This document shows, piece after piece, positions 1 to 64,000 of a stretch of 64,000 nucleotides of DNA. Origin of the DNA: Erythrobacter sp. SCN 62-14 (GTDB lineage Bacteria; Pseudomonadota; Alphaproteobacteria; Sphingomonadales; Sphingomonadaceae); the NCBI GenBank assembly GCA_001724215.1, contig MEDW01000001.1:64725-128724 (forward strand), given 5' to 3'. Position 1 is the stretch's first letter; the number at the start of each line of letters is the position of its first letter. Position numbers and translations under genes: made by a program. The notes under the pieces are model-generated. The model worked only from the letters and a program-made list of their open reading frames with translations, ran no database searches and had not been told where the DNA came from.

Positions 1-2
1 CC

Positions 3-2162
3 TTCGACAGCGCGGTGGCTTTCGATTTCGACGGCGTTCAGCTTTCGACCATGCGTCTGGTGCAGGCCGGCTTCTTCGACATGAAGCAGATCGACGTGCT
101 CAAGGGTCCGCAGTCGCTCTATTTCGGGAAATCGGCCACCGCCGGTGTGTTTGCGCTGCAAACCGCTGACCCGACGCCCACATGGGAAGTGGGCATGACG
201 GCGAACTACGAATTCGAAGAGCGCGGCTATCTTGCCAATGGCTTCATCTCCGGTCCGCTCACCGACACTTTGGGGATCCGCGTCGCGGCGCAGTGGAATG
301 ACATCGAGCGTCTGATCGAGCTTCAGCCCAATGTGAATTCGGCCAATGGGCGGTTCCGCGGGCAGTCGAGCTTTCTTGGCCGCGTGACTCTCGACTGGAA
401 GCCGACGAGCATGTTCGATGCCAATCTCAAAGTGCAATATATGCGCAATGAAGGCGATGGGGCAGTGCAGCATTCGGGCATTTTCTGCGGTGCGAATGGT
501 GTGGCTGATCCGGTGTTTTTGCTCAATGGTCTGGTGGCGATCCCGGCCGGCAATGATTGTAACTTCCGCAACCGGCAATTCTTCCTTCCCGACTCAGCTC
601 CTGCCTTGGCCGGCGGTGTGCCAACACCCTCGCGTGCGGCTGGACGCAATGGTGTTCCGTTCAACGAATCCGACATCTGGTTCGGGCGTTTGCTGATGAA
701 CCTCCAGATCTCAGACACGATCAAGCTGACTTCGACCAGCGGCTTTCTGGATATGGATGCCGTCGATTTCGATTGTTACGCCTATGTCGGCTTGGGCCCG
801 GCTTTCTCGCCGATAGGCAATGCTCTTGGCGATCCCAATTTCCTCGCTAACAATGCTCCTGCGCTGGCTGCTACAAATGGCGCGGGCGTTGGGCAGGGTA
901 CGGGCTGCTCCGATCCGGTCAACCAATTGCGCCAATACACGCAGGAATTGCGCCTGCATTCGGACTTCGATGGCCCGATCAATTTCATGCTGGGCGCTTT
1001 CTACGAAAACCGCCGTTTCGTGTTTGACACCGCGCAGCAAGCGGTCAACATCTCGCTGATTGCGCCTGATCCGGTGACAGGCTTCACCTATGACTGGGAT
1101 AAGCGTCACGTCACCAAGACCGAAGCCTTCTCGGTGTTCGGCTCGCTGATCTTCGACATCACGGAGGATCTTGAACTCGTCGCCGGCGCGCGCTGGACGA
1201 CCGAGGACAAGGTGCAGACGATCTCGGTTCCCTATCTGCATACGTTCCTGCAAGGCCCCGGCTTTGTGCAACCGGGCTTCTTCTCCGGGCCGATCCCCTT
1301 CAGCGACAGCAACGTGTCGCCTGAAGTCACCTTGAAGTACAAGGTCAATCCCGATCTCAACCTGTTTGCAGCGTTCCGCACCGGGTTCAAATCGGGCGGG
1401 ATCGACAACTCGGCATTGCCTTCGAACAGCCTCAGTCAGGCCGCGCTGACTGGAAATTTCGGCTCGCTGATCTTCGACTCTGAAACCACCATCGGCGGTG
1501 AAGTGGGCTTCCGTTCGCAGTTCAATAATCGCCGGGTCACCGTCAACGGCACGGCGTTCTATTATGTGGTGGATGATCTGCAGGTGCAGAACTTCGATGC
1601 GGTCAACGTGCAGTTCCTTACGCTCAACGCAGGTCAGCTCACCACCAAGGGTTTTGATCTGGAATTCAACTGGCGCACCCCGGTGCAGGGCCTGACGATT
1701 TCGGCCAACGGGACCTATCTCGATGCCAAATTCACTGCGCCCTTCGTTTCGGCTGCCGGCATCGACATCAATGGTCGCAGAGCGCCGCGTGCACCGGAGT
1801 TCTCTGGCAATCTGGCCTTCGACTGGACAATCCCGCTGGGTAGCAATCTCGATCTGATGTTGGGTGGTAACGCGCTCTATTCGGGCAAGTATTTCGCCGA
1901 CCAACAGAGCTTTAACGACTTCGTGCAGGATGAGTATGTCACGCTTGATGGCAACATCTCGATTGGTCGTCCCGATGGTCGCTGGCGCGTTTCGTTGATC
2001 GGGGTTAACCTGACTGAGGAGCTGTTTGTGGTGACGTCGGGCCCGCGCCCGTTCCTGTCGCCGGGCGGCGCAGCTGGCTTCGGACTGCCGCGCGGCGATG
2101 ATGCGGTGGTCTCGATGAACCGCGGTCGGCAGGTCTTTATCCAGACCAGTTTCCGTTTCTGA
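3..2162 (+). CDS. TonB-dependent outer-membrane receptor (5' end lies outside the window)
   Basis: The frame is open from base 3. Plug-end motif IDVLKGPQSLYFGKSATAG, alternating beta-strand pattern, C-terminal ...GRQVFIQTSFRF ending in Phe. Confidence 0.93.
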   Translation, partial: FDSAVAFDFDGVQLSTMRLVQAGFFDMKQIDVLKGPQSLYFGKSATAGVFALQTADPTPTWEVGMTANYEFEERGYLANGFISGPLTDTLGIRVAAQWNDIERLIELQPNVNSANGRFRGQSSFLGRVTLDWKPTSMFDANLKVQYMRNEGDGAVQHSGIFCGANGVADPVFLLNGLVAIPAGNDCNFRNRQFFLPDSAPALAGGVPTPSRAAGRNGVPFNESDIWFGRLLMNLQISDTIKLTSTSGFLDMDAVDFDCYAYVGLGPAFSPIGNALGDPNFLANNAPALAATNGAGVGQGTGCSDPVNQLRQYTQELRLHSDFDGPINFMLGAFYENRRFVFDTAQQAVNISLIAPDPVTGFTYDWDKRHVTKTEAFSVFGSLIFDITEDLELVAGARWTTEDKVQTISVPYLHTFLQGPGFVQPGFFSGPIPFSDSNVSPEVTLKYKVNPDLNLFAAFRTGFKSGGIDNSALPSNSLSQAALTGNFGSLIFDSETTIGGEVGFRSQFNNRRVTVNGTAFYYVVDDLQVQNFDAVNVQFLTLNAGQLTTKGFDLEFNWRTPVQGLTISANGTYLDAKFTAPFVSAAGIDINGRRAPRAPEFSGNLAFDWTIPLGSNLDLMLGGNALYSGKYFADQQSFNDFVQDEYVTLDGNISIGRPDGRWRVSLIGVNLTEELFVVTSGPRPFLSPGGAAGFGLPRGDDAVVSMNRGRQVFIQTSFRF

Positions 2163-2180
2163 TCGCCTGATTGGAATCAC

Positions 2181-2218
2181 AAAAATGGGCGGGCCTTGTC
2201 AGCAAGGCCCGCCCTTTT
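2181..2218. terminator. Bidirectional intrinsic terminator between convergent TBDR and phbB
   Basis: Perfect 12-bp stem GGGCGGGCCTTG/CAAGGCCCGCCC (2187-2214) with a 4-nt loop. AAAAA lies on the left and TTTT on the right. Confidence 0.88.
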
Positions 2219-2262
2219 GATGTTGAGTGATGAATTCCTCGCTGACGCGATGGGACTTGCGG

Positions 2263-2985
2263 TCAATACATATGCTGACCACCATTGATGCTCATCGTCG
2301 AGCCGGTCATGAAACCGCCATTCTCTGAGGTCAGGAAAGCCACCCCGCGTGCGATTTCCTCAGCCATGCCGAGGCGGCCAACCGGGATCTTGGCAACGAT
2401 CTTTTCCAAAACCGGCGCTGGCACGGCGGCCACCATATCAGTATCGATATAGCCCGGCGCGATTGCATTGACAGTCACACCAAACTTGGCGCCTTCCTGC
2501 GCCAACGCCTTGGTGAAGCCGTGAATTCCCGACTTGGCAGCAGCGTAGTTGACCTGGCCATATTGGCCTGCCTGCCCGTTGATCGAGCCGATATTCACAA
2601 TCCGGCCCCAGCCACGCTCGCGCATACCGGGGAAGGTTGCCTTGGCCATGTTGAAACAGCCACCGAGATTGATTCTCAGCACCTCGTTCCAATCGTCAAA
2701 GCTCATCTTGTGGAGCGTTCCGTCGCGGGTGACGCCAGCGTTGTTAACGACGATATCAACAGGGCCGAATTCAGCGGCAACTTCGGCGCAGCCTGCAAGG
2801 CACGCTTCATGATCGCCCACATCCCAGCGGCGTGCCGGGATACCGGTGGCATCCGAAAAGGCGCGCGCTTTTTCATCATTGCCGCCGTAATTGGCGATGA
2901 CAGTGTGTCCTTGGCGCTGAAGACGCTTGCAGATCGCCTCCCCGATCCCGCGCGTTCCTCCGGTGACGATGGCAACTCGGCCCAT
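2263..2985 (-). CDS. phbB: Acetoacetyl-CoA reductase (SDR, PHB synthesis)
   Basis: TGGTRGIG Rossmann motif, NNAG, YAAAK catalytic YxxxK, GQYGQVNY, C-terminal SINGGQHMY typical of PhbB. Confidence 0.9.
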   Translation of the reverse strand: MGRVAIVTGGTRGIGEAICKRLQRQGHTVIANYGGNDEKARAFSDATGIPARRWDVGDHEACLAGCAEVAAEFGPVDIVVNNAGVTRDGTLHKMSFDDWNEVLRINLGGCFNMAKATFPGMRERGWGRIVNIGSINGQAGQYGQVNYAAAKSGIHGFTKALAQEGAKFGVTVNAIAPGYIDTDMVAAVPAPVLEKIVAKIPVGRLGMAEEIARGVAFLTSENGGFMTGSTMSINGGQHMY

Positions 2986-3195
2986 GCTAATCCTCCCTCG
3001 CTTGTGCGTTTCTTGCGCGACCCTACCCGTGCCGTAACGTCAGGGAAAGCGGGGAATAGCTATGCGTGATCCGGCGCGCAGGCAATCGGACCAAGGGACT
3101 ACGGCGGGAGTCGGAGCGCGCCCTGCGGCAAGGCTGAGAAATTGCTTGGATGATTATTCAGCAGCAAGGCGCCCGGTCGGCCGGACCAGTTCTGA

Positions 3196-3957
3196 TCAGA
3201 ACTTCAGTTGCGTCCCGACATAGACAGCCTGGCTGTCCTGAATCGAATTGGTAAGAGGATCAAGCCGGTCACGCTCTTGCGAGATCCGCACGCCAGCGCG
3301 CACGTCAAGCTTGGGGGAAAGGCGGTAACTGCCGCCAAGATCCACTGTCTGGCTGGCAAGCGAATCCAGCGTATTGGGTGAGCGGCCGGCAATCTCGCGG
3401 CCCTCAAGCCCGATGCGCGGTTGCAACCGGCTGGGCTTATCATCGGCTTGCGGACGAGATGGCTCGAATTCAGCAAGATCAGGCATCGCCATACGGCCAG
3501 CCGATGGCGAGAGATCAAGTACGCGGGCAAAGCTCTTGTAGCCACGCGCAGCGCCCAGTTCGAATTTGCTCGCTTGCAGTCCCGCGATCGCATTGCCCTT
3601 GGCAAGCCGACCGGGGGCCGTGTCGATGGCGCGGCGCACCGAAATCGCCTGGACGCGATCATCGTCTACGCGGACCGCCACTGTCACGGTGCGCTGCCCC
3701 ACCACCGGGGCGGATCGTGCCGGGGTAAATCGAATCCCCTTGGCCTCTGCTTTGTCAGCTATACGCGCCGCCAGAACGGGGTCCACGCTTGCCGGGGTAA
3801 ATACATTGAGCCCGAGCGACTGGATCGAAGCCTCCGCCCGGGAGGTGCCAGCCAAGGCAAGGCTTGCCGTGGGCAGTGCAAGCATTGCCACGGCCGTCAG
3901 CGCATACAGCGGCATGGCGCGCTGCGCCCATGCTTTCCTGTCTGCTCGCTGTGCCAT
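3196..3957 (-). CDS. Secreted hypothetical protein with short C-terminal beta-strand region ending in Phe
   Basis: 253-aa ORF with a signal-peptide-like N-terminus (K/R then hydrophobic, ASLA). C-terminal ...QAVYVGTQLKF. Confidence 0.7.
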   Translation of the reverse strand: MAQRADRKAWAQRAMPLYALTAVAMLALPTASLALAGTSRAEASIQSLGLNVFTPASVDPVLAARIADKAEAKGIRFTPARSAPVVGQRTVTVAVRVDDDRVQAISVRRAIDTAPGRLAKGNAIAGLQASKFELGAARGYKSFARVLDLSPSAGRMAMPDLAEFEPSRPQADDKPSRLQPRIGLEGREIAGRSPNTLDSLASQTVDLGGSYRLSPKLDVRAGVRISQERDRLDPLTNSIQDSQAVYVGTQLKF

Positions 3958-4329
3958 GTTTGCTCGCTTCCAACCCTTTTATTGTCTTGCCTAATCGCGA
4001 TAATTCAAAGTCTTGCCGCTCCATCGGCGGTCAAAACACGAATTTGCTGCGCGATCCGGCCTAGCGCCGCCAACGTGAACCACACCTGAGTCGCATGATC
4101 TTGTAGGCGTTTAAGGACAATAGATATTGTCTTTTGGTTCACAATGGCCTTGCGGAGACCTTGGGTGATTTACGCTGTGACCTGTTGCTCTTCGCACACA
4201 ATTGGCACCGCTCGGCAGGGCATGATATCGGCGTCATGGGTCCGATAAATCCCCGGCTGCGCTGCGATCATGCTTGCCGCAAGGGGTGCTCTGGTTATAG
4301 AGCGCGAAGGTAAAGCCGCAAAGGAACCC

Positions 4330-4818
4330 ATGCTAGTGACACGCGCAACCTCTGTCCAAACCCCTGTGCCGCAGCGTCGTTTGGCGCGCCTTGCGCTGGG
4401 CGCTGCTGTGCTGGCGATGATGGTCTCGCTACCTGCCTGCGGGGGCAAAAACCGCGCGAAGGTTTCGCGCGTGCAGGCCGCCAAGGTAAACACAATCGGG
4501 GTTAATGCCTTCCTGTGGCGCGCTGCGCTGGAGACAGCCAGCTTTGCCCCCTTGCTGAGTGCGGACAGTTCGGGTGGCGTGATTATCACCGATTGGTATG
4601 TCAATCCGGCCAATCCGGGTGAGCGCGTCAAGCTCACCATCGCGATCCTCGATCAGGATTTGCGCGCTGACGCGCTGCGTGTCAGCGCAAGCCGTCAGGT
4701 CGCACAAGATGCCAATTGGGTTGATGCTCCGGTGCAGGCGGCCACTGTCCAGAAGCTTGAGGATATCATCCTTACCAAGGCGCGCGATCTGAGCCGCGAG
4801 GCCATGTCCAAGGGCTGA
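4330..4818 (+). CDS. DUF3576 family lipoprotein
   Basis: AAGGA SD at 4321 before ATG 4330. Lipobox LPAC; IGVNAFLWRAALET and GGVIITDWY motifs; the position upstream of leuS is typical of alphaproteobacteria. Confidence 0.85.
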   Translation: MLVTRATSVQTPVPQRRLARLALGAAVLAMMVSLPACGGKNRAKVSRVQAAKVNTIGVNAFLWRAALETASFAPLLSADSSGGVIITDWYVNPANPGERVKLTIAILDQDLRADALRVSASRQVAQDANWVDAPVQAATVQKLEDIILTKARDLSREAMSKG

Positions 4819-4881
4819 TCGCCGTGTGGGCCAGTACGGCCCTGAGGCAAGCAAGCCACAGACCCAGACGGAATTTAAATC

Positions 4882-7404
4882 ATGAGTGACCACCGTTTCG
4901 ATCCGTCCCAAGCCGACGGACGCTGGCAACGCGCTTGGGAAGAAGCAGGCACTTTCACCGCCGATTCCGACAGCGCCAAGCCCAAGAGCTACATCCTCGA
5001 GATGTTCCCCTATCCTTCGGGGCGCATCCACATGGGCCATGTGCGCAATTACACCATGGGCGATGTGCTGGCGCGCTATCAGAAGATGCGCGGGCATGAA
5101 GTGCTCCACCCGATGGGCTGGGATGCTTTCGGGATGCCGGCGGAAAACGCCGCGATGGAAAAGGGCGTGCATCCGGGCGAATGGACGCGCGCCAATATCG
5201 CGCAGATGAAGGCGCAGTTGAAGCGCATCGGGTTTGCGCTTGACTGGACGCGCGAATTCGCCACCTGCGACCCCGAATATTACGGCCATGAACAGGCGTT
5301 GTTCCTTGATCTGTATGAGGCTGGGCTGGTGTATCGCAAGGAGTCGACTGTCAACTGGGATCCGGTTGATATGACGGTGCTCGCCAATGAACAGGTGATC
5401 GACGGCAAGGGCTGGCGCAGCGGCGCAGAGGTGGAAAAGCGCAAATTGAACCAGTGGTTCTTGAAGATCACGGAGTTTGCCGATGATCTGCTCGAAGGGC
5501 TGGGGAGCCTCGAGGACTGGCCCGAGAAAGTACGCCTGATGCAGGAAAACTGGATCGGCAAATCACAGGGGCTGGAGTTCAGCTTCGATCTGTCAAATGG
5601 CGGCAAGCTGCCGGTTTATACCACCCGCCCCGATACGATCTTCGGCGCGAGTTTTTGCGCCATCGCTGCTGATCACCCGATTGCGCAAGGCCTCGGGGAC
5701 GATGCGGACGTCGCCGCCTTCATCGAACAATGCAAGCGCGGCGGAACCAAGGCAGCCGAAGTCGAGACGGCGGAAAAGTTGGGTTATCGCACCGCAATCA
5801 CCGCGCGCCACCCCTTCACGGGCGAGGCGCTGCCGGTGTTCATCGCCAATTTTGTGCTGATGGAATATGGCACGGGCGCGGTGATGGGCGTGCCGGGACA
5901 TGACAGCCGCGACTTTGAATTTGCGACCAAGTATGACTTGCCGATCGCCCGCGTCGTTGCCAGTGATCCGGCGCAGGCCGACGCGCCTTTCGAGGGCGAG
6001 GCCGAGGCGGGCGACGGGGTGATCGTCAATTCGGACTTCCTCAATGGGATGACCGTGGAAGCCGCCAAGGCCGCAGTTATCGCCCGCGCCGAGGCTGAGG
6101 GGTGGGGCGAGGGCCGCACTGTGTGGCGGTTGCGCGATTGGGGCGTGTCGCGGCAACGCTATTGGGGAACCCCGATCCCGATCATCCACAGCCCGGATCA
6201 CGGCCCCGTGCCCGTGCCGCGCGACCAGCTCCCGGTAGTGCTGCCCGAGGACATTGACTTCAGCGAACCGGGCAATCCGCTCGATCGCCACCCGACATGG
6301 AAGCACACCACCTGCCCGATCAGCGGCAAGCCGGCGCTGCGCGAGACCGACACGCTCGACACCTTCGTCGATAGCTCGTGGTATTTCCTGCGCTTTGCCA
6401 GCCAGCCTGCGGATAAGCCCTTCGACCCGGAAGAAGTCGCCAAGTGGCTGCCGGTCAAGCACTATATCGGCGGGGTCGAACACGCGATCCTGCACCTGCT
6501 CTACGCCCGCTTCTGGACGCGGGCGCTGGCCCACCTTGGCAAGATCGATGTGAAGGAGCCGTTTGCCGCCTTGTTCACGCAAGGCATGGTGACGCACGAG
6601 ACTTACTCGCGCAATGATGCCGCGCGCGGTGTGCCGGTGTTTTTCGCACCCGAGGAGGTCCGCAGGAATGCCGAGGGCGTCAGCCTCATTGCCGATGGTG
6701 AGGCCGTCGATGTGGGCCGCGTCATCAAGATGTCGAAGTCGAAGAAGAACGTGGTCGACCCCGATGCCATCATCGCCAAGCATGGCGCAGATGCGGTGCG
6801 CTGGTTCATGCTGTCCGATAGCCCGCCCGAACGCGATCTGCCGTGGTCTGACGCCGGGATCGAAGGCTGCGCGCGTTTTGTGCAGCGCTTGTGGCGCTTG
6901 TTCCAAGCCTACGACGTAGAGGCGACGGGCGAGGACAGGGCTCTGGAGCGCAAGACCCACCAGACCATCGCTGCCGTGGCCGCTGACATCGAAGCGCTTG
7001 GCTTTAACAAGGCCGTGGCACGGATTTACGAGCTGACGGGTGCGACCGAGAAAGCCGCACCCTCTGCCAGCCGCTCGGCCGCGATCAGGGCGCTGATGCA
7101 TCTGGTCGCACCGATGATGCCGCACCTTGCTGAAGAAGCGTATTCAGCGATCGGCGGGGGTGGTCTGATCGCCGATGCACCCTGGCCCGAAGTGGACCCC
7201 GCACTGCTGGTTGATGATGAGGTTACCATTGCCCTGCAACACATGGGCAAGCTGCGCGATACGGTGCAAGCTCCCAAAGGCGCATCGAAAGAGGACCTCG
7301 AAGCGCTCGCCATGGCATCTGCCAATCTGCAACGCTCATTGGGCGGCGCGCCCATTCGCAAGGTGATTGTCGTGCCCGATCGATTGGTGAATATAGTCAC
7401 GTGA
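4882..7404 (+). CDS. leuS: Leucyl-tRNA synthetase
   Basis: MFPYPSG, HMGH (HIGH), editing domain with YTTRPDT, KMSKS; 840 aa. Confidence 0.99.
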
Positions 7405-7913
7405 TGCGCATTGTCCTTGCCCTTCTGCTCGGTCTTGCCCTTGCCGCCTGCGGGCTGTCGCCGATGTATCCCGGAGGCGCTGCTTCGGGCGTGGCGCAAG
7501 GCCTTGCAGCGGTCGATATTCCCCCCATTCCGGGCCGGGATGGCTGGTTGGTCAGGAACGCGCTCACCGAGAGAATGAGCACCGCCGGGCAGGCGTCGCC
7601 AGCCTATCGGCTGGATGTGCGGCTTGATGACAGGATCGATGCCTTGGGTGTTCTAGGAGATGACACAGTCACTCGCCAGCGGCGCATCCTGCGCGCGCGC
7701 TATCAATTGGTGGATTTGGCGACGGGCAGCATCCTGCTTGATGCCACTGCTGGTGCCGACGCAGGGATTGATGTGGTCTCCAGCGAATACGCCACGATTG
7801 CCGCTGAACAAACGGCGCTTGAAAATCTCGCGCGGCAGGTCGCTGATCGGATGGCCACGCGCGTGGCGCTGACCTTGCGCGAACGGGCCAAGGCGGCAGC
7901 GCAGGCGCAATGA
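7404..7913 (+). CDS. lptE: LPS assembly lipoprotein LptE
   Basis: Lipobox LAAC-GLSPMY; conserved leuS-lptE-holA order; start overlaps the leuS stop. Confidence 0.88.
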   Translation: MRIVLALLLGLALAACGLSPMYPGGAASGVAQGLAAVDIPPIPGRDGWLVRNALTERMSTAGQASPAYRLDVRLDDRIDALGVLGDDTVTRQRRILRARYQLVDLATGSILLDATAGADAGIDVVSSEYATIAAEQTALENLARQVADRMATRVALTLRERAKAAAQAQ

Positions 7914-8974
7914 AGGCAACCCAGAAGGACTTTTTGCGCGGCGTCCCTGCCTCGGCAAGGCAAGCGGGCATATTCTTCTTTTGCGGGCCGGACGAGGCAG
8001 GCGCTTCGGCTGCAGCGCAGCGCGTTATTGCGGCGCTGCCGGATCCCGGCGAGCGGGTGGAAATCACCGGTGCCGACCTCAAGCGCGATCCCGCCTTGCT
8101 TGGTGATGAAGCCCGTTCGGCCTCGTTATTTGGTGACAAACGCCATATCTACGTGCGCGCCAGCGGCGACGAGGCTCATGATGCCGTCAAGGTGCTGATC
8201 GAAACCGGTGAAGCCGGCGGCGGCGAGGCGGCGCCGGTCGTCATTGTGGCCACTTCGGCAACTGATAAGTCGCGCACTGCCAAACTTCTGGAAAAGCGCG
8301 CCGATGCACTGGTGGCGATGTTTCATCCGCCTGACCTTGCCGCTGTGGCAAGCGCGGTGCGTGCGATGGCGGATGGCGCTGGCCTAAGGCTGGGCGGAGA
8401 TCTGGCGGAGCGGATCGCGCGCGCGGCAGGGCTTGATGTGCGGCTTGCCCAGTCGGAGGTGACAAAGCTTGCGCTCTATTGCGATGCTGATCCGCAAGCC
8501 CCCCGATCGGCGACGCTGGAAGATTACGACGCGATCGGCGCATCAAGCGAGGAGGACGGGTTCAATCCCTTGGTCAATGCCGTTCTGGGCGGTGAGACAA
8601 GCCGCTTGCCCGAGGAAATTCGTCGTCTGCGCGAACTGGGTCTCAATCCGGTCGGAGTGGCGCTCGTTCTTGAACGGCGTGCTGCGCTGCTGGCCCAGAT
8701 CGCCGCGCGGATCGGTGCTAATGGCAAGATTCCTTCACTCGGGCAGGGAGAGAAGGCGCAATTGGGGATCTTTTTTCGCGAGGAGCGCGCGATCACTCAG
8801 CAATTTGAACGCTGGATGCAGCCTGCCGAGCGCAAATCGCGCGCCGTGAAGCTGGAGCGGCTTATCCCTCGGCTAACCGAGATGCATCGCAACCTGATGG
8901 CGAACAGCCAGGCATCCGAACTGTTGCTGGCCCAAGAATTGACCCGGATCGCTCGGTTTGCCGCGAAGCGGTAG
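7910..8974 (+). CDS. holA: DNA polymerase III delta subunit
   Basis: FFCGPDE, SLFGDKR and EVTKLALY motifs; ATGA overlap with lptE; conserved gene order. Confidence 0.92.
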   Translation: MKATQKDFLRGVPASARQAGIFFFCGPDEAGASAAAQRVIAALPDPGERVEITGADLKRDPALLGDEARSASLFGDKRHIYVRASGDEAHDAVKVLIETGEAGGGEAAPVVIVATSATDKSRTAKLLEKRADALVAMFHPPDLAAVASAVRAMADGAGLRLGGDLAERIARAAGLDVRLAQSEVTKLALYCDADPQAPRSATLEDYDAIGASSEEDGFNPLVNAVLGGETSRLPEEIRRLRELGLNPVGVALVLERRAALLAQIAARIGANGKIPSLGQGEKAQLGIFFREERAITQQFERWMQPAERKSRAVKLERLIPRLTEMHRNLMANSQASELLLAQELTRIARFAAKR

Positions 8975-9083
8975 CAATTTAAGACAGATTCATTTTTTGA
9001 TGACGCAAAACTGTTGCGAATCCCCCGTAATAGTCCTTAGGTGAGAAAAAAGGGCGGTCGCTGCTTGATGCGTCAGGGGCAGC

Positions 9084-10487
9084 ATGAACAAGTTAGCCAG
9101 TAACCTTCTCCAAACGGCTGAACGAAAACAGGCCGATCTCAAGATCGCACCCTCCTTGGAGCGGCGGCGGTTGCGTTCGTATATTTTGTTGCTGATCGCT
9201 GATGCTGCGCTGTTTCAGGCGAGCTTTGCGCTTGCCGCATATCTGTATGAGGGCCGCTGGAACGATCCGTCCTCAATGTTGCTGGCGCAAGTCATGCTGC
9301 CGGTGTTTTACACTATCGCGCTTTACAACGGGACATACGGCGTCAAGGCACTCACGGATTGGGTCTTCGCTGCCAAACAAGCGATCACTGCGTTGTTGAT
9401 TTCCGCAGCGCTGCTCAATTTTGTGGCCTTCTACACCAAGTCCAACGCGGATTTTTCCCGCGTGTCGACGACGTTGGGATTGTTCTTCGCGGCGGTTTTC
9501 ATCGTTGCGTTTCGCCGCTTAGTGGTGGGTGCGGTCCAGAAATTCTGGGGTGGCCGCGTAACCAACAAATTGGTTATTTATGATGGCGGGCCCGCCTTCG
9601 CGCTGGAAGACGCTGTGCGGATCGAGGCGGCCGATTATCGGTTGGATCCCGACAGCGAGGATCCTTTCATGCTGGATCGTCTCGGCAAATTGCTGCGCAA
9701 TCAGGACAAGGTTGTTGTCAGTTGCCCCTATGAGCGGCGCGAGCAATGGGCTTTTCTGCTCAAATCCAGCGGCGTTTACGGTGAATTGGTGAGTGAGACC
9801 GCCCATCGCCTCGCTCCGATTGGTGTGCACCGCTATGATGATCAGGGCAAAACCACGCTTGTGGTGTCGAGCGGGCCACTCGGCCTGCGCGGGCGGATCG
9901 TTAAGCGTCTGTTCGATCTGATTGTGGCAGGCGGCGCGGTGATTGTCCTGTCGCCGCTGCTGTTGGTGGTGGCCGCGCTGATCAAGCTGGAAGATGGCGG
10001 CAAGGTGCTGTTTGTGCAGCGTCGGATGGGTCGGGGTAACCAGTTCTTCGATATGTTCAAATTCCGATCGATGCGTGAGGAAAAGCTCGACGCCAATGGC
10101 GAGCGCTCGACCGGGCGCGAGGATGATCGCATTACCCGGATTGGCAGTTTCATCCGCAAGACCAGCATTGATGAGCTGCCGCAAATCTTCAACGTGCTGC
10201 GCGGCGAGATGTCGATCGTCGGACCTCGCCCGCACGCGCTGGGATCAAAGGCCAACAACAAGCTGTTCTGGCAGGTCGACAAGCAATATTGGCGCCGCCA
10301 CTGTCTTAAGCCGGGGTTGACGGGCTTGGCGCAGGTTCGCGGCCATCGCGGCGCGACCGAGCAGGAAAAGGATCTCACAGATCGCCTGCAATCCGATCTC
10401 GAATATATCGCCAACTGGTCTTTGCGGCGAGACATCGGAATTGTTCTGCGCACCCTCAAAGTGCTGCATCACGACAACGCTTATTGA
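9084..10487 (+). CDS. Polyprenyl-phosphate priming glycosyltransferase (WcaJ/PssY/HfsE-like bacterial sugar transferase)
   Basis: N-terminal TM helices. C-terminal KRLFDLIV, KFRSM, RITRIGSFIRKTSIDELPQ, GEMSIVGPRP and KPGLTGLAQV. Confidence 0.93.
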   Translation: MNKLASNLLQTAERKQADLKIAPSLERRRLRSYILLLIADAALFQASFALAAYLYEGRWNDPSSMLLAQVMLPVFYTIALYNGTYGVKALTDWVFAAKQAITALLISAALLNFVAFYTKSNADFSRVSTTLGLFFAAVFIVAFRRLVVGAVQKFWGGRVTNKLVIYDGGPAFALEDAVRIEAADYRLDPDSEDPFMLDRLGKLLRNQDKVVVSCPYERREQWAFLLKSSGVYGELVSETAHRLAPIGVHRYDDQGKTTLVVSSGPLGLRGRIVKRLFDLIVAGGAVIVLSPLLLVVAALIKLEDGGKVLFVQRRMGRGNQFFDMFKFRSMREEKLDANGERSTGREDDRITRIGSFIRKTSIDELPQIFNVLRGEMSIVGPRPHALGSKANNKLFWQVDKQYWRRHCLKPGLTGLAQVRGHRGATEQEKDLTDRLQSDLEYIANWSLRRDIGIVLRTLKVLHHDNAY

Positions 10488-10752
10488 CGAGAGCCTGGCG
10501 CTGATGAGGGCGCCGCGAGCGGAGCACATACCGGGCTGTGGCGCGCACTCTGGAGATTTGTAGCACCATAGCCCCCATTGCCCGTAAGCCTACCGCGATC
10601 TCTGCTTACCGATCCGCCCGCCTGTGGCGCTGCCGCGATGGGGCGGCCAGTATTTCTGTGCGGGCAAAGATTTCCACCGCGGCCTTGCCCGACACGATCG
10701 TGTGCGAGGGGCGGCAAGGCGCACAGCGTAGGTGCGCGCGCGAACCTCGCGT

Positions 10753-11319
10753 TCAGTCCTGCTGTTTGCCTTGTGGCACTGCAAAAGTGCCGGTTACGCG
10801 GCCGGGTCGGTTGCCTGCGCTCCCTCTGGCAGGAGCCCCATCGACACTGGACAGCCCGCTGTTGAGATCAATCACCAGCCGTCCGCCATTGAGCGTATCC
10901 GCGCCGCGCCGCAGCCGTACATTGCCAGCCATGGTGATGATGCGGCGGTCAAAGTCATAAATTGCCGTGTCGCCGCTGGCGCGTTCATTGCCGCGAGCAA
11001 TATCCACCCCGCCGCTGGCGGTGATCCGATCAATGCGCAGTTGGCCTGCGTCATCATAATTCACCAGCATGCGCGACGATTGCAATCTGAGACCGGCTTG
11101 TTCGACTCGGACATCACCGCTCAGGATGATGCGGTTTTCGCGGTCCTGCCATTCGATGCGTTCGGCTTCATAACTGACCGGTGCGCGCGAATCATGCGAG
11201 GCGATCGATTGCGCCTGACTGACAATACCGCCCATCAGCGCCAGTGTTCCGGCAAATCCTGCCAGCCCATAGGTCAGCGCGGTGCGGACCAGCCGCTTTT
11301 CGGGTAAGGCAAGCGTCAT
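10753..11319 (-). CDS. lptA: LptA/OstA family periplasmic LPS transport protein
   Basis: Signal peptide, beta-jellyroll pattern (SGDVRVEQ, ASGGV, GNVRLRRG, GGRLVIDL); directly downstream of lptC. Confidence 0.88.
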   Translation of the reverse strand: MTLALPEKRLVRTALTYGLAGFAGTLALMGGIVSQAQSIASHDSRAPVSYEAERIEWQDRENRIILSGDVRVEQAGLRLQSSRMLVNYDDAGQLRIDRITASGGVDIARGNERASGDTAIYDFDRRIITMAGNVRLRRGADTLNGGRLVIDLNSGLSSVDGAPARGSAGNRPGRVTGTFAVPQGKQQD

Positions 11320-11993
11320 TGCGGTATCCTCAATTGACCAGGAACCATCCGGGCGCGGGCTTCGCCTTCGAGTATCAAAACCCGCGCTTCGAGATCAGCG
11401 CGCATCGTGCGCGCAGAAAAAGTGCCAGCCGGGATTTCGCCCGAAACCCCGTCATCGCCTGTAATGGTCTGCTCCCTGAGATTGACCGCAACGCCCTTGG
11501 CCACCATCGAATAGCCATCGCTGGCGCTTAGCAAAACCGGCCCATCCACCCGCATCACTTCGCTGGCAATATCATAGGCGCCGCCCCCTGCGGTGATGCG
11601 TGCCGGGCCATCGCTGAGCATCATCTGCGCCACCAGATCGCGCATCCGCACCAAACCCTCGCTGCTTGATCGCTGCACCGCTTCACCTGCCATCACGGCA
11701 AAAGGTCGCCCATCATCATCGCGTCCGCGATACATTGCATTGTTGACGCTGAGACGCTCGTCAATCATCGCCACCTTGTTGCGATCAAGCAGGAAGCTCA
11801 CCTCACCGCGCGGCGCAAGCGGAGTGATAACCATCAGCGCCGCAACCACGCCCACTGCCATCGGCAAGAACCGCGCGAGAAAGCCCACCAGCCGATCATG
11901 CGATCCGCCGGGGGCAGCAAAGCTGCGCCGCCGGCTTCGCAGCGCGCTGGCCTCGCGGGTTTCCTGAGCGGCCATGCGGGAAGGGGAAGCCAT
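11316..11993 (-). CDS. lptC: LPS export ABC transporter periplasmic protein LptC
   Basis: A single N-terminal TM helix followed by YRGRDDDGRPF and a jellyroll; overlaps the lptA start. The true start may be 11975. Confidence 0.87.
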   Translation of the reverse strand: MASPSRMAAQETREASALRSRRRSFAAPGGSHDRLVGFLARFLPMAVGVVAALMVITPLAPRGEVSFLLDRNKVAMIDERLSVNNAMYRGRDDDGRPFAVMAGEAVQRSSSEGLVRMRDLVAQMMLSDGPARITAGGGAYDIASEVMRVDGPVLLSASDGYSMVAKGVAVNLREQTITGDDGVSGEIPAGTFSARTMRADLEARVLILEGEARARMVPGQLRIPQ

Positions 11994-12005
11994 CGAGTCT
12001 GGTGC

Positions 12006-12626
12006 CTACATGTGGCTGAAAATGTCGTGTTCGGCCCAGCCAGCCAGATCGAGCCGTGCGCGGGCGGGCAGAAAATCAAAGCAAGCCTGCGCCAGTTCCA
12101 GCCGGCCTTCGCGTTCGAGACGCACCACCAATTCATCGCGAAGGGCGTGCAGGTAGCGCACATCGCTGGCCGCGTAATCGCGCTGTGCCTCGTTGATCAC
12201 CGGCCCGCCCCAGTCCGAGCTTTGCTGCTGCTTTGAGATCGATTGGCCGAGCAATTCCTCGACGAGGTTCTTCAACCCATGCCGGTCGGTGTAGGTGCGC
12301 ACGAGTTTGCTGGCAATCTTGGTGCAAAACACCGGCGCGGCCAGCACGCCGAGGTAATGTTCGATCGCTGCCAGATCAAAGCGCGCAAAGTGATAGAGCT
12401 TCACCCGAGCAGGATCAGCCAGCACCGCTTTAAGATTGGGCGCATCATAATTGCTGCCGGGGTTGAAACGCACAAGATGTTCATCCCCTGTGCCATCTGC
12501 AATTTGCACCACGCACAGCCGATCACGCGCAGTGATGAGCCCCATGGTCTCGGTATCGACAGCGAGCGCGCTCGTGCCGGTGAGCACGCCTGCGGGCAAG
12601 TCTTCTTCATGAAAATGCACAGCCAT
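12006..12626 (-). CDS. rnd: Ribonuclease D family 3'-5' exonuclease
   Basis: DEDDy motifs: AVDTETMG, HFARFD, QSSDWG, YAASDV. Confidence 0.92.
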   Translation of the reverse strand: MAVHFHEEDLPAGVLTGTSALAVDTETMGLITARDRLCVVQIADGTGDEHLVRFNPGSNYDAPNLKAVLADPARVKLYHFARFDLAAIEHYLGVLAAPVFCTKIASKLVRTYTDRHGLKNLVEELLGQSISKQQQSSDWGGPVINEAQRDYAASDVRYLHALRDELVVRLEREGRLELAQACFDFLPARARLDLAGWAEHDIFSHM

Positions 12627-12688
12627 GCGCTTGCCCTAGAGAAGTTGGGGATAGAGGGAAAGAGCCAAGGCGTGTAGCAGGCGTGGAC

Positions 12689-13375
12689 ATGACAGCAGAG
12701 ACAATTCCCGAAAGCTGGCGCGCGGCGCTTGAACCGGTGCTGGCGAGCGCCGAGGCACGCAAGCTTGGTGGCTGGCTGCGGGCTGAGGAAGCGGCGGGCA
12801 AGGCGATTTTTCCGCCGCGCGGACAACGGCTGGCGGCGCTTTCCATGACGCCGCTTGAAGCAGTGCGCTGTGTGATTTTGGGCCAGGATCCCTATCATGG
12901 TCCGGGGCAGGCCAATGGACTTGCTTTTTCCGTTGCTCCCGGTGTGAAGGTGCCGCCTTCGCTGGTGAACATCTACAAGGAGCTGGAAAGCGATCTTGGC
13001 CTGCCGCGTCCGCTGCATGGCGACCTTAGCGGCTGGGCACGGCAGGGCGTGCTGCTTTTGAACAACACGCTGACAGTCGAGACGGGGCAGGCGGGTAGCC
13101 ATGCCGGGCGCGGGTGGGATCAGATCACCGATGCCTGTGTGGCTGCGGTCGCGGAAAATGGCCTGCCAACGGTGTTCATTCTGTGGGGCAGTCATGCCCG
13201 CAAGAAAGCCTCACGCGTGCCCGCTTTGGGGCGTTCATCGCACCATCTGGTGCTGATTTCGGCCCATCCCAGTCCGTTATCGGCGCATAATGGTTTCTTT
13301 GGCTCTCGTCCGTTCAGTCAGGCGAACAGCTTTCTCGAGCGCGCCGGGCGCGGGGCGATTGATTGGAGTTTGTGA
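12689..13375 (+). CDS. ung: Uracil-DNA glycosylase (family 1)
   Basis: GQDPYH, PPSLVNIYKEL, GVLLLN and HPSPLSA motifs. Confidence 0.97.
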   Translation: MTAETIPESWRAALEPVLASAEARKLGGWLRAEEAAGKAIFPPRGQRLAALSMTPLEAVRCVILGQDPYHGPGQANGLAFSVAPGVKVPPSLVNIYKELESDLGLPRPLHGDLSGWARQGVLLLNNTLTVETGQAGSHAGRGWDQITDACVAAVAENGLPTVFILWGSHARKKASRVPALGRSSHHLVLISAHPSPLSAHNGFFGSRPFSQANSFLERAGRGAIDWSL

Positions 13376-13377
13376 CG

Positions 13378-14187
13378 ATGCGTGATCTTGGGGATGATGT
13401 GGTGCTGCTGGATATTGCCGATGGCGTTGCGACAGTAACGCTCAACCGGCCTGAGGCGATGAATGCGCTCAATCGCGCGATGCGGCGGCGGCTTTATGAG
13501 GTGATGCGCGCGGTTGATGACGACGAAGCGGTGCGCGCGGTCATCCTGACGGGCGCAGGAACAAGGGCTTTCACCGCCGGGCTTGATCTCAAGGAATTGG
13601 GGAGCGAGGCAGGTGCACTGGGTAGCGCCAATGCCACTGACCCAGCCGTTAATCCGGTCAAAGCCATTGAAGGTTGCCGCAAACCGGTGATTGGCGCAAT
13701 CAACGGCGTGGCCATCACGGGTGGCTTTGAAGTGGCGCTGGCCTGCGATGTGCTGATCGCCAGCGAGAATGCGCGCTTTGCTGATACCCATGCGCGCGTG
13801 GGCATCATGCCAGGCTGGGGCCTGTCGCAGAAACTTTCCCGCATGATCGGAATTTCCCGTGCCAAGGAACTGTCATTCACCGGCAATTTCCTTGATGCGT
13901 CCAGCGCTCTGGCGTGGGGGTTGGTCAATCATGTGGTGGCGGCCGATGACCTGCTGCCGCTTGCCCGCAAGCTGGCGGGCGACATGGCAAGCATCGACCC
14001 TGCTTTCCTTGGAGCTTACAAACGGCTGATCGATGATGGCTTTGCCGGCTCGTTCGGTGATGGCATGACGCTTGAGGCTGAGCGTTCGAGCGCCGCTAAT
14101 TCGGCGGTTGCCCCTGAACAGGTCGAGGCCCGGCGGGTGGCTGTCCAGCAGCGCGGGCGTGGGCAGGCTGATACCAGTTTAGGCTGA
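13378..14187 (+). CDS. Enoyl-CoA hydratase/isomerase family protein
   Basis: TLNRPEAMNA, AFTAGLDLKE, AINGVAITGGFEVALACD, FADTHARVGIMPGWG. Confidence 0.93.
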   Translation: MRDLGDDVVLLDIADGVATVTLNRPEAMNALNRAMRRRLYEVMRAVDDDEAVRAVILTGAGTRAFTAGLDLKELGSEAGALGSANATDPAVNPVKAIEGCRKPVIGAINGVAITGGFEVALACDVLIASENARFADTHARVGIMPGWGLSQKLSRMIGISRAKELSFTGNFLDASSALAWGLVNHVVAADDLLPLARKLAGDMASIDPAFLGAYKRLIDDGFAGSFGDGMTLEAERSSAANSAVAPEQVEARRVAVQQRGRGQADTSLG

Positions 14188-14318
14188 TGTGAACCTGTGC
14201 ACTCGCTGCCTCACCACCCCATCTGACCACCATATCCTGTGGGTGTCATTGGTAGCGGGGTGGGCTGCGGGCTGGCAGGTATGGGGCAAGCTCTGCGAGA
14301 CGAGGTATTAGGCGGCTC

Positions 14319-14849
14319 TCACGAACAGCCGCCGGTGCGGCGGCCTGTGAGCTGCGAGATCAGCCGCAATTGCATCTCGCCGGTCTCATCTTCGCCGATC
14401 GTCTGCGATGCAAGGCTAAAGTTGTCTGCGGTGTAGCTGCCTTTGAGCGTGACTTTTGCTGTGCCGGGCGATCCCGAAGGCGGTGTACAGGCCAACTCGG
14501 CCTCAAGAGTGCCGCCTGATGCCTGCCACTTGGTGTAGGAGCACGTGCCGCCAAGCGTGTGGAACATCGCTGGCTGCGGACGTTGCTCGCTATCAGGGGT
14601 GAGGCAGGCGCTGCGCGGCTGGGCGTTTTTGGGATCCTTGGCCATTTTCTCGACCATGGATGCGGGCAGGCCGGGGATTTCGAGTTCCTCAATAGTGCTC
14701 ACGATTTCCCATCCACCGGGCGTCATCAATTCTGCGCTCGCATCGCTGCCGAGGGCCGGAGCCGTTGCCAACAACACGGCGCTGCCGCCAACAGCAGTCA
14801 TCGCAGCAGCAATGGCGCCGGCAGCGAGCGATTGGGGACGGGCAGTCAT
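14319..14849 (-). CDS. DUF3617 family secreted protein
   Basis: Signal peptide; PGGWEIVST...ACLT...CSY...GG...LAC...GSYT pattern with a terminal Cys. Confidence 0.78.
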   Translation of the reverse strand: MTARPQSLAAGAIAAAMTAVGGSAVLLATAPALGSDASAELMTPGGWEIVSTIEELEIPGLPASMVEKMAKDPKNAQPRSACLTPDSEQRPQPAMFHTLGGTCSYTKWQASGGTLEAELACTPPSGSPGTAKVTLKGSYTADNFSLASQTIGEDETGEMQLRLISQLTGRRTGGCS

Positions 14850-15094
14850 CGGACGTTCTCCTCAAGATGAGCGGATAGGCATTTGTAGCTGCCGTGCCTT
14901 GCGCGCGCCTCGCGTGTTTGCGGGATAGCGATGCGCAAAGTCATCACCCGAACTGCGACATTGTTTAATCGGTCAAGCGACGCTCTTGCCGCCGTGCAAG
15001 GCTTGCTTGCTTGCCTATCCCGTCATTGCGGGATGCTCTGCCCATCACCGGTGGGCTAGGTCGCGCCTCCAAGACAGGGGGTTACCGAACAGAA

Positions 15095-15175
15095 ATGACG
15101 ACAATTTTTGGCGGCTTTACCGCGCCAGCCGGTGCTTGTTGCGCCCACTGGCGGTGCCGGAGGGCAGGGGCGTGA
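15095..15175 (+). CDS. Candidate 26-aa leader peptide (uORF) MTTIFGGFTAPAGACCAHWRCRRAGA
   Basis: ATG at 15095. Its TGA (15173-15175) overlaps the GTG start of the next gene in a GTGA arrangement. The putative SD (GGGGG 15077-15081) is 13 nt away, so support is weak. Confidence 0.3.
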   Translation: MTTIFGGFTAPAGACCAHWRCRRAGA

Positions 15176-16290
15176 GCGCGGCTACTACCTACAGCCAGTC
15201 GGCAGGGCTGGCCGACCTTTTGGCCAGAGCCAATCTCTCGATTGCTTTCACCTCATACCAATCAGGGCTGCTCTATTTGCTGGGCCGTTCGCGCAGCGGA
15301 CTGCACTTGCATCAATGTGCAATCGAACGGCCGATGGGGCTTGCGCGTTGCGGCGAGCAAGGGCTGGTGGTGGCTGCCGGTCATCAGTTGATCCGCTTTG
15401 CCAATCCGCTAGCTCCGCACGAGCGGGTCAATGCTCAGTTCGATGCCTGTTATGCGCCGCGCATGGTGCACGTCACCGGGGAGGTTGATGCCCATGATGT
15501 CGGCATCACCGGTGATGGCGAGCTGCTTTTTGTCAACACCCGAATGAATTGTCTGGCTGCGCCCGATCCGGTGCACAGCTTTCGCGAGATCTGGCGGCCA
15601 TCCTTTATCTCGGCCTTGGTCGATGAGGATCGCTGCCACCTCAATGGCTTGGCGATGTGCGAGGGCGAACCGGCCTATGTCACCGCCGCCAGCCGTTCCG
15701 ACACCATCGATGGATGGCGCGACCGGCGCGCGTCAGGCGGCGTGGTTATAGATGTCCGGACGAGCCAAATCGTGTGCGAGGGGCTCTCAATGCCTCATTC
15801 GCCGCGTTGGCATGATGGCGAATTGTGGTTGCTGAACGCGGGCACTGGCGAATTGGGCGTGGTCGAGGGGCTGGCCAAAGGGGCTGGGCGGTTCGTCCCG
15901 CGGGTCTTCTGCCCCGGTTTTGTGCGCGGCCTGGCGTTTCATGGTGGCTATGCTTTCGTTGGCCTGTCCAAGCCGCGTTACCAGCGTTTCGAGGGCCTCG
16001 CTCTCGATCAGCGACTGGCCGATACTGATAGCGAGCCATGGTGCGGCATCCAGATCATCGACCTTGCGCGCAATGTCTGTGTCGAATGGTTTCGCATCGA
16101 TGGCGCGGTCGCTGAGCTTTACGATTTGGCGGCACTGCCCGGCGTCGAATGCCCCATGGCGATCAGTCTCAACACGCCTGAGGCGACAGGATTTGTGACC
16201 TGGGCGGGGCGCACGCCTGCAACTCCCACCATCCCCGATTCTGAGCCGGTGACTGGCAAGCCTGCCCAAGATGCTGGTTTTGCTGCTTAA
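15172..16290 (+). CDS. TIGR03032 / DUF4915 family protein (uncharacterised, predicted beta-propeller, no signal peptide)
   Basis: Family motifs AFTSYQSG, TGEVDAHDV, EDRCHLNGLA, GLSMPHSPRW, FCPGFVRGL, VGLSKPR, ELYD. GTG start chosen from GGAGG upstream and the start of family similarity; the ORF track's 14986 start is probably too long. Confidence 0.9.
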   Translation: MSAATTYSQSAGLADLLARANLSIAFTSYQSGLLYLLGRSRSGLHLHQCAIERPMGLARCGEQGLVVAAGHQLIRFANPLAPHERVNAQFDACYAPRMVHVTGEVDAHDVGITGDGELLFVNTRMNCLAAPDPVHSFREIWRPSFISALVDEDRCHLNGLAMCEGEPAYVTAASRSDTIDGWRDRRASGGVVIDVRTSQIVCEGLSMPHSPRWHDGELWLLNAGTGELGVVEGLAKGAGRFVPRVFCPGFVRGLAFHGGYAFVGLSKPRYQRFEGLALDQRLADTDSEPWCGIQIIDLARNVCVEWFRIDGAVAELYDLAALPGVECPMAISLNTPEATGFVTWAGRTPATPTIPDSEPVTGKPAQDAGFAA

Positions 16291-16317
16291 TTCCATATAG
16301 TTTCAAGGAGTTTTCCC

Positions 16318-19300
16318 ATGAGCCCGATTACCAAAGCCGCTGCTGGTTTTGCCAGCATTACCCTGCGCGGCGGACGCATCACCAAGTGGCATGGGCAGGC
16401 CGCCAGCTGCGCCCCGCAGGTCGGCAGCCTTGGCACGGGCGCTATCGCTGCTTCGGCCAGCACGCTGGCGATTGGCGCTGCGCTGGGTGCTGTGATGCTG
16501 ACGCCTTCGGCAGCGCAAGCGGGCCAATGCGCCGAGACAGTGCCGGGTTCGCTGGTGTTTGAATGCACCGGGCCAGAAAATGCTTCGAACGACGTAACGC
16601 AGTTGCTGGTGGCTGCTGCGGGCGAATCGGTGCTGATTGAGACTCAGCCGGGCTTCGGCCTGGCTGTTTCGGGCAGCCCTGCCTTTGATATCACCGGAGC
16701 ATCCGGCAGCGGATCGATCACATTGCGTGATCGGAACAACAACGCGAGCCGCTTTTTGGGGCGCGGCGGCATTACCATCAATCACAGCGGCACCGGTGCC
16801 GTCGATCTTGAAGTCAGCGCTTTGGTTCTCGGCACGCAGGTCGGCAGTAGCATCTTCGTGGATAGTCGGGGCAGCGGGATCAGTGTAGTCGCACGCGAGG
16901 TGTCAGCGCCGCGCGGCGTTTATGTGATCGGCCGTGGCACGGGCGACATATCGATCACCACGACGGGCCTTGTCACCGGAACCGTGTTTGAAGGCATCTA
17001 CGCAGCGACCACCAGCTCAACCGGTGCGCTGAGCATAACGGCCAATGATGTCACGGGCGGCAGCGATGCAATCCGCGCTTCTGCCAGCGGCGCGGGCGCC
17101 ACCACCATCACAACCACCGGCACGGTAGCAGGCGGCACCAATGGCATCGCGGTGCGCGATTATGGCCCGGGCGATCTGATGATCACCACCAGCGGCGCGG
17201 TGTCCGGCGGTGCCAATGGCATCCTGATATCGGATTATGGCGCGGGCAATATTGTGGTGAACGCCACCGGTCCGGTCTCAGCCACTAATGTTGCCGGCAT
17301 CAATATCGACAAGGAATTTGCCGGCGCGCGTCTGGGCGACATCACCGTGAACGCTGTTGATACCAGCAGCATCTTTGGCATTCGCGTCCGCCAGAATGGG
17401 ACGGGCGATCTTTCGATCACTTCGACAGGCACGGCCACGGGCCTTGGCAATGGCATCGGGATTGAAGCCTTTTCATTGGGCGGCGATGTCACGATTGCCT
17501 CGCAGACTGCAACCGGTGGCTATACGGGCATCAGGGTGCGCGGCGGCATCGGAGAGACCAGCATCACCGCCGACACCACCACGGGCGGAGCCTATGGGAT
17601 CAAGGCCTATTCGGGTGGAACTGGCGGCTTGGCCATCACCACGTCGGGCGTCACCACCGCGACCAACGCTACTGATGGCACCGCCATTCAAGCCGACAGC
17701 AACGGCTCGCTTGCGATCACCACGAATGGCGCCACGATCGGCGGCGCGCGCGGTATCGCCTTCTCGCAGGTGGGCGCTGCCACCATCACGACCAATCAGG
17801 CAGTTGAAGGCACGAGCGCAGCCGGGATTGAGGGCAATATTGGCCAATACGGCTATGGCTCAGGCGGCACCACCACCATTACCTCCAATGCCGCTGTGCG
17901 CGGCGGCACGGATGGTATCCTTATCCGCGATTACGGCACAGGCGATGTTCAGATTACCGCTTCGGGCGATGTGACCGGCACCAGCGGCTCTGCTATCCGC
18001 GTTATCAAGGATTACGCCGGCGCGCGCCTTGGCGATATTGCGATCAGCGCGGTAAACACCAGCGGCGGCGCTTCGGGGATCGAGGTCTTCCAGCAGGGCG
18101 AAGGCGCGCTTTCGATCACGTCGACCGGCACAGCGAACGGCGCAGGCGTGCATGGCATCAACGCCAATTCCTATGGCAATGGTCTCACCATTACCTCGCA
18201 AGAGGCAGTGGGCGCGAACACCGGCATCCGCCTCGCCGCTTTTGGTGCGACTGGTGCGGATAGTGTGACTTCGCACACCGCCACCGGCGGCCAGTCGGGC
18301 ATTGTTGCAGGCTCGGCCAGCCGCGATGGGCTGACAGTCACCACCACCGGCGCCACGACAGGAGGCAGCGGCACAGGCCTGGTCGCGAGCAACAGCAGAG
18401 GCGATGTGGTGATCAATGCCCAGGGCGCGGTGAGCGGCGGCTATGACGGGATTTTCGGCAGCTCCAATGATGGCAGCGGCACGCTCACCATCACTGCGAG
18501 CGCGCCTGTCACCGGCACGGCGCGTCACGGCATCGCGGCCTATGCCCAGCGCAATGCGGCGGCGCGCATTGAAATTACCGCAGGCGATGTGAGCGGCGGC
18601 GAAAGCGCTATCTTCGCCTATGCCGATCCGGTGAACGGTATTGCGATCACGCTCAGCGGCACGGCGCAAGGCGGCAGCGGAGCGGCGATTGATACGATCA
18701 CGGGCGCAGGCGCGCTTTCGACCATCACCATCACCGATACCGCAGGGGCGCTGGCGGGCTCTTCGGGCGTTGCGATCCGCAATGATGCGGGCGACTCGCT
18801 GGTTGATGTCGCTGGCACAATCGGCGGCGATGTGCGGCTCGGCGAAGGGTCGGACACGCTCAATATTGCGGCAGGCGCCGTGCTGCAAACCGGGTTGGTG
18901 CTGGATGGCGGGGACACCGCCTCGGCAGCCGATGGCATGATCGACACGCTCAATTTCAACGGCTGGAATGGGGTTCTGGCAGGCAGCAACCTTACCAATT
19001 GGGAAGCAATCAATCTGAACACCGGAACAGAGCTGCGCCTGACCGGCGGCACGCTTGTCACGGGCGATGCAGGCGATCTGGCGACCGGCCTGTTTGTGAA
19101 CACGGGTGCGACGCTGGATCTGGGCGGGGTGGGCCTCGCCCTGACCGGCAATCTGTTTAATGATGGCACGATCACCATGGCAAATGGCATAGCGGGCGAT
19201 GTGCTGGCGGTGTCGGGCGATTACGTCGGCACGGGCAACGGGGTGATCGGACTCGACACCAATTTCTTCACCAACATTTCCGACCGGCTAACGGTAGGCG

Positions 19301-21780
19301 GCGCGGTTTCAGGCGGGATTACGACGTTGGGGATCAGCGATGTTTCGACCGGCACGGCCAGCGGCAGCGCGGTTCTGGTGGTGGAAGTGCAGGGAGCCTC
19401 GCCCGCAGGCGTCTTCATGCTTGGCCGCGGCCCGATCACGGTGGATGGCCAGACCTACAGCCTTGAACAACAGGGTAACAACTGGCTGCTGACGGCGATC
19501 TGCACGGCGCCAGGAGGCTGCAGCGCGGTGACACCGCCGCCGCCTCCACCGCCGCCGCCGCCTTCGGGCACGATTGACGGCGACCTTGCTGGAAGCCCGG
19601 CCAATCCGATTGTCACAGTGGACCAGGATACCACAGTTACGGGCACAGTCAGCGGCGGGGCAACCGGCCCGGATGCGCGCAATTTCATCACCATCGACAC
19701 CACCGGCACAGTCGGCGCCGTTGCAGGGGACGCAGGCGATGATCAGATCTGGCTGCTTGGCGGCACAGTGCTCGGCAATGTCGCAAGCGGCGAGGGCGAT
19801 GATCGCATCATGCTCAACGGCGGCAGTGTTGCCGGTGCGATTGATGCAGGCAATGGCAACAACGCTGTTAACTTGATGGCGGGCAGCGCAGGCTCGGTTC
19901 AATCGGGCATGGGCAATGATGTGGTGCAGCTTGGCGGCGCCACCATCGCAGGCGCGATTGATACAGGCGCAGGCGATGATACGATCGTGCTGATCGCAGG
20001 CAGTGCCGGATCCGTGCTGGCAGGCGCTGGCAATGATACGCTGAACTGGAACAGCGCTGCTGCCATCACGCCGCTTATCAATATGGGCGCAGGCAATGAT
20101 GTGCTCAACATCAATGATGCCGCGATTGGCCTTGCCAATGTGGTGCTGAACGGAGGCACTGGCGCCAACACGCTCAATCTCAACAATGGTTGGAGCGGCG
20201 CGCTTGCCGGGGCAAACACGCTGGGTTGGCAGAGCATCAATGTGAACGGCGGCACGCTGTTCGTGAATGACGGGGCGATCACGGCGGGCACGCTGACGAT
20301 CGGCAATGGCGGCACGCTCAACGCATCGAACAGCCTTGTGGTGAATGGCAATCTTGCGGTGAGCGCAGGCTCGATGCTGATTGCGGGCAACAACACCGGG
20401 ACCAATCGCCCTGTGGTGCGCGGCAATCTCTCTAATGCAGGCACAATCGATCTGCGCAGCCCGACCGGCGTTGTCGCGGCCGGCGATATCCTGACGGTGG
20501 AAGGCGATTACATCACGCTCGCCAATAATCTGCGCCTTGATGCGGTGCTGGGCGGCAATCACCTGTCCGATCAGGTGGTGGTGCGCGGCAATCTTATCGG
20601 CACGGGCATGGTGACGATCAGCAATGCAGGCGGCACGGGCGCGCTGACCACGGGCGATGGCATCCGGCTGGTGCAGGTTGATGGGTCATCGGCCAATGGT
20701 TCGCTGGCTCTGGCGGGCGGGACGATTGATGTCGGCGCGTTCCGCTATGGCCTGTTTGCAGGCGGCATCGCCAATCCCGGTGATCAGGACTGGTATCTGC
20801 GATCGCGCGCGCGCGATATCGTAATGCCCACCATCAGCATGGCCCGCGTGTCGCAGGACCTTGGCTTGACGGCGCTTGGCACGCTCAACGAGCGGGTCGG
20901 CGAGCAGGCGCGGATTGGCGGCGCGGGCGATGAAAGCGGCGTCTTTACCGGAGCCTGGCTGCGCGCCTTTGGCAAGTCTGGACCTGAGACGATCATTTCG
21001 GCAGCTTTTGGCGACACCCGCAGCGATGCCCAGATGGGCGGGCTTCAGATGGGCGTTGATGTGCTGCGCTCGGTGGCCAGCGATGGCTCGCGCACGGTGC
21101 TCGGGCTGACGGCTGGTGCAATGTGGGCAGGCACGCGTGATTTTGCCGGAGCACAGCGCGCCGCGCGCATGGGCCAATCCAATTCGGATGGCTTTGTGAT
21201 CGGCGCCTACGCCACGCATTATGCGCCCTCGGGCTTCTATGTCGATGCGGTGCTGCAGCATGACTGGCTCGATCACACGATCAGCGCAGTCGATGGCACC
21301 CGCGCGGATACAGACAGCCGCACCTTCATTGCCTCGCTCGAAATGGGCCACGCTTTCGGCTCCCTGTGGCAGATCGAGCCGCAAGCGCAGCTGATTTACG
21401 CGGCCACCAGCGTTGATGGCTTCACCGACAGCTCGCGCGTTGCCAACAGCGTGTCGGTGGATGACAGCGTGATTGGCCGGGCGGGCCTCAGGTTGAAGCG
21501 CAGCTTTGCAGGCGATGAGACCACCGGGGCAGGGCGCGTGACCATCTACGGCAAGGGCAATCTGTGGCATCGCCTGAGCGGCGGCGGTGCGGCCTTCAGC
21601 GTGGGCGTGTCGGCTCCGGGCGCAGTGTTCTTCCGCGAAAGCTGGGGTGATGTGGGCGCGGGCGTCAGCGTCGGCATTGGCCCGCGGGCCGAATTCTTCG
21701 CTGATGGCGAGGTTGAGTTCGGCCTCGACCAAAGCGGCACCGCCGTGGCGGGGCGGACTGGGATCCGACTGCGGTTCTAA
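16318..21780 (+). CDS. Type Va autotransporter adhesin, 1820 aa (AIDA-like Gly/Thr/Ser/Ala-rich passenger, C-terminal beta-barrel)
   Basis: AAGGAG SD at 16305-16310. About 68-aa extended signal peptide ending AQA. Repetitive beta-helix passenger; barrel motifs GAWLRAFG, GFYVDAVLQ, SLEMG, IEPQAQL; ends GIRLRF. Confidence 0.95.
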   Translation: MSPITKAAAGFASITLRGGRITKWHGQAASCAPQVGSLGTGAIAASASTLAIGAALGAVMLTPSAAQAGQCAETVPGSLVFECTGPENASNDVTQLLVAAAGESVLIETQPGFGLAVSGSPAFDITGASGSGSITLRDRNNNASRFLGRGGITINHSGTGAVDLEVSALVLGTQVGSSIFVDSRGSGISVVAREVSAPRGVYVIGRGTGDISITTTGLVTGTVFEGIYAATTSSTGALSITANDVTGGSDAIRASASGAGATTITTTGTVAGGTNGIAVRDYGPGDLMITTSGAVSGGANGILISDYGAGNIVVNATGPVSATNVAGINIDKEFAGARLGDITVNAVDTSSIFGIRVRQNGTGDLSITSTGTATGLGNGIGIEAFSLGGDVTIASQTATGGYTGIRVRGGIGETSITADTTTGGAYGIKAYSGGTGGLAITTSGVTTATNATDGTAIQADSNGSLAITTNGATIGGARGIAFSQVGAATITTNQAVEGTSAAGIEGNIGQYGYGSGGTTTITSNAAVRGGTDGILIRDYGTGDVQITASGDVTGTSGSAIRVIKDYAGARLGDIAISAVNTSGGASGIEVFQQGEGALSITSTGTANGAGVHGINANSYGNGLTITSQEAVGANTGIRLAAFGATGADSVTSHTATGGQSGIVAGSASRDGLTVTTTGATTGGSGTGLVASNSRGDVVINAQGAVSGGYDGIFGSSNDGSGTLTITASAPVTGTARHGIAAYAQRNAAARIEITAGDVSGGESAIFAYADPVNGIAITLSGTAQGGSGAAIDTITGAGALSTITITDTAGALAGSSGVAIRNDAGDSLVDVAGTIGGDVRLGEGSDTLNIAAGAVLQTGLVLDGGDTASAADGMIDTLNFNGWNGVLAGSNLTNWEAINLNTGTELRLTGGTLVTGDAGDLATGLFVNTGATLDLGGVGLALTGNLFNDGTITMANGIAGDVLAVSGDYVGTGNGVIGLDTNFFTNISDRLTVGGAVSGGITTLGISDVSTGTASGSAVLVVEVQGASPAGVFMLGRGPITVDGQTYSLEQQGNNWLLTAICTAPGGCSAVTPPPPPPPPPPSGTIDGDLAGSPANPIVTVDQDTTVTGTVSGGATGPDARNFITIDTTGTVGAVAGDAGDDQIWLLGGTVLGNVASGEGDDRIMLNGGSVAGAIDAGNGNNAVNLMAGSAGSVQSGMGNDVVQLGGATIAGAIDTGAGDDTIVLIAGSAGSVLAGAGNDTLNWNSAAAITPLINMGAGNDVLNINDAAIGLANVVLNGGTGANTLNLNNGWSGALAGANTLGWQSINVNGGTLFVNDGAITAGTLTIGNGGTLNASNSLVVNGNLAVSAGSMLIAGNNTGTNRPVVRGNLSNAGTIDLRSPTGVVAAGDILTVEGDYITLANNLRLDAVLGGNHLSDQVVVRGNLIGTGMVTISNAGGTGALTTGDGIRLVQVDGSSANGSLALAGGTIDVGAFRYGLFAGGIANPGDQDWYLRSRARDIVMPTISMARVSQDLGLTALGTLNERVGEQARIGGAGDESGVFTGAWLRAFGKSGPETIISAAFGDTRSDAQMGGLQMGVDVLRSVASDGSRTVLGLTAGAMWAGTRDFAGAQRAARMGQSNSDGFVIGAYATHYAPSGFYVDAVLQHDWLDHTISAVDGTRADTDSRTFIASLEMGHAFGSLWQIEPQAQLIYAATSVDGFTDSSRVANSVSVDDSVIGRAGLRLKRSFAGDETTGAGRVTIYGKGNLWHRLSGGGAAFSVGVSAPGAVFFRESWGDVGAGVSVGIGPRAEFFADGEVEFGLDQSGTAVAGRTGIRLRF

Positions 21781-21981
21781 ACCACTTTCCGATCAAGCTG
21801 GATCAGGCAAATGCGTGCAGCCCGGATAGGTCCGAGCCTTGCCTCTCCCGCCGTGCCAGCTTGATCGGCAAGACACACTAGCGGCCTTTTTTCAATCATT
21901 CCGGATTGGGAAAAGCGGCCAAGCCTGCGCTGCGCCATCATGGTAGCGCTGATGTCGTTGTTGCGTCCAGCGGGTGCTTGG

Positions 21982-22017
21982 GCGCAGCAGCGCAACAGCG
22001 CTGCGCGTTATTTTTTT
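21982..22017 (+). terminator. Candidate intrinsic terminator about 200 nt downstream of the autotransporter
   Basis: GCG-cag-CAGCGC aaca GCGCTG-CGC hairpin followed by GTTATTTTTTT. Confidence 0.55.
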
Positions 22018-22231
22018 AGCGCCAAAGCCCGGCCGGTTGCGGCCAATAACAATGTCCGTGCGGCGCCGCGGTATTTCCAGCGCGCAGATAGCGTCAGCAT
22101 CTTTGCGCGCTGGTATGAGGCGCAACTGCGGTGGTGTGGCGTGCACCGCCGCAGTTACGGCTGTTGCGCGCCTTGGCGAGCCCAGTGACACGCGCAAACG
22201 CCGGTCAGCTGAGAATTCCACGTTGTTTGGG

Positions 22232-22260
22232 CAAAGAAAAACCCCGCCGGAGCGGGGTCT
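22232..22260 (-). terminator. Intrinsic terminator downstream of tRNA-Val
   Basis: Minus strand ACCCCGC-tccg-GCGGGGT followed by TTTTCTTT. Confidence 0.8.
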
Positions 22261-22264
22261 TCGA

Positions 22265-22339
22265 TGGTGGGCGTAGGAAGGATTGAACTTCCGACCCCTG
22301 CGATGTCAACACAGTGCTCTACCACTGAGCTATACGCCC
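22265..22339 (-). tRNA. tRNA-Val(GAC)
   Basis: Reverse complement GGGCGTATAGCTCAGTGGTAGAGCACTGTGTTGACATCGCAGGGGTCGGAAGTTCAATCCTTCCTACGCCCACCA folds as a cloverleaf. Anticodon loop TTGACAT; CCA is encoded. Confidence 0.98.
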
Positions 22340-22441
22340 ACTTTATCGAAGGCAGCCTAACCATGAGGGACAGGCGGAGCGCGCCCATAACCCAAGGTTA
22401 CCTAAGGCGCAAGCGATTCGCGCGCGCCGCAGTGAATGGCC

Positions 22442-22831
22442 TCAAACCCGCGCTTCGCGCATCTCGTCGAACAGGCGTTCGACCTCCAGCACCAGATCGC
22501 GCAGGTGAAAGGGTTTGGACAAAACCTTGGCCGCTGGCTGTTCTCGGCTCGCCCGCAAGGACACCGCCGCAAAGCCGGTGATGAACATCACCTTGGTGCG
22601 TGGGCTAACTTCGGCGCAATGCTGCGCCAGTTCGATCCCGTCCATTTCGGGCATGACAATATCCGAGACGAGCAGATCATAGTCGCCGGTTTTCAGCAGC
22701 GGCAGGGCAGCCGTGCCGCAATCGACTGCGCTTACCTGATAGCCAGCGTTGGTCAAAGCGCGCGCCAGATAGGTGCGCATGGCTTCTTCATCCTCAGCCA
22801 GCAGGATGCGTGGGGCAGCAATATCGTTCAT
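22442..22831 (-). CDS. cpdR: Single-domain response regulator CpdR (ClpXP adaptor, cell cycle)
   Basis: RILLAEDEEAMR, DLLVSDIVMPEMDGIELA, KVMFITGFAAVSL, LSKPFHLRDLV are CpdR-specific; it sits between tRNA-Val and an N-formylglutamate amidohydrolase gene. Confidence 0.93.
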   Translation of the reverse strand: MNDIAAPRILLAEDEEAMRTYLARALTNAGYQVSAVDCGTAALPLLKTGDYDLLVSDIVMPEMDGIELAQHCAEVSPRTKVMFITGFAAVSLRASREQPAAKVLSKPFHLRDLVLEVERLFDEMREARV

Positions 22832-22946
22832 GCGCTCGGGATTAGCACGCGGAGTTTAAGAAATCTTATCAGGATTGCTTGCGCTGCTGATTTTGCGACC
22901 GGCAGCCTTTGACAAGGCGCGCCAATCAGGGCAGCACCTGTATGCA

Positions 22947-23933
22947 ATGGCGCAATACCCCGAACTTGCCCAACTTACCGACCTTCAGCCGGCCTGCCGT
23001 GTGGTGCATGGCGGCCGGCTTGCTGCGGATCGGGATCAAGCCGCGTTCTCCTTGATCGCACCTGAGGCAGGGCCTCTGCCGGTGCTTATCGCGGTTCCTC
23101 ATGGCGGCCGTGCTTATGTCGACGAACTGCTTACCCGGATGCGGGCGCCCGAGATGTGCCAGCTGCGGCTGGAGGATCGCCATGTTGATGCACTCGGGAT
23201 CGCTGCGGCCAAGCAGACCGGCGCGGGCCTGCTTGTGGCCCATGCACCGCGTGCGATGCTCGATCTGAACCGGGCACCAAGCGACATTGACTGGGACATG
23301 ATCGAAGGCGCGCGCCTCGCGTGGCCGTCGCTAGCGCTGTCAGACAGCAGCGGGCAGGCCAATCACCGCGCGCGCAGCGGCCTAGGGCTTGTGCCACGAC
23401 GCTTGCCGGGACACGGCGAGATCTGGCGCTCTCGCTTGCCGCGCGCAGAGCTTGAACGCCGCATTGCTGACATCCATGAACCCTACCACGCAGCGCTCGG
23501 GCAGGAATTGCGCCGGATCCGCGACCAATGGGGGGCGGCCTTGCTGATCGATCTGCACTCGATGCCCCCGCTTGGGGTGCGCGCCGGGGGTGAGCCTGCC
23601 CCCGTGGCGGTTCTGGGGGATCGCTTTGGCGCGTCGTGCCATCACGCGTTGATGCGGCGCGGGCTCGACGTTCTGGCGAGCGAGGGCTTGGGAGCGGCGC
23701 AGAACCGGCCCTATTCGGGCGGCTATGTGCTCGACCGCCACGGCCGACCGGACAGCGGAATTCACGCTATTCAGGTTGAGTTGTGCCGTTCGCTCTACCT
23801 TGACGACGATTTCGCCGCGCTCAGCGCAGGCGCTGCCATGTTGAGCGCTGTGCTGGCTTGTCTGGTGAACGAGCTGGGCCGCGAGACGGCGGCTCTCGGC
23901 CAGGCGCGCGGGCTGTTGGAAGCTGCGGAATAG
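22947..23933 (+). CDS. N-formylglutamate amidohydrolase family protein
   Basis: PVLIAVPHGGR, LED, DLNRA, GLGLVPR, PYHAAL, LIDLHSMP, NRPYSGGY, HAIQVELCR. The start is uncertain (22875-22947). Confidence 0.9.
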   Translation: MAQYPELAQLTDLQPACRVVHGGRLAADRDQAAFSLIAPEAGPLPVLIAVPHGGRAYVDELLTRMRAPEMCQLRLEDRHVDALGIAAAKQTGAGLLVAHAPRAMLDLNRAPSDIDWDMIEGARLAWPSLALSDSSGQANHRARSGLGLVPRRLPGHGEIWRSRLPRAELERRIADIHEPYHAALGQELRRIRDQWGAALLIDLHSMPPLGVRAGGEPAPVAVLGDRFGASCHHALMRRGLDVLASEGLGAAQNRPYSGGYVLDRHGRPDSGIHAIQVELCRSLYLDDDFAALSAGAAMLSAVLACLVNELGRETAALGQARGLLEAAE

Positions 23934-23984
23934 GCCCATGCGCCTGCGCTGCGCAGCGGCAGCACAGGCGCAACCCGGTCGCAA

Positions 23985-24761
23985 TCAGGCGGCCGGAGCC
24001 GGTGTCGGCACCTTGCCCTGCAGGGCCTGACGTTCAAAGATCGAGCGCATCAGATTGAGCGAGAACAAGTGGGCGTGGATCAGCATGATCATCCCGTTCT
24101 TGTGGATCATGTCGAGCTTGTCAGCGGGCAGATCGCGCAGTTTGGCTTCATCCACCATGCGGAAACCGCGATAGACAAAGGGCGTGTCGGGCTTGTCAGC
24201 CTGAGTGATCGCCACTTCGCCGTCCATCATGATATCGAGCTCATCAAGCAGCTTCATGAAGGCCTGCGTCCGATGGCCTGCTTCTTCAAACTGACGGCAG
24301 AAATCGAGAATGCGCTGGGTGTTTTCGGTCGGCTCGCCCGCTGGGGTGAACAGAGCTTCGCCTTCCACATCCTTGCCGATGTTCTTGACCGAGGGATCAA
24401 AGCACAGCGAAAGATCATCGCTGTCCGGCGTCAGACGAGCCAGCATGAAGGGGTAGCGGCGCGCATAGGCGGGAAGATAGACATTTTCGGTAAGCTTGTG
24501 GTCATCGCCCATGAAAGTGTTGACGCCTTCATTAAGGCCCATCAGCGCGATCGGAACCGGGTTTTCGCCGACAGTAAAAACAATCGGGAAATTACGCTGT
24601 GCGTCGATGAATTCCTCAACCGTCAGCGGGATCGCGTGGGTGTTCGCCATGAAAGCGGCGTTCTCAAGCGGCCCGACTTTCCATCCGGTGTGATCGCGGC
24701 TGTTGAGCGGAATAAGATCGTTGTAGAACAGGGGCAGGGTCGGCTGCGGCGCGCTGGCCAT
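23985..24761 (-). CDS. SapC family protein
   Basis: IPLTVEEF, FPIVF, ALMGL, YLPAYARRYPF, GFRMVDEAKL, HAHLFSL. Confidence 0.88.
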   Translation of the reverse strand: MASAPQPTLPLFYNDLIPLNSRDHTGWKVGPLENAAFMANTHAIPLTVEEFIDAQRNFPIVFTVGENPVPIALMGLNEGVNTFMGDDHKLTENVYLPAYARRYPFMLARLTPDSDDLSLCFDPSVKNIGKDVEGEALFTPAGEPTENTQRILDFCRQFEEAGHRTQAFMKLLDELDIMMDGEVAITQADKPDTPFVYRGFRMVDEAKLRDLPADKLDMIHKNGMIMLIHAHLFSLNLMRSIFERQALQGKVPTPAPAA

Positions 24762-24884
24762 GAAGGTCTCTCCGAATAGATCTGTTGCAATATCGGTTAA
24801 TCGAAAGGCCAGCAGATGATCCGCCCGCCCGCCGGATGCGCGGCGCTTTAGGCTTTTGCGCGGGCCCGTGCAAGCAGCACGCGC

Positions 24885-26342
24885 CTAAGGCTGCAAAAGC
24901 TTGCCCGGATTAAGCAGACCGGCCGGATCAAGCGCCTGTTTAACCCCGCGCATCATCCTGAGCCGGACCGGATCGGTGAGACGCACAAGTTCAGCAACCT
25001 TCATCTGCCCGATCCCATGTTCAGCGCTGATCGAGCCGCCCCATGCGCGCACCAGATCATAAACCATCGCGCTGACCGCCTTACCCTCGCGCTCCTCCCA
25101 TACGCCCGGCTGAGCACCTGCTGGCGCCAGCACATGGAAATGCACATTGCCATCACCCAGGTGCCCAAAGGCGACCGCGCGCGTGCCGGGAAATTCGGCT
25201 TCGATCTTCGGGCTGGCGGCTGCGATGAATTCGGGCATGGCTTCGACCGGCACCGAGATATCATGCTGCATTGCTGGGCCAAGCGCGCGTTCGGCGGCTG
25301 AAATCCCATCGCGCAAGGCCCAGAATTCGTCGGCCTGCCGCTCGCCTGCCGCAATCACCGCATCATCAAGCAGCCCGTCTTCCAAAGCGCGTCCCAGCAC
25401 GGCTTCGATCTCGTCGCGCAAGGCGGCCTGTTCCTTACCTGAGGCGACAAATTCGATCAGCGCGTTCCACGGATGGGCTGTATCAAGCGGCGCGCGCGCG
25501 GATGGTTGATGCGCCAGCACGCTGGCCAGGCAATGGGCAGGAACGACTTCAAAGCCTTCGAGCGTATCGCCCGCTGCGCCTTGCAGGCGTTGCAGCAGGG
25601 TGCGCGCGGCGGTGATCGAGGCAAGCCCCGCCCAGATCGTCACGCGCGCGCTCGATGCTGGCAACAGCCTGAGGCAAGCCGCCGTGACAATCCCCAGCGT
25701 TCCTTCAGAGCCGATCAACAGCTGCTTGAGATCAAACCCGCGGTTGTCTTTTTTAAGAACTGTCAGGCCGTCAAACACATCCCCATTGGCCAGCACCGCT
25801 TCCAGCCCCAGCACCTGCGCGCGCATTGTCCCGTGTCGCAGCACCTGGGTGCCGCCGGCATTGGTGGAAACGAGCCCGCCAATGGTGGCCGAGCCCTTGC
25901 CGCCCAAAGTGAGCGGAAAGCGCAAGCCGTGTTCCTCGGCCACATCATGCAGGTGCTGAAGAATAACGCCTGCCTCGCAGATGATCTGGCCATCTGCGGC
26001 GCGCAATTCGCGCACCCGGCTCATGCGTCTTAATGACAGGATGATCGCTGCCCCGCTCGCATCAGGGGTCGCGCCGCCTGCCATCCCGCTATTGCCACCT
26101 TGCGGGACAATCGGCACGCCGTGCTCTGCACACAGCTTCACAAGGGCCGCCACTTCCGCAGTGGTTTCCGGCGATGCCATGGCCAAGGCGCGCCCGGTGT
26201 AGCGCCCGCGCCAATCGGTTAGCCAAGGCAGCAGCAGGTCCGGGTCAGCGGTAAACCCGCGCGTTCCCAGCAGGTTTTGTGCCGCGCTGAGAAAGGCATT
26301 GGTGTCAAGGGTGTGATCGGGGGCAGGGGCGGTGCTTGTCAT
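24885..26342 (-). CDS. FAD-binding oxidoreductase (D-2-hydroxyacid dehydrogenase / GlcD-like, VAO/PCMH family)
   Basis: PQGGNSGM, GSATIGG..STNAGG, GSEGTLG, GHLGDGNVH, SAEHGIG, DPAGLLNPGK. Confidence 0.92.
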   Translation of the reverse strand: MTSTAPAPDHTLDTNAFLSAAQNLLGTRGFTADPDLLLPWLTDWRGRYTGRALAMASPETTAEVAALVKLCAEHGVPIVPQGGNSGMAGGATPDASGAAIILSLRRMSRVRELRAADGQIICEAGVILQHLHDVAEEHGLRFPLTLGGKGSATIGGLVSTNAGGTQVLRHGTMRAQVLGLEAVLANGDVFDGLTVLKKDNRGFDLKQLLIGSEGTLGIVTAACLRLLPASSARVTIWAGLASITAARTLLQRLQGAAGDTLEGFEVVPAHCLASVLAHQPSARAPLDTAHPWNALIEFVASGKEQAALRDEIEAVLGRALEDGLLDDAVIAAGERQADEFWALRDGISAAERALGPAMQHDISVPVEAMPEFIAAASPKIEAEFPGTRAVAFGHLGDGNVHFHVLAPAGAQPGVWEEREGKAVSAMVYDLVRAWGGSISAEHGIGQMKVAELVRLTDPVRLRMMRGVKQALDPAGLLNPGKLLQP

Positions 26343-26405
26343 GGCTCAGACTTATGGCACAAACCCCATTCATTGAGCCAGTCCATTGGCGCTGCGCTTG
26401 TCCAG

Positions 26406-26420
26406 TTAAGGCACGGTTCA
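26406..26420 (+). promoter_or_regulatory. CtrA-box-like site TTAA-N7-TTCA
   Basis: One mismatch to the CtrA consensus TTAA-N7-TTAA, in the divergent intergenic region 26343-26514. Confidence 0.4.
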
Positions 26421-26514
26421 ACCTTGGCTGATAGAGCCGGGGTTGGGGAACCGCGCTCTGACATGACGGACGTGGCGGTTATAATACGGGACTTCAGGAG
26501 GAAATTGGGCCTTC

Positions 26515-27075
26515 ATGCCTCGCCTGTCTGCTTTGGGAGCGCCACTGGCGCTGGCGCTGCTGCTTGCCGCGAGCCTCGGCCATGCCGGACCGCCCGATAG
26601 CGGCGAGGAACCCGGTCTCGGTGCGGCCCCGCGTGCGTCACAATGGGCTGGCTTCAGCCCGCTTCACGTCTTGCTGGAACAGCAGATCCTGTCCCAAGTG
26701 CGCATCGAACAGCGTGTGGTGGTAAGGATTTCGCCCCAGCCCATGGCGGTGCGGCAAGAATTGGCAGCCCAAGCCTTCGAGCGCGAATTGGTCAATCGCT
26801 ACGAAGAGCGCAAAATCGGCAAATGCCTGCCGCTTGAAAGTATTGCCGCTGTCCAGACGGGAGGGGCCAACCGGCTGGTTCTGTTCCTGCGCGATCAGCG
26901 GATGGTTTCCCTGAGTCTGGAAAAGGGGTGCCGCGCGCGCGATTTTTATTCGGGCTTTTATGTGGAGCGTCACAAGGACGGACGGCTGTGCATTGAACGC
27001 GATCAATTGCAATCGCGCAGCGGCGCCATCTGCGAGATTGAACGCTTGCGTCAGTTGGTGGAAATTCAGAACTGA
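26515..27075 (+). CDS. Secreted hypothetical protein with four spaced Cys (DUF6491-like pattern)
   Basis: GGAGG upstream, signal peptide ending GHA, C-terminal C..I...C.....C.....C pattern. The family call is tentative. Confidence 0.7.
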   Translation: MPRLSALGAPLALALLLAASLGHAGPPDSGEEPGLGAAPRASQWAGFSPLHVLLEQQILSQVRIEQRVVVRISPQPMAVRQELAAQAFERELVNRYEERKIGKCLPLESIAAVQTGGANRLVLFLRDQRMVSLSLEKGCRARDFYSGFYVERHKDGRLCIERDQLQSRSGAICEIERLRQLVEIQN

Positions 27076-27238
27076 CGCGCTCTGCCCTGTCAGGCGCCCG
27101 CTTACGGGCTTTTCAGCAGATTTCTTGACTTTTTGTGCCATTTGAGCAAAGGCGCAGGCAGCGCAGGCTCGGTATGTCCGATCTCGCGCAATCAAACGGG
27201 CAGCCAAGATTGCCTTTTATCCGGACATTACAATCAGC

Positions 27239-28648
27239 ATGACCTTCGCCGATCTCGGCCTTTCGCCCGAATTGCTTAAAGCCGTAGAAGATGCGGGCTA
27301 CACCACGCCGACTGCGATCCAGGCTCAGGCGATCCCGACTGTGCTGATGATGAAGGACCTGATCGGTATCGCCCAGACGGGAACGGGCAAGACTGCCAGT
27401 TTCGTTTTGCCGATGATCGATGTGATGGCCTCGGGCCGCCGCCGGGCATTGATGCCCCGCTCGCTGATTCTTGAGCCGACCCGGGAGTTGGCGGCACAGG
27501 TTGCCGAAAACTTCGAGAAGTACGGCAAGAACCACGATCTGAAGATGGCGCTGCTGATTGGCGGCGTGCAGATGGGCGATCAATTGAAGGCGCTTGATGA
27601 AGGCGTTGATGTGCTGATTGCAACGCCGGGTCGGTTGATGGACTTGTTCGAGCGCGGCAAGATTCTGCTCAACGGCTGCGAACTGCTGGTGATCGATGAA
27701 GCCGACCGGATGCTTGATATGGGGTTCATCCCCGATATCGAGTTTGTCTGTTCCAAGCTTCCCGAAACCCGCCAGACGATGCTGTTTTCGGCTACGATGC
27801 CACCACCGATCGAAAAACTCGCCAAGAAGTTTCTCACCAATCCCAAGCGGATCGAGGTGAGCCGGGCGGCTTCGACCAATTCCGACATCACTGCCTTCAA
27901 GGTGCCGGTAAAGTCGAAGCAGAAGCGCGAAACCTTGCGCTGGTTCCTCGAAAATGATCTGGTTGAGACTGCGATCATCTTTGCCAACAAGAAAACCACC
28001 GTGCGCGAGTTGAACCAGAGCCTCAAGCGCCACGGTTTCCGTTCCAGCGAAATCCACGGCGACATGGATCAGTCCAGCCGGATCAAGGAACTGGAACGCT
28101 TCAAGGCTGGCGAGGTCAATATTCTGGTGGCTTCCGATGTTGCCGCCCGCGGGCTCGACATCAAGGGCGTGAGCCATGTCTTCAATTTCGACACGCCATG
28201 GCATCCGGATGATTATGTCCACCGCATTGGTCGCACCGGCCGCGCGGGCGCAAAGGGACGCGCATTCACTTTCGTCTCGGAAGAAGACGCTGAAGCCATC
28301 GCCAATGTCGAAAAGTTGACCGGCAGCGCCATCAAGGTGTTCGGCAAGGACGATGTGCGGGTTGATCTGTCCGAAGTGATCGCCAGGGCCGAAGCGGCCA
28401 AGGCGCAAGCCGAAAAAGAACCGCGTGAAGAACGTGAGGAGCGCAAACCCCGCCGTGCCCGCGCCGATCGTGAAGCGCGCGAGGAGCGCACCAAAAAGGC
28501 CCGCCGCGCGCCTGATAAGGACGAGGCCCGCGAAGACCGCAAGGAGCGCGGCCCCCGCGCCCGTCGTCACCATGAGGATGATGAACCCGTCCCCGCTGGC
28601 GAATGGAATGGCCCGCGTCCGGCTTTTCTCGATGTCAGCTTTGGCTGA
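27239..28648 (+). CDS. DEAD-box RNA helicase (RhlE-like)
   Basis: Q motif, GTGKT, PTRELA, DEAD, SAT, ARGLD, HRIGRTGR; Arg/Glu-rich C-terminal tail. Confidence 0.97.
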   Translation: MTFADLGLSPELLKAVEDAGYTTPTAIQAQAIPTVLMMKDLIGIAQTGTGKTASFVLPMIDVMASGRRRALMPRSLILEPTRELAAQVAENFEKYGKNHDLKMALLIGGVQMGDQLKALDEGVDVLIATPGRLMDLFERGKILLNGCELLVIDEADRMLDMGFIPDIEFVCSKLPETRQTMLFSATMPPPIEKLAKKFLTNPKRIEVSRAASTNSDITAFKVPVKSKQKRETLRWFLENDLVETAIIFANKKTTVRELNQSLKRHGFRSSEIHGDMDQSSRIKELERFKAGEVNILVASDVAARGLDIKGVSHVFNFDTPWHPDDYVHRIGRTGRAGAKGRAFTFVSEEDAEAIANVEKLTGSAIKVFGKDDVRVDLSEVIARAEAAKAQAEKEPREEREERKPRRARADREAREERTKKARRAPDKDEAREDRKERGPRARRHHEDDEPVPAGEWNGPRPAFLDVSFG

Positions 28649-28651
28649 GGC

Positions 28652-30955
28652 CTAGCCTACCACTTTCACAAAGCTGTCGAGCACCCGCTTTTCGCCTGCG
28701 GTTTCGAACTGGATGGTGAGCTTGTTGCCCTCCTGATCGATAACGCAGCCCGTGCCGAATTTGTCATGGGCAACCATTGCGCCAATCGCGATGTCGCTGC
28801 GCGCAGGGGCTGCGAAACTCGCCGCAGAACGCGTGTTTTCTTTAAGGCGTGCAGGTTTGCTCTCATAGCCCGAGGTCAGCGCCCGCTGCCAGCCGGGGCC
28901 ACGGGTTTGCGCGATGTCGGGGCGGGTGGCTGCGACATGGGCAAATGGATCTTCACTCTCGCGCCAATTGGCCCGCCACAACGAAGCGCCGCCTGTTAGC
29001 GTGGATTCCTGCTCGATATGATCTTCAGGCAACTCCTCGATGAAGCGGGAGGGAATGCTGCTCACCCACTGGCCATAGATGCGGCGGTTGGCGGCATGGG
29101 TGATTAGGCAGCGCCGCTTGGCCCGCGTGATCGCGACATAGGCTAGACGGCGTTCTTCTTCGAGGCTGGCAAGCCCGCCTTCGTCAATGGCGCGTTGTGA
29201 AGGGAAGACGCCTTCCTCCCAGCCGACACAGAACACATGATCAAACTCCAGCCCCTTGGCGGCGTGGATTGTCATGATGGTGACGGTGTCCTCGTCATCC
29301 GCCCGGTCATTATCCATCACCAGGCTGACGTGTTCGAGGAAGTCGCCAAGCGTTTCATATTCCTCCATCGCGCGGGCAAGTTCGGAAAGGTTTTCCGCGC
29401 GTCCGGCGGCCTCGGCCGTGCGATCGGCAGCGAGCATGGCGTTGTAGCCTGCCTCCTCCAGCACCAGCCGCAAGAGATCGGCGGGCGTCATTTCCTCTGC
29501 CGCCTCGCGCCAGCGCAGGAATTGGCGCATCAATCCGCCAATGGTGTTGGCCGCGCGGGCGGGCAATTCGTCACTATCGGCCAGTTGCAACGCGGCGGCA
29601 GCCAGCGGCAGGCCCATCCGGCGGGCGTGCTGGTGCATCTTTTCGAGCGCCTTGGCGCCAAGCCCGCGCTTGGGCTGATTATAGATCCGCTCGAACGCCA
29701 GATCATCCTGCGGCTGCGCAATCACCCGCAAGTAAGCCAGCGCATCGCGGATTTCCGCGCGTTCGTAAAAGCGAAAGCCCCCGATGATGCGGTAATTGAC
29801 GCCGATCTGGATGAAGCGGTCTTCAAATTCGCGGGTCTGGTATTGCGCGCGCACGAGGATGGCGACGCGGTTTAACGGAGCGCCTTCGCCTTCGAGGCGT
29901 TCGATTTCCTCACCCACGCGGCGCGCTTCTTCGGGGGCGTCCCACACGCCGATGACGCGCACCTTGTCGCCGCCGTTCACCTCGGTCCACAAGGTCTTAT
30001 CATGGCGCTGCGAATTGGCGCGGATGAGGCCCGCCGCCGCCCCCAGAATATGCGGGGTGGAGCGGTAATTCTGTTCGAGCCGGACCACTTGCGCGCCGGC
30101 AAAATCCTTTTCAAAGCGCAGGATATTGGCCACTTCTGCGCCGCGCCAGGAATAGATCGACTGATCATCATCGCCCACCACGCAGATATTCTTGTGCGCT
30201 TGGGCAAGCAGCCGCAGCCAGAGGTACTGAACCGCGTTGGTGTCCTGATATTCGTCCACCATGATATAGCGAAAGCGGCGCTGGTAATCGGCCAGAATGT
30301 CAGGGTGGCTGCGCAAAATATTCAGCATATGCAGCATCAGATCGCCGAAATCGCAGGCATTCAAAGCCTTCAGACGCGCCTGATAGGCCCCATAAAGCGC
30401 CGCGCCGCGCCCGGCCGCATAGGCTTCATTCTCCGCCGCATCGAGATCAGCAGGGTTCAGCCCGCGGTTCTTCCAGCGATCGATCAGCCCGGCGAGCTGG
30501 CGCGCGGGCCAGCGCTTTTCATCAAGCTCCGCCTCGTTGATGAGCGTCTTCAACAGCCGCAGCTGATCATCGGTGTCGATGATGGTGTAATTGGATTGCA
30601 GGCCCACCAGTTCGGCATGGCGGCGCAGCATCTTGGCGCAGATCGAATGGAACGTGCCGAGCCACTGCATCCCTTCGGCATCGGGCCCCAGATGGCCCGC
30701 CACCCGTTCACGCATTTCGCGCGCGGCCTTGTTGGTGAAGGTGACGCAGAGGATTTGCGATGGAAAAGCGCGCCGCGTTGCCACCAGATGCGCCATGCGC
30801 GCGGTGAGAGCGGCGGTCTTGCCCGTGCCTGCGCCCGCCAGCATCAAAACCGGGCCTTCGGTCGCCAGCACCGCGGCGCGCTGGGCTGCGTTGAGGCGGG
30901 CTGCATAGGCCGGAATGGAGCCTGTATCGGTGGGGGTGGGGGCAAGGTTGCTCAT
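28652..30955 (-). CDS. uvrD: UvrD/PcrA superfamily 1 DNA helicase
   Basis: AGAGTGKT, TFTNKAA, DEYQD, QNYRS, TIHAAKGLEF, YVAITRA, C-terminal Tudor-like HDKFG. ATG 30955 is preferred over 31039. Confidence 0.96.
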   Translation of the reverse strand: MSNLAPTPTDTGSIPAYAARLNAAQRAAVLATEGPVLMLAGAGTGKTAALTARMAHLVATRRAFPSQILCVTFTNKAAREMRERVAGHLGPDAEGMQWLGTFHSICAKMLRRHAELVGLQSNYTIIDTDDQLRLLKTLINEAELDEKRWPARQLAGLIDRWKNRGLNPADLDAAENEAYAAGRGAALYGAYQARLKALNACDFGDLMLHMLNILRSHPDILADYQRRFRYIMVDEYQDTNAVQYLWLRLLAQAHKNICVVGDDDQSIYSWRGAEVANILRFEKDFAGAQVVRLEQNYRSTPHILGAAAGLIRANSQRHDKTLWTEVNGGDKVRVIGVWDAPEEARRVGEEIERLEGEGAPLNRVAILVRAQYQTREFEDRFIQIGVNYRIIGGFRFYERAEIRDALAYLRVIAQPQDDLAFERIYNQPKRGLGAKALEKMHQHARRMGLPLAAAALQLADSDELPARAANTIGGLMRQFLRWREAAEEMTPADLLRLVLEEAGYNAMLAADRTAEAAGRAENLSELARAMEEYETLGDFLEHVSLVMDNDRADDEDTVTIMTIHAAKGLEFDHVFCVGWEEGVFPSQRAIDEGGLASLEEERRLAYVAITRAKRRCLITHAANRRIYGQWVSSIPSRFIEELPEDHIEQESTLTGGASLWRANWRESEDPFAHVAATRPDIAQTRGPGWQRALTSGYESKPARLKENTRSAASFAAPARSDIAIGAMVAHDKFGTGCVIDQEGNKLTIQFETAGEKRVLDSFVKVVG

Positions 30956-31197
30956 GATGATGCCATGAACAGGTAGAGAACGTTTGCCCCTCCCGCAAGT
31001 CGCCAAGAAGCCGTTTTCGACTGATCGTGCTCCAGCCACGTCTCAAGATGAGCCGTGCGCGAGGTGGGGTGTGCATCAGGGCGCTGGCCTTGGCAGGGGG
31101 CGGGCGAGGGTGCATCTTGCAGTGGTTCGGACAGGGGAAGTCGCGCCGGACACCAGCAGCACAATCACGCTTGGGTTCAAATTTAAGGAGATTCCCA

Positions 31198-31515
31198 ATG
31201 CGCAAGCTTTCTCAAACCGCCTTTTTTGCCGCTGTGGCAGCACTTACCCTTCCGGCTGCACCGGCGCTCGCGATGCAGGATGAAGCCCCCGCCGCGCCTC
31301 CGGCCATGTCGGCTGAACAGCAATCGGCCATGATGGCTTGGCCTGAAGACACCAAGGCGTTTTTCGCTTCCTTGTCACCCGATCAGCAGCAGGTCTTCAT
31401 GGCCCTGTCGGATGAAGACAAGGTGACGCTGTCGCGGATGGATCCGGCCCAGCGTGATGACGTGATGCGCCAGTTACAGGCCCGCTTGCAAGGGGCCGCT
31501 GGGGCCGGGCGTTAA
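31198..31515 (+). CDS. Small secreted helical, Met-rich hypothetical protein (105 aa)
   Basis: Strong AAGGAG SD, Sec signal ending ALA, repeats SAEQQ / SPDQQ / SDEDK / DPAQR. Confidence 0.75.
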   Translation: MRKLSQTAFFAAVAALTLPAAPALAMQDEAPAAPPAMSAEQQSAMMAWPEDTKAFFASLSPDQQQVFMALSDEDKVTLSRMDPAQRDDVMRQLQARLQGAAGAGR

Positions 31516-31544
31516 CAGCATGAAGTCGCGCCCGGTGGGTGAGA

Positions 31545-32087
31545 TCAGGCAAGACGCAGCAGCGTCAGCTTGCCCTTGCCGACCGGGCGCTCGCTTTCGA
31601 TTTCAAGGCCCTTGACACAGGTGGTCTCCCTCGCGGACGTTTCCAGCGCAATCCAGCTTTCCGGGCCAATCCAGCCGAGCCGAAGCAGGCGATCAAGCGC
31701 CACTTCGCCTGCACCTGTCTTGTAGGGCGGATCGAGCAGTAGCAGGTCATAGGGTTCAGCGCTGGCGCGCAGGGCCATCACCGATCCTGCTTCGACTTGC
31801 GAGCGCGCGCGGGCATCGAGCGATGCGATATTGGCCCGGATGGTGTCGAGCGCGGCGCGATCCTTTTCAACAAACAGGCAGTGCGCGGCCCCACGCGACA
31901 GCGCCTCAAGCCCCAATGCGCCCGAGCCCGCAAACAGATCAGCCACGCGCAGCCCTTCGAAACTACCCAGCCGGCTGGTCAGCATATTGAACAGCGTTTC
32001 ACGCGCGCGATCAGCCGTGGGGCGGGTGGCCTCGCCCTTGGGCGCGACAAGCTTTCGCCCGCGCCACTGGCCCGCGATGATCCGCAT
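31545..32087 (-). CDS. rsmD: 16S rRNA m2G966 methyltransferase RsmD
   Basis: MRIIAGQWRGRKL, RPTADRARE, DLFAGSGALGLEALSRGA, LDPPY. Confidence 0.96.
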   Translation of the reverse strand: MRIIAGQWRGRKLVAPKGEATRPTADRARETLFNMLTSRLGSFEGLRVADLFAGSGALGLEALSRGAAHCLFVEKDRAALDTIRANIASLDARARSQVEAGSVMALRASAEPYDLLLLDPPYKTGAGEVALDRLLRLGWIGPESWIALETSARETTCVKGLEIESERPVGKGKLTLLRLA

Positions 32088-32920
32088 CAGCGCGCATCCC
32101 TGCGAAGCTCGCCCCGGTCAAGCTGGCCGAGAAAGCGGGTCAGCGCCTGCTTCGAAATGGCAACCGCCTGCCCGCGCGGCAGATCGCCCAGCTCAAACGG
32201 GCCATAGGCGGTGCGGATCAGGCGGTTTACTTTCAATCCGAGATGTTCCAGCACCCGGCGCACTTCGCGGTTCTTGCCTTCGGTGATGGTCATTTCCACC
32301 CACAGATTGCGGCCTGATGAGCGTTCGAGATTGGCATCAATCGGGCCATATCGCACTCCGTCGATCTCCACCCCATCCATCAGATCTTCCAACTGGCCTT
32401 GCGTCACTTCGCCAAATGCCCGCGCGCGGTAGGTGCGCGGCACCTGAGAGGCGGGCAATTCCATGCGACGCTTCAATTCGCCATCATTGGTGAGCAGCAA
32501 GAGCCCTTCGGTGTTAAGATCAAGCCGGCCAATCGGCATCAGGCGCGGCGCGCCCTTGGGCAGGGCATTGCGCAGTGCGGTGTAGATGGTCGGACGGCCC
32601 GCCGGATCGCGCTCGGCAGTGATAAGGCCGGTTGGCTTGTGAAAGGCGTAGAGCTGGGCCGGTTCAGGCGCGGCGACGGGCTTGCCGTCGACAGTGACAC
32701 CTTTGAGATCGGTGAGAATGGTTGCCGGTGTCTCCAGCACCTTGCCATCGAGCGCAATGCGGCCTTCTGCAATCATGCGTTCGATTTCGCGGCGGCTGGC
32801 GATCCCGGCGCGCGCGAGCAGTTTGGCGATCCGATCACCTTCTGGGCGATCGGGTGAGCGGGCGTGCAAGCGCGGCGCGGCTTTGGCAGCAGGGGTTTTG
32901 AAAGGAGGCTTGGCGGGCAT
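32087..32920 (-). CDS. rluB: rRNA pseudouridine synthase with S4 domain (RsuA/RluB family)
   Basis: S4 domain (KLLARAGIASRRE), HKPTG, catalytic GRLDLNTEG, EGKNREVRR. Confidence 0.85.
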   Translation of the reverse strand: MPAKPPFKTPAAKAAPRLHARSPDRPEGDRIAKLLARAGIASRREIERMIAEGRIALDGKVLETPATILTDLKGVTVDGKPVAAPEPAQLYAFHKPTGLITAERDPAGRPTIYTALRNALPKGAPRLMPIGRLDLNTEGLLLLTNDGELKRRMELPASQVPRTYRARAFGEVTQGQLEDLMDGVEIDGVRYGPIDANLERSSGRNLWVEMTITEGKNREVRRVLEHLGLKVNRLIRTAYGPFELGDLPRGQAVAISKQALTRFLGQLDRGELRRDAR

Positions 32921-32937
32921 GGCGCGCGCCTAGGCGT

Positions 32938-34110
32938 TCAACGCGCCGCCTGCAAGGCTTCGGCCACGATCTCGTCGAAACGCGCAATGCCGCCTTCCAG
33001 TGTGCCGAGCGTGAGGTGGGTGAGCGCGCCGCTCTCCAACCCCTGGTGGCCAAGCTCTGCCGCGCGGAAATCTTCAGAAGCAAACACCCCGCCATCCAGC
33101 AACGCCCAGCTGCGCTCCCAATGATCGCGCGCTTTGTCTGAACCGGGCGCTTCGGGGATCAGCATGAAATCCTCGACCAGCGTAAGATTATGCGCCTGCG
33201 GCATCAGCACCATGACATTCACGTAATCGGGGCTCGGCACAATGATGGTGGCGGGCAGCAATTGATAGGCAAAGGTGATGACGCGGCGCAGCGCGGCCAT
33301 GTCAGAAAGATCAACGCCTGCCATCTCCTCCAGCCGCCCGACCGCCGAACGCGAATGGGGCCCGATCTGGTCGCCTGTGGTGATCCCGTCCTTGAAGAAG
33401 GGCCCGATGGTGTTCGCGTGAAGCCGGGTAACATGATAGCTTTCAAGGAAGGCATCCATGATGAGCTTCCAATTGCCCGCCACGCGGTGGGTCTTGCGAC
33501 GGAACAGGTGTGCCTCGCCAAGACCGAAGGCTGCCATGTCCTCGCCCAGTGTCATCGCATGGCTGAAATCCGCGCCTTCTTGCGGCGCAAACCAGATCAG
33601 CCCGCCCGCCTCGCAGGATGGCAATTCGGCAAGGCCATAGTCGCCCTTGTCGAGACCCGGGAAGGTCTCTGGCCGGGGCAGGGCCATCAGGCTGCCGTCA
33701 AGCCGGTAGGTCCAGGCGTGATAGGGGCACACGAGCCGCTTGGCGCAGTGCACCTCCTCGCCCTCCACCAGCCTTGTGCCGCGATGCTTGCACACGTTGA
33801 GGAACACACGCGCGCGCCCTTCGCCATCGCGGGTTATCAGCAACGGTCGTCCCGTTCCATCATAGGCAACCGCCATGCCGGGTTCAGGCAGCAGGGCAGA
33901 CGGAGCGAGCACCTGCGGCAGGCGATCAAACAGCGCGGCTTTTTCCGCCGCAAAGTGGTCAGGGCAGGTGTAGTTCATCGCCGGAACCCGGCGAACCCCT
34001 GGGTTGGGTCGCGCCGCGCCTTCGCGCAGAGCTTCTGCCAGCGCCAATTGACCCGGTGTCGGGCGGCGCTCGGGCTTCATGATTGTTGATGGTGTGGCAG
34101 CCTCGCTCAT
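32938..34110 (-). CDS. Rieske non-heme iron oxygenase alpha subunit
   Basis: Rieske CKH...CPYH motif, mononuclear Fe site [12 protein letters not shown] motif, distal Asp (SEDF). Confidence 0.92.
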
Positions 34111-34199
34111 TGCGGCGTTCCTATTTCCTCATTCCCGCTCTAGTGTGGCACGAAACGGGGCTGCGCGCCAAGCATCTTGCCCCATTGTTCGGAGTATCC

Positions 34200-35924
34200 A
34201 TGGCTGACACAGCCCCTGTCGTCCCTTCACGTCTGTCGCGTTGGCTGACTTTGCTCACCGCCTTGCGTCAGCCCAAAACGGGCTTTGTCCTTATTTTTGG
34301 TTTTGCCAGCGGACTGCCCTATGCGCTGCTCTTGGGCACGCTTTACGCTTGGCTTACCGATGCCAAGGTTGATGTTGAAACGATGGGCGTGTTCTCGCTG
34401 GTGGGGCTGGCCTATGCGTTCAAATTCCTGTGGTCGCCCGCGCTTGACCGGGTCGATTTGCCGCTCTTGAGGCGGCTCGGCAAACGCAAGCAGTGGATTG
34501 TCACGGCGCAGCTCTTGCTGGGGGCCATTCTGGTGCTGCTCTCGTTGATGAATCCGCTCACAATGCTCGGCTGGTTCTCATTGCTCGCGGGTGTGGGCGC
34601 CTTGGCGAGCGCAACGCATGACGTTGGGATTGATGCCTGGCGCGTCGATGTCGCTGATGAAAAGGCGACCATCGACATCCTCTCCACCGTTCATCAGATG
34701 GGCTACCGCATCGCGGCGCTCGTTGGCGGTGCACTGGCGCTGTTCATGGCTGAACGCATGGGGTGGGCGACAGTTTATCTCAGCATGGGGGCGATTTTGC
34801 TGGCGGTCGGCTTTGTCGGATTGTTTGCGCCTGATGCTGAAAGAAGCGCGGCAGCCAAGGCGGATGAGCGCGCCAATCTCGACACTTTGCGCCAACCTGG
34901 CCAGATTGTACCGCGGGTGCGCGGGTGGGCACTTTCGGCGGTGGCGCTGCTATGGGGCTGGGCGCTGGTGGTGGTGCTGGTGTTCATGGTGCGCTCGCTC
35001 ATTTCGAGCCCGGAAGACCGGCCCGACTCCACCGAATTTGTCGCCACCATGGGGCCACTGGTGGTGATCGCGACTGTCGTGATTCCGGGGCTCATCGCAG
35101 GCTGGCTGGAGAAAATGCGCAAGGAAGGCCGCCATGTGCTTACAGCGCCGGTGCCATCGCGCGGTGGGCTCGATGTGGCGCTCGATCACGGCTATCGCGC
35201 GCTGATCTTGCCGCTGGCTGAAATAATCGGACGGCTCAAATGGGCGGCGGTGCTGGTGATTGCGCTGGTGCTGAGCTACCGGATTACAGACGCCATCTGG
35301 GGCAGTTTTGCCTATCCCTTCTATCTCGGGGAACTGCAATACACCAAGGACGAGGTGGCGATTGCGTCGAAATTCTTTGGTGTCGGTGCGTTGCTTGTGG
35401 GCCTGGCGCTGGGAGGTGCGCTGCTCACAGTGATCGGGAGGATGATGACATTGACGCTCGGCGCGGTGATCGCGGCGCTGACCAACCTGCTCTATGCTGA
35501 TCTTGCAATTGGCGGCGCGCGGATGCAGCTGGCCAGTGACCTGACGGGTTTCACATGGCTGGCTGGATTGTTCGGAGCCGATGCCCGGCTCTCCAAGCTC
35601 ATGCTGACAATCGGGATGGAGAACATCGCGGTCGGCGTCGCAGGCGCAGCCTTTGTCGCCTATCTCTCCAGCATTGTCGCCAAGGGTTACAGCGCGGTGC
35701 AATATGCGCTTTTGTCCTCGCTAACCATGCTGGTGGGCACACTGGGACGGCCTGCGCTTGGCCAGATGATCGAGCAGCGCGGCTATTACGATGTTTTTAT
35801 CTTCACCACGCTGATCGGTTTTTTTGCCGTTGCGCTGTGCCTGATTGAATGGGTCCGGCAAGTGCGATCGGGGCGTGCAGAAAATGCTCCGCCACCAGAG
35901 CCCGAACCCGAATTCGCCGAATAG
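34200..35924 (+). CDS. ampG: AmpG family muropeptide MFS permease
   Basis: GFASGLPYALL, KFLWSP, ATHDVGIDAWR, SAVQYALLSS; GGAG SD before ATG 34200. Confidence 0.9.
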   Translation: MADTAPVVPSRLSRWLTLLTALRQPKTGFVLIFGFASGLPYALLLGTLYAWLTDAKVDVETMGVFSLVGLAYAFKFLWSPALDRVDLPLLRRLGKRKQWIVTAQLLLGAILVLLSLMNPLTMLGWFSLLAGVGALASATHDVGIDAWRVDVADEKATIDILSTVHQMGYRIAALVGGALALFMAERMGWATVYLSMGAILLAVGFVGLFAPDAERSAAAKADERANLDTLRQPGQIVPRVRGWALSAVALLWGWALVVVLVFMVRSLISSPEDRPDSTEFVATMGPLVVIATVVIPGLIAGWLEKMRKEGRHVLTAPVPSRGGLDVALDHGYRALILPLAEIIGRLKWAAVLVIALVLSYRITDAIWGSFAYPFYLGELQYTKDEVAIASKFFGVGALLVGLALGGALLTVIGRMMTLTLGAVIAALTNLLYADLAIGGARMQLASDLTGFTWLAGLFGADARLSKLMLTIGMENIAVGVAGAAFVAYLSSIVAKGYSAVQYALLSSLTMLVGTLGRPALGQMIEQRGYYDVFIFTTLIGFFAVALCLIEWVRQVRSGRAENAPPPEPEPEFAE

Positions 35925-35968
35925 GGCAGGGTTTGCCCTCTCCGCATCGTCTGCGCCACCTGTACCCC

Positions 35969-36172
35969 GCCTTCAAGCAGCGTAAGCGGTAGGGCGTTTT
36001 CGGTTTACGCATCGCATCCGCGATGCGATGTCCTCGCGGCTATGCGGGCAAGCTCGCGCCGCTGCGGGCGGCCGGTCGACCTTGCGGTTGCTGCGCAACC
36101 GTTTCCCCCGCCCCCAAGCAGCGTAAGCGGTAGCGCAACAAAAACGCCCTCAAGCAGCGTAAGCGGTAGGGC
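35969..36172. repeat. Three 27-bp direct repeats (19-bp invariant core CAAGCAGCGTAAGCGGTAG) plus internal palindromes, downstream of tRNA-Arg
   Basis: Copies at 35969-35995, 36110-36136 and 36146-36172; the core is identical in all three. The spacer has hairpins CATCGCAT/ATGCGATG (36010-36030) and CGGTTGC/GCAACCG (36085-36101). Confidence 0.92.
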
Positions 36173-36182
36173 CGAAAGAACG

Positions 36183-36256
36183 TGTCCCCGACAGGATTCG
36201 AACCTGTGGCCTTCGGATTAGGAATCCGACGCTCTATCCTGCTGAGCTACGGGGAC
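36183..36256 (-). tRNA. tRNA-Arg(CCT), CCA not encoded
   Basis: Reverse complement GTCCCCGTAGCTCAGCAGGATAGAGCGTCGGATTCCTAATCCGAAGGCCACAGGTTCGAATCCTGTCGGGGACA. Anticodon loop TTCCTAA, canonical GTTCGAATC T-loop. Confidence 0.96.
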
Positions 36257-36304
36257 GCGGGCCACGCTCTATCGCTGAACGCTGCGCTGTGCAATCGCTT
36301 CGCG

Positions 36305-37513
36305 TCATGCGCCTTGGCTGGTTGTCCCTTGTCTGTCAGCACGTAACGCGAGCACCAGAATGCTAAGCGAAAAGCCTAACAACAGCGCCGAGGTGCCTGC
36401 CCAACCTGCGGCATCATAGATCGCGGTGCCCAGCATGCTCCCGACCGCGCCGCCCAGAAACATCGCCACGATATAGAAAGTCGTCAACCGGGTGCGGATT
36501 TCCGGGGCGAGCGAGAGGAACATCATGCGCCCTGTTACATCAATGGTTGGCCCGACCATATTCACCAGCACCAGCGGCACCAGCAGCGTGAAAAGATTGA
36601 AACCAAGCGGGTAGAACAGGCTAACCCCTGCCACTTGCACCATCGCCACGATCAGGCGCGCGCGCCGCGGGCCCACTTTGTCCGCCCATCGTCCCAACCG
36701 CGGGGTGGAAACAATGCTCACTGCGGCAATCGCCGCCAGATAGCCGACGACATCCGTGCCATAGCCCATTCGCGCGCTGGTAAGATGCAGGGCGAGCGCC
36801 AGCCAGGTCGCGGTGAAGCTGGCAAAGTTGAGGCCCTGCATCAGGGCTGATGCGCGCATTTCGCGGTGTTCGCGCGCCAGCTTGAACACCGAAGCAATCA
36901 GGTTGGTATAGCTTTCTCGTGGCGGTTTGGCGCTGGCCAGTTCGCTTTTCATCGCAAATGGCAGGAACAGGCTTACCCCCGCCATCAGCACAAAGCCGCC
37001 CCAATAAACCAGCCGCCAATCAGCGTGTTCAGCGATCACGCCGGCACCCACTCGCGCCACCAGAATGCCGAAAATGACACCCGCAGTGAGCAGCGCCGTG
37101 ACTTGCCCCAATCGTTCGGGCGCGACCCGTTTGGAAGCAAAGGCCGGAATGAGATAGGGGGCAATCGTAACAAACCCAAGCAAGGTTGAAGCAAGCGTGA
37201 AAGCCACCAGCCCTTCGGCCAGCGCCATGGCCAGCATGAACACAGTCTGGCAGGCCACAAAAATGATGCACAAATTGCGGTTGGAATAGCGATCGCCCAG
37301 CGGCAGCAGCAGCAGGATGCCCAATGCAAGCGCCAGTTGATTGAGCGCCGGGACAATCCCGATCCGCGCTTCGCTGACATCAAAATCGCGCGCCACTTCG
37401 CCGATGATCGGGTGGATGTAATAGGCATTGGCCGTCACCACCGCGACGCACACCGTCAGCGCCCATTCCTGCGCGCGGGAAAGATATCGGGCGGGGGCGA
37501 GGGAAGGGGTCAT
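36305..37513 (-). CDS. MFS transporter (12 TM)
   Basis: [13 protein letters not shown] motif A (LGDRYSNR; [11 protein letters not shown]), about 12 hydrophobic segments. Confidence 0.9.
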
Positions 37514-37650
37514 GTTGCCTCTCGCGCTAGCCGATCACGGCCCGCTTGTCAGTGCGCGCTTTTTGCAAGGCCGCTTGCGAATGCGAGGGTGGACAAGCGC
37601 CTTGCTCGCATCCTAACGCGGCCGATGTTTGTGATGGGGACGAGAGAGCA

Positions 37651-38814
37651 ATGCACAGCGACACCAACGAAGACCTTGATGAAATCCGCCGCGCGGTGCG
37701 CGGGCTGTGTGAGCGCTTTCCCGGCGACTATTGGCGCGCCAAGGACGCGGTTCGGGAATATCCCGGCGAATTCGTCGATGCGCTCACCCAAGCAGGCTTT
37801 CTGGCAGCGCTCATCCCGGCGGAATTCGGCGGCAGCGGGCTCAGCCTTGATGCGGCCTGCGTGATCATGGAGGAAATCCAGGCAAGCGGCTGCAATGGAT
37901 CATCTGCTCATGCGCAGATGTATATCATGAACACCTTGCTGCGTTACGGGAGCGAGGCGCAGAAGGCCGAATATCTGCCCCGCATCGCCAGCGGTGAATT
38001 GCGCCTGCAGGCCTTTGGCGTGTCGGAGCCGACCAGCGGGACGGATACCCTGAGCCTCAAGACACGGGCGGTCCGCGACGGTGATGAATATGTGATTTCC
38101 GGCCAGAAAATCTGGACGAGCCGCGCAGAACACTCTGATCTCATGCTGTTGCTTGCCCGCACCACGCCGCGCGAGGAGGTGGCAAGCAAGACCGAAGGCC
38201 TCTCGATCTTCCTTGTTGATATGCAGGCAGCGCTTCAGCACGGCATGACGATCAAGCCCATCCGCACGATGATGAACCATTCATCTTGCGAGGTGTTTTT
38301 CGATGATCTGCGCATCCCTGCCAGCAGCCTTGTGGGCGAGGAAGGGAAGGGCTTTCGCTATATCCTTTCGGGCATGAACGCAGAACGCATCCTGATTGCC
38401 GCTGAATGTATCGGCGATGCCAAATGGTTCATCGAAAAGGCCACTGCCTATGCCAAGGACCGCTCGGTGTTTGCGCGTCCCATCGGGCAAAATCAGGGTG
38501 TGCAGTTCCCGATCGCGCGCGCCTATGCCCAGATGCGCGCGGCCGAACTGATGGTGCACCACGCCGCGCAGGTTTACGATTCTGGCGGCAATCCGGGCGA
38601 GGAAGCCAATATGGCCAAGCTGCTCGCATCCGAGGCGAGCTGGGCTGCGGCTGATATGTGCGTTCAGACCTTCGGCGGGTTCGGCTTTGCCGAGGAATAT
38701 GATGTCGAACGCAAATTCCGCGAGGCGCGGCTTTACACAGTGGCGCCGATTTCAACGAACCTCATTCTCTCCTATCTGGCCGAACACGTGCTGGGCCTGC
38801 CACGCAGCTATTGA
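37651..38814 (+). CDS. Acyl-CoA dehydrogenase
   Basis: GVSEPTSGTD, GQKIWTS, ERILIAAE, QGVQF, QTFGGFGFAEEYDVERKFRE. Confidence 0.94.
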   Translation: MHSDTNEDLDEIRRAVRGLCERFPGDYWRAKDAVREYPGEFVDALTQAGFLAALIPAEFGGSGLSLDAACVIMEEIQASGCNGSSAHAQMYIMNTLLRYGSEAQKAEYLPRIASGELRLQAFGVSEPTSGTDTLSLKTRAVRDGDEYVISGQKIWTSRAEHSDLMLLLARTTPREEVASKTEGLSIFLVDMQAALQHGMTIKPIRTMMNHSSCEVFFDDLRIPASSLVGEEGKGFRYILSGMNAERILIAAECIGDAKWFIEKATAYAKDRSVFARPIGQNQGVQFPIARAYAQMRAAELMVHHAAQVYDSGGNPGEEANMAKLLASEASWAAADMCVQTFGGFGFAEEYDVERKFREARLYTVAPISTNLILSYLAEHVLGLPRSY

Positions 38815-38918
38815 AGGTTAAATCTGCGCAGAAAGCCGCACGGGGCTTGCAGCGCGCGGCCAAGTGTGATTCTGTAGTCAAGGGCCCAGTTGATCGGGCC
38901 GCGGGGACTGTAACGCCA

Positions 38919-39218
38919 ATGCACCGGCTGCATCGCGAACAATTGAGGCAATTTGCTGCACTTGCTGTGTTGCTGGTGCTGACAGGGCTGGCGATTGCCG
39001 GGCCGACTGGCTTGCTCGCATGGAGCGAAAACGCCGCTGAGCTTGAGCTGCGCAAAGCCGAGATTGCCGAGCTGACCGCGCGGCGTGATGCTTTGCGCAA
39101 CCGGGTGATGCTGCTCGATCCGCAGGCTGCCGATGACGATCTGGCAAGCGAGCTGGTACGCGAGAATCTCGGCGTGATGCATGAGGATGAAGTCGTGCTC
39201 ACGCTTGATGATGAGTGA
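38919..39218 (+). CDS. ftsB: Septum formation initiator FtsB/DivIC family
   Basis: One TM helix followed by G.LAW, a coiled coil, D.D.A.EL.RE.LG and DEVV; the position before pdhA is typical. Confidence 0.85.
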   Translation: MHRLHREQLRQFAALAVLLVLTGLAIAGPTGLLAWSENAAELELRKAEIAELTARRDALRNRVMLLDPQAADDDLASELVRENLGVMHEDEVVLTLDDE

Positions 39219-39270
39219 CAATTCGGGTCGATTTCAATCTCGCGAATAGCATTGCATTGATCGCTTGACG

Positions 39271-39299
39271 TTGCGTTTTGCGTGGGCAAACGCCTATAG
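39271..39299 (+). promoter_or_regulatory. Candidate sigma70 promoter for pdhAB
   Basis: TTGCGT-N17-CTATAG resembles the alphaproteobacterial TTG-N-CTATA consensus; it lies about 55 nt upstream of the start. Confidence 0.45.
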
Positions 39300-39353
39300 C
39301 GGACGTTGCGCAACCTCCTCCCCATGAGTGCGCCAAAGAGAGGGATATCGATC

Positions 39354-40451
39354 TTGGCCAAACAGCCTTCCAAGCCACGCGCCCAAAAACCAAAGGGCGC
39401 CCCCGCTGCCACCTCTGCATCCGACGATACCGACTTCCTGCTGCACTCGTTGCAAGACGCTTTCGAAGCCAACAAGCGTTACAATGCGAGCGAGGCAGAA
39501 ATGCTCGAATTCTACCGCCAGATGCTGCTCATCCGCCGGTTCGAGGAAAAGGCCGGGCAGCTTTACGGACTGGGGCTGATTGGCGGCTTTTGTCACCTTT
39601 ACATCGGGCAGGAAGCGGTCGCGATTGGGTTGCAATCGGCGCTCAATCCCGAACGCGACAGCGTTATCACCGGCTACCGCGATCACGGCCATATGCTGGC
39701 CTACGGGATTGATCCCAAGGTTATCATGGCCGAGCTGACGGGCCGCGAAGCGGGCATTTCAAAGGGCAAGGGCGGGTCGATGCATATGTTCTCGACAAGC
39801 CACAAGTTTTACGGCGGACATGGCATTGTCGGTGCCCAAGTGGCGCTGGGTGGGGGGCTCGCGCTCGCTCACCAGTACAACGGCGATGGCGGCATATGTC
39901 TTGCCTATTTCGGTGATGGTGCGGCCAATCAGGGGCAGGTTTACGAAACCTTCAACATGGCTGCCCTGTGGAAGCTGCCCATCGTTTTCGTGGTCGAGGA
40001 CAATCAATATGCGATGGGCACTGCAACCAAGCGCTCCTCGGCTGAAACCCGCTTTTACCGCCGCGGCACCGCTTTCCGCATTCCCGGCATGGAAGTGAAC
40101 GGCATGGACGTGCTCGAAGTGCGTGCGGCTGCCGAAGTTGCCTTTGCCCATGTGCGGGCTGGCAATGGCCCGGTGCTGATGGAATGCAACACCTATCGTT
40201 ATCGCGGCCACTCCATGTCCGATCCAGCCAAATATCGCAGCCGCGAGGAAGTGCAGGAGCAGCGCGAATTGCATGATCCTATCGAGGGTTTGAAAAAGAC
40301 TCTGATCGAGGCGGGCAAGGACGAGGCTGATTTGAAAGCCATCGACAAGGAAATTCGTGCTCAGGTGGCCGAATCGGCTGATTTTGCTGAAAATTCGCCC
40401 GAGCCCGAGCCTGCTGAACTCTACACCGATGTCTTGGTGGAGGAGTATTGA
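39354..40451 (+). CDS. pdhA: Pyruvate dehydrogenase E1 alpha subunit
   Basis: GFCHLYIGQEA, GHGIVG, TPP motif GDGAANQG, YRGHSMSD. TTG start after GAGAGGG is a best guess. Confidence 0.97.
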   Translation: MAKQPSKPRAQKPKGAPAATSASDDTDFLLHSLQDAFEANKRYNASEAEMLEFYRQMLLIRRFEEKAGQLYGLGLIGGFCHLYIGQEAVAIGLQSALNPERDSVITGYRDHGHMLAYGIDPKVIMAELTGREAGISKGKGGSMHMFSTSHKFYGGHGIVGAQVALGGGLALAHQYNGDGGICLAYFGDGAANQGQVYETFNMAALWKLPIVFVVEDNQYAMGTATKRSSAETRFYRRGTAFRIPGMEVNGMDVLEVRAAAEVAFAHVRAGNGPVLMECNTYRYRGHSMSDPAKYRSREEVQEQRELHDPIEGLKKTLIEAGKDEADLKAIDKEIRAQVAESADFAENSPEPEPAELYTDVLVEEY

Positions 40452-40454
40452 GCC

Positions 40455-41843
40455 ATGGCGATTGAACTCAAGATGCCCGCTCTGTCTCCGACCATGGAGC
40501 AGGGCAATCTGGCCCGCTGGCTCAAGGCTGAAGGCGATCAGATCAGCGCAGGCGACATCATTGCCGAGATCGAAACCGACAAGGCGACCATGGAATTCGA
40601 GGCCGTCGATGAAGGCGTTCTGACCAAGATCATGGTGGCAGAAGGCACCGAAGACGTCGCCGTTGGCACAGTGATCGCGCTGATCGCTGGCGAGGACGAG
40701 GCAAGCGCGGACGAGGCGGACGAGGGCAAGAGCCAAGCTTCCACCGAAGCCAAGGCCGAGCCTGAGCCTGAAGCGCAAAAGGACACACCGGCCAAGCCCG
40801 ATCCGCTGGCCGCCAAGAAGGTGCAAGCCGCCGCCGATCCCGACATTCCCGAAGGCACCAGCTTCACCAGCACCACCGTGCGCGAGGCCTTGCGCGATGC
40901 CATGGCCGAGGAGATGCGCCGCGATCCCCGGGTATTCGTGATGGGTGAGGAAGTCGCCGAATATCAGGGTGCCTATAAGGTCACTCAGGGCCTGCTTGCC
41001 GAATTCGGGCCCAAGCGGGTAATCGACACGCCGATCACCGAATATGGCTTTGCCGGGATCGGCTCAGGCGCAGCGATGGGGGGGCTTAGGCCCATTGTCG
41101 AGTTCATGACCTTCAACTTCGCCATGCAGGCGATTGACCACATCATAAATTCCGCCGCCAAGACCAATTACATGAGCGGCGGCCAGATGCGTTGCCCGAT
41201 CGTGTTTCGCGGCCCCAACAGCGCGGCAAGTCGCGTGGCCGCCCAGCACTCGCAGAACTTCGGCCCGTGGTATGCCAGCGTCCCCGGCCTGATTGTGATC
41301 GCACCCTATGACAGTGCCGATGCCAAGGGGCTTTTGAAAGCCGCGATCCGGTGTGAAGACCCGGTGGTGTTCCTTGAAAACGAGCTTGTCTATGGCCGCA
41401 GCTTTGATGTGCCGGATGTCGATGATTACGTCCTGCCGATCGGCAAGGCGCGGATCATGCGCGAAGGCAAGGATGTGACCATCGTCAGCTATTCGATTGG
41501 TGTGGGCCTTGCGCTTGAAGCTGCCGAGACACTGGCGGGTGAGGGGATTGATGCCGAAGTCATTGATCTTCGCACCTTGCGTCCGCTCGACAAGGAAACA
41601 GTGCTGAAAAGTCTCGCCAAAACCAACCGATTGGTGGTGGCTGAAGAAGGCTGGCCGACCTGCTCGATCGCCTCGGAAATCATCGCGATCTGCATGGAGG
41701 AAGGGTTTGACCACCTTGATGCGCCCGTTATGCGGGTGTGCAACGAGGATGTGCCGCTGCCCTATGCGGCGAACCTTGAAAAGCTGGCGCTGATTGATGC
41801 AGCCCGCATCACTGAGGCAGCGCGCAAGGTGTGCTACAGGTAG
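40455..41843 (+). CDS. pdhB: Pyruvate dehydrogenase E1 beta subunit with N-terminal lipoyl domain
   Basis: MPALSPTM...ETDKA lipoyl domain, Ala/Glu/Pro linker, GEEVA, DTPITE, EFMTFNF. Confidence 0.97.
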
Positions 41844-41867
41844 ATCCGGAGGCGAACCCCCGCCCGA

Positions 41868-42593
41868 TCAGGTCGGGCGGTTCGCTGAAAAGACGTTGCA
41901 GCGCGCCACGGGCCCTGCCGGGGTGGTGTTGTAAAGCTGGGTCAAATCGCGTTCATCGCGGATGTTGAAGGCGGCGGTGTAGCGTATTTCGCGGTTTCCG
42001 AACATTGAATAGGGAGTAAGTGGCTGATAATCGTAGGAAATTTCTACAAACATCACCGCTGTCCCCAAGCTGGCCTGGATGCGGTTGCTCGCTTCGCCCA
42101 TTCCGGGAAAACCGGTTCCGGTGGCGCCGGCTCCCTCGAGCCCATAGCTTGACGTGAACACCTTGGCGCCGCGGCAGCGTTGCCAACGGATGTTCTGCCC
42201 GCCTTGTGCGTTGCGTTGCAGGCTCGAGAGTATCACGCGGCCATGCTGGTAAAGGCCAAAGGGCTCACCATATTTCTCGCCGCCCAGAAACACATCATTG
42301 ACGTCGCGTTCAAACACCCGGCGCGCGACCAGCATATCGGTCTCACCCACGCGTGAGGCGTTGTCCGCGATTTGCATTGCCACCTGGCTGATGCGCAAAT
42401 GGGTTACGGTGAAATGGGCTGTTTCAGCCCCGACCATACCCATCGTCAGCAGGATTGGCGCGGTCAGCGCAAACTCGACCATGGCAACACCCGAGGTGCA
42501 TCTTGCCAGACGCTGGCGCAGCCGGGCAAAGCGTTCTCGCCGCGGCATTTTGGGCGCAGTAGCTGGCAGGAAAGTTGCAAGGTTCATGTGCAA
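41868..42593 (-). CDS. TadE/TadF-like pseudopilin
   Basis: Prepilin motif SGVAMVEFALTAP, hydrophobic helix, C-terminal FVEISYDYQPL. Confidence 0.85.
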   Translation of the reverse strand: MHMNLATFLPATAPKMPRRERFARLRQRLARCTSGVAMVEFALTAPILLTMGMVGAETAHFTVTHLRISQVAMQIADNASRVGETDMLVARRVFERDVNDVFLGGEKYGEPFGLYQHGRVILSSLQRNAQGGQNIRWQRCRGAKVFTSSYGLEGAGATGTGFPGMGEASNRIQASLGTAVMFVEISYDYQPLTPYSMFGNREIRYTAAFNIRDERDLTQLYNTTPAGPVARCNVFSANRPT

Positions 42594-43207
42594 TTCCTGA
42601 TCTGGGTGGAGCGATCTTGCTGATCAAAAGGCTGGTTGCGCAGCACCGTGGTGCCTTCAACCGAAGCGTTCTGCGGCAGCCCGATGAAATTGTAGATCGG
42701 GAACAGCCGTTTGTAAGTGACTGTCACCGTGTAAAGCACCACGTCGCGCGCACCGCCGACCCCTGCAGCGCCGCGATTGGCGTCCCACTGACCATTGCGG
42801 TTGGTGTCTTCATAGGGCTCGCCATTGTTGCAGATCCCATCATTGTTGATGTCGGTGAACGGCTCTGGCTGACCGACATCATTGAAATCGAAATAGGACA
42901 GCTTCTTGAGCGTGATCGTCGCACCGGCAGGCACAACGCTGCGCACCTGATCGATCACGCGCTGATCGGCCTGTGCCTCACGCAAGGTTGCTCCCTCGAT
43001 TGTCATGTCGCGCGCGGCGCGCTGCATCGCGCCGTTCACCACCGAAGTGGTGTAAATGGTGTGAGCGACATCAAAAATCCCGAACAACATCATAAACAGG
43101 ATCGGGGCAATAAGACCGAATTCGGCAAGGGTTGCCCCTTTTTGGTCGCGGCCGAGATCGCCACGCAGCAAGGAACGCGCGGAGGAGAGAAGCTGCGGGC
43201 GCATCAT
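42584..43207 (-). CDS. TadE/TadG family pseudopilin
   Basis: KGATLAEFGLIAP, EPFTDINNDG (Ca-binding-like), VVLYTVTVTYKRL, TVLRNQPF. Confidence 0.87.
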   Translation of the reverse strand: MMRPQLLSSARSLLRGDLGRDQKGATLAEFGLIAPILFMMLFGIFDVAHTIYTTSVVNGAMQRAARDMTIEGATLREAQADQRVIDQVRSVVPAGATITLKKLSYFDFNDVGQPEPFTDINNDGICNNGEPYEDTNRNGQWDANRGAAGVGGARDVVLYTVTVTYKRLFPIYNFIGLPQNASVEGTTVLRNQPFDQQDRSTQIRNCT

Positions 43208-45177
43208 TGCGTGAGCCTCAGCGCAGCGATCTTCTGGGCAATTTCCTGAAAGGCGATGTTCAGTTCTGCGTTGTTGCGCGCTTCATAAGCGCGGCCTGGC
43301 GAGGCGCAGTTGCGCAGATTGTCTGTCATGCTGATGCCGAAAGCGACCACCCACACCGCAATGTTCTCCCTCTTGGCGGCGGCGCAGGCAGCCTGGAAGC
43401 GGGCCTCGTGACGAGTATCGGAATTGGCGATGGTGGGCGGGTTACCCGCAGTGATCCGGCGATCCCACCATTCCATGCCATAGGGCGAATAGACATTGGT
43501 GTTGGTCGACAAATAGCCGTCCGTCATGAACACGATATGGCGCGAGATCGGATCCCCGTTGGGCGCATCATTATTGTCAGCGGCAAAAAGCCCGTTGGGC
43601 GAAATAAGCCGTGCGCCCCAGATCATGCCGATATCGTGATAGGTCGCGCCCTGTGCCCTGAGATTGTTGACATAGGTCTGCAACTGCGGACGGGTGAGGT
43701 TCTCGGTCAGCCGGAAAGCCGGGGGCACGCAGGAGAAAAACACCGGTGTGCGCTGAATATCATTGACCGTGACCACATCACCAAACTGGTTCGCTCCGTT
43801 TTGTGTGAAGCGCCGCCAGAACACCGCCGTCGGCAATTGCGGTTTCCAACGCTGCGCTTCGTTGGCGGGAATGAGATTGATGTTCAAGTCAAAGGCATTG
43901 GCCGGGATCGGGTTGAAATTGGTGGCTGCCACCGTGTTGGCTTCTTCGATGCAACCATTCCACGCGTGCTGCTGCGGCGTTCCGTTGGGGCCAGTCGGCA
44001 ACGTCACCGTGCCGCCCGTCTTGACAGGGGAGACATCAATGGTGACCGGTGTGTAGCGCCAGCTATCAAACACGGTGACGATCTCGGTGCGATCGGGGAT
44101 CACATCGGCCTGTGTTGCCGGACGCGTCCTACGCACCGTGCCGACGCAGCCCGCGCGGGTCGAAATCGGCGCGCTAGGGTATTGGTTCAATAAATATTGC
44201 GTTGCGCTGATCGTCCACGTTTCCGGACCGACTTGGAAAGTGCCGCGATTGGTCGACTGGCAACGCGTGCGATCTGCCGAATTCGCCGAGTTCGGGTTCG
44301 TCGAATTGTTGTTGAAGAAGTAATGGCTCTCGACGGCCGAGCCAAGGTTCGATGTCAAGCGCGGGATGGCTTCCGTTCTCTCGGAAATCAGGATCGGATC
44401 GCCCACCCGAACACCATTGCCGGGAATTATAATCGTCTCACTGCGGAACTGCGGCACGCGCGATTGATAGGTGTGGCTGTTGGCGATGTATTGTGTGGGC
44501 AGAATGCCGCCCACATTGACCGTATGCGCATAAGGCACAGCGCCAAACCGCACCTGTGCACTGCCCGAAATCGATGCATTAACCGTGTCATAGAAATTCA
44601 TCACCGCGGCCCTCAGCCCCACGATCATCGAATTGGGCTGTTCCGTCTCAACGGCGCCGCACAGCGGGCCAAGATTATCGGGGCAATTCATCGAACCGGT
44701 GACGTCGAGCACGAACATGATGTCGGTGTTCGAGATGTTGATATCAGCCGAGCAGGTCGCTGTCAGAGCAAAGCTCTTGTAGCCAAAGGCTGCCATAATC
44801 GTTGTGGGCATCACCGCGCTTGCCGTGCCGGTCACAACGCCGGTGGAATTGGCGCTAAAGGACCGCTGGCGCCCGGTGGTGCCATACATGCCGTTGCGGT
44901 AGTTCTGATCGAAGAAATTTTGCGCGATCTGATTATGCTCAGGGGTAAAGGCGGCAGTGGTCATCGCACGGCGCGCAGCCAGTGCGCCAGCATCGCACGC
45001 TGCCTGCAAGCGGGCCGCGGCCATGTAATAGCGGCTTGCATCCACCCCGCCGCCAACCATCGCCAGCAGCGGAATCAGTGCCGCGGCTGCAATAACCATG
45101 GTGTTCGCTGTGCGATCGCTCAGCAGCGCGCGCACCATCGACAAGAATCGCAGTTTTGGCAGCCCCATTACGTCCAC
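43204..45177 (-). CDS. TadG-like pilus protein with von Willebrand A domain
   Basis: N-terminal Tad helix with RLQAACDAGALA, MIDAS DIMFVLDVTGS, IVFMTDG, C-terminal CAS..RAY.A.N..EL..AF..IA. Confidence 0.9.
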   Translation of the reverse strand: MDVMGLPKLRFLSMVRALLSDRTANTMVIAAAALIPLLAMVGGGVDASRYYMAAARLQAACDAGALAARRAMTTAAFTPEHNQIAQNFFDQNYRNGMYGTTGRQRSFSANSTGVVTGTASAVMPTTIMAAFGYKSFALTATCSADINISNTDIMFVLDVTGSMNCPDNLGPLCGAVETEQPNSMIVGLRAAVMNFYDTVNASISGSAQVRFGAVPYAHTVNVGGILPTQYIANSHTYQSRVPQFRSETIIIPGNGVRVGDPILISERTEAIPRLTSNLGSAVESHYFFNNNSTNPNSANSADRTRCQSTNRGTFQVGPETWTISATQYLLNQYPSAPISTRAGCVGTVRRTRPATQADVIPDRTEIVTVFDSWRYTPVTIDVSPVKTGGTVTLPTGPNGTPQQHAWNGCIEEANTVAATNFNPIPANAFDLNINLIPANEAQRWKPQLPTAVFWRRFTQNGANQFGDVVTVNDIQRTPVFFSCVPPAFRLTENLTRPQLQTYVNNLRAQGATYHDIGMIWGARLISPNGLFAADNNDAPNGDPISRHIVFMTDGYLSTNTNVYSPYGMEWWDRRITAGNPPTIANSDTRHEARFQAACAAAKRENIAVWVVAFGISMTDNLRNCASPGRAYEARNNAELNIAFQEIAQKIAALRLTQ

Positions 45178-45267
45178 GCCTTCACTATCGCGCCCTGACT
45201 TTGGCCGAGCGGATACCTATAATCTCGTAAGAATTACCCAATGATGGTGTCGAGATTATCAAGGTGG

Positions 45268-45275
45268 ATGGTTAA
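45268..45275 (-). promoter_or_regulatory. CtrA half-site TTAACCAT upstream of the tad trio
   Basis: Exact 8-mer (ATGGTTAA on +) in an AT-rich intergenic region about 90 nt upstream of tadG. Confidence 0.45.
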
Positions 45276-45377
45276 TATTTTGTAAGGGCTACACTACTTG
45301 CAACTTTTGCAAAGACGCGTCCCAGAAACGGACAACACCCTTGCCTTTGTTAATGGGAAAAGCCTACCGGGCGGTAA

Positions 45378-46040
45378 ATGACGCTTACGGAACTTGAGGC
45401 CCTGCCGCTTGAGGCACGAATCGCGCTCGCCTATTGCACCGCGTCCCGGCGCGAGCCGCTGCAACTGGCGCTGGCGCTGGATCAACGGCTGGGGCAGTTG
45501 GTGGCGCGCACCAGCGAGCCGATGCTGGGGCAAATGCGGCTGGCGTGGTGGCGCGAAGCCTTGCTGCAGAGCCCGGCACAGCGTCCGCAGGGCGATGCGG
45601 TGCTCGATGGGATTTCACAGCGCTGGCAGGGGCAGACCGAACCCTTGGTCGCGCTGGTCAATGGCTGGGAGCATCTGTTGGGCGATGAGCCGCTCGGCAA
45701 AGCCGCTGCGCTGGCTTGCGGCAACGCGCGCGCCGGGGCCTTGCTGGCAGCGCTTGACATTGCGCCTGGTGGACGCGCCTATGAGGCAACTTGCGCGGCA
45801 GCCTTGGTATGGGCGCTTGCCGATCTTGCGGCCAAGGTGTCGCGCCCTGATGAACGCGCTTTGCTGATTGCGGCCGGGCAGGAGGTTGCAGCGCCATTTG
45901 CGCGCCTGCCCGCGCAAGCCCGCGCCCTTGCAGTGCTCGGCGCGCTTGGGCGCCGTTCCCTGCAGCGCGGCGGGCGCGCCCTGATGGACGGGCGCACGGC
46001 GGCCTTAACAGTTCTGCGGGCTGCTATCTTTTTGCAATAA
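45378..46040 (+). CDS. Squalene/phytoene-synthase-fold protein lacking DDxxD (NDUFAF6-like)
   Basis: ALDQRL...SEPMLGQMRLAWWRE motif; no aspartate-rich catalytic motifs anywhere in the translation. Confidence 0.7.
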   Translation: MTLTELEALPLEARIALAYCTASRREPLQLALALDQRLGQLVARTSEPMLGQMRLAWWREALLQSPAQRPQGDAVLDGISQRWQGQTEPLVALVNGWEHLLGDEPLGKAAALACGNARAGALLAALDIAPGGRAYEATCAAALVWALADLAAKVSRPDERALLIAAGQEVAAPFARLPAQARALAVLGALGRRSLQRGGRALMDGRTAALTVLRAAIFLQ

Positions 46041-46087
46041 CATAGGTATAAACCCCTATGTCATCAGGCGCGGCAAGGGGGCAGACC

Positions 46088-46549
46088 ATGAGGCAAACCA
46101 TCCTCGGAGTGTTACTTGGCCTTGTTCTGGCTGGGGTGGGCATGGTGTGGTGGCAGGCGCGCGCAACCATCGAATCCGCCGCTCCCCCGCCGCCTGAGCC
46201 CGAGATGAGTTTTGATCCGGATGAATTGCCCAGCGCAGACGTAAGCGGCATGGCTGGCCCCACTCCGCCCGAGGTGAGCAAGCGGACGAAGGAGCAGATG
46301 CGCTTTGATCGCTAAGATCGCAACCGCGACAACAAGATCAGCCGCAATGAAATGCTCAGCACCCGCACGGCTGCATTCCGCAAGCTCGACAAGGACGGCA
46401 ACAATCTCCTCACCTTCGAGGAATGGGCGGTTGCCACAGTGGACAAGTTCGAGGGCGCCGACAAGGATGGTGATGGCTACCTCACGCGGGAGGAATTCGC
46501 TACCACTGCGCCCAAACCCGTTGCGAAAAAGCCCGCCTGCAAGTGCTGA
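46088..46549 (+). pseudogene. Membrane-anchored EF-hand protein interrupted by an in-frame TAA (46313-46315)
   Basis: The frame continues past the stop: ...MRFDR*DRNRDNKISRNEMLSTRTAAFRKLDKDGNNLLTFEEW...ADKDGDGYLTREEF. The stop sits just before the first of three EF-hand loops. Confidence 0.85.
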
Positions 46550-46552
46550 TGC

Positions 46553-47941
46553 TCAGGCAGCCACCGGCGCCGCGCGCTGCTCGCTGATCCATTGCGCAAG
46601 ATCGGCCTTGGCGCGGGAGGTGTAGGCTTCTTTGCGCTGTTTCTTGCCGACGTCATGCAGGGGCGGGAACAGCCCGAAATTGACGTTCATCGGCTGGAAG
46701 GTGTCGGCGGCGGCATCGCCGGTGATATGGCTGAGGAGCGCTCCCAAGGCTGTGGTGGCGGGCAGGGGACGCCAAGCGCGCCCTTGCAATTCCGCCGCTG
46801 TCATGAGCCCTGCGACAAGGCCGATTGCGGCGCTTTCGACATAGCCTTCACAGCCTGTCACTTGCCCGGCAAAGCGGATATGCGGCGCGGCCTTCAGCCG
46901 CAATTGGCGATCCAGCACCTCAGGTGAATTGAGGAAGGTGTTGCGATGCAGGCCGCCAAGCCGCGCGAATTCGGCGTTTTCCAGCCCTGGAATGGTGCGG
47001 AACAGCTCAACCTGCGCTGCGTATTTCAGCTTGGTCTGGAAACCCACCATGTTCCACAAAGTGCCCAGCTTGTTGTCCTGCCGCAGTTGCACCACCGCAT
47101 AGGGCCAGCGCCCCTGTGGAAACTCGGGTGAGGTGTCGAAGGGATTATCCAGCCCCACGCCCTTCATCGGGCCATAGCGCAGGGTTTCAACGCCGCGTTC
47201 GGCCATCACCTCGATCGGCATACAGCCATCGAAATAGGGCGTGTCCTTTTCCCACTCCTTGAACTCGCCTTTCTCGCCTTCGATCAGCCCCCGGTGAAAG
47301 GCGAGATATTGCTCCTTCGTCATCGGGCAATTGATGTAATCGCCGCCTTCGTTGCTGGCCTCGGTGCGCTTGTTCCAGCGCGACTGGATCCAGCATTTGC
47401 TCATATCGATGCTGTCGCGATAGACGATGGGCGCAATCGCATCGAAGAAGGCGAGGCGTTCAGCGCCGGTCGCGCGCACGATGCTTCCCGCGAGCGCCTC
47501 TGCGGTCAGCGGGCCAGTGGCAACAATCGTCAGGCCCGCTGCGGGCAGGGCGTCCACCCGTTCGCGCACGATGGTGATGTTGGGGTGGCTGGAGAGCGCC
47601 TTTTCAACTTCGGCTGAGAACACATCGCGGTCCACCGCCATGGCGCTGCCCGCAGGCACGCGCGCCACATGGCCGGCGCGCATGATCAGGCTATCCAGCG
47701 CGCGCATTTCATGGTGCAGCAAGCCAACCGCGTTCTTGGTGTCATCATCCGAGCGAAAGGAATTGGAACACACCAGTTCGGCCAATCCGTCGGTTTGGTG
47801 GGCGGGTGTCATCTCGCCGCTGCCGCGCATTTCCGACAGGCGCACGCGGACGCCAGCTTGCGCCAGCTGCCATGCCGCCTCGCTGCCTGCGAGGCCGCCG
47901 CCAATTATGTGCACATCATGGGTTGGGCTGTTTGCGATCAT
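46553..47941 (-). CDS. trmFO: Folate/FAD-dependent tRNA m5U54 methyltransferase TrmFO (Gid)
   Basis: [48 protein letters not shown]. Confidence 0.97.
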
Positions 47942-48018
47942 GGCGAGCGAGGTAATTGCGTGTTAGTAGCTGCGCAAGGTTTTAGCGTGCACCGGGCGAA
48001 AGGGGAGGGCGGCACACC

Positions 48019-48675
48019 ATGGCAAAACAGGCGCTGATCGAACACCGCCCGTGGCTTTTGGCAAGCGTGACGGCGGCTGTTGCGTTCTATTTCCTCAGCG
48101 ACAATCCGGTCTTTGAAGGCACCTGGGGGTTGATCGCCAAGGGCGCTTCGGTGGGCCTGCTTGCAGCCTATGCGCTGCAACGCGCAGGAGGCACGCTTGA
48201 CGGGGCGATTTTCGTGCTGGCGCTCGCGTTATCGGCGGCAGGCGACATGGTGCTGGAGCTCGATTTCAACTCAGGCGGCGCGTTGTTCTTTGCCTCGCAT
48301 CTGGTGGCGGTGGTGTTTTATCTGCGCCAGCGGCGCAAAGCCCCAACGCCAAGCCAGAAGCTGCTGGCGGGCGCATTGCTGCTGGGCACCCCGCTGGTCA
48401 GCTATCTCCTCAGTCTGAAACCCGAGATCGCGCTCTATTCGCTGGCGCTTGGCGCAATGGCAGCGGCGGCGTGGATGAGCCGTTTCCCGCGCTACCGCGT
48501 GGGCACGGGCGCGGTTTTGTTCATCCTGAGCGACTGGCTGATTTTTTCGCGCATGGGCCCGATCAGCCTCGAACCCGCGCCGAGCATCCTCATCTGGCCG
48601 CTCTATTACGCAGGCCAGTTGATGATTGCCACCGGCGTGGTGCAGACCTTACGCGGAGAACGCCCCGTCAGGTGA
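48019..48675 (+). CDS. YhhN/lysoplasmalogenase family membrane protein
   Basis: ALALSAAGD, FFASHL, GAVLFILSD, IWPLYYAGQ motifs; about 8 TM helices. Confidence 0.87.
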   Translation: MAKQALIEHRPWLLASVTAAVAFYFLSDNPVFEGTWGLIAKGASVGLLAAYALQRAGGTLDGAIFVLALALSAAGDMVLELDFNSGGALFFASHLVAVVFYLRQRRKAPTPSQKLLAGALLLGTPLVSYLLSLKPEIALYSLALGAMAAAAWMSRFPRYRVGTGAVLFILSDWLIFSRMGPISLEPAPSILIWPLYYAGQLMIATGVVQTLRGERPVR

Positions 48676-51436
48676 CGGGGGTCTCCGCTGCGGGCGCCTC
48701 GCCCTCTACCTCGTCGCTGTCTGCCCCTTCGATTAGCGCTGCGCCGACGATGTGTTCGCCCTTGGCCACATCGAAAATGCGCACACCCGACGAACCGCGA
48801 CCGGAAATGGCAAAGCCCTTGAGGCTTTCAAAGCCGCCGGGGATGAGGTGGCGGAAATCAATCCCCAGCCGGATCAGCTTGGCCTGATCGGTCACCAGCA
48901 TCAGTTGTGATCCGTGATGCACCGCAAAGCTGGCGACGACTGGCCCGTTGCGTTCCGGATTGCTTTCCGGCGCGCCGATATTGGTGATGCCCTGACCGCC
49001 CCGGCCAATGGTGCGATATTCATAGGCTGAAGAAATCTTGCCATAGCCGTTGGCGGTGATGGTGAGGATGAATTCTTCAGCCTCAGCCATCGCCTCTTGC
49101 TGTTCAGCGGGCAGGGTGGGGGCGTTTTCGTTGTTCTTCCACGCCGCCGCGCGCAGGTAAGCTTCGCGTGTTTCCATGTCGGCGGTGAGGGGATCGAGCA
49201 CCGCAAGGCTCACCACCTTGCCGCCTTTCTTCAGGCTCATGCCGCGCACGCCAATGCCGGTGCGGCTCTTGGTTTCGCGCGCGTCGGTGGCGGAAAAGCG
49301 GATCGCCTTGCCGCTGTCAGACGCGAGGAAAATCTCCTGATCTTCGCGCAAGAGCTTGACCCCGATCAGCCGGTCGCCCGAGCCTTCGACAAAGCCCATC
49401 GCATATTTGCCCGCCGCCGGAATATTGGCAAAGGCATCCATCGAATTGCGCCGCACCATGCCCTGCTCGGTTGCGAACACGATGTTGAGGCTCGCCCATT
49501 CGGCCTCATCCTCAGGCAGCGGCAGCACATTGGTGACGCGTTCTTCGGCGGCCAGCGGCAGGAGGTTGACCATCGGGCGGCCCTTGGTCGTCGGCCCGCC
49601 TTCGGGCAGCTTCCACACCTTCATGCGGTAAACACGGCCCGTATTGGTGAAGAACAGAACCGGATTATGCGTGCTGGTGACGAACAACTCGACAATCGCG
49701 TCCTCGTCCTTGGTCGCCATGCCAGAGCGGCCCTTGCCGCCGCGTGCCTGCGCGCGGAAGGTGTTGAGCGCTGTGCGCTTGATATAGCCATCATGGGTGA
49801 CAGTGACGACCATCTCCTCACGCTCGATCAGGTCTTCATCTTCCAGCCCATCCCATGCCGGCGCGATTTCTGAGAGGCGCGGGGTAGCATAGGTCGCCCT
49901 TATTTCCGCCAGTTCCTCGCGCATGACGGCATAAAGCTTCACGCGGTCGGCAAGGATCGAAAGATACTCCTCGATTGCAAGGGCGAGTTCTTTCAACTCA
50001 TCGCCAATCTCATCACGGCCCAGCGCGGTGAGGCGGTGGAGGCGCAGTTCGAGGATCGCCTTCACCTGCCGTTCCGACAGGCGATAGGTGCCGCCGCTTT
50101 CATCAGCAGATGGCTCAATCGCTTCGACAAGGCGAATATATTGCGCAATATCGCCAATCGGCCATTCCTTGGCGAGCAAGCGCGCGCGGGCCTCGGCGGG
50201 GTTGGCCGCGCTGCGGATCATCGCGACGACTTCATCAAGGTTGGACACCGCCACCACAAGGCCGAGCAACAGGTGCGCGCGTTCGCGGGCCTTGGAGAGT
50301 TCGAATTTGGTGCGCCGCGTGATGACTTCTTCGCGGAAGGTGATGAAGCTGGAGATGATATCGCGCAGGGTGAGCACTTCGGGCCGCCCGCCGCGGATCG
50401 CCAGCATATTGGCCGGGAAAGACGATTGCGCAGGCGTGTGCCGCCAGATCTGGTTGAGCACCACATCGGCGGTGGCATCGCGCTTCAACTCGATCACCAC
50501 GCGCACGCCCTCGCGCGAGGATTCGTCGCGAATGTCGGAAATGCCCTCGATACGCTTTTCCTTGGCGGCATCGGCGATTTTTTCGACCAGGTTGGATTTG
50601 CCCACCTGATAGGGGATCGAGGTGAAGATGATCGACTGGCGATCATTGCGCCCCGTCTCAATCTCGTGACGACAGCGCATCAGGATCGAGCCGCGCCCGG
50701 TGGTGTAGGCTTGGCGTGCGCCATGCGTGCCCAAGATCAGCGGCGCTGTCGGGAAATCGGGGCCGGGGATGTATTGGATCAGCTCTTCCGAAGTAATCGC
50801 CGGATTGTCCATATAGGCAAAACAGGCGTCGATCACTTCGCCAAGGTTATGCGGCGGCACATTGGTCGCCATGCCAACCGCAATCCCGCCTGCGCCATTG
50901 ACCAGCAGGTTGGGAAAGCGCGCGGGCAGCACCACCGGCTCCTGCCGCGAGCCGTCATAGTTTTCCTGAAAATCGACGGTGTCCTTGTCGAGATCATCAA
51001 GCAGGCTGTTCGCCACCCGTGCCAGCCGCGCTTCGGTGTAACGCATCGAGGCTGGCGGATCGGGGTCCATGCTGCCGAAATTGCCTTGCCCGTCGATCAG
51101 CGGCACGCGCATCGACCAGTCCTGCGTCATCCGCGCAAGCGCATCATAGATCGCAGAATCGCCGTGCGGGTGATAGTTACCCATCACATCGCCGACGATC
51201 TTGGCGCTCTTGCGATAGGGGCGGCCTGCAACAAAGCCGCCTTCCTGACTGGCGAACAGAATGCGGCGGTGCACCGGCTTCAACCCGTCACGCACATCGG
51301 GCAGCGCGCGGGAGACAATCACGCTCATCGCATAGTCGAGATAGCTCGACTTCATTTCATCGACGATGTCGATGCGCTCAAAGCCGCCCATCGGGGCAGG
51401 GGCAGGGGAATCGATGATGTCGCTGTCGTCGCTCAA
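48668..51436 (-). CDS. gyrA: DNA gyrase subunit A
   Basis: [15 protein letters not shown], catalytic MRYTEARL, GyrA-box QARGGKG, C-terminal pinwheel repeats; TTG start. Confidence 0.98.
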
Positions 51437-51768
51437 GGTTCAGGCCGTTTCGCTAGAGATGGGCGCGCGCAAACAAGGCGCACGAGTTAAAGCCTCAATG
51501 TAGGCGTGCGCGCTTCATTGCGCCATAAGCGAAGCGGAACATCCCGGCAACATGAGGCTATTTTTCCACATTTCCCGGCCTTTCACCGGAAGGGCCTGCG
51601 TGCAGGCTCCATTCAAAGCCTGTTCAGCCCGGCTTGCCTAGTGCCAATTGCAAATCGGCTGTCATCAGTTCAATAGCAGCCCATCCGGAACGCGTCACGG
51701 CAATGCTCGGGGCAGGCCCCGTGGTGCGATCCTACCTTACGATATCAAATTCTGGGAGAAACCGAGTT

Positions 51769-53112
51769 ATGACTTTGCCCGTCACCCCCCAACGCGCCAA
51801 TCTCCTTGTGCGCAGTGGCCGTCACCTTGCCCTGGCGATCGCCTTGGCTGCTGGCACCGCCGTGGTTGGCACTTTCGGTTTTGCGGACACCGCCTATGCG
51901 CAAAAGAAGCAAAAGGGCGGGGGCAAGGCCGAGTATTCGCGCGAATTTGTTGCAGCCTATCAACCGCTCGATGCAGCTGTAAAGGCCGAGGGCGCTGATA
52001 TTCCTGCGCTCAAGCCGCAGCTTGATGCAATTGCCGCCATGGCCCAGTCCCCGGCAGAACGCGCCATGGCCGGCGTGCTGGTGCTTAATGCGGGCATCAT
52101 CAGCAAGGATCAGACCTTGCAATTGCAGGGCCTCGACATGGCGCTGAAAAGTGGCAACCTCACACCCGAAGAGAACGCGCGTTTCAATTTCCTAGCCTAT
52201 CAGACCGCCGCCAATCTGGAACAGTATGGCCCGGCGCGTGGCTATCTGCTCGCCGCGATCGAGGGCAATTTTACCGCTGAAAACATCACCGCAAGCGATC
52301 TGATCTACTCCGAAGCGCGGCTCGACATGTCCGAGGGCAATCACCGCCAAGGCCTGAAGACCCTCGCCCGTGCGATCGAGGCGCGCAAGGCTGCCGGTCT
52401 GGAAGTGCCCGCTGGATGGTATGGAACCGGGATCCGTGCCGGGCTGGATAATGAACTTGTGCCCGATATCTACGATTTCATGGAAATCTGGATTGCCAAT
52501 AACCCGACAAAATTGGTGTGGCGCGATGCCGTCAACATTGTTCGCCGTCTCAACAATTTTGAAGATCGCGGGTCGGAAGACATCATGCTGGACCTGATGC
52601 GTCTGTCGCGCGATGTGGGCACGCTTGATAGTGGTCAGGACTACTTGCTCTATGTCGAGGTTGCCCGTGCGGCCCGTTATCCGCAGGAAGTCAAGGATCT
52701 GATCGACAAGGGCTATGCCACAGGTAAGGTGGATCGGTCGGATCAATGGGTGACCGAACAATTGCGCGTCGCGGAAAAGGGCATTGCCTTTGACCGCGCC
52801 GAATTGGCCAAGGATGTCGCCAACGCCGAAAAGCCGACTGCAACCAGTCAACAGGTGCTCGGCGTGGCGCGTACCCTGCTGAGCTATGGCCAGTATGAGA
52901 AGGCCGCGAGCTTCTTTGCCCGCGCGCTGGAAATGCCTGATGCGCCGCGCGGCGAAGTGTTGCAGCGCCTCGGCATGGCGCAGGTTGGCATGGGTGATTA
53001 CGCCGCAGCCATTGAAACCTTCGGCAAGATCAACGATGCGCGCGCTCCGTTGGCAAAGCTGTGGGCGGCCTATGCGACCCAGCGCAAGAACGGTGTCGAA
53101 ATCACCGGCTGA
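51769..53112 (+). CDS. Secreted tetratricopeptide-repeat protein
   Basis: GGAG SD, long signal peptide ending AYA, helical repeats; C-terminal TPRs (GQYEKAASFF, LGMAQVGMGDYAAAIETF). Confidence 0.8.
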   Translation: MTLPVTPQRANLLVRSGRHLALAIALAAGTAVVGTFGFADTAYAQKKQKGGGKAEYSREFVAAYQPLDAAVKAEGADIPALKPQLDAIAAMAQSPAERAMAGVLVLNAGIISKDQTLQLQGLDMALKSGNLTPEENARFNFLAYQTAANLEQYGPARGYLLAAIEGNFTAENITASDLIYSEARLDMSEGNHRQGLKTLARAIEARKAAGLEVPAGWYGTGIRAGLDNELVPDIYDFMEIWIANNPTKLVWRDAVNIVRRLNNFEDRGSEDIMLDLMRLSRDVGTLDSGQDYLLYVEVARAARYPQEVKDLIDKGYATGKVDRSDQWVTEQLRVAEKGIAFDRAELAKDVANAEKPTATSQQVLGVARTLLSYGQYEKAASFFARALEMPDAPRGEVLQRLGMAQVGMGDYAAAIETFGKINDARAPLAKLWAAYATQRKNGVEITG

Positions 53113-53131
53113 TCGCCAGATCATGTCTTAC

Positions 53132-53173
53132 GCGCGCCCGGTTGGCCCCGTGCCAGCCGGGCGCGCTGCTTTT
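53132..53173. terminator. Intrinsic terminator between convergent TPR and sbtB genes
   Basis: 15-bp stem GCGCGCCCGGTTGGC / GCCAGCCGGGCGCGC (one G-U pair), 5-nt loop, followed by TGCTTTT. Confidence 0.75.
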
Positions 53174-53192
53174 GGGCACAGCGAAAGGCTCG

Positions 53193-53498
53193 CTAGAAAT
53201 GCTCCCCCCTGAGCACTTCGATATCCCACATTGAAAACAGCATCTTGTGGCTGGTGAGCAGTGGTGCAAGCGCTTCGGCCAGCGTGTGCGCCTTGGCCTC
53301 AGGCGCGATGGTGACGATCAGTGACTTGTCGGTGACAATCAAGCTGTCGCCGCGCCATTCGCCGTGGTGCCCCTTGCCGGCAGAGAGCGCGATCACGCTC
53401 CAGCCGATGATCCCTGCCTCCTCGATCGCGTCCGTCACCAAGCGCTGCAAAGGCGCATCAGCGAGAATTTCGATCCGCTTGCGGATAATGGTCTGCAT
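53193..53498 (-). CDS. sbtB: PII-like SbtB family regulator
   Basis: KRIEI, G...W...GKG, short T-loop, C-terminal EVLRGEHF; 12 bp downstream of sbtA with a GGAGG SD. Confidence 0.85.
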   Translation of the reverse strand: MQTIIRKRIEILADAPLQRLVTDAIEEAGIIGWSVIALSAGKGHHGEWRGDSLIVTDKSLIVTIAPEAKAHTLAEALAPLLTSHKMLFSMWDIEVLRGEHF

Positions 53499-53510
53499 GT
53501 TTCCCCCCTC

Positions 53511-54509
53511 CTAGCTCGCCAGCCATCCAGCAAGCGTCGTCATCAGCCCGATATTGATGATAATATTAAACGGGAAGGTGATCGAGAGTGACATGGTCAG
53601 ATAAATCCCCGGATCCGCTTCGGGCACAGCCATGCGAATGGCGGCAGGCACCGCGATGTAGCTGGCGCTGGCGCATAGCACAGCAAAGGCCGCAGCAGAG
53701 CCTGCATCAAGCCCGATCGCCGTGGCGGCAAGCGCACCCAGTGTGCCATTGATCAAAGGTATCGCAACAGCCAGCGCCACCAGCCGAAGCGTCATCGTCT
53801 GCGATGCAAGCAGGCGGCGCGCTGCGACAAGACCCATATCCAGCAGGAACAGACACAAGACGCCGCGAAACCCTGCCTCGAACATTGGGCGCACTTCGTC
53901 ATAGCCTTCAGGACCTGCGATCAACCCAATCACCAGAGCGCCGATCAGAAGCACCACCGAAGCGTTGAAAAACACTTCGTGGAGCATACCGCCGGTGCCC
54001 GCTGCCGCGCCGCGCGCGCGCGCAGTCGCTGTGGTGCCGGACTGTTTTTGCCCCATCCGCACCAGCAGGATCCCGGCAAGGATTGCGGGCGTTTCCATTA
54101 CGGCCAGCACCGCCACCATGTATCCTGCCAATTGCATGCCGCTGGCGGTGATGATTTCGCTGGCGGTTACGAATGTCACCACACTGACTGAACCGTAATG
54201 GGCCGCAACCGCACCTGCATTGGTTTGATCCAGTTTGCCGAACCATCGCAGCAGGCCATAGGCTGGCAAAGGCAGCAGAAAACTCGCCGCAACACCGATG
54301 CCAAGAGCCGCCAGGGCGTCGAGGCCCGCGCCTGATTTGGCCAGCGCTACCCCGCCTTTAAGGCCAATCGCGATCATCAGATAGATGCTCATCGCTTTGG
54401 CAATGGGTTCAGGGATGGTGAGATCCGAGCGCGCAACAGCGGCCAGCAGACCCAGCACAAAAAACAGAATGACCGGTGAGGTCAGAGTGGCAAGGGCCGC
54501 AGATTGCAT
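53511..54509 (-). CDS. sbtA: SbtA family sodium-dependent bicarbonate permease
   Basis: SPVILFFVLG, SDLTIP, YLMIAIGLKGG, HYGSVSVVTF, METPAI, FLLDMG, ASASYIAVPAA, SLSITFPFNI. Confidence 0.93.
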   Translation of the reverse strand: MQSAALATLTSPVILFFVLGLLAAVARSDLTIPEPIAKAMSIYLMIAIGLKGGVALAKSGAGLDALAALGIGVAASFLLPLPAYGLLRWFGKLDQTNAGAVAAHYGSVSVVTFVTASEIITASGMQLAGYMVAVLAVMETPAILAGILLVRMGQKQSGTTATARARGAAAGTGGMLHEVFFNASVVLLIGALVIGLIAGPEGYDEVRPMFEAGFRGVLCLFLLDMGLVAARRLLASQTMTLRLVALAVAIPLINGTLGALAATAIGLDAGSAAAFAVLCASASYIAVPAAIRMAVPEADPGIYLTMSLSITFPFNIIINIGLMTTLAGWLAS

Positions 54510-54624
54510 GGTTTTTGTGCGATAATCCCCCCGCAGGCCGCGCGCAAGCACCGCAAGAGCGCTTGCCTTTTTTGGTAAGGCTGAGGCGTTGCCAGAGCGC
54601 ACCTGCGCCCTTACATGAGAGGCC

Positions 54625-55578
54625 ATGAACGATCTCGCCAGCACCCCGCAGCCTCAAGAGACGCCCGAGCGTCCCGCCCGCCAGCGCAAGCCCGACTGGA
54701 TTCGTGTGCGCGCGCCGGTGAGTGAGGGGTATCACGAAACCCGCAAGCTGATGCGCGAACTTAACTTGCACACTGTCTGCGAGGAAGCAGCTTGCCCCAA
54801 TATCGGCGAATGCTGGACGAAAAAACACGCGACGGTGATGATCCTCGGCGATGTCTGCACGCGGGCCTGCGCGTTTTGTAATGTCAAAACCGGAATGCCG
54901 CGCGCCGTCGATCCGCTGGAGCCGGAACACACCGCGATTGCAGCGGCCAAGATGGGACTTGAACACATCGTCATCACCAGTGTTGATCGCGATGATCTGC
55001 CCGATGGTGGGGCGAGCCAGTTCGTCAAGGTGATCGAGGCGCTGCGCCGCACTACGCCCAAGACCACCATCGAAATCCTCACCCCCGATTTTCGCGGCAA
55101 GATGCGCCGCGCGGTGGAGATGATCTGCGAGGCGGGGCCGGATGTGTACAACCACAATCTCGAAACCGTCCCGCGGCTCTATCCCACAATCCGCCCCGGT
55201 GCGCGTTATTATGCCTCGCTGCGGCTGCTCGAAGAGGTGAAGGCGCATAATCCGCTGATCTTCACCAAGTCAGGGATCATGCTGGGGCTGGGCGAACAGC
55301 GCCTCGAAGTCCATCAGGTGATGGACGACATGCGCTCTGCTGAAGTCGATTTCATCACCATGGGGCAATATCTCCAGCCCACACCCAAGCACGCGGCGGT
55401 GGAAGAATTCGTCACTCCCAAGGCCTTTGACGCCTATGGCGCGATTGCGCGGGCCAAGGGCTTTCTTCAGGTCGCCTCCAGCCCGCTGACGCGTTCGAGC
55501 TATCACGCAGGCGACGATTTTGCGAAAATGCGCGCCGCGCGTGAGGAAAAGCTCGCGCGGGAGCAGGCACGCGCCTAA
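54625..55578 (+). CDS. lipA: Lipoyl synthase
   Basis: [38 protein letters not shown]. Confidence 0.98.
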
Positions 55579-56039
55579 TGCCCGGCATCCGCGAAACCCG
55601 CCGCCTGCCATACAGCGCCGAACAGATGTTCGATCTGGTCGCCGATGTGGGCCGCTATGGCGAATTCCTGCCATGGGTGGTGGCAACGCGGGTGCGTTCC
55701 AACAGCGAGACCGAAATGGTCGCCGATATGGTGGTGGGCTTCAAAAGCTTGCGTGAAAGCTTCACCTCGCGCGTCAAGAAAACCCGCCCGCTGGAGATCG
55801 ATGTCCACTATGTCGATGGGCCGCTGTCCGACCTCGACAATGTCTGGACATTTCGCGCGGTCGACGATCACACCTGCGAGATCGATTTCCTCGTCGAGTT
55901 CACCTTCAAGAACCGCCTGTTTGAACGCATTGCCGGGCAATATTTCGACAAGGCTTTCCGCAAGATGGTGGAAGCCTTCGAGAACCGCGCCGCCCAGCTT
56001 TACGGCAGCAGCAATTCAAGCGCGCAAAGCGTTGCCTGA
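55578..56039 (+). CDS. ratA: START-domain Coq10/RatA(PasT) family protein
   Basis: YSAEQMFDLVADV..Y.EFLPW, GFK, ESFTSRV, GP...L.N.W.F, AFE.RA; start overlaps the lipA stop. Confidence 0.88.
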   Translation: MPGIRETRRLPYSAEQMFDLVADVGRYGEFLPWVVATRVRSNSETEMVADMVVGFKSLRESFTSRVKKTRPLEIDVHYVDGPLSDLDNVWTFRAVDDHTCEIDFLVEFTFKNRLFERIAGQYFDKAFRKMVEAFENRAAQLYGSSNSSAQSVA

Positions 56040-56512
56040 TGGCGAATAATGGCGCGGCCATCGGGCCCGTCGCCGCCGTCGAAGAATTTGAGCTCGCCCT
56101 CGGGCTCGCCATCGGAATTTCTCACCACGCGGGCAAACACCACAGTGCCAACCGGCTTTAACGCCGTCCCGCCGCCGGGGCCGGCCACGCCGCTGATTGC
56201 AATGGCCACATCGGCCCTGGAACGATCCAGCGCGCCCTTGGCCATCGACCATGCGCAGGCAATCGAAACCGCGCCGAAGGTGTCGATAATATCCTGCGCA
56301 ACGCCCAGCATTTCCATCTTGGCTTCGTTCGAATAGGTTACAAAGCCGCGATCGAGCACGGCAGAAGACCCAGCGATTTCGGTCAGCGCGCCTGCCACCA
56401 GCCCGCCAGTGCAGCTTTCCGCGACAGCAACCTTGCGGCCCTGAGCAATATTGTCCTGCACCACGCGCTCAGCCAGCGCGGCGATATCTGCTGGAACGAG
56501 ATGAAGCGCCAT
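56000..56512 (-). CDS. cinA: CinA C-terminal domain / NMN deamidase (PncC-like)
   Basis: AVAESCTGG, GFVTYSNEAK, GAVS, SGVAGPGGG, KPVGTV. Confidence 0.9.
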   Translation of the reverse strand: MALHLVPADIAALAERVVQDNIAQGRKVAVAESCTGGLVAGALTEIAGSSAVLDRGFVTYSNEAKMEMLGVAQDIIDTFGAVSIACAWSMAKGALDRSRADVAIAISGVAGPGGGTALKPVGTVVFARVVRNSDGEPEGELKFFDGGDGPDGRAIIRHQATLCALELLLP

Positions 56513-56524
56513 GTCGTGAACCTC

Positions 56525-57106
56525 TCAGCGCTTTTTCTTGGGCAGATCGGCCGGGCAAATCGCCGGATTGCCCAGATCAACCAGTTCCAGCACAAAGCCC
56601 ATGAGGCCAGCAACATTCTCCACCGGCAGCGGGCTGACCAATTCCATGCCGCGCTCGATCTTGCCGCAGGACGAAGGCTTGATCTCCTTGGCAATCATCT
56701 GGCCGACGAGCCCATCGACAAACGGCCTGAGGCTTGCCTCGGGCAAGGACTGGGCCATGGCAAGCAGATCAATGTCATTCTTCGAAGCATTGCCGTTCTG
56801 CTCGGCCAGCGCCAGTTTCAGCGTGCGGAAAGCGCCCGGCCAAGCCCCGTTCTGGCGCGCGCGAAAACTGCCGATGAAACGTTCGCCTTGTCCTGCAAAG
56901 AAGCTTTGGTTGTTGAATTGCCCGGCACAGGCAACGCGGGCCGCGTCATAGGCGATCGGCATGACATAGATCATGGTGTCGGTAAGGTCGGCAGGCGCAA
57001 CGCAGTTCCGGGCCTGCGCGGCCTGAGCCGCAGGCGCCTGTGCCAGCGCGGCGATGGCAAGCAAGGGGGCAAGCGAGCGCTTCAAGGTTATGGGGGCCAA
57101 ACTCAT
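56525..57106 (-). CDS. Secreted hypothetical protein (four Cys)
   Basis: AGGA SD, signal peptide ending AQA, plausible helical mature part. Confidence 0.72.
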   Translation of the reverse strand: MSLAPITLKRSLAPLLAIAALAQAPAAQAAQARNCVAPADLTDTMIYVMPIAYDAARVACAGQFNNQSFFAGQGERFIGSFRARQNGAWPGAFRTLKLALAEQNGNASKNDIDLLAMAQSLPEASLRPFVDGLVGQMIAKEIKPSSCGKIERGMELVSPLPVENVAGLMGFVLELVDLGNPAICPADLPKKKR

Positions 57107-57123
57107 ACAAGAACGTCCTTTTG

Positions 57124-58281
57124 TCAGAGCTTGTGAAGAAGCACGATGGCCTGTGCGGCGATCCCTTCGCCGCGGCCGGTAAAGCCGAGTTTCTCGGTGG
57201 TGGTCGCCTTGATGCTGACCACGTTCTCGCCAAGGCCCATGATGCGGGCGACCTCGGCGCGCATGGCAGGGCGGTGGGGGCCGATCTTGGGCGCTTCACA
57301 GATCAGGGTCAGATCAAGATTGGCAATCCCGTAACCCGCCTCGCGCGCAAGGCTGACAGCGTGTTCGAGAAAGCGGGCCGAACGCGCGCCGCGCCATTGC
57401 GGATCGCTCGGCGGGAAATGCGTGCCGATATCGCCTGCGCCAATCGCGCCCAGCACCGCATCGGTGATGGCATGGAGCGCAACATCGGCATCGGAATGGC
57501 CCGAAAGCCCTTTGTCATGCGGGACAAGCACGCCGCACAGCCACAATTCCTCGCCTTCCTCAAGGCGGTGAACGTCATAGCCTTGGCCAATGCGAAAGGC
57601 GGGAAGGGCTGGGTCTGCGTCCACGAAATCCTCGGCAAAGGTAAGTTTCTTGAGGCGTTCATCGCCTTCGACCAGCGCAACTGAACCGCCGCTGACTGTC
57701 AGCACCTGCGCATCATCGCCAGCATCGCGCGCGCCGTTCCAGGCGCGGTGGGCAGCGAGGATTTCCGCGTAACGAAAGGCTTGCGGGGTCTGGACACGGC
57801 GCAGCGCCTCGCGCGCGGCCTTGCCAGCCATAGCGCCTGCGCCATCATCGACGGCGAGCGAATCCACCACTGGCAGCACCGGAATGGCGCCGGGGTGATG
57901 GGAGAGCGCCTCAAGCAATCGCGCAATCACTTCGCGCGGCAGATCGGGACGGGCGGCATCGTGGATCAGCACCCATGCGGGGGCAGCGCTTGCCAGCGCT
58001 TCGAGCCCATTCAATACCGATTCCTGCCGGGTCGCTCCGCCGCGCGCCAGCGTGAAGGACAGCCCGGCGAGCGCCTCGCGCGCGGCATCCTCGCCATCTG
58101 CGCTTGTCACTACCACCAAAGGCGCTGCGCCTGCTACCAACAGGCTCTCTGCCGAATGGCGCAGCACTGGCTTGCCGCGAAAGGTGCGAAACTGCTTGGG
58201 CGTCGCGCCGCCCACGCGCAGACCCTTGCCAGCGGCGACGATGATGGCTGCAAAGGGGGGAATGGGGGGCTCGCCTGCCAT
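57124..58281 (-). CDS. ispDF: Bifunctional IspD/IspF (MEP pathway)
   Basis: IspD motifs AAGKG.R, KQF, IHDAARP, QTPQ; IspF motifs GYDVH, GHSDADVALHA, GDIG.HFP, KATTTE.LGF.GR.EG. Confidence 0.97.
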   Translation of the reverse strand: MAGEPPIPPFAAIIVAAGKGLRVGGATPKQFRTFRGKPVLRHSAESLLVAGAAPLVVVTSADGEDAAREALAGLSFTLARGGATRQESVLNGLEALASAAPAWVLIHDAARPDLPREVIARLLEALSHHPGAIPVLPVVDSLAVDDGAGAMAGKAAREALRRVQTPQAFRYAEILAAHRAWNGARDAGDDAQVLTVSGGSVALVEGDERLKKLTFAEDFVDADPALPAFRIGQGYDVHRLEEGEELWLCGVLVPHDKGLSGHSDADVALHAITDAVLGAIGAGDIGTHFPPSDPQWRGARSARFLEHAVSLAREAGYGIANLDLTLICEAPKIGPHRPAMRAEVARIMGLGENVVSIKATTTEKLGFTGRGEGIAAQAIVLLHKL

Positions 58282-58385
58282 AGCGCAGGCCGCTTAAGCG
58301 CTGGACGGGCTTTGCGCAATCCACTATGCGCTGCCCACAATTTAGGCAGACCCCCGTGAACGCAGCGCTTCCCATTCCCCCGGCG

Positions 58386-59375
58386 ATGAAGCCGATTAAG
58401 ATTGGCCCGGTTGTCGTGGCCGAGCCTGTTGTGCTTGCGCCGATGACAGGCGTCACCGATATGCCGTTCCGCACGCTGGTGCGCCGCTATGGTTCCGGGC
58501 TCAATGTCACCGAAATGGTGGCGAGCGAGGCGGCGATCCGCGAAACCCGCGTCAGCACGCAGAAAACCGCATGGGATCGGATCGAAGAGCCCGTCTCGAT
58601 GCAGCTGGTCGGCTGCGATCCGGCGAGCATGGCCGAGGCGGCGAAGATCCAGGAAGGCAATGGCGCTGCCATCATCGACATCAATTTCGGCTGTCCGGTA
58701 AGGAAAGTCGTTGGCCAGCTCGCAGGCTCTGCCCTGATGCGCGAAGTGCCGCTGGCGGTGCGCCTGATGGAAGCGACGGTGAAAGCGGTGAAAGTCCCCG
58801 TCACCGTCAAGATGCGGATGGGCTGGGATCACGCCAGCCTCAACGCGCCCGAATTGGCCCGCATGGCCGAGGATATCGGGGTGCAGATGATCACCGTCCA
58901 CGGCCGCACCCGCAACCAGATGTATAAAGGCCATGCCGACTGGGCTTTTATCCGTAAGGTGAAGGACGCGGTCAGCATCCCCGTCATCGTCAACGGCGAT
59001 ATTTGCGGGATTGAAGATGCGGCACGCGCGCTCGAACAATCGGGCGCAGACGGCGTGATGATCGGGCGCGGCGCCTATGGCCGCCCGTGGCTGCTTGGCC
59101 AGATCATGCATTGGTGGCGCACCGGAGAGGCTTTGCCCGATCCTGCTATCAATGAACAATATGCCGTGGTGGTCGAACACTATAACCGGATGCTCGATCA
59201 CTATGGCCGCGACACCGGGGTGAAGATGGCGCGCAAGCATCTCGGTTGGTACACCAAGGGGATGCATGGCTCGGCCGAGTTTCGCAACATGGCCAACTTT
59301 ATCGACGACCCTGATCAGGTGCTCGGCGAGATTGAGCGCTTTTATGCGCCCTTCCTGCTGCGTGAGGCCGCTTGA
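58386..59375 (+). CDS. dusB: tRNA-dihydrouridine synthase DusB (NifR3)
   Basis: [44 protein letters not shown]; heads the ntrBC operon. Confidence 0.96.
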
Positions 59376-60505
59376 TCGTGGCGCATGGGGGGGCTCAGGA
59401 TGGGGCTGAGGCTCCTGCGCTCAACACCGCCGGCATCGCGCCTTGTCCCAATGCCAGAGCGCAGATCAACGGGCTCGTCTTTGCGTTGCTGCTGGTGGAT
59501 GGCGAGGGGCGCATTGCCGAGGCCAATCATGCCGCGGAAAACCTGCTCGGCACCAGCGCCAAGCGGCTGATCGGTACGGTGCTGGCCGACCGCCTCGGCA
59601 TCAATGATCCGCGCGTCGAGGCGCGCCTTGCCGACAATGATGCAGCCTTGGTGGTGCGCGATCTCACCATCCGGCTGGGCGAGGGCGAGCGCCGCGTCAA
59701 TCTGACCGCTTCGCCATTGTCTGGCCGTGGTGGCTGGCAGGTGATCACGCTCTCGGAAATCGGGCACGAAGATAATGCCTCGGATCAAAGCGGCGCAGCA
59801 ATGCTGAGCGCGCCTGCCATCCTTGCCCATGAAATCAAGAACCCGCTGGCGGCCATTCGCGGGGCGGGGCAATTGGCCATGCGCAAGCTTGCGCCCGAAG
59901 ATCGCAAGCTTGCCCGGATGATCACCGACGAGGTTGATCGCATCGCCCGGCTGATTGATCGGATGCAGGCGCTGGGCAGCACCCGCACCGGCCCGATGGA
60001 GGCCTGCAACCCGCACGAGGCGATCCGCACCGCGATTGCCACCGTCGAAGCGGGCGCTGAGAGTGAAATCACCATTCGCGAGGAGTTCGATCCCTCACTG
60101 CCGCCGGTGCTGGCCAATCGTGATGCGCTGGAACAGGTGCTTATCAACCTTATCTCCAACGCCCGCGATGCGGCGCAAACCACTGCGGGGCCAGCGGAAA
60201 TCACGGTCCAGACGCGGTTTGTCAGCGGCCTCAATTTCAGCGCAATCCGGATGGGAGAGGCGGTTCCCTTGCCGATCGAGATCACCATTTCCGATAATGG
60301 GCCCGGCCTTGATCCCGCCTTGCGCGATCACGTCTTTGAACCTTTCGTCTCCTCCAAACCATCGGGGCAGGGCCTTGGCCTTGCGCTGGTGAGAAAGCTG
60401 GTGCGCGATATGCGCGGCAATATCAGCCATGATCGCGATGCGCGCGCAGGGCTCACCCATTTCCGCCTGCATCTGCCGCAGGCTCCGCGCAGGAGGCCCG
60501 GCTAA
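59372..60505 (+). CDS. ntrB: Nitrogen-regulation sensor kinase NtrB
   Basis: PAS domain, H-box [31 protein letters not shown]. The start codon is uncertain. Confidence 0.9.
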
Positions 60506-61950
60506 TGGCGGCGCGCAGTGATCGCCAAGTGCTGTTGGTGGAAGATGACCGCGCGATTGCAACGGTCATCACCGCAGCGCTCGAAGATGAAGGCTTTGTT
60601 ATCGCCCATTGCACGAGCCTTGCCGAGCGCGACCGATTGCTTGGCGAACGGCGATTTGATGTGATGCTCACCGATGTCATCCTTGAAGATGGCGACGGGC
60701 TCGAAGGCCTTGCCAAGGCGCGCGCGGGCGCAGGCGATCTGCCGGTGATCGTGCTGTCGGCGCAGAACACGCTCGATACAGCGGTGCGCGCCAGCGAGAG
60801 CGAGGCGTTTGAATATTTCCCCAAGCCGTTTGATCTTGATGAACTGGTGCACGCGGTCAAACAGGCCGCCAGTGCGCGCGCGGCGGCAGTGGGGGGCGAC
60901 GATGCCGGCGCTGCCACCGATGGCGAACGCATGCCGCTGGTCGGGCGCAGTCCGGCGATGCAGGGCGTTTACCGCATGATCACACGCGTTTTGCGCAATG
61001 ATCTCACTGTCCTCATCACCGGCGAAAGCGGCACGGGCAAGGAATTGGTGGCCGAAGCGATCCACCAGCTCGGCAACCGCCGCACCGGGCCGTTCGTCGC
61101 GGTCAACACCGCTGCGATCCCTGCGGATCTGGTGGAAAGCGAGCTGTTCGGCCATGAAAAGGGCGCCTTTACCGGCGCGATTGCGCAGGCCATCGGCAAG
61201 TTTGAACAGGCCAATGGCGGCACTTTGTTCTTGGATGAAATCGGCGATATGCCCGCCGAAGCGCAAACCCGGCTGCTGCGCGCGTTGCAATCGGGGCGCA
61301 TCCGCCGGGTTGGCGGACGGCAGGAAATCGCGGTCAATGTGCGCATTATTGCCGCCACCAACCGCACGCTTGAACCGATGATTGCAGCGGGCACATTCCG
61401 CGAGGATTTGTTCTACCGGCTCAATGTGGTGCCGATTGCCTTGCCGCCCTTGCGCGAACGGCGCGAGGATATCGAAGCGCTGGCCCAGCATTTCCTTGTT
61501 CTGGCTGCCGAAGACGGCCTGCCGCGCCGCCAGCTATCCCCTGATGCCATGAAGCGGCTGGAGGCGCGCAGTTGGCGCGGCAATGTGCGCGAGCTGCGCA
61601 ATGTGATCTATCGCCTCGCTCTGATGGCGCGCGAGGATGTGATCGACGGCGTCAGCGTGTCCGATATTATCGGCGAGGAAGCGCCCGCCCAGATCGCCGC
61701 CACGCCGGCTGGAGAAAGCGGCGTGGGTGCGGCGCTGATGCAATGGCTGGCTGAAGAGAATCCCGGCCCCGGCACGATCTATCGCCGCGCACTGGCCGCC
61801 TTTGAACGCCCGCTGATCGAACACGCGCTGGCCCGCACCGGTGGCAACCAATTGCGGGCCGCCGAATTGCTTGGCATCAATCGCAACACCTTGCGCAAGC
61901 GTATCAGCGAGTTGGAGCTGGAACCCGGCCCGCTCGGGCGGCTCAAGTAA
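60505..61950 (+). CDS. ntrC: Sigma54-dependent response regulator NtrC
   Basis: Receiver domain, GESGTGKE, GAFTGA, FLDEIGD, WRGNVREL, HTH GINRNTLRK. Confidence 0.95.
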   Translation: MAARSDRQVLLVEDDRAIATVITAALEDEGFVIAHCTSLAERDRLLGERRFDVMLTDVILEDGDGLEGLAKARAGAGDLPVIVLSAQNTLDTAVRASESEAFEYFPKPFDLDELVHAVKQAASARAAAVGGDDAGAATDGERMPLVGRSPAMQGVYRMITRVLRNDLTVLITGESGTGKELVAEAIHQLGNRRTGPFVAVNTAAIPADLVESELFGHEKGAFTGAIAQAIGKFEQANGGTLFLDEIGDMPAEAQTRLLRALQSGRIRRVGGRQEIAVNVRIIAATNRTLEPMIAAGTFREDLFYRLNVVPIALPPLRERREDIEALAQHFLVLAAEDGLPRRQLSPDAMKRLEARSWRGNVRELRNVIYRLALMAREDVIDGVSVSDIIGEEAPAQIAATPAGESGVGAALMQWLAEENPGPGTIYRRALAAFERPLIEHALARTGGNQLRAAELLGINRNTLRKRISELELEPGPLGRLK

Positions 61951-62019
61951 GGTGAACAGGGGTTAGCGCCGCAATTAACTCTTGCCTGTGTGCCACACCA
62001 GTGTTGTAAGGTTGCAACG

Positions 62020-64000
62020 ATGGCTGGCCCTGCGCGTCAATCTCCCCCGCTCACTCTCAATCGTCCCCCTCGCTGGTGGCGGCGGTTCATGCTGAGCGCA
62101 CGGCGCGCCAATCTGTTTGGCTGGCTTGAGGTGATCTCAGCCCTTGCGCTGGTGATGGCGATTGCGGCGACCTATTTGTCCTATGCGCGCGGGCCCGGCA
62201 GCGACAATCTGCTGCCCACCACGCAAGTCTCGCTGTTGTTGATGGCAACGCTTGTGCCCGCGATGGCGCTGCTGGTGCTGATCGGCAGGCGGCTGGCCTT
62301 GAAACGCGCCGAGGGCAGCACTGCGCGCCTGCATGTGCGGCTGGTGTTCTTTTTCTCGATGGTTGCGGCGCTGCCCACACTGCTGGTCGCAGGCTTTGCC
62401 GCTTTCCTGTTTCAGACCGGGGTCGATTTCTGGTTTTCCGACGATTCCCGCGGGCTGATGGAAAACGCCAATGCGCTCGCGCAGAACTACTACGATGCGA
62501 ACCAGCGCGATGTGCAGCAGGAAACGCAGACCATGGCGAGCGATATGCGCTTCGTGCTGGAACGCATCGACATCACCGATCGCGATTTTCCCGATTTCTA
62601 CGCCCTGCAGGCACAGGGACGCAAGATTTCGGAAAGCGCGATCCTGCAGCGGATGGGCGATGGATCATTGCGCACGGCTGCGATCCTCAATTTGACCGAA
62701 GATAACAACCTGATCGAATTCACCAAGGCTGCGCTGCCACGTCTGGATGCGGGCGAATTTGTGGTTGTCGCGGGCAATCCGGAACGCATTGAAGCTCTGG
62801 CAGCGATTGATCCTGCGACCGGGATTTTCCTCTACAATGCCCGCACCACCGAAGAGTCCATGTTCAATTCCTGGACCCGCGCCCAGACGATTGTCTCCTC
62901 TTATGAACGCCTCACCGGCAGCGCGCGGATGCTGCAATTGCGTTTCAACATTGCGCTGGTGACAGTCAGCCTGCTGTTGGTGGGGCTGGCGATCTGGTTT
63001 GCGCTGCGTTTTGCAGATCGGCAGGTGGAACCGCTCACCAACCTGGTGGGCGCCGCGCGCGAAGTGGGGCAGGGCAATTTCGCACTGCGGGTGGATGGCC
63101 GCACCGGAACGGATGAAATCGGATTGCTCAATCGCGCTTTCAACCGCATGACCGCCCAGCTTGAAAAGCAGACCAAGGCGCTCGTCAGCGCCAATCGCCA
63201 GATTGATGATCGCCGCGCCTTTACCGAAGCGGTGCTGGAATCGGTGACAGCCGGCGTGATTTCGCTCGATGACGAAGGGCGCATCACGCTGATCAACAGC
63301 TTTGCGCAGAACCTGCTTGCCCCTGAAGACGCCACCAGTTCGGGCGAGATGATCGGGCGCGCGCTTGAGGATCTCTCGCCCGAACTCAGTCAAATGGCAC
63401 GCGAGGGCAAGGGCCGGGCGGTGATCACTCACGCCAAGGGCAGCGAACTCTTGACGCTGGCGGTGCGCGTTGCGCCCGGCAGCCGCGGCTATGTGATTAC
63501 CTTTGAAGACATCACCCGCCAGATTCTCGATCAGCGGCAGGCGGCATGGTCAGACGTGGCGCGGCGCATTGCGCATGAGATCAAGAACCCGCTCACCCCC
63601 ATTCAGCTTGCCACCGAACGCTTGAAGCGCCGCTATGGCAAACAAGTGGGCGAGGATGACCGCGCCCTGTTTGACGAGCTCACTGACACCATCAGGCGTC
63701 AGGTCGATGACCTGCGCAAGATGGTCGATGAATTCTCGTCCTTTGCGCGCCTGCCCAAGCCGGTGTTCCGGCGCGAGGATGCGGTCGATCTGGTGCGTCA
63801 GGCGGTGTTCCTTCAGGAAGTCGCGCACACCGGAATATCCTTCACGATTGCGAGCGATGGTATCACCGAGCGTGAAATCCTGTGCGATCGCCACCAGTTC
63901 GGCCAGGCGATGACGAACGTGCTCAAGAACGCGGTTGAGGCGATCGAGGCGAGGGCTGGTGAGGCGCGCGGCACCTATGCGGGCAGCATTGCAGTTGCCA
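62020..64000 (+). CDS. ntrY: Sensor kinase NtrY (3' end outside the window)
   Basis: I read it from ATG 62020; it is missing from the ORF track because no stop falls in the window. TM helices, HAMP (DEIGLLNRAFNRMT), [31 protein letters not shown]. Confidence 0.95.
   Translation, partial: MAGPARQSPPLTLNRPPRWWRRFMLSARRANLFGWLEVISALALVMAIAATYLSYARGPGSDNLLPTTQVSLLLMATLVPAMALLVLIGRRLALKRAEGSTARLHVRLVFFFSMVAALPTLLVAGFAAFLFQTGVDFWFSDDSRGLMENANALAQNYYDANQRDVQQETQTMASDMRFVLERIDITDRDFPDFYALQAQGRKISESAILQRMGDGSLRTAAILNLTEDNNLIEFTKAALPRLDAGEFVVVAGNPERIEALAAIDPATGIFLYNARTTEESMFNSWTRAQTIVSSYERLTGSARMLQLRFNIALVTVSLLLVGLAIWFALRFADRQVEPLTNLVGAAREVGQGNFALRVDGRTGTDEIGLLNRAFNRMTAQLEKQTKALVSANRQIDDRRAFTEAVLESVTAGVISLDDEGRITLINSFAQNLLAPEDATSSGEMIGRALEDLSPELSQMAREGKGRAVITHAKGSELLTLAVRVAPGSRGYVITFEDITRQILDQRQAAWSDVARRIAHEIKNPLTPIQLATERLKRRYGKQVGEDDRALFDELTDTIRRQVDDLRKMVDEFSSFARLPKPVFRREDAVDLVRQAVFLQEVAHTGISFTIASDGITEREILCDRHQFGQAMTNVLKNAVEAIEARAGEARGTYAGSIAVA

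What the first reader, a model, noticed from the sequence alone, without database searches (positions are those of the whole stretch)
15172..21780. Candidate new system: cytoplasmic TIGR03032/DUF4915 protein paired with a giant autotransporter
Seen: the two genes are co-oriented, 27 bp apart, with a strong SD and no terminator between them. The TIGR03032 protein has no signal peptide and carries clustered Asp/His/Cys motifs (DAHD, DRCHLNG, MPHSPR, CPG). The autotransporter has a roughly 68-aa extended signal peptide and a very Ser/Thr/Gly/Asn-rich passenger. Known: TIGR03032 is uncharacterised; in E. coli aah-aidA and tibC-tibA a cytoplasmic enzyme encoded just upstream modifies (heptosylates) the passenger before export. 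Inference: this protein may be a dedicated modifying enzyme or chaperone for its adhesin, which would give the family a function. The chemistry is unknown and it shows no glycosyltransferase motifs I can recognise.
Basis: partly seen in the sequence, partly recalled or inferred. Interest (0 to 1): 0.78.

Follow-up and report, generated by a model that had tools for sequence, protein, structure and literature searches.

The report
Propeller protein partnered with giant adhesins
An uncharacterised cytoplasmic beta-propeller protein (TIGR03032/DUF4915) sits directly beside a giant autotransporter adhesin here, sits beside other giant surface proteins in many bacteria, and is often fused to protein-modifying enzymes, so it is probably a new accessory factor that acts on such adhesins before they are exported.

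Summary
A 372-aa TIGR03032/DUF4915 gene (15172-16290) lies 27 bp upstream of a co-oriented 1820-aa classical autotransporter (16318-21780), with an AAGGAG ribosome site and no terminator between them.

Among the 80 closest homologues in species-representative genomes, an autotransporter is the immediate neighbour in 26 and lies within 10 kb in 38. Adjacent versus non-adjacent genes give an odds ratio of 10 (p=6e-12). Both gene orders occur and the flanks are unrelated. In 13 of 15 plasmid records, from Cyanobacteria, Planctomycetes and Proteobacteria, the neighbour is a giant surface protein: autotransporter, choice-of-anchor Q, FG-GAP, cadherin-like, VCBS, Ig-like or IPTL-CTERM.

The domain is very often fused to TPST-like sulfotransferase, Asp/Asn beta-hydroxylase, TPR, O-GlcNAc-transferase-type GT41, GT2 or GNAT domains.

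AlphaFold gives a confident propeller (pLDDT 92.7) with no close solved relative. By inference, the invariant His, Cys and Arg residues ring its central channel. No homologue has a signal peptide.

Best reading: a two-gene module in which a cytoplasmic, probably catalytic, propeller acts on the unfolded adhesin before export. The chemistry is unknown and no literature was found.

The parts
15159..15164 (+). Shine-Dalgarno-like GGAGGG, 7 nt upstream of the GTG start of the TIGR03032 gene
   Evidence: Read directly from the sequence.
15172..16290 (+). TIGR03032/DUF4915 gene (372 aa). It is predicted to be a cytoplasmic six-bladed beta-propeller with invariant motifs DAHD, EDRCHLNG, SMPHSPR and PGFxRG.
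   Evidence: TIGR03032 scores 373 bits and PF16261 scores 396 bits. The AlphaFold model has pLDDT 92.7 and pTM 0.89 and is all-beta. No signal peptide was found.
16291..16317 (+). 27-bp intergenic spacer carrying AAGGAG (16305-16310), 7 nt before the autotransporter ATG. It has no terminator.
   Evidence: Sequence read. No terminator-like site was found there.
16318..21780 (+). Classical (type Va) autotransporter gene, 1820 aa
   Evidence: PF03797, PF18883, PF03212 and TIGR01414 all match.
16318..16521 (+). Long N-terminal signal region (residues 1-68). The hydrophobic core is at residues 50-61 and the predicted cleavage site is AQA|G.
   Evidence: Hydropathy scan and inspection. There is no Pfam ESPR hit. 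No dedicated signal-peptide predictor was available.
16360..16425 (+). Conserved pre-signal tag TLRGGRITKWHGQAASCAPQVG (consensus GGRxTKxxGxxxSxxPxxG). It is shared by partner autotransporters from several alphaproteobacterial orders.
   Evidence: Alignment A8. The metagenome scan found 57 genuine occurrences, 20 of them with TIGR03032 in view.
16528..16566 (+). Cys71-x11-Cys83-x-G-P loop at the start of the mature passenger. An equivalent Cys pair opens nearly all partner autotransporters.
   Evidence: N-termini listed.
19534..19563 (+). Poly-proline linker (10 Pro, a CCG repeat) that splits the passenger into two modules
19699..20046 (+). Ca2+-binding 19-residue repeats (xGxGNDxhxhxGG) resembling the Marinomonas ice-binding adhesin
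   Evidence: PDB 3p4g matches residues 1128-1243 with E=2.9e-12.
20425..20799 (+). Autochaperone / pertactin-like junction (residues 1370-1494)
   Evidence: PF18883 and PF03212.
20953..21708 (+). Autotransporter beta-barrel translocator (residues 1546-1797)
   Evidence: PF03797, E=1.4e-32.
21987..22009 (+). Terminator-like hairpin with a T-run, about 200 bp after the autotransporter stop. It is the likely end of the two-gene unit.
   Evidence: This is a consensus match only.

Best explanation
The two genes form a portable two-gene module.

The TIGR03032 protein is a cytoplasmic six-bladed beta-propeller. It is made together with the autotransporter from one transcript (inferred). It acts on the still-unfolded autotransporter polypeptide before Sec export. 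Its target would be the passenger and/or the long N-terminal signal region.

I consider it most likely a catalytic protein-modifying enzyme rather than a passive binder. By inference from the model's strand positions, the invariant residues M55, H108, C155/H156, H209, R252 and E315 sit at the start of the innermost strand of each blade. There they would ring the central channel and form a metal- or anion-binding active site.

In other lineages the same domain works beside other modifying enzymes, or is fused to them. These are O-GlcNAc-transferase-type GT41, GT2, TPST-like sulfotransferases, Asp/Asn beta-hydroxylases and GNAT acetyltransferases. The partners there are other giant secreted repeat proteins.

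Shown here: gene adjacency, enrichment of giant surface-protein neighbours, the domain fusions, the predicted fold, and the absence of a signal peptide.
Inferred: co-transcription, action on the passenger, and catalysis.
Unknown: the chemistry.
For: (1) Anatomy. The gap is 27 bp, a Shine-Dalgarno site is present, and no terminator lies between the genes.

(2) Genome census, using the 80 closest homologues from one genome per species.
- An autotransporter is the immediate neighbour in 26 loci. It is co-oriented in 21 of them: 15 upstream and 6 downstream.
- In 5 more loci it lies within 600 bp.
- In 38 of 80 loci it lies within 10 kb.
- Adjacent genes are autotransporters in 26 of 153 cases, against 16 of 795 non-adjacent genes. 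Fisher odds ratio 10, p=6e-12.
- Pfam independently found PF03797 in 26 of 60 large neighbours, plus 7 of the 23 I had not classed as autotransporters.

(3) Both gene orders occur within Sphingomonadales, within Rhodobacterales and within Arenimonas.
- Close relatives at 79% and 73% identity keep the pair but have different flanks.
- None of the six other neighbouring ORFs I tested was found next to TIGR03032 in those loci.

(4) Other partners are all surface proteins.
- Trimeric autotransporter, FG-GAP/RTX giants, and TPR-GT41 followed by TIGR03032 followed by a 3247-aa FG-GAP/RTX protein.
- In RefSeq-annotated plasmids, 13 of 15 records have an autotransporter, choice-of-anchor Q, FG-GAP, cadherin-like, VCBS, Ig-like or IPTL-CTERM protein adjacent or one gene away.
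- One locus combines PAPS-synthesis genes, a beta-helix IPTL-CTERM protein, an Asp/Asn-hydroxylase-sulfotransferase fusion and DUF4915.

(5) Fusions.
- 119 of the top 150 cluster representatives are 480 aa or longer.
- Of 63 scanned, 30 carry Sulfotransfer_3, 15 Asp_Arg_Hydrox, 13 TPR, 6 GNAT and 4 GT2.
- GT41 and GT2 architectures appear.
- The GT41 part of the cyanobacterial fusions matches human O-GlcNAc transferase at E=2.6e-157 and 4.4e-131.
- Fusions that already carry a TPR substrate-binding array argue that the propeller is not just a docking domain (inference).

(6) Cytoplasmic location. None of 234 stand-alone homologues has a signal-like stretch. The fusion partners use PAPS or nucleotide sugars.

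(7) Fold and conservation. The model is confident (pLDDT 92.7, pTM 0.89). 49 columns are invariant across subfamilies sharing about 36% identity, including EDRCHLNG and PHSPR.
Against: - There is no experimental or transcript evidence.
- About half of the 80 closest loci show no giant neighbour. Some of these are truncated contigs, but others have ordinary neighbours such as DabA or Mfd.
- The window has no transferase or hydroxylase gene near the pair. A stand-alone activity therefore has to be assumed.
- Foldseek finds only generic propellers (TM 0.52 or less). Profile searches against PDB and Pfam find no related family. No cofactor or reaction can be assigned.
- The placement of the invariant residues around the channel is inferred from strand positions. 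It was not measured on coordinates.
- One MAG carries two modules whose propellers are 84% identical, each beside its own divergent autotransporter. This fits a stoichiometric helper as well as it fits an enzyme.
- The fusion count comes from the best-scoring cluster representatives, so it may over-represent long proteins.
Confidence: 0.6

Rival explanations
1. The propeller is a non-catalytic, dedicated chaperone or targeting factor. It binds the long signal region (for example the RGGR(I/M)TK tag) or the unfolded Gly/Thr/Asn-rich passenger. It keeps the passenger export-competent and delivers it to Sec or to trans-acting modifying enzymes.
For: - The module always keeps one propeller gene beside each adhesin. 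This holds even when two nearly identical copies exist in one MAG.
- A conserved pre-signal tag co-occurs with TIGR03032. It is in view in 20 of 57 metagenomic occurrences, nearly always directly adjacent.
- Propellers are common peptide-binding platforms (general knowledge).
- No cofactor motif was recognised.
Against: - The partner proteins are very diverse, yet the propeller's polar residues are invariant across phyla. This points to an invariant small ligand or to catalysis.
- Many fusions already contain a TPR substrate-binding array.
- Autotransporters paired with TIGR03032 in Lysobacterales lack the tag.
- Two loci that carry the tag and are readable on both sides lack the propeller.
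Confidence: 0.2
2. The propeller acts on a non-protein substrate, such as a surface glycan, LPS or exopolysaccharide precursor. It would be linked to adhesin genes only because both belong to a co-regulated surface-remodelling set.
For: - Some contexts and fusions involve GT2, weakly GT9-like domains, DUF707, LicD, GalE, and an acyl-carrier and adenylating-enzyme cluster.
- Sulfotransferases could equally sulfate polysaccharides.
Against: - The immediate neighbour is the giant protein itself, often with a gap of 0-300 bp or an overlapping stop and start.
- Same-strand small neighbours show no recurrent polysaccharide genes.
- The strongest fusion partners are protein-directed. They are O-GlcNAc transferase with its TPR array and Asp/Asn hydroxylase. 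The sulfotransferase has only weak similarity to TPST1 (E about 0.004).
- The window pair has no glycan genes beside it.
Confidence: 0.1
3. The adjacency is incidental. Both genes are accessory-genome cargo that hitch-hike together on islands and plasmids without a functional link. A variant of this rival is that the propeller is an immunity protein or inhibitor against a passenger activity.
For: - Many examples are on plasmids or in variable regions.
- Giant adhesins are common accessory genes.
Against: - Enrichment is specific to the immediately adjacent position, compared with other genes in the same loci (odds ratio 10, p=6e-12).
- Both gene orders are retained, and the pattern recurs across Cyanobacteria, Planctomycetes and Alpha-, Beta- and Gammaproteobacteria with unrelated flanks.
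- Fusions to modifying enzymes are unexplained by hitch-hiking or by immunity.
Confidence: 0.05

Closest known systems
Aah/AIDA-I and TibC/TibA: bacterial autotransporter heptosyltransferase (BAHT) modules of E. coli (PMC4358343)
   Same: A cytoplasmic accessory protein is encoded right next to a classical autotransporter. It acts on the Ser/Thr-rich passenger before export. The pair travels as a two-gene unit.
   Different: BAHTs are GT-B (GT9-like) dodecameric glycosyltransferases that use ADP-heptose. The protein here is a beta-propeller with no match to any glycosyltransferase family. Its partner range also extends to proteins that are not autotransporters.
HMW1C / NGT cytoplasmic N-glycosyltransferases (GT41) acting on HMW1 and on the trimeric autotransporters Knh and EmaA (PMC4550697, PMC10507012)
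   Same: These are soluble cytoplasmic enzymes that modify giant adhesins before secretion. GT41 enzymes appear fused to DUF4915 or directly upstream of it in other lineages.
   Different: The window protein has no GT41 domain. Where GT41 is present it is the TPR-OGT type, and it is an additional domain rather than the propeller itself.
Six-bladed propeller enzymes (PAL of peptidylglycine amidating monooxygenase, SGL/SMP30, paraoxonase, virginiamycin B lyase, arylsulfate sulfotransferase)
   Same: They share the overall fold class and a likely central-channel active site built from residues at the start of each blade. The hydroxylase-plus-propeller fusions recall the PHM-PAL pairing in PAM (my own knowledge).
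   Different: The structural resemblance is only generic (Foldseek TM 0.31-0.52, sequence identity 8-14%). No sequence relationship was found. Their catalytic residues could not be matched.
ESPR, the extended signal peptide region of autotransporters (Pfam PF13018)
   Same: This autotransporter has a long signal region of about 68 aa, with a conserved motif ahead of an ordinary signal peptide.
   Different: It does not match the ESPR model. The motif GGRxTKxxGxxxSxxPxxG has a different sequence, and no Pfam or NCBIfam model reported it for this protein.

Membership tests
TIGR03032 / DUF4915 (PF16261) | Full-length match above the curated score cut-offs | tested here: met
   373.2 bits against a cut-off of 251.5, covering model positions 3-330 of 335. 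396.2 bits against a cut-off of 35, covering 3-316 of 316.
TIGR03032 / DUF4915 (PF16261) | Family-invariant motifs (EDRCHLNG, LSMPHSPR, PGFxRG) | tested here: met
   All three are present. They fall in columns that are invariant in alignments A1, A4 and A7.
Classical (type Va) autotransporter | C-terminal autotransporter beta-barrel translocator domain | tested here: met
   PF03797 at E=1.4e-32 (residues 1546-1797) and TIGR01414 at 222.5 bits.
Classical (type Va) autotransporter | Autochaperone / pertactin-like junction before the barrel | tested here: met
   PF18883 (residues 1370-1479) and PF03212 (residues 1398-1494).
Classical (type Va) autotransporter | N-terminal Sec signal peptide | tested here: inconclusive
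   There is a hydrophobic core at residues 50-61 and an AQA|G site near residue 68, judged by hydropathy and inspection. No signal-peptide predictor was available.
BAHT (Aah/TibC) autotransporter heptosyltransferases | GT9-like GT-B glycosyltransferase domain | tested here: not met
   The window protein hits only DUF4915, even at E up to 10. Its predicted fold is an all-beta propeller.
HMW1C / NGT (GT41) | GT41 catalytic domain | tested here: not met
   The window protein has no PF13844 hit. GT41 occurs only as a separate domain or gene in other lineages.
ESPR-type extended signal peptide | Match to PF13018 | tested here: not met
   The Pfam scan of the autotransporter reports no ESPR hit.
Known six-bladed propeller enzyme families (SGL, NHL, PAL, ASST, Str_synth) | Sequence or close structural similarity, including the catalytic residues | tested here: inconclusive
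   Foldseek gives E about 1e-7 to 1e-5, but TM is 0.52 or less and rmsd is 5-11 A. Profile and HMM searches are not significant.

The most novel reading that the evidence does not exclude
DUF4915 may be the catalytic core of a widespread, unrecognised system of cytoplasmic post-translational modification for giant bacterial surface proteins. The targets would include autotransporters, choice-of-anchor Q beta-helices, and FG-GAP, RTX, cadherin and VCBS adhesins.

In this reading the propeller installs or edits a modification with chemistry not yet described for propellers. One possibility is a metal-dependent lyase or transfer step on Asp, Asn, Ser or Thr. In different lineages it would be combined in a modular way with hydroxylation, sulfation, O-glycosylation or acetylation.

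In the alphaproteobacterial autotransporter subfamily, the conserved RGGR(I/M)TK pre-signal tag would be its docking site.
Probability: 0.3. Interest if true: 0.88.

Novelty: new variant of a known kind. Interest (0 to 1): 0.78.

Why it matters
TIGR03032/DUF4915 is a large family. It has 6099 clusters at 50% identity with E up to 1e-3. It has no assigned function, and a full-text search of the held library found no paper naming it.

The evidence here gives the family a testable biological role. It would be an accessory factor for large adhesin-like surface proteins that acts in the cytoplasm before export.

If confirmed, it would add a third, structurally unrelated class of autotransporter-associated cytoplasmic factor, alongside the heptosyltransferases and the HMW1C-type glycosyltransferases. 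It would link type V and type I secretion substrates and sorting-tag surface proteins through one shared maturation step. It would also point to bacterial protein sulfation, hydroxylation and O-GlcNAc-type modification of surface proteins.

The window's two-gene module is the simplest form of the system, so it is a good starting point for experiments.

Tried and rejected
- Literature: a full-text search for DUF4915 and TIGR03032 returned nothing. Searches on IPTL-CTERM, choice-of-anchor and autotransporter modification found nothing relevant.
- Remote homology: the profile search against PDB was not significant. The best hit, E=0.033, is a single blade-like stretch of soluble glucose dehydrogenase. 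A Pfam scan at E up to 10 gave no second family.
- Structure: Foldseek against PDB gave only generic propellers. I do not file the protein under ASST, PAL or SGL.
- Other window neighbours: DUF3617, the response regulator, FGase and SapC are not conserved with the pair. Same-strand small neighbours across loci show no recurrent partner. The most frequent were IalB in 5 of 74 and EF-hand in 4 of 74.
- The MpAFP-like Ca-binding repeats of this autotransporter are not a shared feature of partner proteins. I rejected them as the common target.
- The RGGR(I/M)TK tag is not an exclusive recognition signal. It is absent from Lysobacterales partners, and two loci have the tag but no propeller.
- GT9 (heptosyltransferase) hits in fusions are weak and local, 25.8 bits over 44 residues. 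I do not count them as evidence for heptosylation.
- The fused sulfotransferase shows only weak similarity to TPST1 and to the CurM sulfotransferase (E 0.0003-0.008). These are hints only.
- The search for related loci with the tag alignment failed because it had no usable conserved stretch. I replaced it with a degenerate DNA pattern scan.


Full report
**1. What is in the window**

Two co-oriented genes occupy 15172-21780.

Gene A runs 15172-16290 and starts with GTG. A GGAGGG lies 7 nt upstream. It encodes 372 aa that match TIGR03032 (373 bits, cut-off 251.5) and PF16261/DUF4915 (396 bits) end to end. Its TAA stop is followed by a 27-bp spacer that carries AAGGAG 7 nt before the ATG of gene B.

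Gene B runs 16318-21780 and encodes an 1820-aa classical autotransporter. It has an autochaperone/pertactin junction at residues 1370-1494 and a PF03797 barrel at residues 1546-1797.

A consensus scan finds no terminator-like site between the genes. One lies about 200 bp after gene B, at 21987-22009.

The surrounding genes are ordinary chromosomal ones: leuS, a sugar transferase, DUF3617, a response regulator, FGase, SapC, an FAD oxidase, a DEAD helicase, uvrD, rsmD-like, a pseudouridine synthase and a TonB-dependent receptor. GC content is even across the region. No glycosyltransferase, sulfotransferase or hydroxylase gene lies next to the pair.

**2. The propeller protein**

AlphaFold2, run with a 46-sequence alignment spanning two subfamilies, gives a confident all-beta model (mean pLDDT 92.7, pTM 0.89). 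The strand pattern fits six four-stranded blades, closed by the N- and C-termini.

Foldseek against PDB returns hundreds of propellers but nothing close. The best TM-score is 0.52, with 8-14% identity. The hits are WD40, YWTD, NHL, SGL, paraoxonase, strictosidine synthase, arylsulfate sulfotransferase and PAL. A profile search of PDB sequences and a permissive Pfam scan find no related family.

Across subfamilies sharing only about 36% identity, 49 columns are invariant. A core of these stays invariant in 63 multi-domain relatives as well: C155-H156-L-N158-G, P208-H209-S-P, R252-G, W141, W182 and T123.

Setting these residues against the model's strand positions places M55, H108, C155/H156, H209, R252 and E315 at or just before the first (innermost) strand of successive blades. 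In propeller enzymes that position is the rim of the central channel.

None of 234 stand-alone homologues has a signal-peptide-like stretch. The protein is therefore cytoplasmic.

**3.

The 80 closest, at 46-68% identity, were fetched with 10-kb flanks.

I called ORFs myself. I built an autotransporter-barrel HMM iteratively. I cross-checked with Pfam on the large neighbours.

Results:
- An autotransporter is the immediately adjacent gene in 26 of 80 loci. It is co-oriented in 21 of them: 15 upstream and 6 downstream of the propeller gene.
- In 5 more loci it lies within 600 bp, behind a small and probably spurious ORF.
- In 38 of 80 loci it lies within 10 kb.
- As an internal control I used the other genes in the same loci. 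Adjacent positions are autotransporters in 26 of 153 cases, against 16 of 795 elsewhere (odds ratio 10, Fisher p=6e-12).

Several of the remaining loci are contigs cut off next to a passenger-like ORF.

Both gene orders occur within Sphingomonadales, within Rhodobacterales and within Arenimonas. Relatives at 79% and 73% identity keep the arrangement of propeller followed by giant autotransporter, but with entirely different flanks. None of the six other neighbouring ORFs I tested from the window was found next to TIGR03032 in those loci.

One Rhodanobacter MAG carries two modules. Their propellers are 84% identical, while their autotransporters align at only 41% and only over the C-terminal third.

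**4. The partner class is wider than autotransporters**

Among the genomic loci, other immediate neighbours are:
- a trimeric autotransporter;
- FG-GAP/RTX giants;
- in three betaproteobacterial loci, a TPR-GT41 glycosyltransferase directly upstream, once followed by a 3247-aa FG-GAP/RTX protein.

All 15 plasmid records holding a homologue were inspected using their RefSeq annotation. Thirteen have a giant surface protein adjacent or one gene away:
- autotransporters in Phyllobacterium, Loktanella and three Novosphingobium plasmids, two of them with overlapping stop and start;
- choice-of-anchor Q proteins in Planctomyces and Synechocystis;
- FG-GAP proteins in Acaryochloris and Nostoc;
- cadherin-like and VCBS proteins in Nostoc;
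- an Ig-like protein in Gloeothece;
- an IPTL-CTERM protein with a sulfotransferase in Diaphorobacter.

In the more distant subfamily, one locus reads as follows: PAPS-synthesis genes, then a beta-helix IPTL-CTERM protein, then an Asp/Asn-hydroxylase-sulfotransferase fusion, then DUF4915. Another reads: GT9, GNAT, an IPTL-CTERM protein, then DUF4915.

**5. Domain fusions**

An exhaustive profile search of 1.84 billion cluster representatives finds 6099 family clusters. Of the best 150, 119 are 480 aa or longer. This may over-represent long proteins, because the figure comes from the top-scoring representatives.

Pfam scans show these architectures:
- Asp_Arg_Hydrox + Sulfotransfer_3 + DUF4915
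- Asp_Arg_Hydrox + DUF4915
- Sulfotransfer_3 + DUF4915
- DUF4915 + TPR
- DUF4915 + TPR + GT41
- TPR + GT41 + DUF4915
- DUF4915 + GT2 (with or without TPR)
- DUF707 + DUF4915 + GT2
- DUF4915 + GNAT

These come, and for the Nostoc GNAT tail.

Of 63 fusions counted, 30 have Sulfotransfer_3, 15 Asp_Arg_Hydrox, 13 TPR, 6 GNAT and 4 GT2. Four have a weak GT9-like hit, which I discount.

The GT41 part of the cyanobacterial giants is a true O-GlcNAc-transferase homologue, matching human OGT at E=2.6e-157 and 4.4e-131. One of these genes lies directly upstream of an FG-GAP protein and cysC. The fused sulfotransferase shows only weak similarity to protein-tyrosine sulfotransferase 1 and to the CurM sulfotransferase.

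The recurring partners are thus enzymes that modify proteins in the cytoplasm using PAPS, nucleotide sugars, acetyl-CoA or 2-oxoglutarate.

**6. Interpretation**

The adjacency statistics, the retention of the pair through rearrangements and across phyla, and the fusions together make a functional link very likely. The link is between the propeller and the neighbouring giant secreted protein. I put it at about 0.85.

The known precedent is a cytoplasmic enzyme that modifies the adhesin before export. Examples are TibC and Aah (PMC4358343) and HMW1C-type enzymes (PMC4550697, PMC10507012). Those are glycosyltransferases. This protein is not one, because the membership tests for GT9 and GT41 fail.

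I favour a catalytic role over a passive one for two reasons:
- The polar residues are invariant although the partner proteins are very diverse.
- Many fusions already carry a TPR substrate-binding array.

A dedicated holdase or targeting factor remains a serious rival (0.2). A glycan-directed activity is a lesser rival (0.1).

The chemistry cannot be deduced. The hydroxylase-plus-propeller and sulfotransferase-plus-propeller fusions suggest a step that follows or accompanies hydroxyl-group chemistry. That is speculation.

**7. Features of the autotransporter noticed on the way**

(a) Residues 15-36, TLRGGRITKWHGQAASCAPQVG, form a conserved tag ahead of the signal peptide's hydrophobic core.
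- The same motif (invariant GGRxTKxxGxxxSxxPxxG) opens partner autotransporters in Sphingomonadales, Rhodobacterales and Hyphomicrobiales, whichever the gene order.
- A degenerate DNA scan of metagenome contigs found 66 matches. Of these, 57 are genuine N-terminal tags of long ORFs, and 20 have TIGR03032 in the visible stretch. Eighteen of those have it upstream (16 within 56-330 bp and co-oriented, one on the opposite strand, one about 2 kb away), and two have it directly downstream.
- Of the 42 with at least 1.4 kb visible upstream, 15 have the propeller there.
- The tag is not exclusive. Two loci readable on both sides lack the propeller, and Lysobacterales partners lack the tag.
- It matches no Pfam or NCBIfam model.

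(b) Nearly all partner autotransporters begin their mature passenger with a Cys-x(8-13)-Cys-x-G loop. Here that is C71 and C83.

(c) The passenger has two modules, split by a 10-proline linker encoded by a CCG repeat.

(d) The second module contains 19-residue Ca2+-binding repeats like those of the Marinomonas ice-binding adhesin (PDB 3p4g, E=2.9e-12). This feature is particular to this protein.

**8. Limits**

- No signal-peptide predictor was available.
- The census covers the 80 closest relatives plus samples of the wider family. It is not the whole family and carries no phylogenetic correction.
- ORF calls in the loci are my own crude calls, cross-checked by Pfam only for the larger neighbours.

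**9. Verdict**

I found no literature on the family. The logic of the system, an adhesin with a dedicated cytoplasmic partner, is known. The partner family, its fold and its chemistry are not. I therefore rate it a new variant of a known kind, with high interest.

Noticed in passing
window 16360-16425 (autotransporter residues 15-36): There is a conserved pre-signal tag, TLRGGRITKWHGQAASCAPQVG (invariant GGRxTKxxGxxxSxxPxxG). It is shared by partner autotransporters of several alphaproteobacterial orders. It matches no Pfam or NCBIfam model. The metagenome scan found 57 genuine occurrences, 20 of them with TIGR03032 in view.
   Followed up: partly
window 16528-16566 (autotransporter residues 71-83): A Cys-x11-Cys-x-G-P loop sits right after the predicted signal-peptidase site. 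An equivalent Cys pair opens the mature passenger of nearly all TIGR03032-linked autotransporters, including the Lysobacterales ones that lack the tag.
   Followed up: partly
window 19699-20046 (autotransporter residues 1128-1243): These are 19-residue Ca2+-binding repeats resembling the Marinomonas primoryensis ice-binding adhesin (PDB 3p4g, E=2.9e-12). A motif count shows the module is not shared by the other partner autotransporters.
   Followed up: yes
window 19534-19563: A CCG repeat encodes 10 prolines. It splits the passenger into two modules, and the first module ends with an autochaperone-like YSLEQQGNNWLLT. The repeat could be a site of length variation.
   Followed up: no
window 17107-17247: A 75-bp tandem repeat (1.9 copies, 77% match) lies inside the passenger-coding region.
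   Followed up: no
L040 and L050 (two contigs of one Rhodanobacter MAG): One MAG carries two separate autotransporter-then-TIGR03032 modules. The propellers are 84% identical. The autotransporters align at only 41%, and only over the C-terminal third.
   Followed up: partly
L093:3537-11092: This cluster contains CysNC/APS-kinase and CysD-like PAPS-synthesis genes, a Beta_helix/IPTL-CTERM surface protein, an Asp/Asn-hydroxylase + Sulfotransfer_3 fusion, and DUF4915. It looks like a complete candidate hydroxylation and sulfation pathway for a surface protein.
   Followed up: partly
L167:8806-17757 (Nostoc sp. C057 plasmid): A 1512-aa protein combines DUF4915, a chondroitin-synthase-like GT2, TPR repeats and an O-GlcNAc-transferase homologue (human OGT, E=2.6e-157). 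It is followed by an FG-GAP repeat protein and by cysC.
   Followed up: partly
same-strand small neighbours of TIGR03032 in L008-L087: IalB (invasion-associated locus B) domains occur in 5 of 74 small co-oriented neighbours, and EF-hand proteins in 4 of 74. The numbers are too small to interpret.
   Followed up: no
window 12401-13791 (- strand): The long minus-strand ORFs here translate to Arg/His-rich sequences with no Pfam family. They are probably not genes, and overlapping plus-strand ORFs (12243-14187) may be the real ones. This was not resolved.
   Followed up: no

What the first reader, a model, noticed from the sequence alone, without database searches (positions are those of the whole stretch)
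35923..36180. tRNA-Arg-linked array of three GUAA-tetraloop hairpin repeats with a nested palindromic insert
Seen: three 27-bp units g-ccct-CAAGCAGCGTAAGCGGTAG-ggc (35969, 36110, 36146) with a 19-bp invariant core. On the + strand each can fold as stem / 3-nt bulge / stem / GUAA (GNRA) loop; the variant in copy 1 keeps pairing by G-U and copy 2 is degenerate. AGGGCGTTTT (35991-36000) and AAAACGCCCT (36141-36150) are perfect inverted repeats enclosing a 140-nt segment with two more strong hairpins. On the minus strand the tRNA-proximal copy is followed by a U-run, like a terminator. Inference: a REP/MITE-like element that targets or regenerates tRNA 3' regions, or a processed small RNA with repeated protein-binding hairpins. 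No feature class I can name explains it.
Basis: partly seen in the sequence, partly recalled or inferred. Interest (0 to 1): 0.62.

Follow-up and report, generated by a model that had tools for sequence, protein, structure and literature searches.

The report
Tiny mobile hairpin repeat family
The three repeats beside the tRNA gene are copies of a roughly 35-base hairpin module that is scattered through this genome and occurs, with the same 19-21-base core, in about 6-7% of sampled Alphaproteobacteria and Actinomycetota; it behaves like very small selfish DNA with no known mobilising enzyme, and the tRNA is only a chance neighbour.

Summary
Three exact copies of CAAGCAGCGTAAGCGGTAG lie at 35974, 36115 and 36151; the inverted 10-mers and the hairpins in between are there too.

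The repeats are not specific to this locus or to tRNAs. The genome holds about 45 units at about 28 loci, and only 2 loci touch a tRNA. The same core, in a stem whose sequence changes but stays complementary, occurs in 19 of 301 sampled Alphaproteobacteria and 20 of 301 Actinomycetota. Some genomes carry at least 68 copies.

The module is a hairpin plus a short A/C-rich tail, 33-40 nt in all. It is a discrete insertion:
- a clean 35-nt block between fliQ and fliR, where a relative about 94% identical in the flanks has overlapping stop and start codons;
- a 37-nt block that frameshifts an IS256-type transposase gene;
- copies nested in the loop of a second repeat;
- in-frame arrays inside outer-membrane-like genes.

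The 113-nt "insert" in the window belongs to that second family (B), which has about 29 copies and is confined to the genus.

No RAYT, flanking Ssn-type nuclease or PDDEXK_3 gene accompanies the repeats, and Rfam has no match.

Verdict: an undescribed REP-like miniature mobile hairpin family with an unknown mobilising factor. The tRNA-targeting reading is not supported.

The parts
34083..35924 (+). AmpG-like MFS permease gene. Its stop codon lies 44 nt upstream of unit A1. The units are in the sense orientation relative to this gene.
   Evidence: ORF. Pfam MFS_1 and Acatn.
35923..35939 (+). Small hairpin GGGCA-GGGTT-TGCCC overlapping the stop codon. It is not part of family A or B.
   Evidence: Sequence. 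Fold.
35968..35996 (+). Family A unit 1: CGCCTT-CAAGCAGCGTAAGCGGT-AGGGCG. The hairpin is intact, with one G.U pair in the outer stem. Its usual A-rich tail is missing, and element B follows directly.
   Evidence: CM R1 match at C1:100688-100726, 43 bits.
35996..36106 (+). Family B element, the 'nested palindromic insert'. It has a T-rich leader, hairpin h1 (GCATCGCATC/GATGCGATG), the TCCTCGC motif, hairpin h2, the conserved block GCTGCGGGCGGCCGGTCGACCTTGCGG, and hairpin h4 (GGTTGC/GCAACC).
   Evidence: nhmmer match at C1:100720-100830, E = 2e-24, one of 29 copies in the genome. Outside this genome it was seen only in three genus mates. No Rfam match.
36109..36144 (+). Family A unit 2: exact core, degenerate outer stem (CGCCCC / AGCGC), tail AACAAAAA.
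   Evidence: It does not fold.
36145..36180 (+). Family A unit 3: GCCCT-core-AGGGC hairpin at 36146-36172, plus tail CGAAAGAA. It is the best-scoring unit in the window.
   Evidence: CM R1 match, 50.4 bits.
36144..36160 (-). Weak terminator-like site on the - strand, downstream of tRNA-Arg. An alternative 5-pair hairpin is followed by TTTTGTTG, a run supplied by the complement of unit 2's A-rich tail.
   Evidence: This is a consensus match only.
36182..36256 (-). tRNA-Arg(CCT). It is a neighbour of the array, not part of the element.
   Evidence: ARAGORN. Rfam tRNA, 74.9 bits. Genus mates have no array downstream of this tRNA.

Best explanation
The three units belong to a widespread, uncatalogued family of miniature REP-like repeats, here called family A.

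Each module is 33-40 nt. It has a short G+C-rich stem whose sequence varies but stays complementary. The stem always closes with C-G and U-A pairs. It encloses a constant asymmetric core, 5'-CAAG(C/U)AGCG ... AGCG(G/A)U. In the fold this gives a CAA bulge, a G.U pair, a Y-R pair, an A.G mismatch, two G-C/C-G pairs, and a variable apex that may be a GNNA loop, a GNA loop or an extra helix. A 6-10-nt A/C-rich tail follows the hairpin.

The module is copied into new places as one discrete block without target-site duplication. It lands mostly where insertions are tolerated or where DNA is palindromic: 3' ends of genes, junctions between genes, and loops of other hairpins. It then multiplies locally head to tail, which gives the 36-nt period.

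In this window, three A units and one family B element have piled up. They sit in a lineage-specific junction between an AmpG-like gene and tRNA-Arg.

Shown here:
- the family is dispersed through the genome;
- the hairpin covaries;
- filled and empty sites exist in close relatives;
- copies nest inside other repeats;
- the distribution is patchy across two phyla.

Inferred:
- the folded single strand, most likely ssDNA, is what gets recognised, because the conserved G.U and A.G pairs exist on one strand only;
- a sequence-specific factor acting in trans explains why the core stays constant.

That factor was not identified. At this locus the array probably has no dedicated function. At most it supplies 3' hairpins to the AmpG-like mRNA and a weak terminator for the tRNA.
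For: Family size and spread:
- Own genome: 45 CM matches and 38 full nhmmer units at 28 loci.
- 13 of 61 relatives carry the core with at most 2 mismatches, one of them from another family of the same order with the same 36-nt period.
- 19 of 301 Alphaproteobacteria across about 15 families carry it, and 20 of 301 Actinomycetota.
- Three Actinomycetota genomes have at least 49, 68 and 20 units.

Hairpin:
- Of 50 exact-core hits preceded by CT, 46 have at least 3 complementary variable pairs. Of 75 other hits, 3 do.
- On the alignment, 93% of cells pair and the covariation score is 0.356 against 0.097 in shuffles, 0 of 500 reaching it.
- The same stem variant GTCC/GGAC with the same core is present in this genome and in an Actinomycetota genome.

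Insertion:
- L355 carries a clean 35-nt block between the fliQ stop and the fliR start. In L357 these overlap as TGATG, the flanks are about 94% identical, and there is no target duplication.
- Among 12 junctions sampled without regard to the core, 5 are empty, 2 have intact units, 1 has a degenerate unit and 3 have a hairpin without the core.
- A 37-nt unit sits between Pfam Transposase_mut positions 252 and 254 and shifts the frame by +1.
- Three B elements carry a reversed A unit at the same point of their h3 loop. Thirteen B copies have the plain 10-nt loop.
- Arrays lie in frame inside three paralogous OMP-like genes.

Context and absence elsewhere:
- In the own genome, 9 loci lie between convergent genes, 9 between co-directional genes and 0 between divergent genes.
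- The array is absent from the orthologous positions in genus mates.
- Rfam has no family for it.
Against: No mobilising enzyme was found, so the mechanism is inferred.
- Y1/RAYT transposases are absent from 10 of 10 carrier genomes. The own genome's only Y1 gene is part of an IS605-type tnpA/tnpB pair.
- Small GIY-YIG genes are not flanked by A units; only 1 of 9 has one within 1.5 kb.
- PDDEXK_3 is present in 1 of 10 carriers.

Other points against:
- A 19-21-nt core identical across two phyla is unusual for selfish repeats. It could instead reflect a conserved cellular function.
- Orientation shows no strong bias relative to genes (13 sense, 7 antisense) or to GC skew (18 versus 10). Neither a replication-strand nor a transcription-strand mechanism is therefore demonstrated.
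- No arrays were found in plasmid or phage collections, so the vehicle of transfer between phyla is unknown.
- My gene calls are crude.
- No transposition event was observed between strains of one species.
Confidence: 0.62

Rival explanations
1. Functional RNA module. The hairpin is a protein-binding, or RNA-processing and stabilising, element in 3' UTRs and spacers between cistrons. Tandem arrays would act as multivalent platforms, and the A/C-rich linkers as single-stranded binding tracts for factors such as Hfq or Rho. On this reading its spread would reflect selection rather than mobility.
For: - The conserved non-canonical features (G.U in 63 of 66 units, the A.G mismatch, the CAA bulge) exist on one strand only.
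- The core is invariant across two phyla while the stems covary.
- The units avoid divergent promoter regions in the own genome.
- In some Alphaproteobacteria the core sits in hairpins flanked by an A-tract and a U-tract, like intrinsic terminators.
- There is a mild excess of sense orientation, 13 to 7.
Against: - At the fliQ|fliR junction the unit is antisense to the operon. It is absent, degenerate or replaced in 10 of 12 close relatives.
- Units occur inside ORFs, inside a transposase gene and reversed inside another repeat.
- Neighbouring genes show no common function: ruvA, tuf, glmS, panB, sucC and fli genes among others.
- The taxonomic distribution is patchy, about 6-7% of genomes.
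- The orientation bias is not significant.
Confidence: 0.22
2. One reading: an element that targets or regenerates tRNA 3' regions. It would be a remnant of an attachment site for an element that integrates at tRNA genes.
For: Two arrays in this genome abut the 3' end of a tRNA gene in the same relative orientation: C1 at tRNA-Arg and C78 at a tRNA-Lys-like gene. Two Rhodobacterales units lie just upstream of tRNA-fMet.
Against: - About 26 of 28 loci have no tRNA nearby.
- The units share no sequence with the tRNA.
- Genus mates have no array at tRNA-Arg(CCT).
- No integrase gene was seen among the ORFs flanking the array in the window.
Confidence: 0.03
3. A local slippage duplication of a terminator hairpin, confined to this locus.
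For: The units are arranged head to tail with a 36-nt period. A terminator-like site lies on the - strand.
Against: The core is present at about 28 loci in this genome and in two phyla. Slippage may explain growth within an array but not the family.
Confidence: 0.02
4. An antitoxin-type RNA array like those of type III toxin-antitoxin systems (ToxI-like 36-nt tandem repeats), or a sponge RNA.
For: The 36-nt period and the tandem structured units resemble ToxI (my own knowledge of ToxIN).
Against: - Neither neighbour looks like a toxin gene: one is an MFS permease gene, the other a tRNA.
- There are dozens of loci per genome rather than one.
- Many units are single copies.
- Some units lie inside ORFs.
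Confidence: 0.02

Closest known systems
REP / REPIN elements with their RAYT transposase (PMC2817692, PMC3116915, PMC3333891, PMC3733652)
   Same: Both are short G+C-rich imperfect palindromes. Both are dispersed mostly outside genes and enriched at 3' ends and between convergent genes. Both have sub-families whose stems differ by complementary changes and show G.T pairs. Both form clusters and mosaics with other repeats (compare BIMEs). Family A also contains a GTAG tetranucleotide.
   Different: - Units are arranged head to tail, not as inverted pairs.
- GTAG lies inside the 3' half of the hairpin instead of outside its 5' end.
- The conserved part is the 18-22-nt 'loop' rather than the stem.
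- No Y1/RAYT gene is present in 10 of 10 carrier genomes.
- Copy number here is about 45.
- The same core is shared by two phyla.
NTS / Ssn-related motifs (SRM) with SsnA GIY-YIG ssDNA nucleases (PMC11893778)
   Same: Both are hairpin repeats of about 30 nt with an oriented, non-palindromic conserved part. Both are present in hundreds of copies in some genomes, patchily, across several phyla. SRMs are a precedent for a dedicated small enzyme that recognises the folded single strand.
   Different: - The sequences are unrelated: NTS is CGTCATTCCCGCG..GCGGGAATC.
- Small GIY-YIG genes in carrier genomes are not flanked by A units.
- The own genome's small GIY-YIG gene is flanked by a different hairpin.
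- The high-copy Actinomycetota genomes yielded no strong match in a small GIY-YIG frame; their strong matches lie in open frames of 412-776 aa.
Small dispersed repeats (SDR) of cyanobacteria (Elhai et al. 2008, Genome Res 18:1484; listed as reference 43 in PMC3116915; content recalled from memory because the paper is not held)
   Same: Both are very small mobile units of a few tens of nucleotides. Both are palindromic, insert into one another, and have no associated transposase. This is the closest analogue in behaviour.
   Different: The sequence and the host phyla differ. Family A has a constant asymmetric core inside a variable stem, plus a tail. I could not check SDR details in the text.
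Rickettsia palindromic elements (RPE; my own knowledge, Ogata et al. 2000)
   Same: Both are palindromic repeats that can sit in frame inside protein-coding genes, as in the G280 OMP-like paralogues.
   Different: RPEs are about 100-150 bp and restricted to Rickettsia. Family A units are about 35 nt and mostly intergenic.
ToxI-type antitoxin RNA arrays of type III toxin-antitoxin systems (my own knowledge)
   Same: Both are tandem 36-nt structured units.
   Different: Family A has no adjacent toxin gene, many loci per genome, and many single units.

Membership tests
REP/REPIN-RAYT system | Short (20-40 bp) G+C-rich imperfect palindrome repeated through the genome, mainly outside genes | tested here: met
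   27-29-nt hairpins, about 45 units at about 28 loci. Context: 9 loci between convergent genes, 9 between co-directional genes, 0 between divergent genes.
REP/REPIN-RAYT system | A RAYT (Y1 transposase, PF01797) gene in the genome, typically flanked by the REPs | tested here: not met
   0 of 10 carrier genomes have any PF01797 match. The own genome's single match is an IS605-type tnpA next to tnpB.
REP/REPIN-RAYT system | Conserved GTAG (or CGTC) tetranucleotide at one terminus, outside the stem (PMC3733652) | tested here: inconclusive
   GTAG is invariant, but it forms part of the 3' strand of the hairpin..GCG-GTAG-stem.
REP/REPIN-RAYT system | Inverted pairs (REPIN/BIME organisation) | tested here: not met
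   Arrays are head to tail with periods of 32-47 nt.
Ssn/SRM (NTS-like) system | Repeat matches the SRM consensus and flanks an ssnA-type small GIY-YIG gene | tested here: not met
   The core is unrelated to the NTS sequence quoted in PMC11893778. Only 1 of 9 small GIY-YIG loci has an A unit within 1.5 kb.
MITE (DDE-transposon derived) | Terminal inverted repeats plus a target-site duplication; usually more than 50 bp | tested here: not met
   The filled/empty pair L355/L357 shows a 35-nt block with no duplication. The transposase insertion shows none either.
Type III toxin-antitoxin antitoxin array (ToxI-like) | Tandem repeat array immediately upstream of a ToxN/AbiQ-type toxin gene | tested here: not met
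   The neighbours are an MFS permease gene and tRNA-Arg. The family has many loci per genome.
Intrinsic terminator | G+C-rich hairpin followed directly by a U-run on the transcribed strand | tested here: inconclusive
   One weak - strand match lies at 36160-36144. On the + strand no unit is followed by a U-run here. In other taxa units are embedded in hairpins with A- and U-tracts. Termination itself was not testable.
Any Rfam 15 family | Covariance-model match | tested here: not met
   cmscan of 35000-37000 at E up to 10 returns only the tRNA and chance matches, and none of these is a match to an A unit or to the B element.
MIRU (mycobacterial interspersed repetitive units) | 40-100-bp tandem units in operon spacers of mycobacteria, overlapping stop and start codons (from memory) | tested here: inconclusive
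   Actinomycetota arrays do sit at TGA/ATG junctions. Mycobacterium gordonae has no R1 match. MIRU sequences themselves were not available for comparison.

The most novel reading that the evidence does not exclude
Family A is the footprint of a new kind of ultra-small mobile element, a roughly 35-nt hairpin-plus-tail cassette. On this reading it is moved by a dedicated, still unidentified enzyme. That enzyme would recognise the constant asymmetric core on a folded single strand and paste the cassette into exposed loops and gene junctions. Enzyme and cassette would have been exchanged between Alphaproteobacteria and Actinomycetota. The enzyme would be neither a Y1/RAYT transposase nor an Ssn nuclease.
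Probability: 0.3. Interest if true: 0.8.

Novelty: new variant of a known kind. Interest (0 to 1): 0.6.

Why it matters
Small hairpin repeats shape bacterial genomes. They break synteny, terminate or stabilise transcripts, seed new peptide segments and serve as landing pads for other elements. Only two partnerships between such repeats and an enzyme have been worked out: REP with RAYT, and NTS with Ssn.

Family A has a core that is identical across two phyla, while its stem covaries and its apex varies. That pattern points to a third specific recognition system.

Four features make it tractable:
- The module is tiny.
- Filled and empty sites exist in close relatives.
- Some genomes carry dozens of copies.
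- The conserved internal loop is an obvious bait for pull-downs.

A site-specific enzyme acting on folded single strands could also be useful as a tool, as the Ssn work argues (PMC11893778).

For annotation, the family explains otherwise puzzling tandem repeats in spacers. It also explains serine-rich 12-residue repeats in some proteins.

Tried and rejected
- Rfam search of the region: nothing but the tRNA.
- RAYT hypothesis: rejected.
- Ssn/GIY-YIG partner: small GIY-YIG genes exist in several alphaproteobacterial carriers but are not flanked by A units. The high-copy Actinomycetota genomes yielded no strong match in a small frame.
- PDDEXK_3 partner: rejected.
- Common neighbouring gene: clustering ORFs around 40 loci and then 158 loci gave only housekeeping paralogues and one orthologous flagellar locus.
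- Coding repeat: one frame is open and is used in G280. But periods of 32-47 nt occur, and the invariant bases include third codon positions, so the repeat is not primarily coding.
- Replication-strand bias: 18 versus 10 by local GC skew, not informative.
- Transcription-strand bias: 13 versus 7, not significant.
- Plasmid and phage collections: no array match, and a single viral-contig hit.
- Literature searches by 8-mer and 9-mer were useless. Searches on REPs in sphingomonads found nothing relevant. The SDR paper is not held.
- I first took 76 genome-wide hits to GTCATGCTGAA for a third high-copy family. The window control shows that count is at chance.
- Resemblances to the RfaH ops site (GCGGTAG), to lambda and P22 boxB stems, to the 11-nt tetraloop receptor and to MIRU were considered from memory. 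None was supported by context, and I make no claim on them.
- Earlier notes of this scan held nothing on this motif.
Full report
**1. The observation**

Between the stop codon of an AmpG-like MFS permease gene (34083-35924, +) and tRNA-Arg(CCT) (36182-36256, -) lie three exact copies of CAAGCAGCGTAAGCGGTAG. They start at 35974, 36115 and 36151. No shuffle of 100 gave three matches.

They sit in 36-nt units at 35968-36003, 36109-36144 and 36145-36180. The inverted 10-mers AGGGCGTTTT and AAAACGCCCT are real.

Unit 2 has lost its outer stem. Folding energy alone is unremarkable. The whole spacer folds better than shuffles only on the - strand (z = -2.7).

**2. It is a genome-wide family, not a tRNA feature**

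The core recurs elsewhere in the assembly, which has 2.8 Mb in 136 contigs; the window is C1:64725-128724.

A covariance model built from 66 distinct units finds 45 matches in the genome. nhmmer finds 38 full-length units at 28 loci. Most local copies have an 18-nt core with a three-base apex: CAAG[C/T]AGCG[A/C]AGCG[G/A]TAG. The GUAA form in the window is the minority.

With a home-made gene caller, the loci fall as follows:
- 9 between convergent genes;
- 9 between co-directional genes, 6 in sense and 3 antisense;
- 0 between divergent genes.

Only two loci adjoin a tRNA: this one, and C78 next to a tRNA-Lys-like gene.

In genus mates the AmpG-like gene is followed directly by a convergent folC, with no array and no tRNA. 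In this genome folC lies on another contig. tRNA-Arg(CCT) in genus mates has no array downstream. The tRNA linkage is therefore incidental, and the junction is lineage-specific.

**3. The hairpin is real and the core is constant across phyla**

An exact-pattern scan of one genome per species returned more than 117 stretches. Chance predicts about 70 for 17 specified bases, by my estimate.

True members are easy to recognise. When CT precedes the core, 46 of 50 hits have at least three complementary bases on either side. Among the other hits, 3 of 75 do.

The stems differ widely: GCCC, CGCC, GCGC, GGCC, GTCC, GCGAC, GCGGC, GGGCC and others. They always pair. The closing C-G and U-A pairs and the core do not change.

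On the stem-selected alignment, 93% of cells pair. The covariation score is 0.356 against 0.097 in shuffles, with 0 of 500 shuffles reaching it. All slid registers collapse.

Inside the core, G.U is kept in 63 of 66 units. The next pair switches between C-G, U.G and U-A.

The apex is free. The two middle loop bases take almost any value. Other genomes have 3-nt loops or an extra helix of up to about 20 nt. What is conserved is the basal asymmetric internal loop, on one strand only.

Members occur in these groups:
- Sphingomonadales, Caulobacterales, Rhodobacterales, Methyloceanibacter, Rhizomicrobium-like bacteria and other Alphaproteobacteria;
- Nitriliruptorales, Egibacteraceae and other Actinomycetota.

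In even samples, 19 of 301 Alphaproteobacteria and 20 of 301 Actinomycetota are positive. Expansions reach at least 49, 68 and 20 units in three Actinomycetota genomes. One stem variant, GTCC-core-GGAC, is identical in this genome and in one of those genomes.

Rfam 15 has no match. Arrays are absent from the plasmid and phage collections, and one hit occurs in viral contigs.

**4. It behaves as a discrete inserted block**

(a) *fliQ|fliR junction.* Eleven loci from Rhizomicrobium-like bacteria share a unit between fliQ and fliR, antisense to the operon. Their flanks are 74-84% identical for most pairs, and their stems differ by compensatory changes.

Those loci had been found through the core itself. 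The junctions were:
- 5 empty, with a spacer of 0-10 nt or overlapping genes;
- 2 with an intact unit;
- 1 with a degenerate unit;
- 3 with a hairpin but no core;
- 1 unrelated.

L355 and L357 are about 94% identical in the flanks. Where L357 reads TGATG, with stop and start overlapping, L355 has TGA + 34 nt + ATG. The net insertion is 35 nt, consisting of the hairpin and an A6 tail, with no target duplication.

(b) *Transposase gene.* In an IS256-family transposase gene found in three assemblies, a 37-nt unit sits between Pfam Transposase_mut positions 252 and 254 and shifts the frame by +1. The insertion point is at the centre of a near-palindrome, GGCAGCGC|TSCC.

(c) *Nesting.* Three family B elements in this genome carry a reversed A unit at the same point of one hairpin loop. 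Thirteen B copies have the plain 10-nt loop, and five or six have a different 22-nt filler.

(d) *Inside genes.* In a 1.7-Mb alphaproteobacterial genome, arrays of 36-37-nt units lie in frame just after the signal peptide of three paralogous OMP-like proteins. They encode repeats such as LPSSSVAIGQNI.

(e) *Terminator loops.* In several Alphaproteobacteria the core sits in the loop of hairpins flanked by an A-tract and a U-tract.

**5. The 'nested insert'**

Window 35996-36106 belongs to a second repeat, family B, with 29 nhmmer matches in this genome. Its parts, in order, are:
- a T-rich leader;
- a variable hairpin;
- AATCCTCGC;
- a variable hairpin;
- the conserved block GCTGCGGGCGGSCRGTCGSCCTTGCGG;
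- a variable hairpin.

B often lies next to A units, in either orientation. Outside this genome I found it only in three genus mates.

One is unit 1's 3' stem plus B's T-rich leader. The other is unit 2's A-rich tail plus unit 3's 5' stem.

**6. Search for a partner**

Y1/RAYT transposases are absent from 10 of 10 carriers. The own genome's only Y1 gene belongs to an IS605-type tnpA/tnpB pair.

They exist in several alphaproteobacterial carriers and not in four A-poor genus mates. But only 1 of 9 has an A unit nearby, and the high-copy Actinomycetota genomes yielded no strong match in a small frame. The own-genome copy is flanked by its own, different hairpin.

PDDEXK_3 is present in 1 of 10 carriers. 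No protein family recurs next to the units other than orthologous neighbours.

Orientation is not strongly tied to transcription (13 versus 7) or to GC skew (18 versus 10).

**7. Interpretation**

The data fit a REP-like miniature mobile hairpin best. The family is dispersed and locally amplified. It is patchy across lineages and polymorphic between close relatives. It nests in other palindromes, is tolerated in frame inside genes, and decays in some lineages.

Membership in the REP-RAYT and Ssn-SRM systems fails on their defining enzyme. The family also differs in architecture: a constant loop, a variable stem, a tail, and head-to-tail arrays.

The constant core and the one-strand-only non-canonical pairs argue for recognition of a folded single strand by a specific factor. 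Whether that strand is DNA or RNA is not settled. I favour ssDNA because units occur antisense in operons and reversed inside other repeats.

A purely functional RNA reading keeps about 0.2 probability.

At the window locus itself nothing points to a dedicated role. The weak - strand terminator-like site and the 3' hairpins for the AmpG-like mRNA are plausible side effects.

**8. Limits**

- Gene calls are crude.
- Counts in large samples are capped at 22 scored candidates per genome.
- The alignment used for the covariation counts was stem-selected. The unbiased check is.
- The literature search covered only the held library, so 'undescribed' means not found there and not in Rfam 15.

Noticed in passing
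window 35996-36106; also G000 C18:13160-13266, C12:9966-10074, C8:17886-17990 and about 25 more: Family B is a repeat of about 100 nt with three variable, compensating hairpins joined by conserved single-stranded blocks (AATCCTCGC and GCTGCGGGCGGSCRGTCGSCCTTGCGG). It has no Rfam match and was seen only in this genus. It could be a small structured RNA or a mosaic element in its own right.
   Followed up: partly
G000 C4:8052, C49:6629, C45:13113, C14:29799, C56:9636: There is a third tiny module. The loop of B's GGGCG/CGCCC hairpin sometimes holds a 22-nt filler, GGCGCC..TTGGCGCC. At C4:8052 the piece GTCTTTTGGCGCC is tandemly repeated.
   Followed up: no
G000 C12:12460-12870 (outside the window): A 105-residue GIY-YIG protein gene (Pfam E = 4.5e-13) is flanked on both sides by inverted copies of the hairpin GTCATGCTGAAC..GTTTCAGCATC. 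The layout resembles that of Ssn nucleases. The hairpin's 11-mer is not over-represented elsewhere in the genome.
   Followed up: partly
L146 5112-8639 (G280:C1, about 1.627-1.631 Mb): Three tandem paralogous genes encode proteins of about 340-400 residues with a signal peptide and a C-terminal ..GYQF, and none has a Pfam match. Each carries 1-7 in-frame A units (PSSSVAIGQN repeats) right after the signal peptide.
   Followed up: partly
L050, L079, L128: Nearly the same IS256-family transposase pseudogene, carrying the same 37-nt A insertion, appears in assemblies labelled Chloroflexi (Ardenticatenia) and Gammaproteobacteria. This indicates either recent transfer of the IS between phyla or binning contamination.
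   Followed up: no
window 35925-36181 compared with L152-L161: There is a synteny break exactly at the repeat mosaic. In at least five genus mates the AmpG-like gene is followed by a convergent folC with almost no spacer. Here folC is on contig C83, and the AmpG-like gene faces tRNA-Arg and another MFS gene.
   Followed up: partly
G000 C78:7773-7844: A second array of degenerate A units ends a few bases from the 3' end of a tRNA gene on the opposite strand (anticodon region reads TTT, Lys-like). The geometry is the same as at tRNA-Arg.
   Followed up: no
window 36229-36238 and 36264-36273: The 10-mer ACGCTCTATC occurs once inside the tRNA-Arg gene and again 35 nt further on, just beyond its 5' end (repeat finder family D5). 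It may be chance.
   Followed up: no
G000 C107:1-1100: An IS200/IS605-type element has divergent tnpA (Y1) and tnpB genes at the end of a 5.3-kb contig.
   Followed up: no
L077 and L132 (Rhodobacterales): In two different genomes a single A unit lies 8-12 nt upstream of a tRNA-fMet gene.
   Followed up: no
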